DNA of 57,806 bases from Candidatus Sungbacteria bacterium RIFCSPLOWO2_02_FULL_51_17 (GCA_001820785.1 MHQW01000042.1:1-57806); one strand, 5' to 3'. Shown: positions 1-57,806, counted from the first letter of the stretch. Program-made: numbers and translations. The notes: generated by a model from the sequence alone, not told the origin.

Positions 1-126
1 GCACTATCGCGTACATGAGCCTCACTCGGGCTCATTTTGCGTTAGAATGCGTACCCATTTGGGGATCATGTTGTATTGTACAAGTCTTGTTCTTGAAATG
101 ATCACGGCGTACGGTATGATATAAGC

Positions 127-1869
127 GTGTTCTCTTTCTTTTCCTCACGAAGTAAAAAGGATGCCCGCCGCAGCGAATCCGGAAGGTTCCGTATCCTTCT
201 CGGGTTTTTTTTAATCGCCGGACTTATCGTCGGGATTCGAGTATTTGTACTTGCCGTCGTCCATAATAAGGAATACCGCGAAATGGCGGACCAGCAGTAC
301 GGCCTTTCAAAGGTCATGCCATCAAGGCGGGGCAAAATATTTTTTCAGGACAAATTTGGAGCACGGATCACCGCGGCGGAAGATAGCGTTGTAAAAACGC
401 TCATTGCAGCGCCAAAAAACATAGAAGATCCTGTGGACGCCGCAGAGAAACTTTCCGGCATTCTCGGTATACGCGCCGACATTCTTCGTGAACAGCTTCA
501 AAAGCCCGATGATCCGTATGAGCTTATCGCCAAAGATCTGCCGGAAGACACCGCAAAAAAGGTAGCGGATCTCAAGATGGCCGGGCTATCGCTACAGGCA
601 ACGGTGAAGAGATACTATCCGCATAAAGAACTTGCGGCGCACGTACTCGGATTTCGTGGGTACAACGATGCGCTCAACGACTGGCGCGGCGTGTATGGCG
701 TTGAAAAAGAGTACGACCGCGATCTTGCATCGGGGGGTATCACCCCGGATGAGTTCGCTACAAACTTGCTTTTCATTGGCCGGCGCACGCCTGATACCGC
801 ACCCGAAGGCACCGATGTTTTGTTGACGATTGATTACAATATTCAAGAACGGGCGGAGGAAGAGCTTCAGTCGTTGGTGCCCACATGGGTAGCGGAGTCG
901 GGAATGGTCCTTATTCTTGAACCGAGGACGGGACGAATTCTTGCCTCGGCTTCCTCAAAAAAATTTGATCCGAACGAATATTTTAATGTAGAAGATTATT
1001 CGGTTTTTACTAACCCGGTGGTGGAAGCAACGTATGAGCTCGGTTCGGTATTTAAGCCCATTACTATGGCGGCTGCCGTCAATGAGGGAGTGGTCAACGG
1101 GCAGTCAACGTATTACGACGAAGGAGTGCTGAAGTTTGGTTCATACTCTATCTACAACTTTGACCTGAGGAGTTATGGCACCCAGACGATGACGCAAGTG
1201 CTTGAAAAGTCCCTCAATACCGGCGCGGTGCACGTAGAACGGCTTTTGGGCAAGGAACGCTTTAAAAAATATGTTGAGGCATTCGGGTTTGGAGAGACGA
1301 CTGATAGCGATCTTCCGAACGAGGTTTCGGGCACCATTGCAAATCTCAATTCAAATCGTGATCTGGAATATGCGACCGCCTCATTCGGACAGGGTATTGC
1401 GGTAACGCCGATTCAGATGGCACAGGCCGTTGGGGCGATCGCGAACGGCGGAGTTCGCATGCGTCCGCATGTTGTTGACGGCCTCATAGACGAGTCCGGA
1501 ACGGTGCGTGCGTTTGAGCCGGAGGCGCGGGGGCAGGTTATTTCCAAAGAGGCGGCCGAAGAGATCACGAAGATGCTTGTATCGGTGGTGCGCGTAGGAT
1601 ATGAGAATCGCGCTGGTGTGCAGGGGTATTTTGTCGCGGGGAAAACGGGAACTGCCCAAATTCCGAACGCCGAGAGTCGCGGGTATTCATCCGACGTTAT
1701 TCATTCATTCGTCGGATACGCGCCGGCGTTTAACCCGAAGTTTCTTGTGTATATGCAACTTACCAAACCGCAGGGAAACAGATTTGCGGCAAACACTTTG
1801 ACTCGGGCGTTCCATAATCTTGCCGAGTTTATTCTCAACTACTACGAAATACCTCCTGATGAGAAATAA
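127..1869 (+). CDS. Class B penicillin-binding protein (FtsI/PBP2-type peptidoglycan D,D-transpeptidase)
   Basis: 580-aa ORF with GTG start and an N-terminal TM helix. SxxK (SVFK), SxN (SLN) and KTG (KTGTA) motifs occur in the canonical order. Confidence 0.85.
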   Translation: MFSFFSSRSKKDARRSESGRFRILLGFFLIAGLIVGIRVFVLAVVHNKEYREMADQQYGLSKVMPSRRGKIFFQDKFGARITAAEDSVVKTLIAAPKNIEDPVDAAEKLSGILGIRADILREQLQKPDDPYELIAKDLPEDTAKKVADLKMAGLSLQATVKRYYPHKELAAHVLGFRGYNDALNDWRGVYGVEKEYDRDLASGGITPDEFATNLLFIGRRTPDTAPEGTDVLLTIDYNIQERAEEELQSLVPTWVAESGMVLILEPRTGRILASASSKKFDPNEYFNVEDYSVFTNPVVEATYELGSVFKPITMAAAVNEGVVNGQSTYYDEGVLKFGSYSIYNFDLRSYGTQTMTQVLEKSLNTGAVHVERLLGKERFKKYVEAFGFGETTDSDLPNEVSGTIANLNSNRDLEYATASFGQGIAVTPIQMAQAVGAIANGGVRMRPHVVDGLIDESGTVRAFEPEARGQVISKEAAEEITKMLVSVVRVGYENRAGVQGYFVAGKTGTAQIPNAESRGYSSDVIHSFVGYAPAFNPKFLVYMQLTKPQGNRFAANTLTRAFHNLAEFILNYYEIPPDEK

Positions 1870-1924
1870 CCGGTGCAACGCGCCCCGTTCTTACGCGTAG
1901 TGGGGGAGCCGTATGTACCGATAA

Positions 1925-1947
1925 ATAAAAAAGAGGCGGCTCGCCTC
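1925..1947 (-). terminator. Putative rho-independent terminator of the phosphatase gene
   Basis: GAGGCG-gct-CGCCTC hairpin at 1933-1947. On the minus strand it is followed by a T-run (the A-run at 1927-1932 on +). Confidence 0.45.
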
Positions 1948-1963
1948 GTGTACCGATTGGGGT

Positions 1964-2506
1964 CTATTCGGGGTATGACCGGCGATTCTCTTTAAGTTTT
2001 TCCCATTGTTCGGCTATCCATACGTGGTAATCGGGCGGTAGTTCCTTTCCGATGGCCCGGAGAAATGATCCGAGGACCAGGGGATGGGGAGATGCAAGCG
2101 GGTGGCGTTCTTTAAGAAGCGCGAGGGCATCTGCGACAGGCATGCCATCCCAGACAAGGTGTGTTACGACTGCCGAGGATGAGCGGGAGATGCCCGCGAA
2201 ACAATGTATGATGGTGCCGGTGTTTTCCGTAAGTCCTGTTTTCACCCAGGACATGGCATGCCGCACCGCGACATCCATTTCTTCAGGGAACGGCTGTTCA
2301 TCGCGGATGGGAAAGACAAGGTGATGTAAGTTTGACGATGCGGTTAGCTCTATCACCGGATCTACATACGGCGGGTGAAGTACCGAAAATATTCGTTCAA
2401 TGCGCCGCTCGCCAAGTATATTTCTATCCACGGTGGCTCGGAGATCGCCTAGCCATAAGTTGCCGACAATATGGATAATGCGCGGTGTCCGTGACGCTGG
2501 TTCCAT
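1964..2506 (-). CDS. Dual-specificity / protein-tyrosine phosphatase family protein
   Basis: 180-aa ORF containing the C(X)5R active-site signature HCFAGISRS. Confidence 0.7.
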   Translation of the reverse strand: MEPASRTPRIIHIVGNLWLGDLRATVDRNILGERRIERIFSVLHPPYVDPVIELTASSNLHHLVFPIRDEQPFPEEMDVAVRHAMSWVKTGLTENTGTIIHCFAGISRSSSAVVTHLVWDGMPVADALALLKERHPLASPHPLVLGSFLRAIGKELPPDYHVWIAEQWEKLKENRRSYPE

Positions 2507-2594
2507 GTGCCGATGAGAAGAAGAGCTTCCTTCTTTGTAGCATGGTGTTGGTCGGTGCGCAATCGGCTATAATGGAAAAACGCCAAAGGGCGTT

Positions 2595-2852
2595 TTAGTT
2601 GTTTTTGAACCTAATGCCAAGCGGGTAGCCATCATAGATGGTACACGCGATCCATATGATGAGGATGGCCGGTCCGCCGAAAAGGGCGAGGGCTACGACT
2701 GGCGCCTTGTCAAAAAACTGATTCCAAAACCCAACAGAGGTTACATATGGGATGCGAAGTTCTTTTGTGGTCATATGCATGCTATGAAAAAAGACACCAT
2801 AGGCAAGCACTGCCGAGACGACATGCAGCAGGGCATAGAGGAGAAGGAGCAT
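2595..2852 (-). CDS. Small hydrophobic membrane protein, function unknown
   Basis: 85-aa ORF with two or three hydrophobic helices. No recognisable motif. Confidence 0.35.
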   Translation of the reverse strand: MLLLLYALLHVVSAVLAYGVFFHSMHMTTKELRIPYVTSVGFWNQFFDKAPVVALALFGGPAILIIWIACTIYDGYPLGIRFKNN

Positions 2853-2895
2853 GGCTCTGTGGAGTGTTTGGTGCTAATATACTATCTACACTACT

Positions 2896-4191
2896 ATGGA
2901 AATAATGTCAATAGCCGAGAACACCCTCCAGACGCTCCTTGCGCTATGTGCCCGGGCAGTGTTGCGACGATATCGGCCACAGATTATCGCGGTTACGGGG
3001 ACCGCGGGGAAGACCTCTACGAAGGAGGCGATCTTTGCTGTGCTTGAGCAGCGCTTTATGATTCGCCGTTCGGAAAAAAGTTTTAATACAGAGATCGGAG
3101 TGCCACTTACTATTATTGGTGGTAAAAATCATCACAAAAACATTATTGGGTGGTTGTGGGAATTTGTTCGCGCGATCGGGCTTTTGGTAGTGCGAAAGGC
3201 ATATCCGTCAATACTTCTTCTTGAGTACGGAGTTCAAAAGCCAGGCGACATGACATATCTTGTACATATCGGCGCGCCTGATATTGCGGTTATTACGGCT
3301 TTTGGGAGCGTGCCCGTCCATGTTGAATTTTTTAAAGACCCACGGGCGCTTTTTGATGAAAAAGCGCGTATTGCGAATGCTTTTCCGGAAGGCGGAATTC
3401 TTATATTGAACGCTGATGATGAGCGTGTGTGTGCCGTAGGAAATGGTGTGAGGGCCCGGGTGATAACATTCGGATTTTCTGATACTGCCGATGTCCGGAT
3501 ATCGCAGTATGCACTTTGCGGTGATAGCGATGCGCTCCCTTCGACGATACCAACAGGCATTTCTTTCGCGCTGAACTATCGGGGTGCCAGCGTTTCAGTG
3601 CGCATGCGCGCGTTCGGAAAGCCGCAGGCATATAGCGCGGGGGCCGCCGCGGCGGTCGGCGTTGCGCTCGGCATGGATATGAAAGATGCTGTGGTCGGGC
3701 TTTCTCGGTATGTGCCTCCGCCCGGTCGTCTGAACGTATTGCAGGGTATCAAGGGAAGCATTATTATTGACGATACTTATAATTCCTCACCGGTTGCCGT
3801 AGAAGAAGCGTTGAACGTGCTTAAAGAATTTCCCGGGCAGAGAAAAATCGCGGTGCTTGGTGATATGAAAGAACTTGGAGGATATGCAGAGGCGGCGCAT
3901 CGCTTGGTCGGGGAGCAGGCCGCGATCGTTGCTGACCTTATTCTTACGGTCGGCGAATGTGCGAAGGGGGTAGGCGAGGGAGCTAGAACGTATGCCGATA
4001 CGCTTGGTGTCTCCCATCCCGACGCCATTCATGAACTCTCTGATGCGATTGGCGCAGGGAAATTTCTTCGCCCCCTTTTGAGAAAAGGAGACGCTGTACT
4101 GGTGAAGGGCTCGCGCTCTATGCATATGGAGAGGGTGATTGTGGAGATCATGGCCGAACCGGAAAAAGCGGTAGAGCTCTTGGTTCAATAA
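2896..4191 (+). CDS. murF: UDP-N-acetylmuramoyl-tripeptide--D-alanyl-D-alanine ligase
   Basis: Mur-ligase P-loop VTGTAGKTSTKE and a DDTYNSSP motif typical of MurF. 431 aa. Confidence 0.85.
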   Translation: MEIMSIAENTLQTLLALCARAVLRRYRPQIIAVTGTAGKTSTKEAIFAVLEQRFMIRRSEKSFNTEIGVPLTIIGGKNHHKNIIGWLWEFVRAIGLLVVRKAYPSILLLEYGVQKPGDMTYLVHIGAPDIAVITAFGSVPVHVEFFKDPRALFDEKARIANAFPEGGILILNADDERVCAVGNGVRARVITFGFSDTADVRISQYALCGDSDALPSTIPTGISFALNYRGASVSVRMRAFGKPQAYSAGAAAAVGVALGMDMKDAVVGLSRYVPPPGRLNVLQGIKGSIIIDDTYNSSPVAVEEALNVLKEFPGQRKIAVLGDMKELGGYAEAAHRLVGEQAAIVADLILTVGECAKGVGEGARTYADTLGVSHPDAIHELSDAIGAGKFLRPLLRKGDAVLVKGSRSMHMERVIVEIMAEPEKAVELLVQ

Positions 4192-4232
4192 CAAGAGAAG
4201 TTTCGCATATTCTGTCAAAATGTCGGCGATAT

Positions 4233-4274
4233 AAATTCCTCCTATTTTTGCGACCGCAAAAATAGGAGGAATTT
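4233..4274. terminator. Strong hairpin (19-bp perfect stem, 4-nt loop), probable bidirectional terminator after murF
   Basis: AAATTCCTCCTATTTTTGC-gacc-GCAAAAATAGGAGGAATTT, read directly. The T-tract lies partly inside the stem. Confidence 0.5.
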
Positions 4275-4395
4275 TAGTATGTGCAATGTGCCTGCGCAGA
4301 AAATAAGAGAAACTGGACAATTATATATATGTTGTATATAATATATTGACGGAAAAGCAGGTCTTTACCAACTGGACAGGATAAAAGGAGAATAC

Positions 4396-6051
4396 ATGGC
4401 ACATGGCCTTGTTGCGGTCATTGCTCCTGAGATTGCCATTCACCAGGACCTTCACGTATACGGAGGAGGTCTGGGAGTGGTCAATGGCGACCTTTTGCGT
4501 TCAGCAAAAAAACTCGGTATTCCGCTCGTCGGTTTCGCGCCGTTTTGGCGCTACGGGTACTACGAACAGCACGTTGAAGACCGCGCCATGCGGGTTCGCT
4601 TTCAGACCAGGGAGTATCCTGGCATTCTGGAAAAGACCGACCTTCGGTTTACGGTGCCCATAAACGGAACCTCCGTTTGGCTTGAGGTGTGGAAGCTTCC
4701 GGAGGAGCGCTACGGCACATCGCCCGTGTATTTTCTTGACGCAGATGTTGAGGGCAACGACTATTTGACACGTCTGAATACGCAGCAACTCTATGCCGAG
4801 GGGCAGAATCCCGAGCGCCGCATTGCCGTCTCTCAGATACTGGGCGCCGGAACCTTTGAGGCGATACACCTGCTTGGGTTGCCGGTGGCAAAATTCCATC
4901 TCCAGGAGTCGCATGCGGCGTTCGCCGGAATTGAGCTTTTTCTTTCCATTTTTGAGCGCGAGCAGAATGTAGAGCGGGCACTGGCCGACACCCGCGCGCG
5001 CGTTGTGTTCACGACGCACACGCCTGTTGCCGCCGGGAACCCGTTCTACGATATGAACCTTGTTATGCGGATGTGCGGGTATGATGGGCGCGTTGACCGA
5101 CGGTTAGTAGAAATGATCGGCGCTGACCCCACAAATCCTCATATGTTCAATATGGCGGCGGCATGTATGCGCATGGCGGGAAAGACGAATGCTGTTTCAA
5201 AAAAACATGGCGAGATAGCACGACGGATGTGGAGCGGACTTACACTCCATACGCCGATCACATCTATCACCAACGGCGTCTCACAGGATTTCTGGCAGTA
5301 TCCCGAATTTCGCCTTGCTCGTACTCCGCGGGCGCTTGAAGATGTCAAGCGGGAATACAAGCGGACGCTCATTCGGCAGATAGGGGATGCCGACGGTGGC
5401 CGCTACTTCAGTGAAAATGTTCTCACAGTGGTGTGGGCGCGGCGGTTTGCCGAATATAAGCGCCCCAAACTCGTTCTTACCGATCGCGAGTGGGTAACCG
5501 AGGCGTTAAAGAAAAATACTATTCAGCTCATTATCGCCGGTAAGCCGCACCCCGACGATTATGAGATGATAGGCGTATGGAATGAGTTATATCAGATGAG
5601 CGTGAACCTTCCAAACATGGTTGTGCTTTCCGGGTACGAACTGGAACTTTCAAAAGTTCTCAAGGCGGGAGCGGATGTTTGGTTGAATAACCCCCGTTCT
5701 CCTGATGAAGCGTGTGGAACGTCTGGCATGTCGGCCGCGATGAACGGCGCCATTCATATGTCCACTCGCGACGGGTGGGCGCTTGAGCAGAATCCCGCGA
5801 ACTGTTTTCTTTTCGGCGCGGTATGGCCGCCGCCGCTTGCTCCGGGTCCGTGGTCGGAGGAGATCTGCCGGTGGCAAGATGCCTACGATGCCCAAGAGCT
5901 GAAAAGAGCTCTGGAAACGGCATGTAGAATGTTCTATTCAAATCGTATAGATTGGTACCGCAAGGCCCTTGCGGCAAAGCATGAGGCGGAAGAGCGCTGG
6001 TGCTCTGACCGAATGGCTCGCGAGTACAGCGCGAACATGTATGAGGGATAG
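4396..6051 (+). CDS. Alpha-glucan phosphorylase family protein (GT35, short archaeal-type form)
   Basis: 551-aa ORF with an AAAAGGAG RBS 7 nt upstream. The C-terminal region PRSPDEACGTSGMSAAMNGA resembles the conserved PLP-site block of glucan phosphorylases, with Ser where Lys is expected (see findings). Confidence 0.75.
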   Translation: MAHGLVAVIAPEIAIHQDLHVYGGGLGVVNGDLLRSAKKLGIPLVGFAPFWRYGYYEQHVEDRAMRVRFQTREYPGILEKTDLRFTVPINGTSVWLEVWKLPEERYGTSPVYFLDADVEGNDYLTRLNTQQLYAEGQNPERRIAVSQILGAGTFEAIHLLGLPVAKFHLQESHAAFAGIELFLSIFEREQNVERALADTRARVVFTTHTPVAAGNPFYDMNLVMRMCGYDGRVDRRLVEMIGADPTNPHMFNMAAACMRMAGKTNAVSKKHGEIARRMWSGLTLHTPITSITNGVSQDFWQYPEFRLARTPRALEDVKREYKRTLIRQIGDADGGRYFSENVLTVVWARRFAEYKRPKLVLTDREWVTEALKKNTIQLIIAGKPHPDDYEMIGVWNELYQMSVNLPNMVVLSGYELELSKVLKAGADVWLNNPRSPDEACGTSGMSAAMNGAIHMSTRDGWALEQNPANCFLFGAVWPPPLAPGPWSEEICRWQDAYDAQELKRALETACRMFYSNRIDWYRKALAAKHEAEERWCSDRMAREYSANMYEG

Positions 6052-6059
6052 TGTTTGTG

Positions 6060-6082
6060 AGCCGCATTTATGCGGCTTTTTT
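6060..6082 (+). terminator. Rho-independent terminator after the phosphorylase gene
   Basis: AGCCGCA-ttta-TGCGGCT followed by a T-run, 9 nt after the TAG stop. Confidence 0.7.
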
Positions 6083-6216
6083 AAAAGTAAGAACCAGGGC
6101 AACTCGGCGGGTGATGGTAATAAAAAAATGCATAGAGGTAGAGTTGCGGCATACCAGAAGGGTTTCATTTCAGGAACAGATCGTTGTCGCAATTATTGTT
6201 TACATTGCGACACAAT

Positions 6217-6250
6217 ACCATTCTCTAATTCGCGCGAATTAGAGAATGGT
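6217..6250. repeat. Perfect 34-bp loopless palindrome
   Basis: ACCATTCTCTAATTCGC|GCGAATTAGAGAATGGT; all 17 base pairs were checked by hand. It is preceded by a separate hairpin with a 9-bp stem at 6185-6212. Confidence 0.8.
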
Positions 6251-6386
6251 AGGACAATACAAGAAGGTAATATGTCGCCATCATTTTACTGAAGAACGTT
6301 AGTTATGGGCTCTCTGGCATGGTGCCAGCGTGTTACTTTCAAAAGTTCATAAACTATGCTATAGTATTTCGTGTTTAGCGGAGCAT

Positions 6387-6458
6387 GCTCCCATCGTCTA
6401 TCGGCTAGGACATCAGGTTCTCATCCTGAAAAGCGGGGTCCGACTCCCCGTGGGAGCG
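6387..6458 (+). tRNA. tRNA-Glu (anticodon CUC)
   Basis: Acceptor GCTCCCA/TGGGAGC, anticodon stem TCAGG/CCTGA with loop TTCTCAT, T-arm CGGGG-TCCGACT-CCCCG. 72 nt, no encoded CCA. Confidence 0.85.
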
Positions 6459-6504
6459 CAAGAGAAAGTTTGTTTTCAGTATTTTTTACTACTAACAGGC
6501 ACTG

Positions 6505-6933
6505 ATGAAACCAAAAATATTGTTTCTCACTATTGCCATTATTTTCGCACTACCAGCGTTTCTGCTCGGGCCGACCTTATGGCCGCCGGCCGTGGGCGGC
6601 CCGGTGCCAACGGCTGGGCAGATGCCATTTCTCATTCTTATTGCCGCAATTGAGGCCCTTGCGTTCGGAGGCGGCATCGCTTTTTTCCTTCTCGGGTGGC
6701 GATATGCACTGCGTTCAATGCTTTTCGGAAAATTGTCAATCCCTGTCTTTCTTTCTATCGTGTGGGGGCTTGTATCGTGGTGGCCGCACTCAAACCTGCA
6801 TATTCACATAGGATACGATTTCCAAAAGCTTATCTATATAGAATACGGTTTTCACGCAACGCTTGTTGTTGCGACCCTTATCATCGCGTTTGCGGTCTTT
6901 AAGGCGCTCCGGCGTTCTGCGGCTATGGCATAA
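6505..6933 (+). CDS. Integral membrane protein, function unknown
   Basis: 142-aa ORF with four hydrophobic helices. Confidence 0.5.
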   Translation: MKPKILFLTIAIIFALPAFLLGPTLWPPAVGGPVPTAGQMPFLILIAAIEALAFGGGIAFFLLGWRYALRSMLFGKLSIPVFLSIVWGLVSWWPHSNLHIHIGYDFQKLIYIEYGFHATLVVATLIIAFAVFKALRRSAAMA

Positions 6934-6988
6934 TGCGCTAATGGATAAAAATGCTCTGCATGGTGCGGGGCGTTTTTGAATATCTCTT

Positions 6989-8089
6989 ATGGGCGGGTAC
7001 GATGATAGTATGAGGATCATTGCGCATATTGATATGGACGCGTTCTTTGCATCCGTGGAGGAGCACGCAAATCCGCATCTTCGCGGTACGCCTCTTGTTA
7101 TTGGCGCCGATCCCGAGAATGGCCGGGGGAGAGGCGTGGTTTCTACCGCAAGTTATGCGGCCCGCGCATATGGTATTCATTCCGCCCAGCCGATATCACA
7201 GGCCTGGCATCTTTCTGAAGAGGCGGCGCGTCGCGGGAAGCCGTGCGTGGTATTTCTTCCGGTTGACATGGAATTGTATGCGGATGTTTCGCGGCGCATC
7301 ATGAATGTTCTTCGAGAAAGCGTAGGGTGCGTAGAGGAGGCATCAATTGACGAGGCGTATCTTGATATGAGCTCTCTAAAAGATTTCGGAGACACAGAGG
7401 CCTGCATCACTGGTATCAAGCGGAGCATCACCAAAGAGCATGGCATTACGGCTTCCGTTGGCATTGGTCCAAATAAACTTATCGCGAAGATCGCTTCTGG
7501 CAGAAATAAGCCCGATGGATTTACGGTCATTTCCCGTGAAGATGTGGCAACGTTTTTAGAAGCGCTTTCCGTGCGAGAAATTCCGGGGGTTGGTCCGAAA
7601 ACCGAGAACGTTCTTAATCACAAAATGATCTTTACCGTCCGCGAGCTTAAAAAAATTGAATGCGAAGTGTTAGTACAATGGTTCGGGAAATGGGGGAGCG
7701 CTCTCTACGCAAAAGCGCGGGGCATTGACGACGACCCCGTTGCTACTGTTCGCGAGCTTTCCTCCATCGGATAGCAGGAAACATTTCACGAGGATACGCT
7801 AGAGCCGATGTTTTTGTGCGAGCGTCTTATGAGCATGTGCGAGGGAGTTATCGCCCGATTGGAGAAGGACGGGTTTCTTGCGACCAAAACAGTCGTTCTT
7901 ACGGTTCGCTTTAGTGACTTTCAGACCATAAGTCGCTCGCATACATTTCCGGCGCTAACCGGCGACATGAGCATAATTAAAGGAGCGCTTCTTCGGCTTT
8001 TTTTACCCTTTTTAGATGTCCGTAGTAATCCTCGGAGGAAGAACATCCGTCTGTTGGGCGTGCGCCTGGAAAAACTCGTTAAAAAATGA
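6989..8089 (+). pseudogene. dinB: DNA polymerase IV (Y-family, DinB) interrupted by a single in-frame TAG at 7775-7777
   Basis: N-terminus IAHIDMDAFFASVEE. ORFs 6989..7774 and 7808..8089 are in the same frame. The stop falls inside the conserved SIG-x-x-x-TF block (SIG*QETF), and the little-finger region downstream is intact. Confidence 0.75.
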
Positions 8090-8156
8090 TATTTCTAGGT
8101 CTTACTGTGCATAAATCGCATAGGAGCTTGCTTTTTTATCCTGTATACTTCCCAGT

Positions 8157-8573
8157 ATGAAGGTTTCATTGAATAACGCGAGCGCAGAATGGATGCTTCG
8201 CATCTTTTTGGCGTTAACGTATCTTTACTCGGGGTTTGATCTTTTTCGGCATCCAACCAGCTGGCATTGGGCGGTCTCCTCTCTTCGTGATGTTGTGGAA
8301 ATGCCAATTCGTTCACTTGGTATAGATGCTTATCTTCGCTTTCAGGGTGCAAGTGAAATCCTTTTTGCTACCGTTTTTCTTTCCTGGTTTTTGCCGCGGC
8401 GCATCGTGATGTGGGTGGCGCTTTTGACGGCTCTTGAGATGGCCGGCATTCTTGCGCTTGGGCGGATAGATCAGCAGACGTTTCGCGACTTCGGTATTTT
8501 GGGGGCGGCCCTGGCGTTGTCTATTCTCACCAGGCAACATGCATCTTCGCGTGAGCAAACGAGCACTACCTAA
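8157..8573 (+). CDS. Membrane protein (DoxX-like, tentative)
   Basis: 138-aa ORF with four hydrophobic helices. The family call is weak. Confidence 0.45.
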   Translation: MKVSLNNASAEWMLRIFLALTYLYSGFDLFRHPTSWHWAVSSLRDVVEMPIRSLGIDAYLRFQGASEILFATVFLSWFLPRRIVMWVALLTALEMAGILALGRIDQQTFRDFGILGAALALSILTRQHASSREQTSTT

Positions 8574-8584
8574 TAATTTTTCCA

Positions 8585-10741
8585 ATGAACGAAGGTACTT
8601 TGTCGGGCAGTATGAAAACAGTGTTTACCTTTCTTATCGTTGGGCTCCTTTTTTTCATCATCGGGGGCCTTCTCTTTTTTCTGTTCTTTGATTTTGCCTC
8701 GCTTGCCAAAGATGGCGGGGCGCATATCGGTCTTGGGTGGTACGCGCTCAGTTACGCCGCGGGGCTCACCATGATCGTGCTTCCTTGCACCCTGCCACTT
8801 GCGTTCGTAGTCGTTCCGCTCTCCATGGGAAAGGGGCCGGTGAAAGGGCTTTCCATAGCGCTTGCGTTCGGTGTGGGGGTGGTGGCGACTCTTAGCATGT
8901 ATGGCGTGGTGACGGCCTACCTCGGAAATGCGGCAATCAGCGGATTGGGGGCGTCCATTGAAACGGTGAAAAACTACATGTATCTTTTCGCTGGACTATT
9001 CGCCTACGTGTTCGCGCTCGGGGAGCTCGGTCTGGTGAAATTCCGGATGCCGACCTATTCGGGCGCGTATCCCATGTTCATTCAGCGTCAAAAGGATGTC
9101 ATCAAGGCGCTCATGCTGGGACTTTTTTTGGGCAACATCGGCATCGGGTGCCCGCATCCGGCAACCCCGTTCATTCTTACACGCATCGCAACATCCGGCG
9201 ATATCTATGAAGGATGGCTGCTGTTTTTTGTCCACGCCATCGGACGGATCCTGCCGCTTCTGCTTCTCGCGATCCTCGGTATCATCGGCGTGAACGCACT
9301 TTCGTTTGTGGTAACGCATAAAGAAAAAATAGAACGCGCAACGGGGTGGGGCATGGTGTTTGTCGCCGGATTCATTTTGACACTCGGTCTTTTCTCGCAT
9401 GACTGGTGGGTGAATTCCGGCCAGCATACTCTTTTTGAGGAGATCGTCCAGGAACAGCGATTTACGACCTCTATCGCGGAAAATCTTGGCGTGGAAAATG
9501 TTCACCGACATGGACCCATTGCCGTTCCGCAAACGCTTTTTGATCTGCCATGGCAACTTGGCAACTGGTTCCTGGTATTCGTATGGGTCTTGCCGTTTTG
9601 GTGGTATTATCGGAGGAAAAAGGCAGGGCTTTCTGCGCTTCCCGATGACGAACAAAGAGTATGGAGGGCGAAACTCACGACACTTTTTTGGAATTATATT
9701 CTTCTTACCGCGCTCTTACTCCTGCTCGTTGTGTATGTATTACCGACACGTTTTTATCAGCAATCTTTGTCTGAGAGCATGATGCACGATGATGCCGAAA
9801 CGGTCGCCCATGCGCACGAAGATGAACCGGATGATCACGGAATGGAAATGGGTGGCGATCAGGTCCATGCGACATCCGCATATCATGAAGAGGTGGATGT
9901 TACCGAAGGGGCCGCAGTCAATTTTTCAGTGGCGCTCGCGCCGGCTCAAGCGGAAAATAACGAGGCGCTCTTGTTTTACGTGAACGATAAGACGCTGGGC
10001 GTGCCCATTGCTACCTCCTCGCTCCAGCTGAATCATGAAAAACGCATGCATGTTCTCGGTGTTCGTTCAGATATGAACGAATTTTTTCACATACATCCGG
10101 AGTCCACATCCACCCCGGGTCTTTTCGGTATTTCACACGTATTTGCAAATCCGGGCATATACAAGTTATGGTCCGAGATCATGCTGGGAGGGACTGTGCA
10201 TACGTTCGGACATGCGCCGATTGATGTTGAAGGCGATGGTGTGCGGGACGAAAAGGAGGTCTCATTCGGGCGCACTGTTACCGCGGGTGCCTATGATGTT
10301 TCACTTCTTGCCGGGGCTCCTCTCATGTTAGGGAAAAGTGAGCCGATCGCATTTGATATTCATGGATCGGAGGGAGAAGTTATGCTTGAGAATTATATTG
10401 GAGCGGCCATGCATCTTACCATCATTAAAGATGACTGGAAGCAGTTCATTCATGCGCATCCCGATGCGTCACGTGGTCATGGGGTTGCATTCTCCGTCCA
10501 GTTTCCGGAGGCCGGGCGTTATAAGGCGTTCGCACAGTTTCGTCCTCGGGGGGCGGAATTAGGAGAAGAAGAGGCGCTTCTTGCGGCGTTTTGGCTTGAG
10601 GTAAAGGATGCGCAGCCCGGCGGCATTTCTTCCCGGGTGCTTCTTCCGATCTTTTCGGTAGTAAGCATTCTTCTTCTCGGACTTTTGGTGCGAAGATATT
10701 TGGATGTGCCGAAGGATTTTAAGCCGAAGAAACCTTCATAG
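8585..10741 (+). CDS. Multi-domain membrane protein: CcdA/DsbD-like TM core, His/Asp-rich linker, two tandem metal-site-like repeats, C-terminal TM anchor
   Basis: 718 aa. It has a PC..P-type TM motif (VLPCTLPL) and a linker HDDAETVAHAHEDEPDDHGMEMGGDQVH. There is an internal duplication carrying MHVLGVRSDMNEFFHIHPE and MHLTIIKDDWKQFIHAHPD. Confidence 0.6.
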   Translation: MNEGTLSGSMKTVFTFLIVGLLFFIIGGLLFFLFFDFASLAKDGGAHIGLGWYALSYAAGLTMIVLPCTLPLAFVVVPLSMGKGPVKGLSIALAFGVGVVATLSMYGVVTAYLGNAAISGLGASIETVKNYMYLFAGLFAYVFALGELGLVKFRMPTYSGAYPMFIQRQKDVIKALMLGLFLGNIGIGCPHPATPFILTRIATSGDIYEGWLLFFVHAIGRILPLLLLAILGIIGVNALSFVVTHKEKIERATGWGMVFVAGFILTLGLFSHDWWVNSGQHTLFEEIVQEQRFTTSIAENLGVENVHRHGPIAVPQTLFDLPWQLGNWFLVFVWVLPFWWYYRRKKAGLSALPDDEQRVWRAKLTTLFWNYILLTALLLLLVVYVLPTRFYQQSLSESMMHDDAETVAHAHEDEPDDHGMEMGGDQVHATSAYHEEVDVTEGAAVNFSVALAPAQAENNEALLFYVNDKTLGVPIATSSLQLNHEKRMHVLGVRSDMNEFFHIHPESTSTPGLFGISHVFANPGIYKLWSEIMLGGTVHTFGHAPIDVEGDGVRDEKEVSFGRTVTAGAYDVSLLAGAPLMLGKSEPIAFDIHGSEGEVMLENYIGAAMHLTIIKDDWKQFIHAHPDASRGHGVAFSVQFPEAGRYKAFAQFRPRGAELGEEEALLAAFWLEVKDAQPGGISSRVLLPIFSVVSILLLGLLVRRYLDVPKDFKPKKPS

Positions 10742-10746
10742 AGCAT

Positions 10747-11193
10747 ATGAACAAATATTTTATTCTTGGGGGAAGCGTCATCATCATTCTTGTCGCCGGC
10801 ATCATGTACAGGACTTTTTTATTGCCGGAGGCATCACGACCGTGCTCTGGAGGGATCACGAGAAATTTTACCGTCACCGCGGAGAAGGATAAATGGAATT
10901 TTGTTCCCCAAAACCTTGAGGCCGAGTGCGGAGATAAGATCGTCATGACCGTCGTCAACGAAGACGAATATGATCATGGCATTGCGATAGATGCGCTTGG
11001 GGTATCGCAACGGATGCCCGCCAAAAGCACTATTACGGTTGAGTTTACCGTGACCCAGGAAGGCGAGTTTCCGTACTACTGTTCGGTGCCATGCGGCGAG
11101 GGGCATGTGGACGGGAAGCTTCGCACTCATTTTGACATGATCGGCACGCTGAAAGTTAAACCGGCACGCGGTCCCGCCATGATGGGGAAATGA
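10747..11193 (+). CDS. Membrane-anchored cupredoxin-fold protein with CuA-like motif
   Basis: N-terminal TM helix. YDHG ... YYCSVPCGEGH ... M spacing resembles the C-x3-C-x3-H copper site of cytochrome oxidase subunit II-type cupredoxins. Confidence 0.65.
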   Translation: MNKYFILGGSVIIILVAGIMYRTFLLPEASRPCSGGITRNFTVTAEKDKWNFVPQNLEAECGDKIVMTVVNEDEYDHGIAIDALGVSQRMPAKSTITVEFTVTQEGEFPYYCSVPCGEGHVDGKLRTHFDMIGTLKVKPARGPAMMGK

Positions 11194-11234
11194 TGTGTGT
11201 CAACCGACGTCTTTAATATAATTGTCCGATACAT

Positions 11235-13808
11235 ATGGCAAAAGTGGTTCTCAAAGTGAAAGGCATGCACTGCGCATCGTGCTCGGTGCTCATAGATAAG
11301 CTCATCGGGAAACAGCCCGGCGTTTCTTCTATTAAAACAAGTTATGGTTCTGAGAAGACCGCCATTGAATATGATGAGTCAAGGATCTCTCTTGAGAAAA
11401 TAGACGAGTTCATAAACAAGTTGGGCTATGATTTGATACGCCCCACCGAAGAAGGATCCACGCTGGAAGAGGAGGAGTTGAAAGACGCCAAAAAAATAGA
11501 AGAGGCGCGTCGGCGCGTCAAGGCGGCATTTCTTCTCGCGTTTCCCATCATTTTGTACTATATGCTCATTCACATGTTCAATGTGACGCACGTGCATGAG
11601 TTTTTTGATTTTCTCGTGATCCGTCAGCCGGCACTCTCGGGATCGGAGGGATTCTTTGCCTACGGCTCGTACCTCGTGAACTATCTTTTTTGGGGTATCG
11701 CCCAACCGTTAAAACTGCTGGTGGGAATATTCGTTGATGTATCCAGTCCGCCGTTTCGGATAGATCTTAACTATTTTTACTGGATACTTTCAACGCCCAT
11801 TCAGTTTGTCATTGCTTGGCCATTCTATAAAAACTCCTTCACCTCCATCCGGGTTGGTTCCGCGAATATGGACGTATTGGTGGCGCTTGGCACATCCGCG
11901 GCATATTTTTACAGCGCGATTGGTTTCTTGTTCTTCAACATTGACCACCCCTTCTGGGAGTCCTCTGCAGCACTTCTTTTCTTTATTTTGCTTGGCAGAT
12001 ATTTTGAGGCGGTGGCAAAGGGGAGGGCCTCGCAGGCGATAAAGGAGCTCCTAAAACTTGAGGCAAAAGAGGCCCATATTATGCGAGATGGGCAGGAGGT
12101 CACCGTGCCGATAGATCAGTTGAAAGTTGGAGATGTTATTATTGTGCGTCCTGGTGAAAAGATCCCTGTTGATGGGATCATTGTTGAGGGTAAGTCCCAC
12201 ATTGATGAAAAAGTTGTTACCGGCGAGTCATTTCCGGTAGGAAAGGGGGTTGGCGAAGAGGTGATAGGCGCTACCGTCAATCAAGAGGGCCTTTTCAAAT
12301 TCAAAGCGACAAAAGTCGGTAAAGAAACGCTTTTATATCAGATCATTCAAATGGTTGAGGAGGCCCAGGCATCCCGCGCGCCGGTCCAAGACCTGGTTGA
12401 TAAGATAAGCGAATACTTTGTGCCTGCCGTCGTGGTGTTTTCCGTGATGGTGTTTACCGCGTGGTACTTTGTCGTTCTTGGGGGAGGGTGGCCGATTGAT
12501 GGAACCGCACTACGCTCCGCAATCGTCCATGCGATCGCCGTTCTTGTGATCTCATGTCCCTGTGCTATGGGTTTGGCGACACCGACAGCGCTTATCGTTG
12601 GGATAGGACGCGCGGCAAAGTTCGGCATCATTCTTAAGGGCGGGGAGGCACTTGAAAAAACCTATCGCATTACCGCCATTGCTTTTGATAAGACGGGCAC
12701 GCTTACGATAGGAAAACCGGTAGTGACCGACTTCATTGCCATCGGAGGAATAGCGGAAAAGGAGGCGATAAAACTTGCAGCCTCGGTTGAGCGCGGTTCC
12801 GAACATCCGCTTGCAACTGCCGTTATTGAGAAAGGAAAGAATGTCGCCGGAACATTGTATGATGTGAAGGACTTTCAGGCGGTCGCCGGATTCGGTGTTC
12901 GCGGTGTGGTATCTGGCATTGAGGTTGTCGTGGGGAATCCCGCGTATATGGCAGACCTTGGGGTGGATACCCGCGAACATATGCCAGCTGTTGAAAATTT
13001 ACAGAATCAGGCAAAAACAGTCGTGTTTGCCGCATCCCGTGGTGGTGTGCTGAAGAATGGGGCCAAGACCAAGACCGCCGCCAAGGCCTCTTCATGGCGT
13101 CTTATCGGCATCATTGCCATGGCAGATACGCTGAAGCCGCACGCAAAGGAAGCGATAGACGCCTTAAAAAAGATGAAAAAAGAGATCATCATGATCACGG
13201 GGGATAACCCAAAAACGGCAGCTGCCATCGGCCGTGAGCTCGGAATAGACCGGGTATTGGCGCAAGTTCTTCCTCAGCAAAAGGCCGACGTCATAAAGAA
13301 TTTGCAAAAGGAGGGGAAAAAGGTCGCTATGGTGGGCGATGGCATCAATGATTCGCCGGCACTTGCCCAGGCGGATGTCGGCATTGCCGTGGGATCGGGA
13401 ACCGATGTTGCGGTGCAGACCGGCGAGATCATCCTGGTGAAAGACGATCTTCGCGACGTGGTGACATCCATTCAGCTTTCGGGGAGGACCATTAAAAAAG
13501 TATGGCAGAATCTTTTTTGGGCGTTCATCTATAATGTGCTGGCAATCCCGATATCGGCGGGTGCGCACCTTCTTGTTACGCAAAGCTCGTTCGGTATCGC
13601 GGCCCCATGGGTCTTGCGCCTTGCCTCTTCGTATGGAAAATTTGGACAGATATTCTTAAGTTTTTCGCAGGCGACCCTGCGTCCCGAAATCGCAGGGTTT
13701 GCAATGGCGTTTAGCTCCGTTTCCGTTGTCACCAACTCCTTATTGCTTAAGCGCTACACACCTCCAATGGTGAAAAGTGAGGGGGAAGCGCGGGTAGCGG
13801 TCAGATAA
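11235..13808 (+). CDS. copA: Copper-translocating P1B-type ATPase
   Basis: N-terminal HMA domain (GMHCASCS), CPC motif ([11 protein letters not shown]), DKTGTLT phosphorylation site, [10 protein letters not shown] hinge. Confidence 0.9.
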
Positions 13809-13835
13809 GCATATTACTAGCATAACGTAAAAAAT

Positions 13836-14051
13836 ATGACAAAGATGCATGTAGAGATAGCCGGTATGCATTGCGGTGCGTGCGCGACCGGTATTCAAAT
13901 GCTCATTTCGCAGATAGATGGTGTTGGAAATGTTTCTGTTGATTACAACAAGAAAATGGGGGATGTAGAGTTTGACGAAGGTAAGGTGAAAAAGGACGAT
14001 ATTTTCAAGGCGATCGCCGATCTGGGGTATACAGCAAAGGAGGGAAACTAA
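13836..14051 (+). CDS. copZ: Heavy-metal-associated (HMA) copper chaperone
   Basis: 71 aa with a GMHCGAC metal-binding motif, immediately downstream of copA. Confidence 0.8.
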   Translation: MTKMHVEIAGMHCGACATGIQMLISQIDGVGNVSVDYNKKMGDVEFDEGKVKKDDIFKAIADLGYTAKEGN

Positions 14052-14071
14052 ACAGATGTGATGGTATGTAA

Positions 14072-14097
14072 AAAGCCACCCGGAGATGGGTGGCTTT
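14072..14097. terminator. Bidirectional terminator hairpin between convergent genes
   Basis: AAAGCCACCC-ggagat-GGGTGGCTTT, with a 10-bp stem and A/T runs on both sides. Confidence 0.7.
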
Positions 14098-14118
14098 GGT
14101 ATAGCTGGCCTGCGATCA

Positions 14119-14667
14119 TTATGGGAACAGTTTTTCCCTAAGGCGCGTGAGCGTTGTGCGAGCGCCCTGGGTAGCGCGCTCCTCTTTTCTCTTTACTTTT
14201 TCTGCCCTGCGAAGGACTTTTCTCAGGGCAGACATTACGGTATGAAATGGCACCGCGTTCCAGGCGGGAAGCCCTTGGCAGGTGTGTTCCACGGAGTGGT
14301 AGTATTTCGGCTTTTGGAATATGGATGTTTTTTCCGGTTGCGCTGAAAAAAATTTTCCGGACGTATCAAGGAAGAGCGCATGTACATGGGTATCTTTGGG
14401 GGCAAATCTGCTTTCTGTCTCAAATCTGATACCAAGAGGAATGGCCTCCAGCTCCCCCCTTCGGTCATACTCAAAAGTGGAGTTGGAGATTGGTACTTGT
14501 ACGGCATGTAGGGCAAGTGTTGCCTTGTTTGTTTCAACAAAACCCATAATGAGCGCCTGTGCTTCGTCATAGACGCTCTTTAGTCCGCTTGGGTTGTTGA
14601 ATTGCACATCAAAATAGATGTCAGCGAGCCGCGTTCTTTTTAGGAGACGGCGGGAGGAAAGGGACAT
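14119..14667 (-). CDS. Hypothetical protein
   Basis: 182-aa ORF filling an otherwise empty interval. No motif recognised. Confidence 0.4.
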   Translation of the reverse strand: MSLSSRRLLKRTRLADIYFDVQFNNPSGLKSVYDEAQALIMGFVETNKATLALHAVQVPISNSTFEYDRRGELEAIPLGIRFETESRFAPKDTHVHALFLDTSGKFFSAQPEKTSIFQKPKYYHSVEHTCQGLPAWNAVPFHTVMSALRKVLRRAEKVKRKEERATQGARTTLTRLREKLFP

Positions 14668-14765
14668 GCTCTGCTCCGGCGAGTCAAAGATCTATGCACA
14701 AAACGTAGCACAAATATGAGCGGGTGTCAACAATTCTTCAAACGAGGAGGGTGCCCGGAGTGACG

Positions 14766-15047
14766 CTATGGCTGGGGTGAAGACAGCTCTTTTAAGCGGG
14801 CCGTAAGTGTTTCCATGTTAATACCGCCGACACCAAAAAGCTCGTCGTCTATGATAATGCCCGGCGACATCATGATGCCATAATGCGATATAAGTTCTTG
14901 CCCTTCGGGAGAGAGGGCGCTGATGTTTTTGTAGTCCACAGCGGGAAAATCCTTTCGCAGCGCTTCCCAGCGCTCTTCAAATCTTTTGCACTCAACGCAT
15001 CCGGGAACGGATACGGAAATCATTGAAATAAAAGTGCTCCTTGTCAT
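14766..15047 (-). CDS. Thioredoxin/glutaredoxin-fold protein (CxxC)
   Basis: CVEC redox motif directly after the first beta-strand-like segment. The start is placed at an internal ATG (MTRSTF...); the longer ORF would overlap the upstream gene. Confidence 0.6.
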   Translation of the reverse strand: MTRSTFISMISVSVPGCVECKRFEERWEALRKDFPAVDYKNISALSPEGQELISHYGIMMSPGIIIDDELFGVGGINMETLTARLKELSSPQP

Positions 15048-15057
15048 ATGTGAACGA

Positions 15058-16065
15058 TTAATATTCAAACACATCAACGACGAGACCTTTTTCATCCCGG
15101 AGCGTTATGCGGTCGTGCAGTGGGTCAAAAAGTTTTTTGTTCTCGCCGAGAAAAAGCCGCCAGGTTGTGCCAAGAAAATCCTTGCTATCCCGGAAATTTT
15201 TCACGCATCCGCTGTAGAAATAGTTTTTATTCGCGTAGTCCGCGCAGGCGGCACCAAGCACCGCCTCGTCGTTCGTTGCGTACCGTGGCAGACGGCATTC
15301 CGGGATCGCGCGTATGAAATCAATGCACCGAGAGCTTAAGCGTGTGTCTTCCAAAAGCTTTGACACTTCAGGATCGTCGTCGGCGCATGAGTTTGAAAGC
15401 GCCGGAGTGAATGTGTAGAGTTCGTTCAAGTATCCCGTGCAGGCGTTCTCCCGAAAGCTTGACCGCATGGGATGAGTTCCGGTTACGATGATCGCCTCGC
15501 CCCCAGGCGCGAGCGCTACGGGGGTGGGATCGGCGTCTATGAGCGGAATATCGAGCGCTTTCGGGATGATATGCTTGTCTCCGATTCGGTTTTCAACGGT
15601 CCAGCCGGTGATTGCGACGGAGCCCTTCACGCTTGAGCCGAAAAAAGCTCCGCCATTTCTTAGGATGATGTATTCCTCGGAGAGCATTTGGGAGGTGCGC
15701 TCTACGCGCACTATTCTCACGATCTTTTCTAACGAAGAGTATCCTGATCGTTGCGTTGTTACGGTTCCTTGTTCATGGTCGGATGACAATTGGGTAGCAG
15801 GTGCCGGGGGATTTTGGATTCCGGCAACGCGGGGACTAAAGGGAAACGAGCCAAAAAACCCCGGTTCATTTTCGGAACGTGCCGGTTGCGGGTTTTGAAT
15901 TTCAGATGTCCCGGCGCCGGATGCGAGGGGCTCATCGCTTGATAAAAACGAAAAATTCATACCACCGCTTCCGGATGAGTCATAGAAGCTGAATGTCAGC
16001 ACAAGTATGATGGCAACTATGATAAGTCCTACGACTGCGTTGTCCATACGGATAGTATAGCGCAC
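15058..16065 (-). CDS. Membrane-anchored protein with lamin-tail-domain (LTD)-like segment and Cys-rich C-terminus
   Basis: N-terminal TM helix. EEYIILRNGG...VAITGWTV matches the EY[IV]EL.N...[LI].GW pattern of LTD domains. Confidence 0.6.
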   Translation of the reverse strand: MRYTIRMDNAVVGLIIVAIILVLTFSFYDSSGSGGMNFSFLSSDEPLASGAGTSEIQNPQPARSENEPGFFGSFPFSPRVAGIQNPPAPATQLSSDHEQGTVTTQRSGYSSLEKIVRIVRVERTSQMLSEEYIILRNGGAFFGSSVKGSVAITGWTVENRIGDKHIIPKALDIPLIDADPTPVALAPGGEAIIVTGTHPMRSSFRENACTGYLNELYTFTPALSNSCADDDPEVSKLLEDTRLSSRCIDFIRAIPECRLPRYATNDEAVLGAACADYANKNYFYSGCVKNFRDSKDFLGTTWRLFLGENKKLFDPLHDRITLRDEKGLVVDVFEY

Positions 16066-16092
16066 TTTTGGGGGCGGGGGTACCCCATATAA

Positions 16093-17055
16093 TTACTCCA
16101 GCACCGCTCCTTGGATTTCCGGGTGTCCTCTCATAAAACTAGAGGCGGACATATCCCGTCCTCCTTCCGGGCGAAGCATTAGGACCTCAAGCGCCCCATT
16201 GCCCGTCCCGATATACATATGATCTTTCGCGACGGTAATGGTTCCGGGAGGAGGTACCGGCACTGCGGGATCGGATACCAAGCGGGCGGTACGAATGGCA
16301 AGCTGTAGTCGTGTCTTTTTGCGCACCCAAAAGGTATAGCCGCCAGGCCATCCTTCGTATGCTCGTATGTGTCTTTCTATGTCTACCGCTGACGCGCTCC
16401 ACACAATCTTCCCATCGGCTTTTTTAATAATCTTGCAGTAGGTCGCTTTTTCGTGATTCTGCGGGCTTGGCACAATGCGGCCTGCGATCCAACGAGGAAT
16501 GATCTCACACAGCATTTCTGCAGATAGCAGTGAAAGTTTTTTTGAGAGAGTTTCCACCGTATCGGCGCCGATGATGATCTCTTGTCGAGCGATAATAGGG
16601 CCATGATCCATCTTTTCGTCCATGAGCATAATGCTTACTCCTGTTTTTTCATCTCCCGCAAGAAATGCCGCTTGAATAGGGGAGGGGCCGCGCCAGCGCG
16701 GCAGAAGCGATGGATGGACGTTCAGGCATCCGTGAATAGGTTTTTTAAGTAGTGCATCCGGGAGAATTTTCCCATATGCCGCAACAACAGTGATGTCGGC
16801 GGGTGGTATTTCGGCACAGATATGCGGGAGCAGTTTTTCTGGCTGAAGGACCGGTATACCAAGAGAGCGCCCCGCTTTTTTTATCGGCGGGGGAGTTATA
16901 ATATTTTTTCTTCCGGCGAGCCGGTCCGGTGCCGTCACGATTGCTACAACACGGAAATGCTCCGCAAGGGCCGTAAGGATCGGTACGGAAAAATCAGGTG
17001 TTCCCCAAAACACCAACGATGGTGTATGTGCCGGATTATCCATGGCGTTGGTCAA
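16093..17055 (-). CDS. fmt: Methionyl-tRNA formyltransferase
   Basis: HPSLLPRWRGPSPIQ motif. 320 aa, adjacent to def. Confidence 0.85.
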   Translation of the reverse strand: MTNAMDNPAHTPSLVFWGTPDFSVPILTALAEHFRVVAIVTAPDRLAGRKNIITPPPIKKAGRSLGIPVLQPEKLLPHICAEIPPADITVVAAYGKILPDALLKKPIHGCLNVHPSLLPRWRGPSPIQAAFLAGDEKTGVSIMLMDEKMDHGPIIARQEIIIGADTVETLSKKLSLLSAEMLCEIIPRWIAGRIVPSPQNHEKATYCKIIKKADGKIVWSASAVDIERHIRAYEGWPGGYTFWVRKKTRLQLAIRTARLVSDPAVPVPPPGTITVAKDHMYIGTGNGALEVLMLRPEGGRDMSASSFMRGHPEIQGAVLE

Positions 17056-17587
17056 GAAGTTCTTCCGCCTTGTCTATGAAGAGGACGCCGTTTATGTGAT
17101 CAAGTTCATGCTGGATGACCCTGGCAAAAAATTTTGAGGCGCCCCGTGTGAATTTTTTCCCGTGTTCGTCAAACGCCTCAACGGTGATCTTTTCCGGACG
17201 ATTGACGATACCGAACACTCCGGGAATAGAGAGGCATCCTTCCGGGTATGCAATTCGCTGACGGGAGATCTTTTTTACGATGGGGTTGATGTAGACAAAA
17301 TAGTTCCACTCCTTCTTTTTTCGCTTCTCAATTTCCTCGTCGCTTTCCGCCTTGTTTCCGGCGGTATCTACGTGCTCGGCTTCCTCCGAGACAAGAAATA
17401 CCCGCAGGGCTTCTCCGATCTGGGGGGCCGCAAGACCTACGCCGTCCTTTGCTTCGCCGAGGACCGTTCTCATGTTTAAAATAAGCTCCTGGATGCGTGC
17501 GCCTAATATCTCATCGGAGGGAACTTCTTTCGCGATGCCCCGCAAGACCTTATGCGGATTTTTCACTATCGGCGGAAGATGTGCCAT
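17036..17587 (-). CDS. def: Peptide deformylase
   Basis: EGCLSIPG and HELDH motifs. The start is moved to the internal ATG at 17587 (MAHLPPIVKNPHKVLR), because the upstream extension of the ORF has no deformylase similarity. Confidence 0.85.
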   Translation of the reverse strand: MAHLPPIVKNPHKVLRGIAKEVPSDEILGARIQELILNMRTVLGEAKDGVGLAAPQIGEALRVFLVSEEAEHVDTAGNKAESDEEIEKRKKKEWNYFVYINPIVKKISRQRIAYPEGCLSIPGVFGIVNRPEKITVEAFDEHGKKFTRGASKFFARVIQHELDHINGVLFIDKAEELLDQRHG

Positions 17588-17885
17588 TGTTTTTCTTTTC
17601 TTTAGCAGGTTTGTCTGCGCGCGATCCTTGACGTGGTATTTTCGTAAGACCTTTAAGGCAGGCAAAAAAATATTTTCCGCGCGCCGCAAGCGGAAGATCT
17701 GCCTTTTCACGTATCCGGCCGAGAAGCGCTCGCAGGTCGCTTTCATCATACATTCTGGCAATGCCGAGATACGCCGCAAACCTCTTTGGCTCCCCCAGGG
17801 CAGACGAAAGATCGTCGGCAAGCACGTGTTCGCGCGAGTGAAGATGGGCGTCTTTTTCAAACTTCATCGTTTTCAGTTTTAGCAC
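17550..17885 (-). CDS. Hypothetical small protein
   Basis: 111-aa ORF in a different frame from def, with protein-like composition. The start is uncertain. Confidence 0.4.
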   Translation of the reverse strand: MLKLKTMKFEKDAHLHSREHVLADDLSSALGEPKRFAAYLGIARMYDESDLRALLGRIREKADLPLAARGKYFFACLKGLTKIPRQGSRADKPAKEKKNNGTSSADSEKSA

Positions 17886-18042
17886 TTATTTTGGATTTAC
17901 TGGACGCTATGTAAAAATTATGGTACTATGGTATTGCGGTATTAGTGCTCTTCTTGTGGCCTTCGCCTACCGCGGGCGGGGGCCTTATTTATTTGCTGAA
18001 ATAATAGCACCAAAAAAGCCAATTTTCAAGCATATTATGGTG

Positions 18043-18070
18043 TTAAAAAACCGCCTTTTTTGACGGTTTT
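18043..18070 (-). terminator. Putative terminator downstream of the TerC-family gene
   Basis: Minus strand: AAAACCG-10 nt-CGGTTTT running into a T-tract. Confidence 0.5.
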
Positions 18071-18078
18071 ACTGATTC

Positions 18079-18813
18079 TTATCGCGCGCGTCTGAAGCGA
18101 CGCCAACCATAGTAGGCAAGTGTTATGGCGACAGCGCCTCCCTTGATGGCGATGCTCCATCCGTGGAAGAATGTTCCGAAAACGGGATCCTCTACGAACA
18201 TTTTTCCACCGACCCACGCCAGGATGCAGGAACCGATAAGGATGATGACGGGGAAGCGCTGCATGAGGCGCGAAAGGATGCTTGAGGCGAATATCATGAT
18301 GGGAACCGAGAGGAGAATGCCTCCGACCAGCAGAGGAAAATTACCGCTTGCAACGGCGGCAACGGCCAAGACGTTATCAATGCTCATGACCACGTCGGCG
18401 ATGATGATCGTCCAGACCGCAGACCAGAAACGGTCTTTTGCGGCAATGTTCTTTTCCCCGCCCTCCTCATCTTTCAGGAGCTTCACCGCGATAAAGATGA
18501 TGTATGCTCCGCCTGCCGCATGCAGGAATGGCACGCCGAGAAAAAAAGTTGCGATTGCAAGGAAGAGCAGGCGCAAGATCACTGCGCCGAGCGTTCCGCA
18601 CCAGATGGCAAGGTTTTTTCGCTTGCCCTCAAGCTGTCGTACTGCAAGCGCTATGATAAGCGCATTGTCGCCGGCGAGAAGCAGATCAATGAATATGACG
18701 TTGAGGATACCAAGCAAAAACGCCGCAGTCAGGTAGTGCGATATCGCATCACCAAAAAATTGCTCCACCGCCACCCTGCTGTTCAAGGTACAACATATCG
18801 CCTTATTATACAC
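18079..18813 (-). CDS. TerC-family integral membrane protein
   Basis: Duplicated DNALIIALA and SIDNVLAVAAV motifs typical of TerC/Alx-type transporters. Confidence 0.75.
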   Translation of the reverse strand: MYNKAICCTLNSRVAVEQFFGDAISHYLTAAFLLGILNVIFIDLLLAGDNALIIALAVRQLEGKRKNLAIWCGTLGAVILRLLFLAIATFFLGVPFLHAAGGAYIIFIAVKLLKDEEGGEKNIAAKDRFWSAVWTIIIADVVMSIDNVLAVAAVASGNFPLLVGGILLSVPIMIFASSILSRLMQRFPVIILIGSCILAWVGGKMFVEDPVFGTFFHGWSIAIKGGAVAITLAYYGWRRFRRAR

Positions 18814-18866
18814 AAAACATGCAATATGTCAATACTTTTTGCCATGCAAAAAGAAAAGGGCCAAAT

Positions 18867-19787
18867 TCAGGCCCGGAAAAGCGCTCGCAGAGGAAGCAGG
18901 AGGTATTTCGGTTTTTCAATGATGCGGCGGATGCAGTATCCTTCTATATCCTCGCCGAACGGGAGGTAAATGGTCACTCGGTATCCTTCGCGGGTGAGGG
19001 CTCGGGCGAGTTTCATGTTCACGCCGTACAGCATTCCGAACTCAAATCGGTCCTTCGGGAAGTCACGTCGCCACCGTCGCAGATCATTGAGGACCGTGCG
19101 AACAAGTTTTTCATCATGAGTCGCTATCTGCGCATACCCGCCCGAGGCGATGATCCGGGATACGAGGTGTCGGTATGTCTCCGCAATGTCCCGGGTATGC
19201 GTGAACACGGTTGCCCGGGATTCAGTGTATGCGCCCTTGCAGACACGCCAGGGAATGCGGACTCCCAGCTCATCAAGAAGCGCCAGGGCATTCCGGTCAT
19301 ACGCCTGAACGACGCTTCCGGCTTTCGCGCGCGGGGCGATGTTTTTTATGATGGCATTTGTCCGGGCTGTGTGACATATTTCTTCGCGGTCTATCCACAG
19401 GCGAACACCGAATGTTTCCGCCATCGTTGCGATAAGGAGGTTGAATGATGCCTCTCGCGCCGCGGCATCAGGAGAGTCGGCCAGAAGTCCAAACTGGCCC
19501 AACTTTACGGAAATGCCGGCTTTCAGTTTTGCTTTGGCGATAGTGCGGATGAGATGTGCGTAGGTCTCATAGGCCCTTGCTATCGCATCGGGCTGGTCGG
19601 AATGATCGCCGATGTAGTTTATATCGCAGAAAAACCCTTCTTGGTTCAGGGCGGCAGCGATTTTCAGAGCATCATCTGCTTGCTCTCCTGCGGTAAAACG
19701 TTGTGTCGCACGGCGCATAATGGCCGCATGTCTTGGGATTTTTGGCCATACGGTCGTGAAAAAAAGCCGCAAACCCTGTCGGAGCAT
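18867..19787 (-). CDS. Proline dehydrogenase family protein
   Basis: 306 aa with SVKLGQFG, IATHD, GMLYGV and a C-terminal RRIIEKPKY-like block, characteristic of monofunctional PutA-type proline dehydrogenases. Confidence 0.7.
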   Translation of the reverse strand: MLRQGLRLFFTTVWPKIPRHAAIMRRATQRFTAGEQADDALKIAAALNQEGFFCDINYIGDHSDQPDAIARAYETYAHLIRTIAKAKLKAGISVKLGQFGLLADSPDAAAREASFNLLIATMAETFGVRLWIDREEICHTARTNAIIKNIAPRAKAGSVVQAYDRNALALLDELGVRIPWRVCKGAYTESRATVFTHTRDIAETYRHLVSRIIASGGYAQIATHDEKLVRTVLNDLRRWRRDFPKDRFEFGMLYGVNMKLARALTREGYRVTIYLPFGEDIEGYCIRRIIEKPKYLLLPLRALFRA

Positions 19788-20010
19788 AGTGTAGAATGTG
19801 AAGGAGCGTGTGGTTATTTAATAACATAAAAAACTAAAATATGCAAGTTTTTGAGATGTCAGGGAGGAAGGGGAATGGGCGTGGTTTCCGGTGCGCAATT
19901 TCGGTGTACGCATGGGGCCTTTCGTATTGAGTAGCGGGGATGACGCCGCCACTGTTTTTGGTGGTTCGGTATGACCTTGCTCACCCTGTAAATATACTGC
20001 AGTATTTGGT

Positions 20011-20583
20011 ATGATGCCTCCAATGACCAAGCGACGAATATTTCTTGCGCTCGCGATCCCCGAGCGTGTGAAGAATAAAATTTTTTTGTGGCAAAATGAC
20101 CACTCCGATATTGCGGCTCGCTGGGTCTTACCCGAAAATCTTCATGGTATCATCATTCCGCCGTGGTATGCTGACAATGACGAACTGATAGCATCTATTC
20201 GTGTTCTGCGGAAAGCCAGCTCTCATCATGACCCGTTCATCATTGTATTTGACCGGGTCGTATCCGGTCCGCCGGGAAGAGCGCCGCGTCTCATCTGGGT
20301 GCGGGCGGCAGATTCTCTCGCATATGGCGCGTTTCGTCGGGACTGCGCAGAGGCACTCCTTGCCACGCCCGCCTCGGGTTTTCAGCAGTATGGGACGCCT
20401 TCTAGGGCGATCCACGCAACCATTGCGCGACTTCGCCGGGTGCCCGGTGTCATTCCGCCGGACACAGATGAGGGGGTCAATTGGCAGTGCGAGGTTCGGG
20501 CAGCTAATCTTATGGAGACGGGAACAACTTCTGCGGGGCCCCACGCCACAATTCTTGAATCCATAGAACTTGGGGACGGATAG
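20011..20583 (+). CDS. 2H phosphoesterase superfamily protein (LigT/ThpR-like, tentative)
   Basis: Two Hx[TS/I]-like motifs (LHGIII, IHATIA) at appropriate spacing in 190 aa. Confidence 0.5.
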   Translation: MMPPMTKRRIFLALAIPERVKNKIFLWQNDHSDIAARWVLPENLHGIIIPPWYADNDELIASIRVLRKASSHHDPFIIVFDRVVSGPPGRAPRLIWVRAADSLAYGAFRRDCAEALLATPASGFQQYGTPSRAIHATIARLRRVPGVIPPDTDEGVNWQCEVRAANLMETGTTSAGPHATILESIELGDG

Positions 20584-20604
20584 ATCGTTCTAAATCATAT
20601 ACAT

Positions 20605-21075
20605 ATGTCACACATTCATGACGCTGTTGATTTTACCGTGGAGGTCTTTATCGTATACCAGAACATAGTTTTTTTGCGAAAACATGATAAGTACAAAAAA
20701 TGGCTGGGTGTTGGTGGGCACATTGAACCAAAGGAAGACCCTGCGGAAGCCGCTCTTCGCGAGGTTAAGGAGGAGGTTGGTCTTTCTGTGGTGCTCTGGA
20801 GCGTACCGCGTGTTCCCGATGCGACCGGTATGTATGTTGAACTTCCTCCGCCGGTCTTTTTAAACCGCCACCGCATCAACGATCGTCATGAGCATGTCAC
20901 CATGGTCTATTTTGCAACGGCACCAACTTGCGAAATTCATCCGGGCGAGGATGAGGTGAGCGAGGAGATGCGATGGTTCACGGTAGAGGAGCTTCACGAC
21001 CCGCGGTTCGGCATCGGCGAAACGATCGCGAAATATGCTGGAGAGGCCCTTTTGAAACTCGGAAGCACAGCGTAG
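20605..21075 (+). CDS. NUDIX hydrolase
   Basis: Nudix box GGHIEPKEDPAEAALREVKEEVGL. Confidence 0.85.
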   Translation: MSHIHDAVDFTVEVFIVYQNIVFLRKHDKYKKWLGVGGHIEPKEDPAEAALREVKEEVGLSVVLWSVPRVPDATGMYVELPPPVFLNRHRINDRHEHVTMVYFATAPTCEIHPGEDEVSEEMRWFTVEELHDPRFGIGETIAKYAGEALLKLGSTA

Positions 21076-21101
21076 ATCTCGTATCGGCTGAAAGAGCAAC
21101 G

Positions 21102-22424
21102 ATGAAAAAAACATCAGTACATTTTGTTGGTATTGGGGGCATCGGTATGAGCTCGCTTGCCCGTTTTTATCTCTCGGAGGGCGAAGCGATCTCCGGATCG
21201 GACTTGTCACCGTCAGATATTACCCATGAGCTTGAGCGGCTTGGAGTTGTCATTTCGTACGGCGCGCATCAGGCCGAACATGTTCCCGCAGATGCCGGGA
21301 CGATTATTTATACCGCCGCCACGAAATCCGACAATCCGGAGCGCATTGAAGCAGAAAAACGAGGCCTTATGGTATGGCCATATGCCCGGGCCCTCGGGGA
21401 GCTTACCGGGAGGTTTTATACCATCGCGGTTGCCGGAGCCCATGGGAAAAGTACCACGACCGGCATGATAGCGCTCATTATGATAGAAGCGGGGCTTGAT
21501 CCAACCGTTATTATAGGCACCAAGCTTTCTCAGTTCGGCAATGCAAATTTTCGGCGCGGGGAGTCGCGGTACCTTCTTATTGAGGCGGACGAGTACCAGG
21601 GTTCCTTTTTGAATTATGCGCCCGATATTGCGGTGGTGACGAATATTGATCGTGAGCATATGGATTACTATAAGGATAGCAAGGATATCGCTATGGCTTT
21701 CGCGGCATTTTTGAAAAACACAAAGGAGGGCGGCTATCTGGTGCTCAATAATGACAACAGCGAACTTCTCGCCGTCGGCATGGAACGTATGAAGGATGAA
21801 AAGCAGCGGGGGCGCGTATACTGGTATTCTCTGACGAACAGCAAGGTTGATGATATAAAGAATATCCTTCAGGTGCTGGGAGTGCACAACGTTTATAATG
21901 CCCTTGCCGCCTATAAGACGGGTGAGATTCTCGGCATCCCGAAAGAGACGATACTAAAGGCGCTCGGCGAGTATGGCGGCGCCTGGCGGAGATTTGATCT
22001 TCGGGGCATGTTTCAGGGAGCAAAGGTGTATGATGATTACGCACATCACCCTACCGAGATCAAAGCGACCCTTCAGGGCGCACGAGAGCGGTTTCCGCAT
22101 GCCCGCATATGGTGTATCTTCCAGCCCCATCAGCGTGAACGGCTAAAATATCTTTTTGATGAATTCATGAACGCGTTTGACGCCGCGGATATCGCGGTCA
22201 TACTGGATCCGTATGAGGTCGCGGGTCGGGAGAAAGAAGCCCCGGAGCCGAGCAGACAGTCGGCCGACCTTGTGGAAGGACTGAAGAAGCGGCATGACAG
22301 CGTGTACTATCTGGCAGACCCATCCGGTATCCGTGAATTTCTTGCCGAGCGGGTAGCAAATGACGATATCATTATTATGATGGGGGCGGGAGACATTTGG
22401 AAATTGACCGAGAAATTGATATAA
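21102..22424 (+). CDS. murC: UDP-N-acetylmuramate--L-alanine ligase
   Basis: Start moved to MKKTSVHFVGIGGIGMSSLA. GAHGKSTTT P-loop and DDYAHHPTEI motif. Confidence 0.9.
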   Translation: MKKTSVHFVGIGGIGMSSLARFYLSEGEAISGSDLSPSDITHELERLGVVISYGAHQAEHVPADAGTIIYTAATKSDNPERIEAEKRGLMVWPYARALGELTGRFYTIAVAGAHGKSTTTGMIALIMIEAGLDPTVIIGTKLSQFGNANFRRGESRYLLIEADEYQGSFLNYAPDIAVVTNIDREHMDYYKDSKDIAMAFAAFLKNTKEGGYLVLNNDNSELLAVGMERMKDEKQRGRVYWYSLTNSKVDDIKNILQVLGVHNVYNALAAYKTGEILGIPKETILKALGEYGGAWRRFDLRGMFQGAKVYDDYAHHPTEIKATLQGARERFPHARIWCIFQPHQRERLKYLFDEFMNAFDAADIAVILDPYEVAGREKEAPEPSRQSADLVEGLKKRHDSVYYLADPSGIREFLAERVANDDIIIMMGAGDIWKLTEKLI

Positions 22425-22476
22425 TGTTCGTGTTTGTGTGGTGATATTTTTTATCCGCGCCGCGCAATACAGACGA

Positions 22477-23709
22477 ATGCCGGGGCATACATCTATGCAG
22501 TATCAACCGAAGAGAATCACAGTCATACTTCTTGCGCTTGGCATCGTTGTTGTTGCGTTTGGGACCGGGTATGCGGCCGGAACACACCAGCGCTCGGCGG
22601 TGGGCGCCGAAGTTGTCGCCATTCAGAATCAGGAGGCGGGAATGCCGAATGGTGTTGACTTCGCTCTTTTTTGGGATGTATGGTCTCGTCTTGAAAGGGA
22701 TTTTGTTGATAAAAAAAATATTGACCGTCAAAAACTTGTGTATGGCGCGATAGACGGTCTGGTCCAATCGCTTGGCGATCCCTACACGACGTTTTTCCCT
22801 CCGGAAGAGGCGAAACGGTTCAACGACGATATTAAAGGAGAGTTTGGGGGGATCGGGGCAGAGATCGGTATTCGCAAAGGGGTGCTGACGGTCATTGCCC
22901 CCCTCAAGGATTCACCTGCGGAGCGCGCCGGCCTTTTGGCCGGTGATAAAGTATTGAAGATCAACGGGACGTCCACCACGGAGCTTTCACTTGATCAGGC
23001 GGTTTCATCAATACGGGGCGTGAAGGGCACGCCGGTAACGCTTACCATAGCGCGTGAGCGCGTTGACGGGGCAAAGGACATCTCCGTCGTACGCGACAGC
23101 ATACGTATCCCGGTGTATGAGACGAAAAAACTTGGGGACGGTATTTTTTACGTTCATTTATTTAATTTCAACGAAAACGCCGCAGATGAGTTCCGGAGAG
23201 CGCTCCAAGAAATGCACCGTGTGGGCGCTTCAAAACTTATCCTTGATCTTCGCAATAACCCGGGCGGGTATCTTAATCATGCCGTTGATATTGCCTCATG
23301 GTTCCTTCCCGCCGGAGAAGTGGTCGCGCGCGAGGTCTTCGCATCCGGTAAGGAGGTGGTGTACCGTTCGCATGGATATGTATATCTTGAGCGGACTCCC
23401 GTAGTCGTTATCATAAACCAGGGATCGGCCTCGGCATCAGAGATCCTTGCCGGAGCGCTTCGCGACAAGCGGAATATCACGATCGTGGGGGAAAAAAGCT
23501 ATGGTAAGGGGTCGGTTCAGGAGCTCGAGCCGCTACCGGATAGCGCATCTCTTAAAATCACTATTGCCAAATGGCTTACACCGAACGGATTTTCCATTAA
23601 CGATTCCGGTATTGAGCCCGATATAGCAAAGGAATTGCAGGCGGAGGACGTTGAACAAGACCGCGATCCGCAACTTGATGCCGCGCTTGAGGCAGTACGG
23701 AAATTATAA
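22477..23709 (+). CDS. Carboxyl-terminal processing protease (S41 family)
   Basis: N-terminal TM helix, PDZ-like GGIGAEI, catalytic block NQGSASASEILAGAL and downstream Lys (YGKGSVQ). The start is uncertain (22438 GTG, 22477 ATG or 22495 ATG). Confidence 0.8.
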   Translation: MPGHTSMQYQPKRITVILLALGIVVVAFGTGYAAGTHQRSAVGAEVVAIQNQEAGMPNGVDFALFWDVWSRLERDFVDKKNIDRQKLVYGAIDGLVQSLGDPYTTFFPPEEAKRFNDDIKGEFGGIGAEIGIRKGVLTVIAPLKDSPAERAGLLAGDKVLKINGTSTTELSLDQAVSSIRGVKGTPVTLTIARERVDGAKDISVVRDSIRIPVYETKKLGDGIFYVHLFNFNENAADEFRRALQEMHRVGASKLILDLRNNPGGYLNHAVDIASWFLPAGEVVAREVFASGKEVVYRSHGYVYLERTPVVVIINQGSASASEILAGALRDKRNITIVGEKSYGKGSVQELEPLPDSASLKITIAKWLTPNGFSINDSGIEPDIAKELQAEDVEQDRDPQLDAALEAVRKL

Positions 23710-23875
23710 GAAAAATTTTTATACCGCCAACTGGTGCCATGAGGCACGTTGCCCCGCGGAAGGTATAATGGTATACAGAATATAGCTGAAAGATGTCTGT
23801 GGTAACACGTATAGGTAGTATCGGGCATTGGGTGTCGGGGCATGTGTCCCGGCACACGCATGCTTTTTTATGCTT

Positions 23876-24361
23876 ATGAAAGTCATGCTTTTGAAGGATG
23901 TTCAGAAAGTCGGAAGAAAAGGGGATATTAAGGATGTTGCCGACGGATTTGGAAGAAATTTTCTGATCGCCAGAGGACTGGCGCGCCCTGCGACAGAACA
24001 TGCCATCTCGCACGCGGCAGGCGAACAGGCGAACAGAGAAAAGGCGCGCGAGGCGCTTGAGGCAAGCTGTCGCGTGGTAGCCGAGAAGCTGAAGGGGTAT
24101 GACCTGCGTCTTCCCGTAAAGGTGGGAGAGAAGGGGCAGGCGTTCGGTTCGGTCTCAGCGCATGATATTTCACTAGCGCTGTCCGCCAAAGGATTTTCTA
24201 TAGAAAAGGAGTGGATAGTGCTTGATGAATCCATCAAAAAAACTGGTTTTTTTGATATCGTACTTCGGCTTCCCTACGGCATAGAAACGATGATCCGGGT
24301 CATCATTGAAAAGGAGGAAGAGAGCACGAAAGTGCCCGGCAAAGCAAAAAAGAAGAAATAG
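23876..24361 (+). CDS. rplI: 50S ribosomal protein L9
   Basis: [32 protein letters not shown]-terminus, with a Lys-rich C-terminal tail. The start is set at the internal ATG. Confidence 0.85.
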
Positions 24362-24403
24362 GGTAGAAGTTTTACATCGTATAATGCAGGCCTCTTTATT
24401 TTT

Positions 24404-26074
24404 ATGGCGCGATTTATTTTTGTATGTGGCGGGGTCATGTCAGGGATCGGAAAAGGAGTGTCAACCGCTTCTATCGCCCGGTTGCTTAAAGAACGGGGTT
24501 TTCGGGTCACCGCCTGCAAAATAGATCCCTATCTGAATGTGGACGCAGGAACCATGAACCCGACGGAACACGGGGAGGTTTTTGTTACCGAAGACGGGGT
24601 TGAGTGCGACCAAGACATTGGGAATTACGAACGTTTTTTAGGACAGGATATTCCGCGGGAAAATTATATGACGACGGGGCTCATTTATCAGACCGTCATT
24701 GAACGCGAGCGGAACCTGGAATATGAAGGAAAATGCGTTGAGGTGATCCCGCACATACCGGAGGAGGTGATACGCCGTCTTGATCGCGCCGGAAAGAAGG
24801 CCAAGGCGGACTTTGTTCTTGTAGAGATCGGCGGGACCGTCGGTGAGTATCAGAACGCCTTATTTCTTGAGGCAGGCCGCATACTCCGCCTTCAGCGTCC
24901 CGGTGATGTTCTTTTTGTCCTTGTGTCGTATTTGCCCGTGCCAAAACTTGTCGGTGAAATGAAGACGAAGCCCACGCAGTACGCGGTCCGGTCAATGAAC
25001 ACCGCGGGACTTCAGCCGGATATTATTATCGCACGCTCGGTCGTTCCGTTGGATGAGCCGCGCAAGAAAAAAATATCAATTTTTTGCAACATTGCCCCGG
25101 AAGATGTCATATCCGCGCCCGACATAAAATCAATTTATGAGATACCGTTGAATTTTGAGCGTGACCACTTATCAGAACGGTTACTGTTAAAATTCGGTAT
25201 CAAGGCAAAAAAAAGATCTTTGGGGGAGTGGGATGTGTTTGTAAAAAAAATGCGCCGCGCCAATAAACCGGAAACCCCGGCTGTGCGCATAGGCATTGTC
25301 GGGAAGTATTTTGGGACCGGAAATTTCGTTCTTTCCGACTCATACATCTCTGTTATTGAGGCGGTAAAGCATGCGACCTGGCACTTTGGGAAGCGCCCTG
25401 AAATTGAGTGGTTGAATGCGGAAGAATACGAGGGCAACCCTTCTTCGCTGAAGCTCTTAAAGCGATTTGACGGGATCATCGTTCCCGGTGGATTCGGTTC
25501 GCGGGGCGTTGAGGGGAAGATCGCCGTCATTAGGTTCTGTCGGGTAAGTAACATTCCGTTCTTCGGACTGTGCTATGGAATGCAGTTGGCAACGGTGGAA
25601 TTTGCGCGGCACGCCTGTCGGCTTCGCGATGCGCACACAACCGAGGTGAAGGGGGCCGCGGCGCACCCAGTCATTCACACGCTTCCCGAGCAGTTGGTGA
25701 ACATCAAGGAGCGGCGCCTAGGCGGTTCTATGCGGCTTGGGGCATATACGTGCGCACTGAAGCCGGGCACGAAAAGCTATAAAGCACATGGATCCGCTCT
25801 TATTTCCGAGCGTCATCGGCATCGCTATGAGTTTAACGGTGATTTTCGTGATCAGCTTGAAACATGCGGACTTATTGTTTCCGGTGTTAACACCGAGAGG
25901 AATTTGGTGGAGATCATAGAACTTCGGGGACATCCTTTTTTTGTCGGAACGCAGTTTCATCCGGAATTCAAATCGCGGCCGCTTGCTCCGCACCCACTTT
26001 TTATTGAGTTCATTCGTGCCGGGATAAAAAAGAGCAGAATGCATGCGCCGGAAAAAGCAGGTGCTCGCCGCTAA
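24404..26074 (+). CDS. pyrG: CTP synthase
   Basis: GGVMSGIGKG N-terminal motif and the class-I glutamine amidotransferase GLCYGMQ nucleophile elbow. Confidence 0.9.
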   Translation: MARFIFVCGGVMSGIGKGVSTASIARLLKERGFRVTACKIDPYLNVDAGTMNPTEHGEVFVTEDGVECDQDIGNYERFLGQDIPRENYMTTGLIYQTVIERERNLEYEGKCVEVIPHIPEEVIRRLDRAGKKAKADFVLVEIGGTVGEYQNALFLEAGRILRLQRPGDVLFVLVSYLPVPKLVGEMKTKPTQYAVRSMNTAGLQPDIIIARSVVPLDEPRKKKISIFCNIAPEDVISAPDIKSIYEIPLNFERDHLSERLLLKFGIKAKKRSLGEWDVFVKKMRRANKPETPAVRIGIVGKYFGTGNFVLSDSYISVIEAVKHATWHFGKRPEIEWLNAEEYEGNPSSLKLLKRFDGIIVPGGFGSRGVEGKIAVIRFCRVSNIPFFGLCYGMQLATVEFARHACRLRDAHTTEVKGAAAHPVIHTLPEQLVNIKERRLGGSMRLGAYTCALKPGTKSYKAHGSALISERHRHRYEFNGDFRDQLETCGLIVSGVNTERNLVEIIELRGHPFFVGTQFHPEFKSRPLAPHPLFIEFIRAGIKKSRMHAPEKAGARR

Positions 26075-26097
26075 AGGACTTTGAGTGTAACAAAAAT

Positions 26098-26123
26098 AAA
26101 GACCGGCATTATGCCGGTCTTTT
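26098..26123. terminator. Bidirectional terminator between pyrG and the convergent gene
   Basis: AAAGACCGGCA-tta-TGCCGGTCTTT. The loop is the stop codon of the minus-strand gene. Confidence 0.7.
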
Positions 26124-26678
26124 GATTTCTTTAAGTAGCAAAGGGAATGCCGCGCGCACGAGACCGCTTTGTTTCTCCAGTGTTTCTACCAATGCCCACG
26201 GTGTCTCTTTCGTATCTCGCGGAAGCGGCACCTCGCAGGCAAGTGTGGTTGGCGCATGCGTGTCGCGGCGGAATCTTCCCGGTAAAAGCCCGAGTGATTT
26301 CAAGGATGTTCTTGCGTCGTCCTCGCCGATGCCCGCGCGAAAGACCACGATCACCTCATGACGGGAGTACAATTCCTTTTTGCCGCAGGTCGTGCACTCT
26401 CGCTCAAATGTTCTGGGGACGGACCGCTCCGCTTTTTTCGGTTCAGCCGTGGCGGTGTCCAGGAACTTCATTCGGCCGGTGCAACGCATTCCGTCAACCG
26501 ATCGGTTATGCTGTTCATACGGTAAGAACTTTTTGGTACAATGCGAGCATATGCGCGAGCCGTGGAGGCCGCTATCCGGCATTAAATTTCCTCCGCAGAA
26601 ATCATGGGTGAAGATCAAATGGCCTTCCGTATCTTTAGCGTAAAGCTCATCGGCTGGTGGTGCGATCGTGTTTGTCAT
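26109..26678 (-). CDS. Hypothetical protein with zinc-ribbon-like Cys pairs
   Basis: 189 aa. CSHC ... C and CTTC motifs; no family recognised. Confidence 0.45.
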   Translation of the reverse strand: MTNTIAPPADELYAKDTEGHLIFTHDFCGGNLMPDSGLHGSRICSHCTKKFLPYEQHNRSVDGMRCTGRMKFLDTATAEPKKAERSVPRTFERECTTCGKKELYSRHEVIVVFRAGIGEDDARTSLKSLGLLPGRFRRDTHAPTTLACEVPLPRDTKETPWALVETLEKQSGLVRAAFPLLLKEIKRPA

Positions 26679-26704
26679 GCGTACCTCCTTTTGGCGGTGT
26701 GTGG

Positions 26705-26980
26705 TTAAGGAGCGATGCTTATGACCTTGACCAATCCCTTTGTGCCGTCAAAGTGGATCTTGCGCTTTGTGCGGACCGCGACAAGACCCTTGGCAGTCGC
26801 AAAAAGCGTATCATCGTTTCCGCGCTTAACGTTCTTTCCTGCGACGAACTTCGTTCCGCGCTGGCGAATGAGAATATCGCCGGGTTGCGCCGTCTCGCCC
26901 GCATACTTCTTGACGCCGAGATATTTTGGCGCCGAATCCCTGCCGAGTTTTGTTGTGCCGCCTGCTTTAGTTTGTGCCAT
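26705..26980 (-). CDS. rpmA: 50S ribosomal protein L27
   Basis: [29 protein letters not shown]...IRQRGTKF, the canonical L27 sequence. Confidence 0.9.
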
Positions 26981-27089
26981 AGGGTATATAAGGAGTTACG
27001 ATAGGGGAGCATGGTGCAACCATGAGCCCATTACGTTCTCCAGAGGGAACTATGAGGTATTTCTTGATATTTTAATATAAAAATGTATA

Positions 27090-27494
27090 GTGACTATCAT
27101 GCTAACAGATGCGAAAGAATATATCAAGGGGTTCGTGCGGGCGCGCAGTGGTGACCTTTTTGTCGCCTGCATGATATTTCTTGTAAGCATAGGCAGTTTC
27201 GGCCTTGGCCGCTTATCGGTCCGCATCACCCAGCACGCCACCGTTCGGATCACGGGGAAAGGAGCAGAGGTTTCCACGGCGGCAGTAATGCGGGGAGATG
27301 CGGTAAAACGGGTGTCGGAGCTTCCTGAGGCATCTGCCGGGGCAGTTGTGGCATCAAAAAACGGCACCGCCTATCACTTACCGTGGTGTTCCGGCGCCCA
27401 AAAGATAAAAGAGGAGAACAAGGTATGGTTCGCATCAAAAGCAGATGCTGAAGCGAGGGGGTACCGTCCGGCGGCCAATTGCGATGGGCTATGA
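27090..27494 (+). CDS. Membrane-anchored protein with C-terminal Ada-Zn-binding-like motif
   Basis: TM helix, then AYHLPWCSGAQKI...FASKADAEARGYRPAANC, resembling the YH..C...GY[RK]PC motif. Weak call. Confidence 0.45.
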   Translation: MTIMLTDAKEYIKGFVRARSGDLFVACMIFLVSIGSFGLGRLSVRITQHATVRITGKGAEVSTAAVMRGDAVKRVSELPEASAGAVVASKNGTAYHLPWCSGAQKIKEENKVWFASKADAEARGYRPAANCDGL

Positions 27495-28682
27495 TCAATC
27501 GGTGGAGGAGTTTGCTTCTGGGTCCTGGATCTTTTTGAATGTTGCTTTTAATAAAGAAAATTCCCTTTCCTGAATTCCGAGCTTTTCAACCTGCTCCTGG
27601 ACTGCTGGTGGAAGCTTTTTCATAAGGGCTTTCAGTTTTTTTTCATCGGCGGCCAGTATTTTTTCCCATTCGCCGAGCGGCTCCAGGATCTCGCGAATCT
27701 TTTCAAACAGATAGACATGTCGTTTTTGCACGCTTCGTGTAACAGCTCCCTCTTCTCCAAAGATGCGCATGACATCCTGTTGCTCCATAAAAAGCTTCAT
27801 TTCCGCCTGAAGTTCGCTAAGCCGCTTCTTGTTTTTCTTCTCATTTTTTTTGAGCTCCAGATATTCCGTAAGTATCGGTTGGATGTCCTCGGCGGGGGAG
27901 AGGTCTTTTTTTCGGTACAGATGTCGCCACATGGGACAGATTGGCTTATAACTGCAGTAATCACACAGCGGGGAGACGATCGGTTCAAATAGCTCATTTT
28001 TTTCAAGCGTATCCCTAATCTCGGCGATGGTTGCGACCGCGGAGGACTCCACTCGGGCAAGCGCATCAACGCTTCTGGTGGAGGACAATTTTTCTCCATG
28101 CTTCAGGAAGTAGAGAGAAACTTTTAATTGCTCCGGTTTGATGTGCGGCCACTTCTTCTGAATGCCGAGGGCATAGAGCGAGAGTTGAAGATTTTCATCA
28201 ACAGCGCTTTGCGCCGGCATGCGTTTTGCGGTTTTATAATCAATGATCTCGTAGGTGCCATTCGGCAGTTTGTCTATACGGTCTATGGTGCCGGCAAGAA
28301 CGTGGGTCTCATTTCGCTCGGCGTCGGTGAGTGGTATTTCAAAGCGCGACTCCAGATCAAGGACAGAATAGTTCCACGGCGCGTTTTTTCCATAAAATTG
28401 TTTAAGCATGCGTGTGCCATCATCAAAAAAGATACGATGTTCTTCATCCGTTTTAAACACGCCTTGCTCGCGCGACGGAAAATGCGCGCGGTAGTACTCA
28501 AGGACTTGATCAAGCGTGGGGAACAGGGGATCGCTTACGAACATGTACTTCAGCGTTGCGTGTATGTGGGTTCCGAAAACGGCCTCCTTTGATTTTTTCT
28601 GGCGGATCTTGTCTATCTCATGGAACTTATATTTTTGAGGACACTGTTTGTATGTCTCCAGTGCTGAAAACGATGTTCGCAT
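27495..28682 (-). CDS. PD-(D/E)XK nuclease superfamily protein (RecB/Cas4-like, with C-terminal Cys cluster)
   Basis: N-terminal SFSALETYKQCPQKYKF, a central D...D/EIIDYK nuclease core, and C-terminal CDYCSYKPICP (a 1+3 Cys pattern as in AddB/Cas4 Fe-S nucleases). Confidence 0.7.
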   Translation of the reverse strand: MRTSFSALETYKQCPQKYKFHEIDKIRQKKSKEAVFGTHIHATLKYMFVSDPLFPTLDQVLEYYRAHFPSREQGVFKTDEEHRIFFDDGTRMLKQFYGKNAPWNYSVLDLESRFEIPLTDAERNETHVLAGTIDRIDKLPNGTYEIIDYKTAKRMPAQSAVDENLQLSLYALGIQKKWPHIKPEQLKVSLYFLKHGEKLSSTRSVDALARVESSAVATIAEIRDTLEKNELFEPIVSPLCDYCSYKPICPMWRHLYRKKDLSPAEDIQPILTEYLELKKNEKKNKKRLSELQAEMKLFMEQQDVMRIFGEEGAVTRSVQKRHVYLFEKIREILEPLGEWEKILAADEKKLKALMKKLPPAVQEQVEKLGIQEREFSLLKATFKKIQDPEANSSTD

Positions 28683-28753
28683 ATGTCTTGCATATTTTTA
28701 TCATTTGCTAGTATTATAGTAACGTTCATTCGGCTCATTGAAAAGGGGCGATA

Positions 28754-29518
28754 ATGGCGGATTCTAACGACACGGCGACTTCTGGCAGCGCATCCGGCGC
28801 GACCAGTGGCAGTAGGAAGTATGGCAATGCATCCGATATGCCCCGCGAGCTCTTCGGGCTTTTGACTCAGACCATTATTACCCAGTGGAATTGCGAGTAT
28901 TGGGGTGGGATGAATTATCTCCAGTGCATTCAGCTTGCACCAACTTTGGCCGAACGGAAAACTGTCGCTCGTATCGGCATGGAAGAGCTCGGGCACGCTT
29001 TTATTCTGGAAAGTGGGCCGCTCAAGGTTCTTGGTGTAAACCCGTGGATTCAGCGTGCGTTATCGGTACAGTATCAGGCGAATATTCTGAAAATATTCCA
29101 GTTTCCCGATCGATTCACAACGTGGGCTCATTTTCTCATGTATAACCATCTTCAGGACCGATCGGCTGCTATCCAGCTTGCAGAGTTTAGGGGGGGTCCA
29201 TTTGAGCCGTGGAACGATGCCATACGAAAGATTGAGGCGGAAGAGGGCGGACACATTCAGCACGGAGAGAATGGGATCCGGGAGCTTGCCAGAACGCCAG
29301 AGGGCAGAGCAGACCTCCATTTTGCACTTCGTGACTGGCTTCCTCTTGCGCTTGATGCTTTTGGGGTCCCAGACGAGCAGAGCCGCAGTTTGGCGCTCTA
29401 CCGACGCTATGGGCTCAAAAAGAGCAATAACGAGGCGCGTAGGCGTTTTAAGGAGGAAATACGACCGCTTCTTGACGAAATAGGCCTTCGGCACCCGCTT
29501 TTGGAGAATCCGGCATGA
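28754..29518 (+). CDS. Ferritin-like di-iron carboxylate protein (PaaA/PaaC-like)
   Basis: Two E-x-x-H motifs (MEELGHA, EEGGHIQH) about 95 residues apart in a helical 254-aa protein. Confidence 0.55.
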   Translation: MADSNDTATSGSASGATSGSRKYGNASDMPRELFGLLTQTIITQWNCEYWGGMNYLQCIQLAPTLAERKTVARIGMEELGHAFILESGPLKVLGVNPWIQRALSVQYQANILKIFQFPDRFTTWAHFLMYNHLQDRSAAIQLAEFRGGPFEPWNDAIRKIEAEEGGHIQHGENGIRELARTPEGRADLHFALRDWLPLALDAFGVPDEQSRSLALYRRYGLKKSNNEARRRFKEEIRPLLDEIGLRHPLLENPA

Positions 29519-29655
29519 TGAGCATGGATTCCGGCGTGAAGAACGAGTCGGTGCGGTGTGCCCGTTGCGGAAGAGAGATGCGAGGGGGGACGCTAGAACG
29601 GCGGGATGATAAAAACCAGATCATCCATTACGCATGTCCGATGTCTGAAAAATAA
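29515..29655 (+). CDS. 46-aa putative zinc-ribbon micro-protein, translationally coupled
   Basis: Its ATG overlaps the upstream TGA (ATGA). CxxC (CARC) plus YACP; not in the ORF track because it is under 60 aa. Confidence 0.35.
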   Translation: MMSMDSGVKNESVRCARCGREMRGGTLERRDDKNQIIHYACPMSEK

Positions 29656-29695
29656 CAGAAAGCATGGTAACTCAGGAAATATTTGGAGTATATAT

Positions 29696-29723
29696 AAAGC
29701 GCGCAGAGCGCTTTATTTTTTTT
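29696..29723 (+). terminator. Rho-independent terminator
   Basis: AAAGCGC-gcaga-GCGCTTT followed by ATTTTTTTT. Confidence 0.7.
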
Positions 29724-29850
29724 CAGCGGATGATCGTGGGGAGGGGGAGGACGGGATGCGTGCTTTCTATATAACGTCGCACAATGTATATTTTACGTCT
29801 ATATACCATGGAGATGCCCGATATGCGCCAAACCAGCCCCCTACGGGACA

Positions 29851-30210
29851 TCATATTTTTTGTAGTATCTCGCGAAGAAATGTAACAATGGATGAAAACC
29901 AATGTATTGCGGTATTGATGATATGGTACGCATCAACTCCGGTCGCACCTTTTATTTCGTCGTTCGCTTCGCGTATGAAATCTTTATAATATGCTGGCGT
30001 AAGAAATTCCGGAAGCGATATGTTCATCGGTTTCAGTGTCTCAATGATCTTTTCATAGAGTGCCGCGGGAATGCGATATCCATTAAAACGCTCTATCAGT
30101 GTAGACGAGGCCGTCGCCTCCTGGACGTCTTTTTCTGCCGCATGAACGACGGTTATGAACGAAAGCGTTATCACGACGATCGCGATGCTTATGTGGGGTA
30201 CGTGTGCCAT
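29851..30210 (-). CDS. Small secreted protein, function unknown
   Basis: 119 aa with a signal-peptide-like N-terminus ending VHA-AE. Confidence 0.45.
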   Translation of the reverse strand: MAHVPHISIAIVVITLSFITVVHAAEKDVQEATASSTLIERFNGYRIPAALYEKIIETLKPMNISLPEFLTPAYYKDFIREANDEIKGATGVDAYHIINTAIHWFSSIVTFLREILQKI

Positions 30211-30245
30211 GGGTGTTATAATTAGTGTTATGTTTACACTTACTC

Positions 30246-31577
30246 TTATAAATAGTCCACCGGGTTGAGGTATCCATTATACGGGGATACCGGAATAACA
30301 AGTTTTTTCTTTGGACACACAGCGCTTGGGATCGCGGCAATGGTTACGGCCTGCTTCGCGTATACTCCGAAATGAAGGTGGGGGCCGGTAGCGTATCCGG
30401 ATACGCCGGAGTAGCCGATCAGGTCCCCGCGACGTACCGCATGCCCTGCCAAAACCTTAATGAGGGAGAGATGCGCGTATATCGCCGAAAGGTTGTTTTG
30501 AAAGTCAATCAGAATCCATTTTCCGTATGAGACCCCGCGGCACACGACGTCGGTGTCTCCGACATCCCGAACGACCCCCGATTCGGAGGCAAACACCGGC
30601 GTTCCAAGACCTGCCCGAAAATCAACTCCGTTGTGTCCCTTTCCTTTGTATCCGCCCGCAAGGGCGAATGCAGTATTCCCGAAAAATTGTGTAATGCAAT
30701 GTTCGGCGCTGGAGCGTGTTCCTGAAAAGCACGAAGAAAGTGCCACCTCCGGGAGGGGCCAGCCCAGAACGCTGGAGCCGGTCTTTGGAAGCGACGCGGG
30801 GTCAATGATAACTTGTATCTGCCTTTCATAGTCGGCGATCTCTTGTTCCAGGGCCAGCTGTCTTTTTTTATTGTCTTCCAGAAGCTTTTGATAGAGTTTT
30901 TCTTGGTTCTTTGTTGTGGCAAGAAGATTCGCCCGCTGTGAGCGTTGGGATTGCTGGAGGACGCGCTGGTCCCCAAGCGTTGCGGATAACTGTTGAAGTT
31001 CATGTTGTTTTTTTTCTGTTTCGTCATGCTTCTCATTAAGACCATCTTTTATTTTGCGGATTTCCACGAGGTATTCGCGAAAACCTTGTTGGGCCGACGC
31101 AAGCGCATGTATGACGTTAAAAAATCTGGCAAGCGTTGGGTACTTTATAAGCTGGGCGATGACCGGCTCATCATCCGATCGCTGAAGTAGCCGGGCAAGC
31201 GACCCCACATTGCCGATTTGTCTTTCAATGGTTCGCTCTTTGTCCTGTATTTCAATAAGAAGTTTTTTTATCTCCAGTTCCGTTCTACTGATGCGAACCT
31301 CGGTAATCCGTATGTCGCTTGTCAGCTTTTTAATGGAACTGTCTAGGCCGCCTATCTGACCGGTGAGATTCTTTACCTCAACCGCCCTCTCGGTAAGCTT
31401 GTTCTGATATGTGCGTTCCTCTTCTTCAAGTTTCTTGATCTCTTCGCTCTTTTCACTTATCTGGGCCTTAAGTTCGTCAATGCTTGCGGCATATACCCGT
31501 AGGGTGCCATATAACAATGCAAACGCCGCAAGTGCCACCACCGGAATAATGATCTTTGTCGGTCCGTATATTCTCAT
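30246..31577 (-). CDS. M23 family metallopeptidase with long coiled-coil (EnvC-like)
   Basis: HNGVDF and GPHLHF zinc-site motifs in the C-terminal domain, a heptad-rich central region and an N-terminal TM helix. The start is placed at MRIYGPTK. Confidence 0.8.
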   Translation of the reverse strand: MRIYGPTKIIIPVVALAAFALLYGTLRVYAASIDELKAQISEKSEEIKKLEEEERTYQNKLTERAVEVKNLTGQIGGLDSSIKKLTSDIRITEVRISRTELEIKKLLIEIQDKERTIERQIGNVGSLARLLQRSDDEPVIAQLIKYPTLARFFNVIHALASAQQGFREYLVEIRKIKDGLNEKHDETEKKQHELQQLSATLGDQRVLQQSQRSQRANLLATTKNQEKLYQKLLEDNKKRQLALEQEIADYERQIQVIIDPASLPKTGSSVLGWPLPEVALSSCFSGTRSSAEHCITQFFGNTAFALAGGYKGKGHNGVDFRAGLGTPVFASESGVVRDVGDTDVVCRGVSYGKWILIDFQNNLSAIYAHLSLIKVLAGHAVRRGDLIGYSGVSGYATGPHLHFGVYAKQAVTIAAIPSAVCPKKKLVIPVSPYNGYLNPVDYL

Positions 31578-31653
31578 AGTGTCCGCACATAGGGTTTTCA
31601 CTTGAAGTATAACAGAAAAAAGCCCCATAGAATATGGGGCTCCGGCTAGGATC

Positions 31654-33171
31654 TTATGTTGTGGCTCCGGCCAATTCCAGGGCCCTTTGAAGGCGTCGCA
31701 GTGACACCTCCCTTCCAAGGATCTCAAGAAGCTCAAATGGGCCTGGCGAGGATTTTTTGCCCGAAAGGGCTACGCGAAGAGGCCAGAGTGCGGCGCCCTT
31801 GTCCCCCTCCCCTATCATATCAAAAAATAATTTTTGCAACACCTCTTTATTGAATGGCGCAGTCATCCCGGCAATACACTCCGCACTTTTTTTAAGGGAT
31901 TGGGCGACATCTTCGTCGCTCATTTGTTTCCAGCGCAGGAGCTCTTTATTGTATTCCGGAACGGCAAAAAAGAAGCCGATCCCCTCCCCCAGTTCGGAAA
32001 GCTTTTTTAGGCGGGGCTGTTCAAGGGCAAGGATTCTTTTAAGCAGGATGGCGTCTGCTGATATTCCCGCCTGATCAAAATATGGACGAGCAATCTCAAA
32101 AAGTTCATCGGAAGTTTTTGATCGTATATATTCCCCGTTTAGCCAATCAAGTTTTGTTGTATCAAATATGGCACCCGATTTTTGCACCTTCTCAAGTGAA
32201 AATTCTTTTATGAGAACTTCTTTAGTCATTTTTTCTCGCGCGTCTCCGGGATTCCAGCCGATGAGCGCCATGAAATTAAAAAGGGTATCCGACAGGTAAC
32301 CGGCTTGCCGGTATTCATCTACAGAGGTCGCGCCGTGCCGCTTTGAAAGTTTTGAGCGGTCAGGGCCTAAAATAAGCGGTAGATGGACATATTCCCAGGG
32401 AGGGATGGTATCGCCAATGGTATTTTTTGTCGTCCACCCAAGGGCTTTTGCTATGAGGAGTTGCTTTGGCGTGTTCGGAATGTGGTCCTCCCCGCGAATA
32501 ACATGCGTTATCTGCATCTCATAGTCATCAATAACAACTGCAAAATTATAGAGCGGTTCAACGGAGCTTTTTGCTATTGGAAAATCTCCCAAAAGGCGCG
32601 CGAAAAAATGAACCTGCCCGCGAATGATGTCCCGAAAGGTAAGTTGATAGTTTGAGGGTTCTTTCGCGGATGTAGGGGGCATTTTAAAACGTATAATTGA
32701 TGCCTCACCCGCCCCGCACTTCTTTTCCGCATCGCGTTTCGGCAGATCTCGCCAAGGAGTGCATATGTGTTGAACCGGGATCTTGCTTTCCATCTGCGCT
32801 TTTTTCTCATTCGCAAGTTCTTTTTCAGTATGAAAACAATAAAATGCTTTTTCTTCAAAAAGGAGTTTTTCAAGATATTTTTTATAAGAGAATATTCGTT
32901 CGGATTGTCTGTAGGGCGCATAGTCACCTCGGTATGACGAAGAGCCGATCTCGGGACCCTCATCCCAATGAATTCCGAGCCACTCCAGCCCCGAAAGGAT
33001 ATTCTTTTCAAATTCTTTCGTTGATCTTTCGCGATCCGTATCCTCAATGCGTAGAACGAAAGCTCCCCCATGCTTTTTTGCGTATAAAAAATTAAACAGC
33101 GCAGTTCGTGCGGTTCCAATATGCAAATTGCCCGTCGGGCTTGGTGCGATGCGTGTTCGGACCGATTTCAT
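31654..33171 (-). CDS. gltX: Glutamate--tRNA ligase
   Basis: HIGTAR (HIGH) and KLSKRHG (KMSKS) motifs. The start at MKSVRTRIAPSPTG lies 2 nt after the murG stop. Confidence 0.9.
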   Translation of the reverse strand: MKSVRTRIAPSPTGNLHIGTARTALFNFLYAKKHGGAFVLRIEDTDRERSTKEFEKNILSGLEWLGIHWDEGPEIGSSSYRGDYAPYRQSERIFSYKKYLEKLLFEEKAFYCFHTEKELANEKKAQMESKIPVQHICTPWRDLPKRDAEKKCGAGEASIIRFKMPPTSAKEPSNYQLTFRDIIRGQVHFFARLLGDFPIAKSSVEPLYNFAVVIDDYEMQITHVIRGEDHIPNTPKQLLIAKALGWTTKNTIGDTIPPWEYVHLPLILGPDRSKLSKRHGATSVDEYRQAGYLSDTLFNFMALIGWNPGDAREKMTKEVLIKEFSLEKVQKSGAIFDTTKLDWLNGEYIRSKTSDELFEIARPYFDQAGISADAILLKRILALEQPRLKKLSELGEGIGFFFAVPEYNKELLRWKQMSDEDVAQSLKKSAECIAGMTAPFNKEVLQKLFFDMIGEGDKGAALWPLRVALSGKKSSPGPFELLEILGREVSLRRLQRALELAGATT

Positions 33172-33172
33172 A

Positions 33173-34291
33173 TTAGTGAAGTCCAATATGTAGTATTTCC
33201 CGCGCGATGACTTCGGCTGCATCTATGCGTGCGAATTTTTGAGCGGCCTCGCCCATCGCCTTCATTTTTGCGGGATTTCTAAAAAGCTTTTCAACTTCGG
33301 CAAGCAGAATGTGTGGCGACAGGTTGTCTTCCTCAACCACATCTGCCGCACCGGCCTTTGCGTATTCAAAAGCGTTCTTTCGCTGATGGTCTTGGGCCGC
33401 ATTTTTCAGAGGTATCAAGATTGACGGCTTTCCCATCGCTGCGATTTCAAAAATACTCCCGGAACCTGCTCGTGCGATGACTAGGTGCGAGACCGCATAG
33501 GCCTGACGAAGTTGTGACTCGCGAAGGAACGGATAGAGATGATACCGTGTCTTATCGGCAGAACTAAGTGTTGCATTTGCCTGAATGGTCGCATCCTCAA
33601 ATTTTTTTTCGCCCGCTTGATGGATGATCTCGTAATGCTCCAAGAGGTTTGGAAGCACCTCCAGAACGGCATTGTTTATCTTTTCTGCGCCCTGGGAGCC
33701 GCCGGTGATAAGAATCACGGGGTTTTCCGTAAGAATGTTGAGATCGGTTTTTGCTTCTTCAATGTTCCCGCCGAAGATGCGCTTTCGCACCGGATTGCCG
33801 GTAAGCGCAACCCGGCCTTTCGGGAAGAACGCGGCACTTGAGTCAAATGAGACGGCAATGCGTCGCGCAAACTTTGATGACCAGCGATTGACCTTGCCGG
33901 GGATGGTATCCGATTCATGGATGATCACCGGAATGCGGTAGAGATGCGCGACAAAGAGGACCGGAATACTGCCATAGCCGCCCTTTGAAAAAATGACGTC
34001 AGGCATGAGCGCCAATAATTTTATCGCCGCCTGTAGGATGCCCAAGAGAATGAAAAGCGAATCCAGCGCATTCATTGGGGAAAAATAATGCCGCAATTTT
34101 CCAGAGAATACGCGGTAGTAGATGATGTTGTCTTTTATCAGGTCTTCCCTGCCGAAGTCGTCGGGTCCGATATAAAAAAGCTGCAGATCAAGTATCCGTT
34201 CTTCTTCGGCAAGTTTTCGTAGTTCGCGCGCAACGGCGATGATGGGGTAAAAGTGTCCCCCGGTGCCTCCTCCCGTAAATAGTATCCTCAT
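33173..34291 (-). CDS. murG: Undecaprenyldiphospho-muramoylpentapeptide beta-N-acetylglucosaminyltransferase
   Basis: MRILFTGGGTGGHFYP N-terminus and a GT28 C-terminal domain. Confidence 0.9.
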   Translation of the reverse strand: MRILFTGGGTGGHFYPIIAVARELRKLAEEERILDLQLFYIGPDDFGREDLIKDNIIYYRVFSGKLRHYFSPMNALDSLFILLGILQAAIKLLALMPDVIFSKGGYGSIPVLFVAHLYRIPVIIHESDTIPGKVNRWSSKFARRIAVSFDSSAAFFPKGRVALTGNPVRKRIFGGNIEEAKTDLNILTENPVILITGGSQGAEKINNAVLEVLPNLLEHYEIIHQAGEKKFEDATIQANATLSSADKTRYHLYPFLRESQLRQAYAVSHLVIARAGSGSIFEIAAMGKPSILIPLKNAAQDHQRKNAFEYAKAGAADVVEEDNLSPHILLAEVEKLFRNPAKMKAMGEAAQKFARIDAAEVIAREILHIGLH

Positions 34292-34350
34292 AAATGGTGT
34301 GCTGTTCGGATGCGGCGCGCATAAGGGCATGCGGGACGCCACCACGCACA

Positions 34351-35436
34351 TTATGCGTGTGTAGATATATTACGCAAAATGCCGATGCTTGCCAATGTCA
34401 TCACCAGAGATGTCCCTCCATAGGAAATAAACGGAAGCGGGATCCCGGTCAGGGGGAGAAGTCCGGAGATGGCGGCCATATTGATGAATGCCTGTATAAT
34501 GATGCCGGACGTGATACCTGCCGCAAGAAGTTTCCCAAAAAAAGTGTCAGCTTCTCGCGCAATGCGCATGCCACACCACGCGAACAGCAAGAACAATGCG
34601 ATGATGGCTGATGCGCCCGCAAACCCCAGTTCTTCGGTAATGATGGCAAATATCGAATCGTTGATCGGCTCGGGAAGGTAATTATATTTCTGTATGCCCT
34701 GTCCGAATCCTCTTCCGAACACGCCTCCCGATCCGATCGCGATGAACGCTTGCCTAATCTGATACCCAATGCCGGTAGGATCGGTGTTCGGATCAAGAAA
34801 TACGGTAAGCCGGTCAACCCGGTATGGCGCAATTTGAATGAGAAGAATGATAACGATAAGTCCCAAAAATCCTAGAGAAAAAAGCTGGGACACCTTCCCA
34901 CCCCCGAGAAAATACAGAACAGAGGCGGTAGCGGCAACGATGAACAGTGTTCCGATATCCGGTTGAAGGATGAGAAATACGCTGGCAATTCCCAGAATGA
35001 GCGTGAATGGAGCAAGTGCCCTCCCGAATGTTTTTTCGGCACTCTTTCCTTTATCCAGCCAGCTGGAAAGGTAAATGATAAGAGTTAACTTCAGAAGTTC
35101 GCCCGGCTGGAAAGAGAAAAAACCGAGAGTGATCCATCGTTGCGCTCCGCCCAAGGTTACGCCGACAACGGGAAAAAAGACCAGCATCATAAGGATGAGA
35201 GAACCCAACAGAAGTGGCAGGGATATCTTTCGCCAGAATTGGTAGGGTATTCGCTGGCAGGAAAAAAACGCTATGCCGCCAAGCACAAGCGCGTATATTC
35301 CGTGACGGAGCGTATATCCGTAGAGTGTTCCAAAATTTCTTTCGGATATCGCAACAGATGCAGAAGATACGACCAGAAGCCCCATAAGAACGAGAGCCGC
35401 GGTCAGATAGAATAGTGTTCTGTCAGCGCGTTCCAT
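34351..35436 (-). CDS. ftsW: SEDS-family peptidoglycan glycosyltransferase / lipid II flippase (FtsW/RodA)
   Basis: 361 aa with about 10 TM helices and a C-terminal PFISYGGTSL motif. Position between murD and murG. Confidence 0.85.
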   Translation of the reverse strand: MERADRTLFYLTAALVLMGLLVVSSASVAISERNFGTLYGYTLRHGIYALVLGGIAFFSCQRIPYQFWRKISLPLLLGSLILMMLVFFPVVGVTLGGAQRWITLGFFSFQPGELLKLTLIIYLSSWLDKGKSAEKTFGRALAPFTLILGIASVFLILQPDIGTLFIVAATASVLYFLGGGKVSQLFSLGFLGLIVIILLIQIAPYRVDRLTVFLDPNTDPTGIGYQIRQAFIAIGSGGVFGRGFGQGIQKYNYLPEPINDSIFAIITEELGFAGASAIIALFLLFAWCGMRIAREADTFFGKLLAAGITSGIIIQAFINMAAISGLLPLTGIPLPFISYGGTSLVMTLASIGILRNISTHA

Positions 35437-35440
35437 GTTG

Positions 35441-36766
35441 TTACAGTTTTTTTACGGCATTATTAAACTGCGCTCCGCGGTCAAATTCATTCTGAAACAG
35501 CCCAAAGCTTGCCGCGCCGGGGGATAAGAGTACAATGTCGCCTTTCCGCGCCCTTGCATGTGCCTGTGCCACTGCCACCCGCATGGTGCGCGCTTTTATG
35601 ATAGTGGGCCGGGGTTTTGGGGGGAGCGAGCGCAGGAGTTGTTTAGTCGCAGTTCCGGGGAGCAGAATGAGCACACTGATCTCTCTATTGATTACGTTGG
35701 CAAGATCGGCGAACCGAAGATTTTTATCGGTGCCTCCGGCAATAAGGAGCAGCGCGTGTTTGCGTGCGGGGGCGAGGGTTTTGATCGCCGCGATCGTGGC
35801 ATCCGGCATAGTTGCGGTCGTATCATTGTAGTAGCGAACGCCGCTCGCGAGGCGTATCGGTTCCATTCTTCCGGGGTTTCCGGGAAATGTGCGGAGCGCT
35901 TTTTTTATTTTTGCCGTAGGGATCCTGAAGAGGCGCGCGACCGAGACCGCAGCGGCAATATTTGCGGCGTTATGCGCTCCGAAAAGCCGCGCATTTCCTT
36001 CATGGTGTGGAATTTTTGGAACAGCGTAAGCGATGATGCGAGAGGGCGCGCCCTTCATGGCATTCCGTACGACCCGATCGCCATGGGGCATGATCAGAAT
36101 ATCTTGCTTTTTTTGGAATCGCGCAATGAATGATTTTGCTCGCGCATAGTCGGCAAAACTTTTATAGCGGTTAAGGTGTTCATACAGTATGTTCGTGATG
36201 ACCGCAATGTGAGGGGCTTGTGTGTGGGCGGCAAGTCCTTCCAACTGCCAGCTGGAAAGTTCTAGTACGACAGGAATATTTTTTGTAAGTCGCGGAAGAA
36301 TATCAAACACCGAGCGTCCGATGTTTCCGGCGAGGAGAACGTTGGGGTAGGCGGTCGCAAGCATGCATTGGATGAGGGATGCTGTTGTTGATTTGCCTTT
36401 TGAACCGGTGACGCCGATGATGGGAGCCGGACACAAGCGAAAAAAAATGCCAATGTCTGTATCTATGGGGACCCGGTGTTTGTGTGCGATTGCAAGATAT
36501 GGGGAGTCGCTCGGCACTCCCGGCCCCTGTATGACGAGATTTGCATGTTGAAAATCTTGTATCCGATGTTTGCCGAGAACGTATGAGATGTTCTTATACG
36601 CAGAAAGTTTTTGAATGGATGGAGCAAGGTGGCGGCGATTCTTGAGATCTGTGACAAGCACGCGTGCTCCAGCTTTGGCAAAAAAACGGGCGGCTCCCAC
36701 TCCCCCATCGTTGAGGCCTAGCCCCATGATAGTGACTTTTTTGTCGCGAAAGTTTATGCTTCGCAT
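35441..36766 (-). CDS. murD: UDP-N-acetylmuramoylalanine--D-glutamate ligase
   Basis: VTGSKGKSTT P-loop, an NDTTAT motif and dcw-cluster context. Confidence 0.85.
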   Translation of the reverse strand: MRSINFRDKKVTIMGLGLNDGGVGAARFFAKAGARVLVTDLKNRRHLAPSIQKLSAYKNISYVLGKHRIQDFQHANLVIQGPGVPSDSPYLAIAHKHRVPIDTDIGIFFRLCPAPIIGVTGSKGKSTTASLIQCMLATAYPNVLLAGNIGRSVFDILPRLTKNIPVVLELSSWQLEGLAAHTQAPHIAVITNILYEHLNRYKSFADYARAKSFIARFQKKQDILIMPHGDRVVRNAMKGAPSRIIAYAVPKIPHHEGNARLFGAHNAANIAAAVSVARLFRIPTAKIKKALRTFPGNPGRMEPIRLASGVRYYNDTTATMPDATIAAIKTLAPARKHALLLIAGGTDKNLRFADLANVINREISVLILLPGTATKQLLRSLPPKPRPTIIKARTMRVAVAQAHARARKGDIVLLSPGAASFGLFQNEFDRGAQFNNAVKKL

Positions 36767-36845
36767 ATATCTATAAAAAATCCGAAAACAAGACGCGTCT
36801 TCGGTTGTGGCAGTAGTATTGCAAATAGGAGCCGTTCCGAATGCG

Positions 36846-38414
36846 TTACTTTTTCAGGACGGCACCTGCCCGCGTTGAATTCACGATACCGTTTTCCAGC
36901 GCGATTTTTCCATTCACAATGACCCAAGAGAGGCCGATCGCATATTGGAATGGCTTCTTATAGGTGGCGGTGTCTTTGATTGTTTGCGGATCAAATACGA
37001 CGATATCGGCGAAATAATTTTTTCGTAAAAAGCCCCTGCGTGCGATGCCGAAAGTTGTTGCCGGAAGTGACGTGATCTTCTCAATCGCTTTTTCCCAAGT
37101 GAGCTTCTGGGAGTCCCGCGCGCAGGTATGTAAAAAATGCGGGAACGTGCCAAATGAGCGCGGATGCACCAGATCGCCATTCTTCTTATGAGCATCCGAA
37201 TATCCGGAACCATCCGAGGCGATCATGGCAAGAGGATGCTCCAGGAGCATTTTCATGCGGGAAACCGAGAGCGTCTTATTAAAGATGGATACTCTGCCGT
37301 TATTTACCAGTAAAATCTCCAGAAGCGCTTCTTCGGGACTAAGGCCGCCCGACTCGGCGAGCTGTTGAATGCTTTTATTTACGATATGCTTCGCGTTGGC
37401 AGACGCGATGATGATCCGGTCATAATGAAGCGTGAGGTCTCCAAGTGCCGAGATGATGCGCTCCCGCATGATGGGATCCTTGATGCGATGAAATATTTTT
37501 TCAAAGCCGCCTACGCGCGCCCATGACGGAAGCAATTGCGAAAGAAGCGAGCCGGTGCGGGCATACGGAAATACGTCAAAGTGGACCGTAATGCCGTTGG
37601 TGTGAGCAAGCTCAAGCATTTCGGTAAGCGTCTTAATATATTTCCATGATTTTTTTCCTATTGCCTTCAGATGGGAAATGTGGACGGCGCATTCCGCCTC
37701 TCGTCCGATGCGAATCGCCTCGTTTACTGCTCCGATGAGAGCGCCCCCTTCGCTTCGGAGATGGGTTTTGTAGACACCATTCTTTGCGCGGATGATCTTC
37801 GCGTAAAAAGAAAGCTCGTCAATGGTCGCGAACGCCTCATGCGCATAGCTTAAACCGGTTGAAAGACCGAAAGCGCCCTCTGCCATAGAACGCTCAATAA
37901 GAAGCCCCATGGTCCGCATCTCTTCCGGTGAAAGAGCGCGCGGCGCATCCCCTATCAATCCCCGGCGAAGCGTGCCATGACCGATGAATGTTCCGAAGTT
38001 TATTCCCAATGGACGGCCCGAAAGGTATGACAAAAATTCACCAAGGCCCTGCCAGTTGGTGTTAATGCGTGAGATGTCTGTCCATTTTTCAATGGAACGT
38101 ATCGCATGAGGAGATATAAGGGGTGCTATAGAAGCTCCGCAGTTTCCTCCGAGGATCGTGGTGACCCCTTGGGTGATCAAGCTTTCCTGTCCTGGGTAAT
38201 CAAAGAGGGTCCAGGTGGTATCCGAGTGCGATGTGACATCAATGAATCCGGGGGTGATGAATTTATCGCGGGCATCAATGGTCAGTTCCGATGGCGATTC
38301 TATTGATTCGCCGAGAGCGCTTATCACCCCGTCTTTTATAGCAATATCGCCAATGACCGGTGTCCCCCCCGCTCCGTCTATCAATGTCCCATTTTTAATA
38401 ATGATATCGTACAT
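36846..38414 (-). CDS. Amidohydrolase superfamily protein (N-acyl-D-amino-acid deacylase-like)
   Basis: MYDIIIKNGTLIDGAGG...GDIAIKDGVI...PGFIDVTSHSD N-terminus typical of D-aminoacylase-type amidohydrolases. The usual HxH position reads TSH. Confidence 0.7.
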   Translation of the reverse strand: MYDIIIKNGTLIDGAGGTPVIGDIAIKDGVISALGESIESPSELTIDARDKFITPGFIDVTSHSDTTWTLFDYPGQESLITQGVTTILGGNCGASIAPLISPHAIRSIEKWTDISRINTNWQGLGEFLSYLSGRPLGINFGTFIGHGTLRRGLIGDAPRALSPEEMRTMGLLIERSMAEGAFGLSTGLSYAHEAFATIDELSFYAKIIRAKNGVYKTHLRSEGGALIGAVNEAIRIGREAECAVHISHLKAIGKKSWKYIKTLTEMLELAHTNGITVHFDVFPYARTGSLLSQLLPSWARVGGFEKIFHRIKDPIMRERIISALGDLTLHYDRIIIASANAKHIVNKSIQQLAESGGLSPEEALLEILLVNNGRVSIFNKTLSVSRMKMLLEHPLAMIASDGSGYSDAHKKNGDLVHPRSFGTFPHFLHTCARDSQKLTWEKAIEKITSLPATTFGIARRGFLRKNYFADIVVFDPQTIKDTATYKKPFQYAIGLSWVIVNGKIALENGIVNSTRAGAVLKK

Positions 38415-38517
38415 ATGCTGGTAGTTCAGAAAGGCCCCTCTATACAAGTATAGGTGAAATGGCGGGAATTACAACAAAAACACAACACCGACACTGTCTA
38501 TCATATACGGTGCCGAG

Positions 38518-39591
38518 TTATTTTCCGATGAGCGCTATGACCATTCCGGTAATGGCGCACATCACACCCACCACCCAGAATCGCATGGTCACTTTGTACG
38601 CGGGCCACCCCAATGCTTCAAAGTGATGATGGATGGGCGCTATCAAAAATATTTTTTTCCCGCGCCAACGTTTTGAGGCGAATTGGAGAAGAACGGAAAA
38701 AATTTCAACGGCAGGTAAAAACGCGATAATGGGAAGTACCGCGACTGAATTAGTGAGAAATGCGACCACGGTAATGCCGGTCGTAAGCCCTAGCATGCCG
38801 GTTTCTCCAAGATAGAAGCGGGCAGGAGGAATATTGAACCACAGGAATGCAAGAAGCGCCCCGAGGACTACGGCGCAAAAAGCTGCTATATCCAACTGAT
38901 TTTGAAAAAAGGCAATGCCGCCATATGCCGCAAACATCGCGGCGTACACCCCGCCGGCAAGCCCGTCCAGCCCATCAATGACGCCGCCCGCGAACATCGC
39001 AAGCATGGTAATTACAAATAGCGGAAGATACCACAGTCCTATTGTGATGTCGCCCACGCCAGGAAGATAAAGGGTGTCCCACCCAAGCCGGAAATGGAAC
39101 CAATATGCGCCTAATGCGGCGATCACCAGGACGAGAACTATTCGCTGCCGGAGACCCATTCCTCCGCCGCGGTAGGAGCCCCGTCCGTACACCTGAATAA
39201 CATCATCGCACAATCCGAGGAGGGCCGCCGCCAAAAGTGTTACGAGTGGTAGCCACGTCTGATTTCTGGAAACGAAATTTAGTTTATCAAAAAGAGAAAT
39301 ATCGGTAAGGCCAGAGAGCGCATAGAGGCCGAAGGCAAGTCCCCCGGTCGTAATCCAGATGAGCAGTCCCCCCATGCGCGGAACGGTTGTTTCCCGCTCT
39401 TTGTGGAGGGCGTTGAACATCGGCGTCTTAGTTCCGTCTGCCGCCTCGGTTCGCGCCGCCTTACGCCACATTTTGTGCTTGTAGAGAAAATTTGTAAGAA
39501 GCGGCGTCCAGAGAAGTGCGCCAATAAAACTCAGTGCCGCAAGGCCGAACACCTTAAATACATTCAGGGTCAGATCTATTCGTGGATCCAT
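38518..39591 (-). CDS. mraY: Phospho-N-acetylmuramoyl-pentapeptide-transferase
   Basis: Polytopic 357-aa protein with a PIHHHFE motif and a DD-containing cytoplasmic loop. Confidence 0.9.
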   Translation of the reverse strand: MDPRIDLTLNVFKVFGLAALSFIGALLWTPLLTNFLYKHKMWRKAARTEAADGTKTPMFNALHKERETTVPRMGGLLIWITTGGLAFGLYALSGLTDISLFDKLNFVSRNQTWLPLVTLLAAALLGLCDDVIQVYGRGSYRGGGMGLRQRIVLVLVIAALGAYWFHFRLGWDTLYLPGVGDITIGLWYLPLFVITMLAMFAGGVIDGLDGLAGGVYAAMFAAYGGIAFFQNQLDIAAFCAVVLGALLAFLWFNIPPARFYLGETGMLGLTTGITVVAFLTNSVAVLPIIAFLPAVEIFSVLLQFASKRWRGKKIFLIAPIHHHFEALGWPAYKVTMRFWVVGVMCAITGMVIALIGK

Positions 39592-39651
39592 ACTGGTATG
39601 CCCGGAGGCATGATGGGAGGATTACATGATATCAGGATACGTTTTTTGATT

Positions 39652-40611
39652 TTATTCTAGCAAAAAACCTGCTTCAATAAAATGAATGATAGTTTTGGCA
39701 TCGCGCTCCCGGTCTCGTGAGCGCAGTATAACTATCACGACGGGGTCGTTGATGCGCACTTGATATAATAGCAAAAGCGCCTCCCCCGCCGCATCGGTCG
39801 TTCCGGTTTTAGAGCCGAATATCATCGGGAACTCTTTCAGGAGAGAGTTGGTATTGGTGATGTGGTAGGAAGCACCGCTTTTTGAAAAGAGGGTCGTTTC
39901 AATGGTTCGCGTTACTGCCCATAGTTCGGGATATGACCCATAAAGCGCCCTTGCAAGTAACGTAAGGTCGCGCGCCGTTGAATACCCCGCCGGATTGTCA
40001 ATGCCCGTTGAGTTTGCGAATGAACTTGATGCCAGGCCGAATTCTTTCGCCCGCGCATTCAGGGCGCGCGTCGCTTCTTCTAGTCGTAGTGCCGGAGCTA
40101 CCCCATTGAGTAACGGATCTTTTTTTAGCGCGATCGCATCAGCAAGCGAGCGCCCGGCATCGTTTGCGGAATCAATGAGAAGAAGCTTTATCATGTCCTC
40201 CGCCTTGAAAGATTCTCCAGCCGGTATCATGCTCATTTTTTCGCCCGGTTCTTCTGCTTGCTTTGATTCAGCCGTAAGGGGAAGCTCCTCCAGCGGGTCA
40301 AAAAGATCTTCGGCTACGACTGCCGTCAGTAATTTTGCCAAAGAGCCGATGGCAAGAGCGCGGTCCTGGTCTTTCGCAAGAAGTATTTGGCCTGTTTGAA
40401 GTCGCGAAACAAGGACCGACTCGGCGGAAAGTTCCGGTTCCGAAACGTCGGGGACCCGTATAAATTCCCCCATTCGGCGGTGAGCAATGGCGGCGGTATT
40501 TTTTTCAGAAATACCCGCATGATAAAACACCGCTTGGAATAAGGCGGCGGCTGCAAGCATGGTAAGGAGCGCACTAAGCTGGAAAAATATATTCCAATAT
40601 TCTTTACTCAT
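39652..40611 (-). CDS. D-alanyl-D-alanine carboxypeptidase (S11, PBP5/DacB-like)
   Basis: SxxK (SLAK), SxN (SAN) and KTG (KTGTT) motifs. The start at MSKEYW overlaps the scpB stop by 8 nt. Confidence 0.8.
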   Translation of the reverse strand: MSKEYWNIFFQLSALLTMLAAAALFQAVFYHAGISEKNTAAIAHRRMGEFIRVPDVSEPELSAESVLVSRLQTGQILLAKDQDRALAIGSLAKLLTAVVAEDLFDPLEELPLTAESKQAEEPGEKMSMIPAGESFKAEDMIKLLLIDSANDAGRSLADAIALKKDPLLNGVAPALRLEEATRALNARAKEFGLASSSFANSTGIDNPAGYSTARDLTLLARALYGSYPELWAVTRTIETTLFSKSGASYHITNTNSLLKEFPMIFGSKTGTTDAAGEALLLLYQVRINDPVVIVILRSRDRERDAKTIIHFIEAGFLLE

Positions 40612-41200
40612 CTTTTTCTTGTTCAGGTGTATGTTCAGGTTTTTCAGCTGATGGCATGTTTTTTTCCGGGGATGCCATTTGCGCCACGCGTTCCTCGGCG
40701 TGTCCCCGCATGATTTCATACTCCGGCAGTTCATGCACGGCACTAAGCCCCAGATGCTTCAAAAAATCAAAACTGATCTTGTAGAGATACGAGCGCGCAT
40801 CTTTTGGATTTTCTATGCGTTCTACGAGCCCGCGCATCAGAAGATTGCGAATGGTAAATGACGAATTCACGCCGCGTATAAATTCAATCTCAAGGCGTGT
40901 CAGCGGCCCTTTATACGCAACGATGGACAAGGTTTCAAGTGCGGCTCGTGAAAGGTCTTCGGTGAAAGCGGATTTCGCCAGATCCTCAACGAGGCGCGCG
41001 TTTTCTGGATTGGTCCCGAACTGCCATTCGTCTTCCTTTCTAATAAGAATGATCCCGCGGCTTGCATAATCTTTTGTAAGCTCTTCAAGAGCCCCTTCAA
41101 GATTCTCGCGTTTCTCGTTTAGGATGACGAGCAATTTTTTTATGCTCACTGGCTCCCCCGTGATGAAGAGGACGGATTCAATTTTATGTTTCAGCTCCAT
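40604..41200 (-). CDS. scpB: Segregation and condensation protein B
   Basis: Two winged-helix repeats (LSRAALETLSIVAYKGPLTRLEIEFIRG), downstream of scpA. Confidence 0.8.
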   Translation of the reverse strand: MELKHKIESVLFITGEPVSIKKLLVILNEKRENLEGALEELTKDYASRGIILIRKEDEWQFGTNPENARLVEDLAKSAFTEDLSRAALETLSIVAYKGPLTRLEIEFIRGVNSSFTIRNLLMRGLVERIENPKDARSYLYKISFDFLKHLGLSAVHELPEYEIMRGHAEERVAQMASPEKNMPSAEKPEHTPEQEKDE

Positions 41201-41230
41201 ATGGTATCAAATGGTATCAAACGAGATTCG

Positions 41231-42010
41231 TTATGCCGATGGCTCCGATGTATCATTACCGAACAGTGTTTTTCCTGCGTGCGACAGATCTTCCGCGGCG
41301 CCTTGCTCCGCATCTTTTTTCATCGTGATCTCGCCGAAAAGGACCTCTTGTTTCAGTTGCAAGAATTTTTGTTTTGCCAATTCCAGTATCGCAAGGAAGC
41401 TTACGATCACCTCCGCCTTGTCCTTTGAATGCGCGATGATTTCGGAAAACACCCGCTCAACTTTTTCCTCTAAGGTCTTTTGAAGTTCGCGCATGCGGTC
41501 TTCCAGTGAAACGATGCGCTGTATCTTTTCCTCCTGCAGTTTTTCCAGTTTCGGGATCGCGGTGATCGCCGCTTCAAACATGCCTTGCAATATTTCCGGC
41601 GTGACGTGCGGCGGCGGATAGAACATCGCCCCCATGCCGGTCATCCATTCGCGCGAATATATGAAGCGCTTTTCGCCAAGCATTTTTTTCACGTCCTTTG
41701 TCAGCTCCTTTATCTTTTTATAATCGGCAAGGCGCCGTTCAAGCTCCTCAATGGAGTATTCCTCTTCATTGGAAAGCGCCAGTTGCGGCAGAAGGGTCCG
41801 TGATTTTATAAGGATGAGTTGCGCCGCGATGACAAGAAATTCAGCAAGTTCTTCTTTGTCCGTTCCCGGCATCTTTTTGAGCGCTTCCAGAAAATCTTGC
41901 GTGACGCGGGCAAGCGATATGTCGTTGATGGAAAGTTTTTCGCGCTCTATAAGGTCAAGAAGAAGGTCAAGCGGCCCCTCAAATTTTTTTTGTTTTACGG
42001 CAAATGGCAT
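41231..42010 (-). CDS. scpA: Segregation and condensation protein A (kleisin)
   Basis: FEGPLDLLLDLIEREKLSINDISLARVTQDF N-terminus typical of ScpA. Confidence 0.85.
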   Translation of the reverse strand: MPFAVKQKKFEGPLDLLLDLIEREKLSINDISLARVTQDFLEALKKMPGTDKEELAEFLVIAAQLILIKSRTLLPQLALSNEEEYSIEELERRLADYKKIKELTKDVKKMLGEKRFIYSREWMTGMGAMFYPPPHVTPEILQGMFEAAITAIPKLEKLQEEKIQRIVSLEDRMRELQKTLEEKVERVFSEIIAHSKDKAEVIVSFLAILELAKQKFLQLKQEVLFGEITMKKDAEQGAAEDLSHAGKTLFGNDTSEPSA

Positions 42011-42024
42011 AGTGATGCGGCATA

Positions 42025-43407
42025 TTAAAGATCAGTCCTGATGTGCGCCTCTTTAAGCTGTTTTTTGTCAATGTCGGACGGGGCCCCCATCATAAGGTCT
42101 TTTGCGTCCCCCGTTTTGGGAAATGCCATCACCTCCCGAATGTTTTGCTCTTCCGCAAGAATCATGACGAGCCGGTCAATGCCCGGGGCAAACCCACCGT
42201 GGGGCGGCGCGCCGTATTCAAACGCTTCAAGCAGGTGTCCGAATTTCAATTGTATCTTTGCGTCATCAAGACCAAGAATGGTGAAGATGCGGTTTTGAAG
42301 TTCACGCGTGTGGATCCGGATACTGCCGGAAGAGATCTCCGAGCCGTTAAGCACGATGTCATAGGCCCGCGCCCGAACGCTCACAGGGTCTGTTTCAAGG
42401 CGGTCAATGTCATCCGGATGCGGCGTCGTGAACGGATGATGCATGGCGCCGATTGAGCCGTCTTCCAGCCGTTCAAACATCGGAAAATCAACCACCCAGG
42501 CGAATGCAAGCTCGTTTGGATCATTAGGATCTTTGCGAAGGTCCGGCTTGTCGGTTCCGTAGCGTTCCATCACGTCTTTGTATGTGATCCGCGGCCATGG
42601 GGTCTGTGATATTTTTTTCTCGGGTGCGATCTTTTTTACCATTTCCGTAAGAAGTTCTTCGCCAAGCGCCAGCACATCATCTTGGGTGACAAAGCTCATT
42701 TCAATATCAAGTTGGGTGAACTCCGGCTGGCGATCGCCCCGTTGGTCTTCATCCCGGAACGCGCGGGCTATCTGAAAATACCGCTCAAGTCCCGCTACCA
42801 TCAGAAGCTGTTTGAACTGCTGGGGAGATTGCGGGAGAACATAAAAATTTCCGGCATGGAGCCGCGACGGCACTAAGAATTCGCGCGCCCCTTCCGGCGT
42901 TCCCTTCGTGAGTATCGGGGTTTCAATTTCTACGAATCCTTTTTGCGAGAGGTAGTTGCGGAAAAATAATATGATATCGTGCCGGAGGCGGAGATTTTTT
43001 TGCATGCGGCTTCTTCGGAGATCAAGGTAACGATATTTCAAGCGGTGCTCCTCTCCGATGTCGCGGCCATCGGTATCAAGGGCGAACGGCGGTGTTTTTG
43101 CCTCGTTCAGTATGGCGAGGCGGTCAACGGCCATCTCAACCGTTCCCGTCTGCAGATCGGCATTTTCCATTCCTTTCGGGCGCGCACCGACCGTTCCCTC
43201 AACTTCTATCACCCACTCGCTCCGTAACCCCCGGGCTTTTTCGTAGACCTCCTTATTTTTTGGAAGAAATACCAACTGAAAAAAGCCCGACCTGTCGCGA
43301 AGATCTGCAAATATCAATTTTCCGTGATCGCGCCGCGCGTGTACCCATCCTTTTAGCACGACCGCTTCTCCGATATGTTGTGGCGTATCGCCGATCAGTG
43401 TTCTCAT
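42025..43407 (-). CDS. aspS: Aspartate--tRNA ligase, short form lacking the bacterial GAD insertion
   Basis: Class II motifs FRDEDQRGDRQPEFTQLDIEM and GGFAPGIDRLVM. Only about 460 aa from MRTLIGD. Confidence 0.85.
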   Translation of the reverse strand: MRTLIGDTPQHIGEAVVLKGWVHARRDHGKLIFADLRDRSGFFQLVFLPKNKEVYEKARGLRSEWVIEVEGTVGARPKGMENADLQTGTVEMAVDRLAILNEAKTPPFALDTDGRDIGEEHRLKYRYLDLRRSRMQKNLRLRHDIILFFRNYLSQKGFVEIETPILTKGTPEGAREFLVPSRLHAGNFYVLPQSPQQFKQLLMVAGLERYFQIARAFRDEDQRGDRQPEFTQLDIEMSFVTQDDVLALGEELLTEMVKKIAPEKKISQTPWPRITYKDVMERYGTDKPDLRKDPNDPNELAFAWVVDFPMFERLEDGSIGAMHHPFTTPHPDDIDRLETDPVSVRARAYDIVLNGSEISSGSIRIHTRELQNRIFTILGLDDAKIQLKFGHLLEAFEYGAPPHGGFAPGIDRLVMILAEEQNIREVMAFPKTGDAKDLMMGAPSDIDKKQLKEAHIRTDL

Positions 43408-43506
43408 AGATGTCGGGCAGTTCCTAAAGTATATGGAATGTGCGGTTTTTTGCAATCACGGAAGATGGCTGTATGTATTTGCGTTGTTGCAAAGAACTCA
43501 TTGTGT

Positions 43507-43537
43507 AAATATATGGAGGTTGAACCTCCATATATTT
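43507..43537. repeat. REP-like palindrome, copy a (15-bp arms, central G)
   Basis: AAATATATGGAGGTT-G-AACCTCCATATATTT, between aspS and ddl. Confidence 0.85.
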
Positions 43538-43548
43538 GGAAAGGCTGA

Positions 43549-44625
43549 TTATACATACCCCCGAAAGAGTTTTTTCTCTTTCGCGTGTCGCGCGAGTGCG
43601 AGCCGAATAAGCGTATCAACAAGTTTTTTTTGGGAGATGCCGGAGGCCTCCCACAGCTTTGGATACATGCTGATGCTTGTAAATCCCGGGAGCGTGTTTA
43701 ATTCATTTACATAGACAGCACCATCTTGAGTAAGAAAAAAATCAACGCGCGCCATGCCCTCCAAACAGAGCGCCTTGCATGCGCGGATCGCAAGCGATTG
43801 AACAGTGCGTGTCATTTTTTTTGACAGTGCGGCGGGAATTTCAAGAGCGGCGCCGTTCGGGTCAAGATATTTTGCCTCATATGTATAAAATTCGTGACTC
43901 GGCCGTATCTCGCCAGGCAGAGAAGCGATGAGTTTTTCATTCCCGATAACAGAGCACTCTATTTCGCGTCCTGGAATGAATCGTTCTGCAAGGACCTTGG
44001 TATCGTATCTGAGGGCATCTGCAAGTGCCATTGTAAAATCGCGCGCTTGTTTAATTTTGTGAACGCCGACGGATGATCCAAGATTTGCCGGTTTTATAAA
44101 AAACGGCAGACCAAGTTTTTTTACTAACGATGCATAGGAATGATCGCTAGTGCTTCGGAGTATCACCGAATCAGCCGTTGGGATACCCGCTTCCCGAAGC
44201 AGGCGTTTCATAACATCTTTGTCCATGCCAACAGCAGAGCCAAGAACGCCCGGCCCCACAAAGGGTACGTCGGCAAGGGTGAGAAGGCCCTGCATGGTTC
44301 CATCCTCGCCATGGGTTCCGTGAAGAACAGGAAATACAACATCAATCGTTCGCATCAGATCATACGCTATCGGTATGGCGCCTCGCGCTGCGCGTACGGC
44401 CGGTAGCGCACGTTCTCCCACCCCACCCGCGGCAAGGAGTGTTTTTGCGCCAGAGCCCGATATCCAGGTACCCTGCTTTGAAATTGCTATCGGTACAACG
44501 TCGTAGCGCGCTTTATCAATGGCGGCAATGACATTTTTTGCCGATCGGAGCGAGACCTCGTGCTCCGCCGATCTGCCTCCAAAAAGGACGCCAACCCGTA
44601 TTTTGTTTCTGGCAACTTTTGACAT
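43549..44625 (-). CDS. ddl: D-alanine--D-alanine ligase
   Basis: IRVGVLFGGRSAEHEVS N-terminus and an ATP-grasp C-terminal region (EVNTLPG-like NELNTLPGFT). The start is set at MSKVARNK. Confidence 0.9.
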   Translation of the reverse strand: MSKVARNKIRVGVLFGGRSAEHEVSLRSAKNVIAAIDKARYDVVPIAISKQGTWISGSGAKTLLAAGGVGERALPAVRAARGAIPIAYDLMRTIDVVFPVLHGTHGEDGTMQGLLTLADVPFVGPGVLGSAVGMDKDVMKRLLREAGIPTADSVILRSTSDHSYASLVKKLGLPFFIKPANLGSSVGVHKIKQARDFTMALADALRYDTKVLAERFIPGREIECSVIGNEKLIASLPGEIRPSHEFYTYEAKYLDPNGAALEIPAALSKKMTRTVQSLAIRACKALCLEGMARVDFFLTQDGAVYVNELNTLPGFTSISMYPKLWEASGISQKKLVDTLIRLALARHAKEKKLFRGYV

Positions 44626-44778
44626 TTGGTATGAATTTACATATAATATCCTTCGGACAAGATGGTGTGGCGCATTCTGACCGCACAAAACGGATTTTAG
44701 CATGTTTTCTTCGGAGTTCAATGCGGGTGGCGAGCGGGATGGGCATCATGATGAACCGCTGAAGTAAGTCCTCTTTCT

Positions 44779-44851
44779 GCGTCCATAGCTCAGTTGGTAG
44801 AGCAGCTCCCTTTTAAGGAGACGGTCGCAGGTTCGAATCCTGCTGGACGCA
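44779..44851 (+). tRNA. tRNA-Lys (anticodon UUU)
   Basis: GCGTCCA acceptor, GCTC/GAGC D-stem, loop CTTTTAA, T-arm GCAGGTTCGAATCCTGC. Close to the E. coli tRNA-Lys pattern. Confidence 0.9.
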
Positions 44852-45067
44852 TTACATAAAAGCACCTGGCAATGCGCTCGGTGTTTTTATAGATATCGCT
44901 TCCTATCTTTCTGGGTAACCCAAAGAAGTAATCTACCTGTCTTTTTACAACTTCCTTTTTTGCACCTATTATACTCAAAACTTTCCTTACACCTACAAAA
45001 TCAGTGCAATGATGTTTTAGTTCAAGATTTGTTTTGTTCATACAAAACTCTAACAGAGTATCTTTTG

Positions 45068-45165
45068 GTGGTCTATTCTTGAAATAGTTCGGACGGTTTT
45101 CGCCGCCGCAGGCGGCAAGGTATGCCCCCCGCGAAATTCCGAAATCGCGGCTCCGCCGCGCCGAT
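45068..45165. repeat. Inverted repeat IR-A (98 bp)
   Basis: Exact reverse complement of 46087-46184, verified base by base. Confidence 0.9.
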
Positions 45166-45217
45166 GACAATTTCAAGTTTTTCTTTGGCGGCAAATTCTT
45201 AAAAAATTCTTGGATTA

Positions 45218-46009
45218 TTATGGCCGACACCGATTCATACACTGTTGGAATGACTCAGATTTCAGGAGGTCCACTATATGGCCAATGCCTTCTCTGGACG
45301 CACCATAAGTTTGATAGCAAGCATCCGTACATGTTTGACAGGTGTTATCTACAACAGAACGACACTGAAGATTATCGAGTTCGCAGCCGCTTCCACAAAA
45401 ATATCTGATATTTCCATTATGTTCCTTAATCCTTTCAAATTCTTCTTTGGCGACTACCATGCCCTCAAACATACGCATCGTTTGAGGTTCAGTACTGTCG
45501 TAGAGGTAGGAAGGTATGCTGAAGTATGGTGAAAATTCTACTGGACAAGTTCTTGTCAGAGAGAAAAGTTTTGATTGGTTATCTGCGATAGACGTAGCGG
45601 TACACTGAAAGTTGAAAAAAGCAAGTTGCAACCCCTGTACCCACATAAATCCCAAAATTATTAAAACTCCCAATAGTATTGAAATTGATTTAACAACTTT
45701 ATGACGCTCAATCCCCCAAACAATAATGCCAGCAACAAAAGCGTAAAAAAGTGCCGATATGGCCGTAATCAATCCGAGCGAGTATGGATATGTAAAGTAG
45801 AAAAAGTCGCTAACCCCGATGAGTTCCTCTAAAATTATTTCTTCGAGAAAAAACTTAACCGGATTTGTTAAGGGTCCGAAGCTTCCAAGAACAAGCGATA
45901 TGATCGTAACTACGATAACAAAACCCGCAATACCCAAGCTTACTCTAAGCCACCAGCGAACTTTTTTTACTGGCAATTTACTTTCATTATCAAATATTGG
46001 AGTATCCAT
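45218..46009 (-). CDS. Membrane protein with Cys-rich C-terminal domain (cargo of the element), function unknown
   Basis: 263 aa with three or four TM helices, then about 110 residues containing 12 Cys (CGSGCELDNLQC...CQTCTDAC...CMNRC). AT-rich coding sequence. Confidence 0.6.
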   Translation of the reverse strand: MDTPIFDNESKLPVKKVRWWLRVSLGIAGFVIVVTIISLVLGSFGPLTNPVKFFLEEIILEELIGVSDFFYFTYPYSLGLITAISALFYAFVAGIIVWGIERHKVVKSISILLGVLIILGFMWVQGLQLAFFNFQCTATSIADNQSKLFSLTRTCPVEFSPYFSIPSYLYDSTEPQTMRMFEGMVVAKEEFERIKEHNGNIRYFCGSGCELDNLQCRSVVDNTCQTCTDACYQTYGASREGIGHIVDLLKSESFQQCMNRCRP

Positions 46010-46086
46010 ATGATTAAAAATTTTTCTTTTCCCAAAATTAAAATGCAGTTCGAGCTGATATTTTTGCAGGTTCTTTGGCAGTTTTT

Positions 46087-46184
46087 ATCGGCGCGGCGGA
46101 GCCGCGATTTCGGAATTTCGCGGGGGGCATACCTTGCCGCCTGCGGCGGCGAAAACCGTCCGAACTATTTCAAGAATAGACCAC
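46087..46184. repeat. Inverted repeat IR-A' (98 bp)
   Basis: Reverse complement of 45068-45165. Contains the GC-rich hairpins CCGCGA..TCGCGG and GCCGCC-tgc-GGCGGC. Confidence 0.9.
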
Positions 46185-46280
46185 ATTTTAGAAAAGCGCA
46201 AGGAATTGGAAGCCGCCTCGCTTCGCTCGGCGGTCAATTTGTATTGAATTTTGGGCGAAAAAATCAGTTGGCGATTCTGC
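46181..46280. repeat. Inverted repeat IR-B (100 bp), contiguous with IR-A' through the shared CCAC
   Basis: Reverse complement of 47688-47787 with 2 mismatches. Confidence 0.9.
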
Positions 46281-46314
46281 TTTTGGGAAAAGAAAATTTT
46301 TAAATCAAAACTAT

Positions 46315-48042
46315 ATGAAATACATACTCTATGCAAGAAAATCTACCGAGGACGAGGATCATCAAATTCTCTCGATTGAGGCGCAACTCTTTGAGTTGCG
46401 CCAGTTTGCCGCCAAAGAAAAACTTGAAATTGTCGCTTCCTTCGAGGAAGCAAAAACTGCCAAAGAACCTGGGCGAATTAAATTTGCAGAAATGTTGTCA
46501 TTGATTGAAAGGGGAAAAGCTGACGGAATACTCTCATGGAATCCCGATCGTCTTGCAAGAAATTCTGTGGACGGTGGAAGGATAATTCACATGATTGATT
46601 GCGGCTTGATAAAGTCCCTCAAATTTCCCACTTTCTGGTTTGAGCCAACGCCGCAGGGTTTGTTTATGCTCCAAATTGCTTTTGGCCAATCGAAATACTA
46701 TGTAGATTCTCTGAGAGAAAATGTAACTCGTGGAATGAGGCAAAAAGTGAGAAATGGAGTATGGCCAAGCAAGGCGCCACTCGGCTACCTCAATAATCCA
46801 AAGACGCGAGGAATTGATGTTGATACAGAAAGAGCTCCTAAAGTGAAAAAGATTTTTGAGTTATATGCCACTGGAAACTACAACCTTCGAGAATTAGCAG
46901 AGTGGTGCAAACGAGTAAATCTCAAAAGCAATTTGGGGCGGGGCATCGCTATTTCTCAAATCCATAAGATACTCCAAAATGTTTTCTATATCGGACTTAT
47001 GAAATATAAGGGTGAAACCCACGAAGCAACTCACGAGCCGCTAATTTCAAAGAAACTTTTTGATAAAGTTCGGGAAATAATGCGAGAGAAAGGAAAGCCA
47101 CAAAAAGTGAAGACGCACAATTTTGCTTTTCTTGGACTTATGAAATGTTCTTGCTCGGCGGCAATTACCGCCGAAAAGAAAATCAAACCAAGCGGCAGAG
47201 AATATATTTACTATCGTTGTACCAAAAAGAAAGGGCCGTGCCAAGAAAAGCACTTTTTGCGGCAAGAGGCGTTATATCAACAAATCAAATCTTTTCTTCA
47301 AAAAGTTTCTTTGTCGAGCCACGACACGAAGAAAGTGTTGGCGGAGTTAAACAAAGAAGAGGCCCAAGCAAAAGAGCAGGCCAAAACTACTGTTCAAAAT
47401 CTCAAGGCCGAATTTTCTGAAATCGAGAGGAAGCTCGAAAAATTGCTCGATGTGTATTTAGCCGAAACCATTACTGCCGAAGAATACGCCTCTCGCAAAG
47501 AAAAACTGGTCAAGCAAAAGGTCGGTCTGCAGGAGGAAATCCGAGATTTTGAACAAAGGGGTCTGTCGTGGCTCGAACCCGCTCGTGAGTTTGCTTTATC
47601 ACTTAATCAAGCCGCGAAATTGCTTGAAACCGAAAACAAGACGGAAATGACAACATTTCTTAAAAATATCGGCTTGAACTGCATTTTGCAGAATCGCCAA
47701 CTGATTTTTTCGCCTAAAATTCAATACAAATTGGCCGCCGAGCGAAGCGAGGCGGCTTCCAATTCCTTGCGCTTTTCTAAAATGTGGACCATGGGAGAAT
47801 CGAACTCCCGCATCCCGGATGCAAACCGGGCGCACTGCCACTGTGCTAATGGCCCATGGACTGAATCATACAGCAGGGCACCTCATGCTGTGCGTTGGAA
47901 AACATGCGCATTATATATAGAATGGCAACTTCCCGCAAGCGACGGTGACACATGTTGCCACTTGCTCCCCACCCCAATCCTGCTACACTGTCCAAAGATG
48001 CGTTCGTTGAAAAAGGCCTTGTGCCGCGGAGGGGTGCTATGA
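46315..48042 (+). CDS. Large serine recombinase (resolvase domain, recombinase domain, zinc ribbon, coiled coil)
   Basis: YARKSTEDE catalytic-Ser N-terminus, DRLARN, a Cys4 ribbon (CSCS...YYRCTKKKGPC) and a long coiled coil. The ORF has no stop until 48042, after running through IR-B' and antisense tRNA-Ala, so the functional 3' end is uncertain. Confidence 0.85.
   Translation: MKYILYARKSTEDEDHQILSIEAQLFELRQFAAKEKLEIVASFEEAKTAKEPGRIKFAEMLSLIERGKADGILSWNPDRLARNSVDGGRIIHMIDCGLIKSLKFPTFWFEPTPQGLFMLQIAFGQSKYYVDSLRENVTRGMRQKVRNGVWPSKAPLGYLNNPKTRGIDVDTERAPKVKKIFELYATGNYNLRELAEWCKRVNLKSNLGRGIAISQIHKILQNVFYIGLMKYKGETHEATHEPLISKKLFDKVREIMREKGKPQKVKTHNFAFLGLMKCSCSAAITAEKKIKPSGREYIYYRCTKKKGPCQEKHFLRQEALYQQIKSFLQKVSLSSHDTKKVLAELNKEEAQAKEQAKTTVQNLKAEFSEIERKLEKLLDVYLAETITAEEYASRKEKLVKQKVGLQEEIRDFEQRGLSWLEPAREFALSLNQAAKLLETENKTEMTTFLKNIGLNCILQNRQLIFSPKIQYKLAAERSEAASNSLRFSKMWTMGESNSRIPDANRAHCHCANGPWTESYSRAPHAVRWKTCALYIEWQLPASDGDTCCHLLPTPILLHCPKMRSLKKALCRGGVL
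47688..47787. repeat. Inverted repeat IR-B' (100 bp), within the recombinase 3' end and overlapping tRNA-Ala by 3 nt
   Basis: See IR-B. It ends in GTGG (47784-47787). Confidence 0.9.
47785..47855 (-). tRNA. tRNA-Ala (anticodon UGC)
   Basis: Minus-strand GGGCCAT acceptor with the G3:U70 alanine identity pair, anticodon loop TTTGCAT, T-arm GGGAG-TTCGATT-CTCCC. 71 nt, no encoded CCA. Confidence 0.85.
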
Positions 48043-48845
48043 GCGCTACGTCAAAACTTATTGTAGCACTTGATGTGCCAAGCATTGATAGGGCGATAGA
48101 GATTGTAGATGCCACGCGCTTTTACGTGCATAGTTTTAAGATCGGCACGGCGCTGATGCAGACGATTATTGCATCCATTATAGGGCCCCGGGAAGTACGA
48201 GATGCCGAGGCGAATGCCGGCAAGGTACGAACCTTGTTTTCACTTCTTACGGGAAGGATTTTCTGGGATGCAAAATTTTCTGACATTCCCAATACGGTGC
48301 TTGGAAGCGTGAGCGAGGCGGCGGCGGTTCATCCCGCGATGGTGACGGTTCATGCTTCTTGCGGAATTCGCTCGCTTAAGGCCGCGGTTGCGGCAACGCT
48401 TGAGGTCGTTCCGTACGGGTTTGGCGGCAAAACCATGCGTCCAAAGATCATCGCGGTGACCGTTCTGACATCGCTTGACGATACTGATACCGATGCGATT
48501 TTCGGCGGGACACGAAAGGAAAAAGTTCTGCAGTTCGCCTATAACGCGCTTCACGTTGGTGCTGAAGGCATTGTGTGTTCGGCATCCGACCTTTCTACTC
48601 TGCGGTGCCACAACGATCTTACTCATCTTCTCAGAGTAGTTCCAGGGGTTCGTCCACAGTGGGCGCCGCATGATGATCAGTCCGCGGTGGCGATTCCGGA
48701 AGATGCCGTTGCGGCTGGAGCGCATTTTTTGGTAGTTGGGCGTCCTATCCTTAATCCTCCGCCAGCCATCGGTACTGCCGCAAATGCCATTGAGGATATT
48801 TCTCTTGCCATCACCCGAGGAGAAATCCGCAGGAGGAGCGAATGA
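48039..48845 (+). CDS. pyrF: Orotidine 5'-phosphate decarboxylase
   Basis: KLIVALD, FKIG and DAKFSDIPNTV motifs. GGAGGGG RBS. The start is moved to 48039. Confidence 0.8.
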   Translation: MSATSKLIVALDVPSIDRAIEIVDATRFYVHSFKIGTALMQTIIASIIGPREVRDAEANAGKVRTLFSLLTGRIFWDAKFSDIPNTVLGSVSEAAAVHPAMVTVHASCGIRSLKAAVAATLEVVPYGFGGKTMRPKIIAVTVLTSLDDTDTDAIFGGTRKEKVLQFAYNALHVGAEGIVCSASDLSTLRCHNDLTHLLRVVPGVRPQWAPHDDQSAVAIPEDAVAAGAHFLVVGRPILNPPPAIGTAANAIEDISLAITRGEIRRRSE

Positions 48846-49456
48846 TCAGAGTGCACGATCGCGACAGATTACTGGAGATGCTTCATGCAGTGGGAGCTGT
48901 TCGTACGGGACATTTCATATATACGAGTGGCCGGCATGGCGCCAAATACGTGAACAAGGATGCTCTCTATCCCGATGCGATGCTGACCGCATATTTTTGT
49001 GAGATCATCGCGGATCGCTTCGTAAAGGACGGCATTGAGGTTGTGCTTGCCCCTGCCTTGGGTGGTATTGATCTTAAAACATGGGTCTCATATCACCTTT
49101 CGCGGAAATGTGGCCGCAAGGTATATGGGGTATATGCGGAAAAAAATTCCGACGGTACTGCATTCCTTCTGCGTCGCGGGTACGAGACATTTGTTTCCGG
49201 CCGTCGGGTTCTTGTTGTAGAAGATGTATTAAATACAGGTGGCAGTATCCGAAAGGTACTTCGGTTGGCGGAATCAGTCGGCGGAATAGTCGTCGGTGCT
49301 GCGGCCCTCGTAGATAGAGGTGGTTTTACAGCCGAACTGCTCGGTGTTCCAAAATTGGTGTCGGTATTTGATATGCCGCTTGAATCATGGGATCCGGAGC
49401 GGTGCCCATTGTGCCGCGATGGCGCGCCCCTGACGAAGGGTTTCGGCAAAACATAG
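48842..49456 (+). CDS. pyrE: Orotate phosphoribosyltransferase
   Basis: PRPP-binding motif VLVVEDVLNTGGS. ATGA overlap with pyrF. Confidence 0.8.
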   Translation: MIRVHDRDRLLEMLHAVGAVRTGHFIYTSGRHGAKYVNKDALYPDAMLTAYFCEIIADRFVKDGIEVVLAPALGGIDLKTWVSYHLSRKCGRKVYGVYAEKNSDGTAFLLRRGYETFVSGRRVLVVEDVLNTGGSIRKVLRLAESVGGIVVGAAALVDRGGFTAELLGVPKLVSVFDMPLESWDPERCPLCRDGAPLTKGFGKT

Positions 49457-49577
49457 TAGAAAGTGTCTAATGCATGCCGCACGAGTGCCATGCATTTTTT
49501 TATGCACAGGACGTGTATATTTTTCGGTATGCCGCGTGGTATGATATAGTATGTGAGATGACTAGCATTTATACAAT

Positions 49578-50894
49578 ATGGCGCAGTTTCAACAGCAGGA
49601 AATAACCGCCGAAGAGCTCGTACGCGTACTCATCCAACAGGCGGTCCGCGAACGCGTCTCTGATATTCACATTGAGCCCCTAGTAGACAGGATGTGTCTT
49701 CGGTTTCGCGTGGACGGAAATCTTCAGGACCGCGGTACCCGGCCCTTGTATGAGTTGGAGCCGATCCTTACCCGGATGAAGGTTCTTTCTAATCTTGATA
49801 TCACGAGTCATGCAACGCCGCAGGAGGGGCATTTTGAGATGACCGTTGACGTGGGCGGCGGGCAAGCGGCCGCAGAGGCCGAGAGAGCCGAGCGCTCCGC
49901 AGGCAACCTTACCGATAAGCTCTCTAGTTTGTTTTCCAAAGGAGGCGGTAATTCTCTCCCGCCGGAGCCGGGTGTGCCGTTACAGGCCCAGCAAAGCACG
50001 AAACGCTTGATAGACGTGCGTCTTTCAATTTTTCCGACGATACATGGCGAGACCGCGGTTCTGCGTCTTTTGAATCGCGCGGAGATGTTCATGTCCATAA
50101 AAGATCTCGGATTTGATGCGGCTGAGTTTTCAATTGTAAAAAAGATCATCAATAAGATCTATGGCATGGTGCTTGTAACGGGGCCCTCTGGCGCCGGAAA
50201 AACAACGACCCTCTACTCAATTTTGCGGGAAATAAAAAGCAAGGAGAAAAATATCATCACGCTTGAAGACCCGGTTGAGTTCCATATTGACGATATTCGC
50301 CAAAGCCAGATGAATCCCGACCAGGGGTATACGTTTGCGATCGGCATGCGCTCAATTTTGCGGCAAGATCCTGACGTGGTAATGATCGGCGAAATTCGGG
50401 ATCCGGAAACGGCAGAGCAGGCGGTGCGGGCATCGCTTACCGGGCGCATCGTTTTTTCCACGGTGCATTCTAACACCACTATCGGCACGATCGCGCGTCT
50501 TACCGATATGAACGTTGAACGAAGCTTGATCGCATATGCCATAAATGGCGTCATCGCCCAGCGTTTGGTGCGAAAAATGTGCCAGCAATGCAAAACGACC
50601 TACCAACCGGAGGCGGAATACATGAGTTATTTCGGGCTCACGGATGGACAACAGACATTTTTGAAAGGAAAAGGATGCTCTGCGTGCGACAATACCGGAT
50701 ATATTGGGCGCGTCGGCATCTTTGAAGTTTTTGAGTTTGATGACACCATTCGCTCCCTCATTATTGATAAGGCGCCGATGTTTGCGATCCAGGAGTACGC
50801 GGAAAAAAACGGCATGAAAACGCTGAAGCAAGGCGCAATTGAAAAGGTCTTGGCCGGAATAACTACACTTGAAGAGGCTGCCCGAACAGTATGA
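49578..50894 (+). CDS. GspE/PilB-family secretion ATPase (type II secretion / type IV pilus assembly)
   Basis: Walker A GPSGAGKTTT, Asp and His boxes, and the tetracysteine motif CQQC...CSAC. It has an Ala/Gly/Ser-rich insertion of about 50 aa ahead of the IDVRLS block. Confidence 0.85.
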   Translation: MAQFQQQEITAEELVRVLIQQAVRERVSDIHIEPLVDRMCLRFRVDGNLQDRGTRPLYELEPILTRMKVLSNLDITSHATPQEGHFEMTVDVGGGQAAAEAERAERSAGNLTDKLSSLFSKGGGNSLPPEPGVPLQAQQSTKRLIDVRLSIFPTIHGETAVLRLLNRAEMFMSIKDLGFDAAEFSIVKKIINKIYGMVLVTGPSGAGKTTTLYSILREIKSKEKNIITLEDPVEFHIDDIRQSQMNPDQGYTFAIGMRSILRQDPDVVMIGEIRDPETAEQAVRASLTGRIVFSTVHSNTTIGTIARLTDMNVERSLIAYAINGVIAQRLVRKMCQQCKTTYQPEAEYMSYFGLTDGQQTFLKGKGCSACDNTGYIGRVGIFEVFEFDDTIRSLIIDKAPMFAIQEYAEKNGMKTLKQGAIEKVLAGITTLEEAARTV

Positions 50895-50901
50895 TATAAT
50901 A

Positions 50902-50922
50902 TATGGAGGTTGAACCTCCATA
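50902..50922. repeat. REP-like palindrome, copy b (central G)
   Basis: TATGGAGGTT-G-AACCTCCATA, 8 nt after the gspE-like stop. Confidence 0.85.
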
Positions 50923-50939
50923 ATATTAGGGAAATTATT

Positions 50940-50961
50940 AGCGCACAAGCGCTGATTTTTT
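50940..50961 (+). terminator. Putative rho-independent terminator
   Basis: AGCGC-acaa-GCGCT followed by GATTTTTT. Confidence 0.55.
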
Positions 50962-51158
50962 ATCGCCGGCGTATTTGCTGAAGAACATTCGGTACGATTT
51001 GAAAACATTCTTCGCTACATGGCTTATGAAACTGAGTGCTCCACTTTTTGGAATCTCACATGAGTGTGGGAAGGATGATGCTTATAGCAAGTATTTTATG
51101 GCACACGCACCGTGCCCCCTGATGGCTTTTGGGGGTTGCGCTATACAGTATTTCATAC

Positions 51159-51266
51159 ACTCATATATTAGCGATAGCATAAATATGAGGATTTTATTGA
51201 GAACAATCGTTTACTCATATAAATGCGACCGCTGAAATATGAGGAATTATTGAGGACTATTTTGTT
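51159..51266 (+). repeat. Tandem pair of ~54-bp hairpin-containing repeats (copies 1-2)
   Basis: ACTCATAT-N5-GCGAYMGC-N2-AAATATGAGGA...TTATTGAGRAC, with a period of 54 bp. Copy 2 overlaps the stop codon of the adjacent gene. Confidence 0.75.
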
Positions 51267-51813
51267 AGCGGATATGAAAAATTTCTTTGAGATGAAGTTC
51301 GTTGTCAATGGAATGTGCTATGACAAAGCGAATGTGTCGGCGTGCCTGATAAAATTCAATAAGAAAATCTATTTCATTTTTACATTCGTATGGATGCACA
51401 AACACGCTTTTTTGGAGCTCAAAAAAGGAGAGCCGCTTTAGGTGATGCCGAAATGCGTCCCTAATTTTTTTCTGATGCTCCGGAATATCAAAAAGAACGA
51501 TTCGCCACTTCTTGTCCCATTGTTCGGGGCGCGCTATTGTCATTTCATCAAATTTATACGATAAAACACGTCTTCTGCCGGTATCAGTAAGAGTTAACGT
51601 AACTTCTTTCCCGCTACGCTCCTTAACGGTGATGAGACGATTTTCATATAATCCCGCGATAGCCCGCCTTAGATTATAACGGTTGATACTTTGCCACTCC
51701 TTGCCAACCAGGGTAATTATTTTGAAGAAGCTTTTTGGTGATGTTGAAAGGCCGAGCGCTGCGCCACTTGCGAGAAGAATGAGTATTTTATGCTGAATTC
51801 CGCCTATTTTCAT
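51265..51813 (-). CDS. wHTH regulator-like protein with PaaX-C / Cas2-like C-terminal fold
   Basis: 182 aa. N-terminal winged-helix-like region. WRIVLFDIPEHQKKIRDAFRHHLKRLSFFELQKSVFVHP matches the beta-alpha-beta pattern shared by PaaX C-domains and Cas2. Confidence 0.55.
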   Translation of the reverse strand: MKIGGIQHKILILLASGAALGLSTSPKSFFKIITLVGKEWQSINRYNLRRAIAGLYENRLITVKERSGKEVTLTLTDTGRRRVLSYKFDEMTIARPEQWDKKWRIVLFDIPEHQKKIRDAFRHHLKRLSFFELQKSVFVHPYECKNEIDFLIEFYQARRHIRFVIAHSIDNELHLKEIFHIR

Positions 51814-51857
51814 GAAAGTGTATCCAATGGTTAACTAAATGTAGTATATTATATGCT

Positions 51858-51967
51858 ACTTATATTTTAACGATAGCGCAAATGTGAGGGAAATCAGCGA
51901 TGAGATACTAATACTCATATTCTCTCGATCGCGATAATATGAGGGAAAATTGAAGGGATGGGGTGAG
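51858..51967 (+). repeat. Tandem pair of ~55-bp hairpin-containing repeats (copies 3-4), in the promoter region of the wHTH gene
   Basis: ACTTATAT..CGATAGCGCAAATGTGAGGGA and ACTCATAT..CGATCGCGATAATATGAGGGA, in the same orientation as copies 1-2. A minus-strand TATAAT lies at 51848-51853. Confidence 0.7.
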
Positions 51968-52045
51968 ATAGCCCCATTTGTCAGAAGAGGTTTTTGGTGC
52001 GGACTGAGCATGAAACGATGTAGATGTAAAAATGGACACGGCTCT

Positions 52046-52120
52046 TTATTGGCCCATGCGGTAGAGGCGGAGAACTTCGGCCGGGGTCAGCGCGCGATTG
52101 TAGATGCGGACGTCGTCCAG
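52046..52120 (-). pseudogene. Orphan 3'-terminal fragment of a LamG-domain gene (24 codons plus stop)
   Basis: Encodes LDDVRIYNRALTPAEVLRLYRMGQ*, preceded directly by an in-frame TAG. GC-rich relative to its surroundings. Confidence 0.75.
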
Positions 52121-52156
52121 CTATGGAGCCACTTCTAACGGGATACGTCGTGAGTT

Positions 52157-52417
52157 CTAATACAGCTCGTCATGAGTACCAATATTAGTGTATAAAACTC
52201 GGTTGCCTTCAAGGAATACAAAAGCAATTCGGTAGGAGCGATCTACCGAATATGCCCATTCCTCTTTCTTTTTTCCGTGAAGCTTGTGAACGTCAAGACG
52301 CGGGTCTCGCCCACCGCTCTCCTTAAATATTTTCATCCGGAGAGTTGCTTTTTCCTGAATAACCGGATGGAGTTTTAGGAAAGATCTCTGAAAACGCGAG
52401 GAAACATCAACCTGCAT
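52157..52417 (-). CDS. Type II toxin, RelE/YafQ-like mRNA interferase family
   Basis: 86 aa with the pattern ...DVHKLHGKKKEEWAYSVDRSYRIAF...GTHDELY, typical of RelE-superfamily toxins. It overlaps the upstream antitoxin gene by 11 nt. Confidence 0.65.
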   Translation of the reverse strand: MQVDVSSRFQRSFLKLHPVIQEKATLRMKIFKESGGRDPRLDVHKLHGKKKEEWAYSVDRSYRIAFVFLEGNRVLYTNIGTHDELY

Positions 52418-52652
52418 ATTTTTGATAAAGCTTTGGATGCTCCCGTTTAAGAAATGTCTCCAAGCGTTCGGTTTTGCCAGTGCGATGCTCTTTTACGCTC
52501 CGTTCTACGCGTTTATCAAGCTTATTTGCCGCTCTCCCTTTAAGAAAAACGGCCGGCAGCATTTGTGCCTTCATGCGATCTAATTCTTTTCTTGAAATAA
52601 TGACCAGCTCCTCCTTTCCGGTTATTTTTGGGGGAATAGTTATGATAGTCAT
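52407..52652 (-). CDS. Type II antitoxin (cognate of the RelE-like toxin)
   Basis: 81-aa charged protein immediately upstream of, and overlapping, the toxin gene. Confidence 0.55.
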   Translation of the reverse strand: MTIITIPPKITGKEELVIISRKELDRMKAQMLPAVFLKGRAANKLDKRVERSVKEHRTGKTERLETFLKREHPKLYQKYAG

Positions 52653-52711
52653 AGGTACATACTAACAAAAAGTGCAGAAGAAAACAATGCTCAAAATTAT
52701 ACTTTGTGCTA

Positions 52712-54235
52712 TCACCAGCCCATGTTATATAAACGTGTAATCTCGGCTGGGGATAAAGCTCTGCTGTAGATGCGAACGTCGTCGATGAGGCCGTCAAACA
52801 AGTTCTCATCTCTTTGTCCACCATCTCTTGACCTAACACCAATCTGCATATTGGATGTTTGTGTTCCAACGGAAACATTAGAACCAGCGGTCAGAGACCG
52901 CGCCACGTCAAACACTCCATCAAGATAAAAACCAGCAACGGCTGTCACGCCATTCACAGAAATAGCGACATGATGCCATCGCCCATCATTGATAGCAATA
53001 GTCCCCAAAAACCTTGCTTCCGCATCCGAAACCGAACGCCCTAAACAGAGAAATGTATCTTCTATGCCGAAACTGAACGGTGTATTGGTGTTGGCGTCCT
53101 CATCCCTTAATTCTATGATAGTGGATTCACAAAACCAGAAACCCTCGTCTCCGTTGGCCGCTTTACTGGTCTTTATCCACGCTGATAAGGAATAATTGTT
53201 CGCGTTGCCTATCGTTTGGAACGTTGATGGGACGGTCTGGCTATTAAATATATCTACAAAATCATCACTCCCATCAAAACTCAACGCCTGGCCGATTCTC
53301 CCAAGCGTGCGGGTGGGGCCGCTCGTGAGGAGGCCGGTGTTGCCCTGGCCCGAGCGGTCGTAGGCGCGCTCGCCGGCCATGTCCTGCCCATCGAAGGTCC
53401 AGTGGCCGACGAGGCCGGAGGAGAGGGCGTCTTTTCGGGTCGTGCTGATCTTCGATGCCGCGCCGATGTTGTAGAGGCGGGTGATCTCACCTTGCGAAAG
53501 CGCGCGGTTGTAGATGCGGACGTCGTCGATGAGGCCCCCGAACGGTTGAGTATTTGTTGTACAGTTGTTTGCAGATGCATTATTCTTTAACCCCGTACAA
53601 ACCGTACGAGTGCTGGAGTTAAGAGAGGTCGGAATTGACTCGGTACTGGAAACATCAGTAAGAGTCTGTAATGCGCCGTTTACATATATTTCCATGGTTG
53701 CATTACTGCGCCAAGTAGTAACAATGTGATACCAAGTATTTTGATTAAGTATGGTATCACCTCTTCGACTAGCTCTAAGGATTCCGTCGCTCGATACCGA
53801 AAGACCGGCGTAAAGTACACCGCTAATAGAGTCCACCTCGTGGGACCACTGACGATCAGACCCATTATCCCATAGACCCACTATTCCCTTTGACGTGGAC
53901 GGAGATGATATCAGATAGACCCAACTTGATATCGTGATGCCGCTTGAACCCGAAAGGTTAAGGCTGGCGGAGTTTGGCGCTTCCACATAATCATCACTCC
54001 CATCAAACTTCAACGCCTGGTTCATTGTTCCGAGGACGGGGGTGGGATTATTGGTGAGTGTTCCGGTATTGCCATTACCTGATCTATCATATGCAGTGCT
54101 TGCGGTCATGTCCACCCCATCAAACGTCCAATGCCCGACGAGGCCGTTTGATATGGCATTTCTGTCAATGCCCAATTTTGTAGAGGCGGATGATTTCTGC
54201 CTTGGAAAGAGAACGATTATACACGCGAATGTCAT
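52712..54235 (-). CDS. Two-domain LamG (concanavalin A-like lectin) protein, probably the downstream part of a frameshift-split three-domain gene
   Basis: Two repeats of GLVGHWTFDG...YDRSG.GNTG...QAL.FDGSDD...DDVRIY.RALS..EI.RLYN.G. The reading frame overlaps the upstream LamG gene. The start is not defined. Confidence 0.6.
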   Translation of the reverse strand: MTFACIIVLFPRQKSSASTKLGIDRNAISNGLVGHWTFDGVDMTASTAYDRSGNGNTGTLTNNPTPVLGTMNQALKFDGSDDYVEAPNSASLNLSGSSGITISSWVYLISSPSTSKGIVGLWDNGSDRQWSHEVDSISGVLYAGLSVSSDGILRASRRGDTILNQNTWYHIVTTWRSNATMEIYVNGALQTLTDVSSTESIPTSLNSSTRTVCTGLKNNASANNCTTNTQPFGGLIDDVRIYNRALSQGEITRLYNIGAASKISTTRKDALSSGLVGHWTFDGQDMAGERAYDRSGQGNTGLLTSGPTRTLGRIGQALSFDGSDDFVDIFNSQTVPSTFQTIGNANNYSLSAWIKTSKAANGDEGFWFCESTIIELRDEDANTNTPFSFGIEDTFLCLGRSVSDAEARFLGTIAINDGRWHHVAISVNGVTAVAGFYLDGVFDVARSLTAGSNVSVGTQTSNMQIGVRSRDGGQRDENLFDGLIDDVRIYSRALSPAEITRLYNMGW

Positions 54236-54941
54236 CAATGTGGCCGGGGAAGTAATAATTGTCGCCGCAACTGCCTGAAGTGCTTTGGAGACCGATTCGA
54301 GCTGGTGCCGTGGTATTTGATAAGCCGCCTCCACTCCCGTTTTGGTTGACTCCCGCGTCCGCTCCATTTAGATAAATTTCACTGTCATTCGCGGCTCGCA
54401 CGACCATAACTACATGCACCCACGTATTAAGCGGGACCAGCGTATCAGAAGTAGCGCCCTGCCTTCCATTGACATCACACGAGCCACCATCGCCATATTG
54501 CCAGGCGAGTGCACGCGAGGAGTTGATTCGGAACGCCATACCCCTATAAAAATTTGAATTATCATCGGTCGAAAAAATCGTGCCTACGACTCCTGGCGTT
54601 GACGTCAAATAGACCCAGGCCGACATAGCAATGGGGAGTTGTAGGTTCAGAACATCGCCCAAATTGACACTTTGTGAGGTTCCATTGAATTTCAACGCCT
54701 GGCCGAGTTGGCCGATGACGCGATTGGGGCCGTTGGTGAGGGTGCCGGTGTTGCCGTTGCCGGAACGATCATACGCAGTGTCAGCGGCCATGCTTGAGCC
54801 ATCAAACGACCAGTATCCAACAAGGCCGTCATTCAGACCGATATACATGGGACGCGCGATGATGGTGCCGGCGTTAGCGCTGGAGGTGAGGGCGAAAAAT
54901 AGAAACGCGGAAAATAAAGTTGTTATTATAATCTGCTTCAC
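54165..54941 (-). CDS. Secreted single-domain LamG protein (upstream part of the split gene)
   Basis: Signal peptide MKQIIITTLFSAFLFFALTSSANA followed by a LamG repeat ending DDIRVYNRSLSKAEIIRLYKIGH*. Confidence 0.7.
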   Translation of the reverse strand: MKQIIITTLFSAFLFFALTSSANAGTIIARPMYIGLNDGLVGYWSFDGSSMAADTAYDRSGNGNTGTLTNGPNRVIGQLGQALKFNGTSQSVNLGDVLNLQLPIAMSAWVYLTSTPGVVGTIFSTDDNSNFYRGMAFRINSSRALAWQYGDGGSCDVNGRQGATSDTLVPLNTWVHVVMVVRAANDSEIYLNGADAGVNQNGSGGGLSNTTAPARIGLQSTSGSCGDNYYFPGHIDDIRVYNRSLSKAEIIRLYKIGH

Positions 54942-55041
54942 AAGTTTTAAGATTTTAGATATAAGGTGGTTTTATGAGAGGTGTCAAGTGTTATGCGTAC
55001 GAGCCGAAGTTTCCGGCACTTTTAAAAATTACACAGGACAG

Positions 55042-55074
55042 ACAATATATGGAGGTTGAACCTCCATATATTGT
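55042..55074. repeat. REP-like palindrome, copy c (16-bp arms, central G)
   Basis: ACAATATATGGAGGTT-G-AACCTCCATATATTGT. Confidence 0.85.
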
Positions 55075-55113
55075 TTTTTCCGTTCACCGATGCCTCTTCA
55101 CACATAGTAAGAT

Positions 55114-55707
55114 TTACGCCTGGTACTGCTCTTCAAAGCGCCACGTTTCCAGAAGTGAGCCGATGAATGAGTCGGCGTCGGCGTACGTCGTTATTTGGTA
55201 AAGGTATCCTTCGTGCGAGAACCAGATTTCGCGGGTTTTCCCCAGTTCCTGTGATTCACTCAGAAATATTAATGCCGCAATATTTTTGTTCTTTCCAATA
55301 AGGACTTGCTGTGGCGATTCTATCTGCATATCCGGGACGTCTTTTTTCACGCGCTCGGGCGTTACGGGGCCCTCCTCATCAAATGGCAGAATGAATATTT
55401 GGAATGCCCTGCGCTCTTTGCCCTGCCCGAGCACCACCTCCCCTTCTCCATCGTCGAAACTGGTTATGTTCACGTCAGTCGGGTGTTGAAACGAAAACCC
55501 GAGAGGGTGGTCGTACGTCGCCTTTTTCTCGTCGGGAGGTGGTGGTGGCGCGTCTCCTGGGACGCTTGGGGTTGTACCGCTATTCGTCAGGAACTGGAAG
55601 AAAGTTACCGGCTCCCCTTCCGCGGTTTTTTGATCTGTCACAAGGAACATGCCAATAGTGATAGCGATGCCTACTGCGATGAGTCCTGCAACAATTTTAA
55701 TAGTCAT
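55114..55707 (-). CDS. Membrane-anchored hypothetical protein with Pro-rich linker
   Basis: 197 aa. TM helix, PPPPPD linker and a globular C-terminal domain. Confidence 0.5.
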   Translation of the reverse strand: MTIKIVAGLIAVGIAITIGMFLVTDQKTAEGEPVTFFQFLTNSGTTPSVPGDAPPPPPDEKKATYDHPLGFSFQHPTDVNITSFDDGEGEVVLGQGKERRAFQIFILPFDEEGPVTPERVKKDVPDMQIESPQQVLIGKNKNIAALIFLSESQELGKTREIWFSHEGYLYQITTYADADSFIGSLLETWRFEEQYQA

Positions 55708-55732
55708 ACGTATAAAATTTGAAGTTAAGTTA

Positions 55733-55781
55733 AGTCATAATCTATCTATGGAGGTTCAACCTCCATAGATAGATTATGACT
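55733..55781. repeat. REP-like palindrome, copy d (49-bp perfect palindrome, central C), overlapping the RAYT stop codon
   Basis: AGTCATAATCTATCTATGGAGGTT-C-AACCTCCATAGATAGATTATGACT. All 24 pairs were checked. Confidence 0.9.
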
Positions 55782-56499
55782 ACACAACATCTTCTAATAC
55801 AATGTTTCCAATTTCATCCACCACCTTTTCTGGTTGGTACTCTCGCAAGAGCCGTTTAGTTTCCTGCAGGAACTGTTTTTCTCCGCCATGAAAACTAAGT
55901 AAAAAATCCCGTGAGGTAACTGATGGAAAATTTTTCTTTCCAATATAATCTTGAAAACTGCTCCATTTATACTTTGCAAGAGTGCGCACTACCGCATCCC
56001 GGCCCAATGAATCGGATTGGCGTTTTTTAAAAACAGGGTTTGCATGAATATAAAAGGGCACGTAAAGAAAGTGGGCATCTGTCTCTACGCGAACGGCTTT
56101 AAATCTTCCCTGGAAAAGTGCGCCAACTCTTTCATACTTCTTATTAAAATACATCGTATACGCGGTTCCTAATTTCTGCATGAATTTCACAATGCCGTTC
56201 TCACTTTTTTGTCGCAACAGCAAATGATAGTGATTGGGCATCAGGGTAAACACCAAAATTTCAACAAGCAATTTTCGCTTGTGTTTTCGTCCGGTAGGTT
56301 GAATATATTGAGGTTCAACCTCCATAGATTTTGGATTAAAGTAATAGAGGACATTTGCGGTAGCCGCGGCGTCATTCATCTCATATAAGTCATGGATAAA
56401 ACGGAGGTGATCGGTGCGATCAAGAAACACGTTTCGCTTCTCCACACCTCTATTATACACATGATAGATTTGATTTTCCGTAAATTGTGGTTTTGCCAT
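55780..56499 (-). CDS. REP-associated tyrosine transposase-like protein (RAYT; IS200/IS605-type Y1 HUH family)
   Basis: YHVYNRG N-terminus, HUH motif LMPNHYHLLL, downstream GALFQGRFKAV and Tyr-containing helix (TAYTMYFNKKY). Flanked by REP palindromes. Confidence 0.75.
   Translation of the reverse strand: MAKPQFTENQIYHVYNRGVEKRNVFLDRTDHLRFIHDLYEMNDAAATANVLYYFNPKSMEVEPQYIQPTGRKHKRKLLVEILVFTLMPNHYHLLLRQKSENGIVKFMQKLGTAYTMYFNKKYERVGALFQGRFKAVRVETDAHFLYVPFYIHANPVFKKRQSDSLGRDAVVRTLAKYKWSSFQDYIGKKNFPSVTSRDFLLSFHGGEKQFLQETKRLLREYQPEKVVDEIGNIVLEDVV
56306..56326. repeat. REP-like palindrome, copy e (one mismatch), inside the RAYT coding sequence
   Basis: TATTGAGGTT-C-AACCTCCATA, translated in frame as ...SMEVEPQY... 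Confidence 0.8.
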
Positions 56500-56523
56500 A
56501 TATTTTAGCTATAGCATATATGT

Positions 56524-56544
56524 TATGGAGGTTCAACCTCCATA
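56524..56544. repeat. REP-like palindrome, copy f, 25 nt upstream of the RAYT start
   Basis: TATGGAGGTT-C-AACCTCCATA. Confidence 0.85.
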
Positions 56545-56656
56545 TATTAATCCTTTGGAGATTTATATGTTTCATTTTTCCACTTTCCTATTGTAGAAAT
56601 GGAAGACCTGTCCATCAGTAAACTGCAGCTTTTCATATGTTTAATTGTCGCATATA

Positions 56657-56679
56657 CTATGGAGGTTCAACCTCCATAG
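56657..56679. repeat. REP-like palindrome, copy g, abutting the stop codon of the next LamG gene
   Basis: CTATGGAGGTT-C-AACCTCCATAG. Confidence 0.85.
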
Positions 56680-56680
56680 A

Positions 56681-57806
56681 TTAACGGCCAAGGGTATAGA
56701 GTTGTAATACTTCGGCAGGAGAAAGCGCGCGATTGTAGATGCGGACATCATCAATGAGGCCGTTGAAAAGGTTGCTATTTCTTGCTCCGTCGTCGTTTGA
56801 TCGGGCGCCTATCTGCATATTGGATGTTTGTGTTCCAACGGAAGCATTACCCGCTCCGGCTGTATAGGTTCTTTGCACATCGAACACACCATCGGTATAG
56901 AAATCGGCAACATTGTCAACCACCGAAACAGCAACGTGGTGCCACGCGCCGTCATTTATACTGATAGTTCCAAGGTATCGCTCAGCGCCTGTATTATCCT
57001 GGTCAGTTCTTCCCAAACAGAGGAACGTGTCTTCCAGGCCAAGGTTAAAAGGCGTTTTGGTGATGCCGTCTTCGTCCCTTAATTCTATGATAGTAGATTC
57101 ACAATACCAGAGAGCCTCGTCTCCGTTAGCCGCCTTATTCGTTTTTATCCAGGCGGATAGTGCGTAGTTATTGTTGTTTCCAATCGTTTGGAACGTTGAT
57201 GGGACGGTCTGGCTATTAAATATATCTACAAAATCGTCGCTTCCATCAAAACTCAACGCCTGGCCGATGCGGCCGATCGCGCGGGTCGGACCGTTGGTGA
57301 GGGTGCCGGTGTTGCCGTTGCCGGAACGATCATACGCAGTGTCAGCGGCCATGCTTGAGCCATCAAACGACCAGTGGCCGACGAGGCCGTTTGAAAGCGT
57401 GCCCGTTGGCTTAAGGGTGAGGTTCACTTTCGCCGTAGCGCCGCCGTTGTAGAGGCGCTTGATTTCATCGGCGGAGAGCGCGCGGTTGAATATACGCACT
57501 TCATCTATGGTGCCGTCAAACATGTCAGCAAACTTTTTATGGATCTCAACGGCAATCGCCGCATTGCTCGGCGTTCCCGTCCATGATGATGAGGGCGTGG
57601 TGTCAGGCCCAGTGGCATGCCATTCGGTCTGATGTTCTGTGGCGGGTGACGTAAGAGTTGTTTCCGATAATTCCGTGAACCCTGTTTCTGGAGAGATGGC
57701 ATTAGTAATGGCAATTCCCGTTGCCATAAAAGGACGGTTATCTGCGTTGGCAAAACTCGCAAGAGTGACGGTTATCGGATTGGCGCCGCTCGCGGCGCCA
57801 ATCTGC
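56681..57806 (-). CDS. Multi-domain LamG protein, 5'-truncated by the window edge
   Basis: Two LamG repeats paralogous to 52712-54235. The frame stays open upstream of the first ATG (57727) to the end of the window. Confidence 0.7.
   Translation of the reverse strand, partial: QIGAASGANPITVTLASFANADNRPFMATGIAITNAISPETGFTELSETTLTSPATEHQTEWHATGPDTTPSSSWTGTPSNAAIAVEIHKKFADMFDGTIDEVRIFNRALSADEIKRLYNGGATAKVNLTLKPTGTLSNGLVGHWSFDGSSMAADTAYDRSGNGNTGTLTNGPTRAIGRIGQALSFDGSDDFVDIFNSQTVPSTFQTIGNNNNYALSAWIKTNKAANGDEALWYCESTIIELRDEDGITKTPFNLGLEDTFLCLGRTDQDNTGAERYLGTISINDGAWHHVAVSVVDNVADFYTDGVFDVQRTYTAGAGNASVGTQTSNMQIGARSNDDGARNSNLFNGLIDDVRIYNRALSPAEVLQLYTLGR

Follow-up and report, generated by a model that had tools for sequence, protein, structure and literature searches.

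Between a tRNA-Lys and a tRNA-Ala gene of the window (the whole stretch of Candidatus Sungbacteria DNA that we analysed, 57,806 nucleotides) lies a real element that is a variant of the serine-integrase elements. We regard it as probable, with room for doubt, that it is a miniature integrated serine-recombinase element that targets a tRNA 3′ end and carries a second, inverted attP. Judged from the sequences of its relatives, this plan of three sites is the usual build of a large Patescibacteria family whose members each carry a one-gene cassette. We found no published description of this family.

Sites and genes of the element

The coordinates of the element are collected in Table 1. The first-pass annotation had described an AT-rich block holding only a recombinase and a membrane-protein gene, and the ORF and Pfam content and the GC values agree: GC is 0.37-0.45 within the block versus ~0.50 in the flanks, the genes are a large serine recombinase and one membrane-protein-like ORF, and the two tRNAs were the sole matches of an Rfam scan. 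The extent given there (44852-47855) holds for the tRNA-flanked block but not for the element itself: the left flank at 44853-45067 (~216 bp) falls outside the left junction. The target gene has CAT at the junction in place of an encoded CCA.

Table 1. Features of the element and its surroundings, by position in the window
Feature	Position	Strand	Remarks
tRNA-Lys(UUU)	44778-44852	+	
Element proper	45068-47787		~2.7 kb; integrated, adjoins tRNA-Ala 3′ end
Core 1 (GTGG)	45068-45071	.	crossover region of S1, attL-type
Arm a, outer copy	45072-45165	+	P′ half-site and GC-rich hairpins; with core 98/98 versus S2 copy
FAAK′ box	45166-45195	-	inverted copy of recombinase nt 91-120; 30/30 versus reverse complement of 46405-46434
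Cargo gene	45218-46009	-	ORF; 263-aa predicted membrane protein, weak DUF7937 match
Cargo leader	46011-46086	-	copies of recombinase pieces: up′ 46011-46039, recC′ 46040-46065, KTAK′ 46067-46086
S2, full inverted attP	46087-46280	-	rc(a) 46087-46180, core CCAC 46181-46184, rc(b) 46185-46280
'up' leader of recombinase gene	46281-46314	+	conserved TTTTGGGAAAAGAAAATTTTTAA box, copied before cargo gene
Large serine recombinase, conserved part	46315-47784	+	490 codons; ORF runs on to 48042 in integrated state
FAAK	46405-46434	+	inside recombinase CDS
Covarying hairpin 'pal'	46435-46451	+	inside recombinase CDS
KTAK	46452-46471	+	inside recombinase CDS
Eight nested long-range helices	46488-47660	+	in recombinase CDS; CDS nt 174-188:1332-1346 to 1077-1089:1229-1241
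recC box	47662-47687	+	directly 5′ of arm b
Arm b	47688-47783	+	P half-site and GC hairpin; recombinase codons 458-489; with core 98/100 versus S2
Core 3 (GTGG)	47784-47787	.	core of S3, attR-type; overlaps tRNA-Ala positions 71-74
tRNA-Ala(UGC)	47784-47855	-	target gene, B′ arm

We named the left junction S1, the internal inverted attP S2, and the right junction S3; the GTGG core is common to all three. BLAST reproduced both inverted-repeat pairs reported before: 45068-45165 matches 46087-46184, taken in reverse complement, at every position (98/98, E = 2.6e-47), and 47688-47787 agrees with the reverse complement of 46181-46280 at 98 of 100 positions (E = 1.1e-45), differing at 47715 and 47734. 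Of the two outer junctions, S1 (flank-GTGG-a) is of the attL type and S3 (b-GTGG-tRNA) of the attR type, so that the geometry proposed for 45068 and 47787 stands, with the support of comparative data. The order b-core-a within S2 is exact, as the annotation had it, and the overlap of core 3 with the tRNA-Ala 3′ end was confirmed as well. BLAST found no further copy of the 194-bp unit elsewhere in the 57.8-kb window. One contig ends precisely at core position 46181.

That such repeats arose by faulty assembly or by chance has a practically negligible probability. Contigs often end at the repeats, and one contig end (L094) is palindromic junk, but the repeats are 98-100% identical over ~100 nt (E ~1e-46) and the layout recurs across many studies and assemblers, in 38 genomes in all. 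An artefact, a concern of the first-pass annotation, was checked and ruled out by this recurrence and by assemblies made with k=141, which is longer than the repeats.

The recombinase ORF, 46315-48042, encodes 575 aa. Its N-terminal part matches the Resolvase domain (PF00239, E = 2.4e-20, residues 4-150) and PDB 3guv (residues 2-152), with a YARKST motif whose Ser10 is invariant across the alignment. The Recombinase domain (PF07508) was found at E = 2.1e-15, Zn_ribbon_recom (PF13408) scored 25.1 bits, slightly below the 25.3 cut-off, and residues 213-410 align with the C-terminal domain of the A118 integrase (4kis, residues 75-282; E = 2.6e-6), a homology that takes in its RD-ZD-CC region. At 490+ aa, the protein has the architecture of an integrase and not that of a small invertase of the Hin/Gin type. 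The element encodes no directionality factor. From its sequence, we have little doubt that this is a serine-integrase element integrating at tRNA genes; the earlier view that a large serine recombinase integrated it at the tRNA-Ala 3′ end is backed by the tRNA junctions of its relatives.

Arm b had been taken for the final codons of the recombinase. This does not hold: b contains no stop, and the ORF continues through GTGG into antisense tRNA-Ala. Once b-GTGG-a is joined, the frame closes at the far end of a and the product has 522 aa; in this frame, arm a supplies the full-length recombinase with its stop and the ~31 codons before it. Because the stop is found only in the joined sequence, the recombinase gene very likely spans attP. 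Thus, attP is b-GTGG-a and coincides with the 64 codons that end the full-length gene; integration there removes the natural 31-residue tail and the stop and fuses the ORF to the antisense tRNA. We compared 7235 recombinase homologues: they agree to residue ~490 and diverge after it, either entering antisense tRNA or bearing an IL..VRT.F tail, and in ~35 loci the stop lies at the far end of a or slightly short of it. In the contigs that encode a tailed recombinase, the arms joined to b belong to other cassettes and are not the element's own a. Conservation of the tail peptide cannot be told apart from that of the P′ DNA site.

Relatives, targets, and cargo

The comparison set comprised 72 related loci, each from a different Patescibacteria species. 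A tRNA gene lies exactly at the recombinase 3′ end in 59 of the 72, and 12 isotypes are represented. An inverted copy of b is found upstream of the recombinase in 54/57 loci and extends to the core in 45. The full three-site plan is present in 38/48 loci, each time around one unrelated cargo gene, and a and a′ are identical at a median of 99% of positions. Independent assemblies from many samples gave the same arrangement. The first-pass annotation had named an identical arrangement in relatives as evidence against its reading. The shared layout does speak against frequent flipping; it also shows the three-site plan to be a conserved design rather than an accident.

In the relatives, the core shared by S1, S2, and S3 measures 3-8 bp and always contains TG[G/C], or CTC at tRNA-Asn; crossover falls in the antisense TG[G/C], at tRNA positions ~72-74. 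The family consensus of arm a is cagTATtcTTgAA.TAGTTCGAACG. TCGAAC occupies positions 19-24 in arm a (P′) versus 14-19 in the tRNA arm (B′), an offset of 5 bp. For serine integrases, a shift of the ZD motif by 5 bp between attP and attB, nearer the centre in attB, has been published. Only the tRNA side shows the offset; beyond CCA, nothing is conserved in the other half of attB. Recombinases that are 87-92% identical occupy different tRNAs, and L012 shows an empty tRNA-Ala(UGC) site that matches both flanks of L005, where the site is occupied.

The cargo genes of 41 relatives are single genes, mutually unrelated. Cargo varies between loci, closely related recombinases carry differing cargo, and no Rep-like gene is present. 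Some loci depart from the standard plan. L105 is an array of tRNA-Ile, a methyltransferase cassette, the recombinase, and another cassette that has arms of its own (a2); in L003 cargo modules flank the recombinase on both sides, and L012 and L016 are solo recombinase modules between inverted tRNA ends. L012, L016, and L105 contain tRNA(sense)-core-rc(b) junctions, and in L105-L107 b-core is joined to other P′-type arms.

These arrays and solo modules, together with the unrelated single-gene cargo and the differing cargo of closely related recombinases, are what one would expect of a composite of independent modules: a recombinase module (rc(b)...b) and cargo cassettes (a...rc(a) or a...b), each mobilisable, forming an integron-like array at tRNA ends with S2 as the joint. 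Tandem insertion of circles would, however, leave all cores direct, whereas the S2 core is inverted along with its arms (CCAC on the + strand). Moreover, when we scanned 86 loci for arms in 20-kb windows, the commonest pattern (40/86) was exactly two P′-type arms, i.e. one cargo module, and extra arms were rare. We consider the composite doubtful and retain the single element with an internal attP.

Could the sites act as a switch? The first-pass annotation had proposed independent inversion of each half, and a phase-variation switch would have the recombinase flip its own segment, the cargo segment, or both, toggling between the tail-less fusion and the full-length enzyme or switching cargo expression. 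Two pairs of ~100-bp inverted repeats with a common core are suited to this, and a flip of the recombinase segment would restore the 522-aa gene. The assembled loci nevertheless share one orientation. Not one of the 38 complete species-level loci is flipped, a uniformity that gives free flipping no support. Flipped cargo was met only in isolated contigs. Among 22 same-strain contigs with the element, a single one (L091) has the cargo segment inverted between the a repeats; its orientation was perhaps the assembler's choice because the inverted repeat is 98 bp long and the k-mer size of that assembly is not known. L105 and L106 hold the same methyltransferase cassette beside the same recombinase in opposite orientations, but they differ by more than a simple flip because the left arm of L105 is rc(b) adjoining the tRNA. 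In this strain, neither the 22 element contigs nor two metagenome scans contained an empty site, a circle, or a recombinase-inverted form, and no terminal overlaps indicative of a circle were found among the short contigs examined. As the enzyme is also of the large integrase type, not the Hin/Gin type, such a switch is improbable.

The predicted fold of the recombinase gene

Three perfect short inverted repeats were absent from the first-pass annotation: 45166-45195/46405-46434, 46067-46086/46452-46471, and 46040-46065/47662-47687. Each is a copied piece of the recombinase gene (Table 1). Nearly all complete loci have the FAAK′ box beside the outer a, and each time it matches the recombinase of its own locus. 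In the cargo leader, up′ pairs with 46281-46309, recC′ with 47662-47687, and KTAK′ with 46452-46471, and these pairs are kept across loci. Synonymous variation is the lowest of the whole gene in the FAAK-pal-KTAK stretch (46405-46471), and the pal hairpin covaries (CG/UA 26:26; CG/GC/UA 24:15:12).

The rest of the gene also appears folded. It contains eight or more covarying long-range helices, whose cells are paired in 86.8% of cases versus 37-48% in slid controls (0/500 shuffles), and its MFE z-score is -4.7 versus +0.8 for a host gene. The outermost stem of the fold is b′:b, with up, FAAK, KTAK, and recC in the loop beside it. Mismatches between the copies of b number 39 GU, 35 AC, and 59 other, and those between the copies of a 13, 9, and 19; they look neutral, which indicates homogenisation at the DNA level. 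Strain variant L092 has another GC hairpin at the corresponding place in its S2 copy of a.

Perhaps, then, S2 and the long arms serve chiefly structure or regulation and not recombination. The pairing rc(b):b would close a fold of the recombinase transcript or of a single DNA strand, a:a′ would do likewise for the cargo, the short copies would pair with the recombinase leader and early CDS and keep translation off, and S2 would look like attP only as a copy of the gene's 3′ end. Fold-back inhibition of the IS10 transposase offers a parallel. The nested helices and pal within the CDS, with b′:b outermost, the MFE z-score, and the L092 hairpin substitution fit this explanation, as do an orientation fixed in all genomes, arms of ~95 nt (~4x an integrase half-site), and the strongest synonymous constraint lying precisely on the copied boxes. 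Nevertheless, the arm-copy mismatches show no G-U excess, and S2 retains an exact core and contiguous binding half-sites, which pairing alone does not need. In addition, the b′ side of S2-type sites has recombined with tRNA ends, and a coordinate check showed that the cross-module pairs are not mutually nested. A chiefly structural S2 is thus unlikely, though it is the most serious of the alternatives. A second, structural or regulatory role beside recombination is a different matter: S2 probably has one because its ~95-nt arms go far beyond an integrase site and b′:b closes a conserved fold of the recombinase gene.

A proposed cycle, known systems, and significance

For the element with an internal attP, we propose the following cycle. 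Excision by S1 x S3 would yield a ~2.7-kb circle in which two inverted 194-bp attP copies separate the recombinase segment from the cargo segment. Integration via the attP copy in the recombinase 3′ end would give the arrangement seen almost everywhere. S2 would stay a recombination-competent attP, its b side being found fused to other tRNA genes, and would store a spare copy of the lost recombinase 3′ end; inversion of the recombinase segment between the b repeats could then rebuild the full-length gene.

The textbook rule is that serine integrases recombine attP with attB and nothing else, and need a directionality factor for excision; S2 is therefore expected to be inert within the element. 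On balance, we lean slightly toward S2 being an active second attP. That it restores or controls the recombinase through inversion seems to us rather unlikely. At the consensus level, neither inversion nor S2-mediated integration is seen in the complete genome loci.

The element resembles the large serine integrases of phages and ICEs (A118/LI, Bxb1, phiC31) in domain set, A118 C-terminal homology, short core, and the 5-bp offset of the distal motif. It differs from them by targeting many tRNA 3′ ends with only the tRNA-side attB half conserved, by an attP inside the recombinase gene and an ever-present second, inverted attP, and by its repeated ~95-nt arms, single cargo gene, size of ~2.7 kb, and lack of a directionality factor. 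Tn4451/Tn5397 (TnpX/TndX) and SCCmec (CcrAB) excise as circles and reinsert without a separate directionality factor, at GA dinucleotide sites and rlmH, respectively. These too rely on large serine recombinases, but they are far larger, use other targets, and have no internal inverted attP. In Hin/Gin/Cin/Pin switches and shufflons, core-sharing inverted repeats likewise bracket a segment beside or containing a serine recombinase gene; the Hin/Gin/Cin/Pin enzymes, however, are small invertases with 26-bp sites and an enhancer/FIS requirement, and both orientations are common, whereas here the enzyme is large and integrase-type and one orientation is fixed.

Tyrosine recombinases provide other parallels. 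The yeast 2-micron plasmid, which replicates and flips freely, has FRT, the target of the tyrosine recombinase FLP, in 599-bp inverted repeats. Like it, the predicted circle has two long target-bearing inverted repeats and two unique segments, one encoding the recombinase; unlike it, the circle is only predicted, shows no visible replication function, and has one dominant orientation. Integrons share the unrelated one-gene cassettes between recombination sites and, in our occasional arrays, the fixed anchor (here a tRNA end), but IntI is a tyrosine recombinase, attC is folded and single-stranded, and the cassettes lack a recombinase, whereas each standard element here has its own serine recombinase and arrays are exceptional. 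Archaeal tyrosine integrases of the SSV type have the att site in their own gene, which is altered on integration at a tRNA, and this alteration has been proposed to control directionality. Integration splits these 'suicidal' integrases into two inactive halves, and the type has been reported as exclusive to archaea. Here the recombinase is bacterial and of the serine type, it loses only ~31 C-terminal residues, and the element keeps the lost end as an intact inverted copy.

Tentatively, and against the odds as we see them, all these features may be read jointly: integration alters the enzyme because its gene extends across attP, the inverted attP preserves a spare of the lost gene end and so re-arms the element, reacts with further tRNA sites, and swaps one-gene cassettes, and the recombinase gene is a conserved folded nucleic acid. 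If this were true, the fold would imply control at the level of RNA or single strands, a layer that we know of in no serine integrase, and cassette exchange would be integron-like. With its bacterial, serine-type enzyme the family would then match the archaeal 'suicidal' integrases, and it would be a self-contained cassette system of ultra-small bacteria.

Attachment sites and the integrated element

The element (45068-47787) carries three sites around a common GTGG core: a left attL-type junction (S1), an internal, inverted attP (S2) and a right attR-type junction (S3), with arms a and b flanking the core. The inverted-repeat geometry described in the first-pass annotation was borne out: 45068-45165 is identical at 98/98 positions to the reverse complement of 46087-46184 (BLAST E = 2.6e-47), and 47688-47787 matches that of 46181-46280 at 98/100, differing at 47715 and 47734 (E = 1.1e-45). 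A BLAST search for further copies of the 194-bp S2 unit across the window found none, making it single copy there.

Features of the element and its flanks (rc and primes mark inverted copies)
Feature	Position	Strand	Remark
tRNA-Lys(UUU)	44778-44852	+	ARAGORN + Rfam
Spacer	44853-45067		216 bp, outside element
Outer arm a	45072-45165		part of S1
FAAK'	45166-45195		adjoins outer a; inverted copy of recombinase nt 91-120
Cargo gene	45218-46009	-	263 aa, membrane-like, DUF7937-like
KTAK', recC', up'	46011-46086		adjoin S2; inverted copies of nt 138-157, the 26 nt before b, and the leader
S2	46087-46280		inverted attP
up	46281-46314		leader
rec ORF	46315-48042		575 aa
FAAK	46405-46434
pal	46435-46451		hairpin GCTTCC-TTCGA-GGAAGC, codons 41-46
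KTAK	46452-46471
Long-range helices	46488-47660		CDS nt 174-1346
recC	47662-47687
Arm b	47688-47783		part of S3
tRNA-Ala(UGC)	47784-47855	-	ARAGORN + Rfam

GC content between the two tRNAs is 0.37-0.45 versus ~0.50 outside, and the block codes for a large serine recombinase (Rec; Resolvase, Recombinase and Zn-ribbon domains) and the cargo protein. The 216 bp separating tRNA-Lys from the left junction are likewise AT-rich (GC ~0.39) and could be a native spacer or an older remnant. Another AT-rich stretch (50800-52000, GC 0.38-0.41), with a PaaX_M-domain ORF and small ORFs, lies downstream of pyrE/T2SSE genes. Rfam returned no known RNA families besides the two tRNAs, and scans for intrinsic terminators in the GC hairpins and for a sigma-70 promoter in S2 gave no signal above chance. 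Phage origin was rejected, as IMG/VR gave only two partial matches. The element sequence corresponds to GenBank MHQE01000023.1 (GCA_001822225.1), and the identical sequence was assembled independently in many samples. An assembly artefact was ruled out because the three-site layout recurs in 38 genomes and because the assemblies of the element sequence include k=141 ones, whose k-mer is longer than the repeat.

The cores shared by S1, S2 and S3 at each locus span 3-8 bp and always contain TG[G/C], the antisense of tRNA positions ~72-74, or CTC at tRNA-Asn. With the core as alignment anchor, the consensus of arm a is cagTATtcTTgAA.TAGTTCGAACG and that of the tRNA arm is GGA.TCGAAC, placed 5 bp nearer the core (TCGAAC at 14-19 versus 19-24 in arm a). 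Arm b has the consensus ..AGGAAA.g.CAAg, and the non-tRNA flank is conserved at CCA only. Judged by the dyad of the GGAAAT(T/A)G motif, the crossover dinucleotide may lie at positions 5-6 (GG in the window, GC in many relatives). A distal motif 5 bp nearer the centre in attB than in attP is a hallmark of serine integrases (Rutherford et al. 2013, PMC3783163). We also found the empty site of a close relative (L012), ...CATTGTCCCGATAGCAAAGG-TGG-ACCCAAGCGGG..., in which the two sequences that the element keeps apart in locus L005, its left flank and tRNA-Ala(UGC), are contiguous. Thus the cores, the 5-bp shift and this empty site support the proposed attL/attR/attP reading well, as does the alignment of Rec residues 213-410 with the C-terminal domain of A118 integrase. 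We are highly confident that this is a serine-integrase element integrating at tRNA genes.

For the window, the predicted attB is ...ATGGTCCA-CCA-AAAG, with an encoded CCA end. Near 47780-47790 the empty site would read ...GGTCCA-CCA-AAAG; the integrated tRNA-Ala gene instead reads ...GGTCCAC-ATTTT. The encoded CCA is swapped for CAT, and the tRNA must now rely on CCA addition.

The recombinase gene, its relatives and their cargo

Arm b had been annotated as the last codons of the recombinase. This part of the annotation did not hold: arm b contains no stop and the frame passes through GTGG into antisense tRNA-Ala. When b-GTGG-a is joined, the frame reads ...FSKMW-SILEIVRTVFAAAGGKVCPPRNSEIAAPPRR, with its stop at the distal end of a and a product of 522 aa; in the S1 context of ~35 loci, the stop falls at or shortly before the end of a. 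Thus b-core-a makes up the final 64 codons of the full-length gene, and S2 is an inverted copy of its 3' end. That the rec gene spans attP is in our judgement very probable. Among 7235 homologues (E <= 1e-10), agreement extends to residue ~490, past which they either run into antisense tRNA (...W-T.GESNS, ESNP, DSNL) or have an IL..VRT.F-type tail.

We scanned for relatives with one genome per species, obtaining 577, all Patescibacteria-type MAGs, and fetched 80 loci. Downstream sequence is available for 72 loci, and in 59 of them a tRNA gene begins precisely where the conserved part of the recombinase ends (Leu 21, Arg 10, Ala 9, Val 4, Lys 4, Tyr 3, Asn 2, Met 2 and one each of Gly, Ile, Phe and Gln); several of the other 13 resemble tRNA fragments. 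Recombinases of 87-92% identity are found at different tRNAs. An inverted b copy lies 35-70 bp ahead of the start codon in 54/57 loci with upstream sequence, reaching the core in 45. Of 48 loci whose upstream sequence extends for 1.8 kb or more, 38 have the whole three-site plan, with the other copy of a 0.6-2.7 kb more distant (cargo segment median 912 bp; a:a' identity median 99%). Thus the layout that the first-pass annotation singled out for comparison with relatives is the standard architecture of a family. At six loci (L013, L030, L042, L045, L053, L057), another large serine recombinase gene, divergent in sequence (27-48% identity), is no more than 10 kb away from the element.

Taking the largest ORF from each of 41 cargo segments, we found them mutually unrelated (mean identity 8%); besides the DUF7937-like protein of the window, they include methyltransferases, an NAD(P)H-hydrate dehydratase, AHSA1/START-like, RDD, FAD-oxidoreductase, radical-SAM and PsbP-like proteins. 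What the family carries are thus single-gene cassettes. The cargo gene lies on either strand among loci; the surrounding boxes are fixed. These boxes, inverted copies of pieces of the rec gene and its leader, are present in nearly all loci, each matching the recombinase of its own locus. Their order is a circular permutation of the rec gene, opened at the 17-nt pal hairpin between FAAK and KTAK: the rec module has the b arms at the recC/up joint and a closed hairpin at FAAK/KTAK, and the cargo module is its reciprocal, with the a arms at FAAK'/KTAK' and a closed recC'/up' joint. We found no mechanism that accounts for this pattern. By sequence, the FAAK box (CTTGAAATTGTC) and the recC box (GCTCGAAC) resemble arm motifs. 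The string CAAAGAA(A)C occurs six times in the element, four times inside the rec gene (once inverted) and twice, inverted, in FAAK'/KTAK'; the sites include 47048-47063, 47298-47313, 46405-46434 and 46452-46471. It could be a protein-binding site as well as a pairing element.

Orientation and rearranged loci

The two halves had been proposed to invert independently. We found the cargo protein of the window's strain on 22 contigs, of which 21 agree with the window. On the remaining one (L091, JGI 3300002529), the stretch bounded by the a repeats (45166-46086) is precisely inverted, with 100% identity, a flip that could be real or an arbitrary assembler choice given the 98-bp repeat. All complete genome loci are oriented alike, with rec reading into the tRNA, FAAK' by the outer a and KTAK' by S2. 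If real, the L091 flip would be an inversion of the cargo half; the uniform orientation of complete loci speaks against frequent flipping.

A k=141 contig (L002) begins exactly at core position 46181, and its partner from the same sample (L088) ends at 46299. The empty site was absent among the 22 contigs with the flanking Ddl protein, and the cargo-protein look-up for the window's strain returned occupied sites only. An exact flank pattern had no match in the JGI contig collection, from which the strain is evidently absent. The predicted junctions are ...GAGTATCTTTTG-GTGG-ACCATGGGAG... for the empty site, recC-b-GTGG-a-GACAATTTC for the circle and recC-b-GTGG-a-AAAAACTGCC for a flipped rec segment. 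Support for current activity of the element is thin. One contig end (L094:1-210) is homopolymer-rich palindromic junk folded onto arm b, an assembly or sequencing artefact and no junction. In a strain variant (L092:100-260, window 46120-46160), the S2 copy of a has a different GC-rich hairpin and the outer copy is as in the window.

Among relatives, L012:9799-11600 and L016:9123-10835 hold rec modules without cargo between inverted tRNA-Ala(CGC) sequences: on one side a complete sense tRNA meets rc(b) at the core, and on the other b is linked to an antisense 3' tRNA fragment. Recombination of the internal attP with a further tRNA site would be expected to yield this arrangement. On a k=141 contig (L105:161-4143), a cassette array lies directly downstream of tRNA-Ile. 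Its left part reads tRNA-Ile(sense)-CCAC-rc(b)-up'-methyltransferase(+)-FAAK'-rc(a)-CCAC, followed by rc(b)-up-rec-b-GTGG-a2-cargo2(-)-rc(a2). L106:1-2813, from another sample, follows the standard divergent layout: its recombinase is identical in protein sequence to that of L105, its methyltransferase gene is the same (99.8%), b-GTGG-a forms its left end, and b-GTGG-a2 comes after the recombinase; one cassette thus appears in two orientations and arm contexts. In L107 and L108, the b-core is joined to another arm. Taken together, these loci, in which the b-core half is linked to tRNAs in either orientation and to several different P'-type arms, are evidence that S2-type sites do recombine. 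Short contigs encoding tailed recombinases were rejected as circles, as their joints lead to other cassettes. Such rearranged loci are exceptions: 20-kb windows most often hold two P'-type arms (40/86 scanned loci). This count and the lack of a second unit in the window also rule out a high-copy dispersed repeat.

Fold, mechanism and significance

Synonymous-site variation in the rec gene is lowest at FAAKEKLEI (0.17-0.35 bits; mean 1.16, SD 0.30) and at recC. The pal hairpin sits between the gene's two most nucleotide-conserved stretches and shows clear compensatory changes across 57 relatives. Downstream of KTAK, the CDS holds eight conserved long-range helices of 11-16 bp each, properly nested. 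Their cells pair in 86.8% of cases (57 sequences) versus 37-48% with slid partners, and both double-sided changes (189 versus 62 +/- 9.6) and the covariation score (0.131 versus 0.086) exceed those of shuffles (0/500 as high in each case). The window CDS folds at -430.5 kcal/mol versus -385 +/- 9.6 for shuffles (z = -4.7; host gene z = +0.8). In this fold b':b would be the outermost stem, with up, FAAK, pal, KTAK and recC in the loop directly inside. G-U pairs are in mild excess over A-C pairs (315 versus 230), so that the folded strand may be either RNA or single-stranded DNA. Selection on RNA pairing as the cause of arm identity gains no support from the mismatches between the two copies of each arm, whose spectrum looks neutral; the likeness of the arms is thus maintained at the DNA level. 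Given this fold and the length of the arms, S2 probably also has a structural or regulatory role.

These comparisons show a serine-integrase element integrated at a tRNA 3' end, with attP within the rec gene and a second, inverted attP fixed in its design. The free form would be a ~2.7-kb circle bearing attP twice, in inverted orientation. For the window, we rejected a tandem insertion of two circles whose attP sites are palindromic, because the S2 core is inverted (CCAC), not direct; the inverted core also argues against a cointegrate of two circles, unless the crossover dinucleotide is palindromic. Integration of the single circle through the attP copy in the rec 3' end would give the observed state, with the natural enzyme tail swapped for read-through sequence. 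Archaeal 'suicidal' tyrosine integrases, described as exclusive to archaea (review, PMC8371274), offer a parallel in that integration alters the enzyme's own gene.

S2 would stay usable as attP, and we lean slightly towards its being an active second attP. It also holds the sole other copy of the lost gene end, from which a flip between the b repeats would restore the full-length gene. Such re-arming of Rec by inversion seems doubtful to us. The dominance of one orientation could mean that the observed state is the stable one; the alternative orientation would put the full-length gene immediately behind the tRNA promoter.

We did not find the family described in the literature on serine recombinases in Patescibacteria/CPR/Parcubacteria, with tRNA targets or with inverted or double attP. 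In concept, the element comes closest to ordinary serine integrases, SSV-type integrases, the 2-micron plasmid, integrons and engineered cassette exchange with inverted attP pairs; each of these, save the serine-integrase family, has at least one defining feature that it lacks. It is a member of that family with a three-site design that we did not find described.

Serine integrases are valued for genome engineering because of their simple sites and one-way reaction, and how very small elements exit without a directionality factor is an open question. The family offers a testable answer, with an enzyme C-terminus rewritten by integration and a second site to probe. Its near-universal target, the tRNA T-arm and acceptor end, has practical appeal as a portable landing site, and with its nested covarying helices the protein-coding rec gene offers an unusually clear example of dual coding, open to structure probing. 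Routes of horizontal gene transfer in Patescibacteria are poorly known; with a relative in more than 570 species-level genomes, this family appears to be a major means by which single genes move among them.
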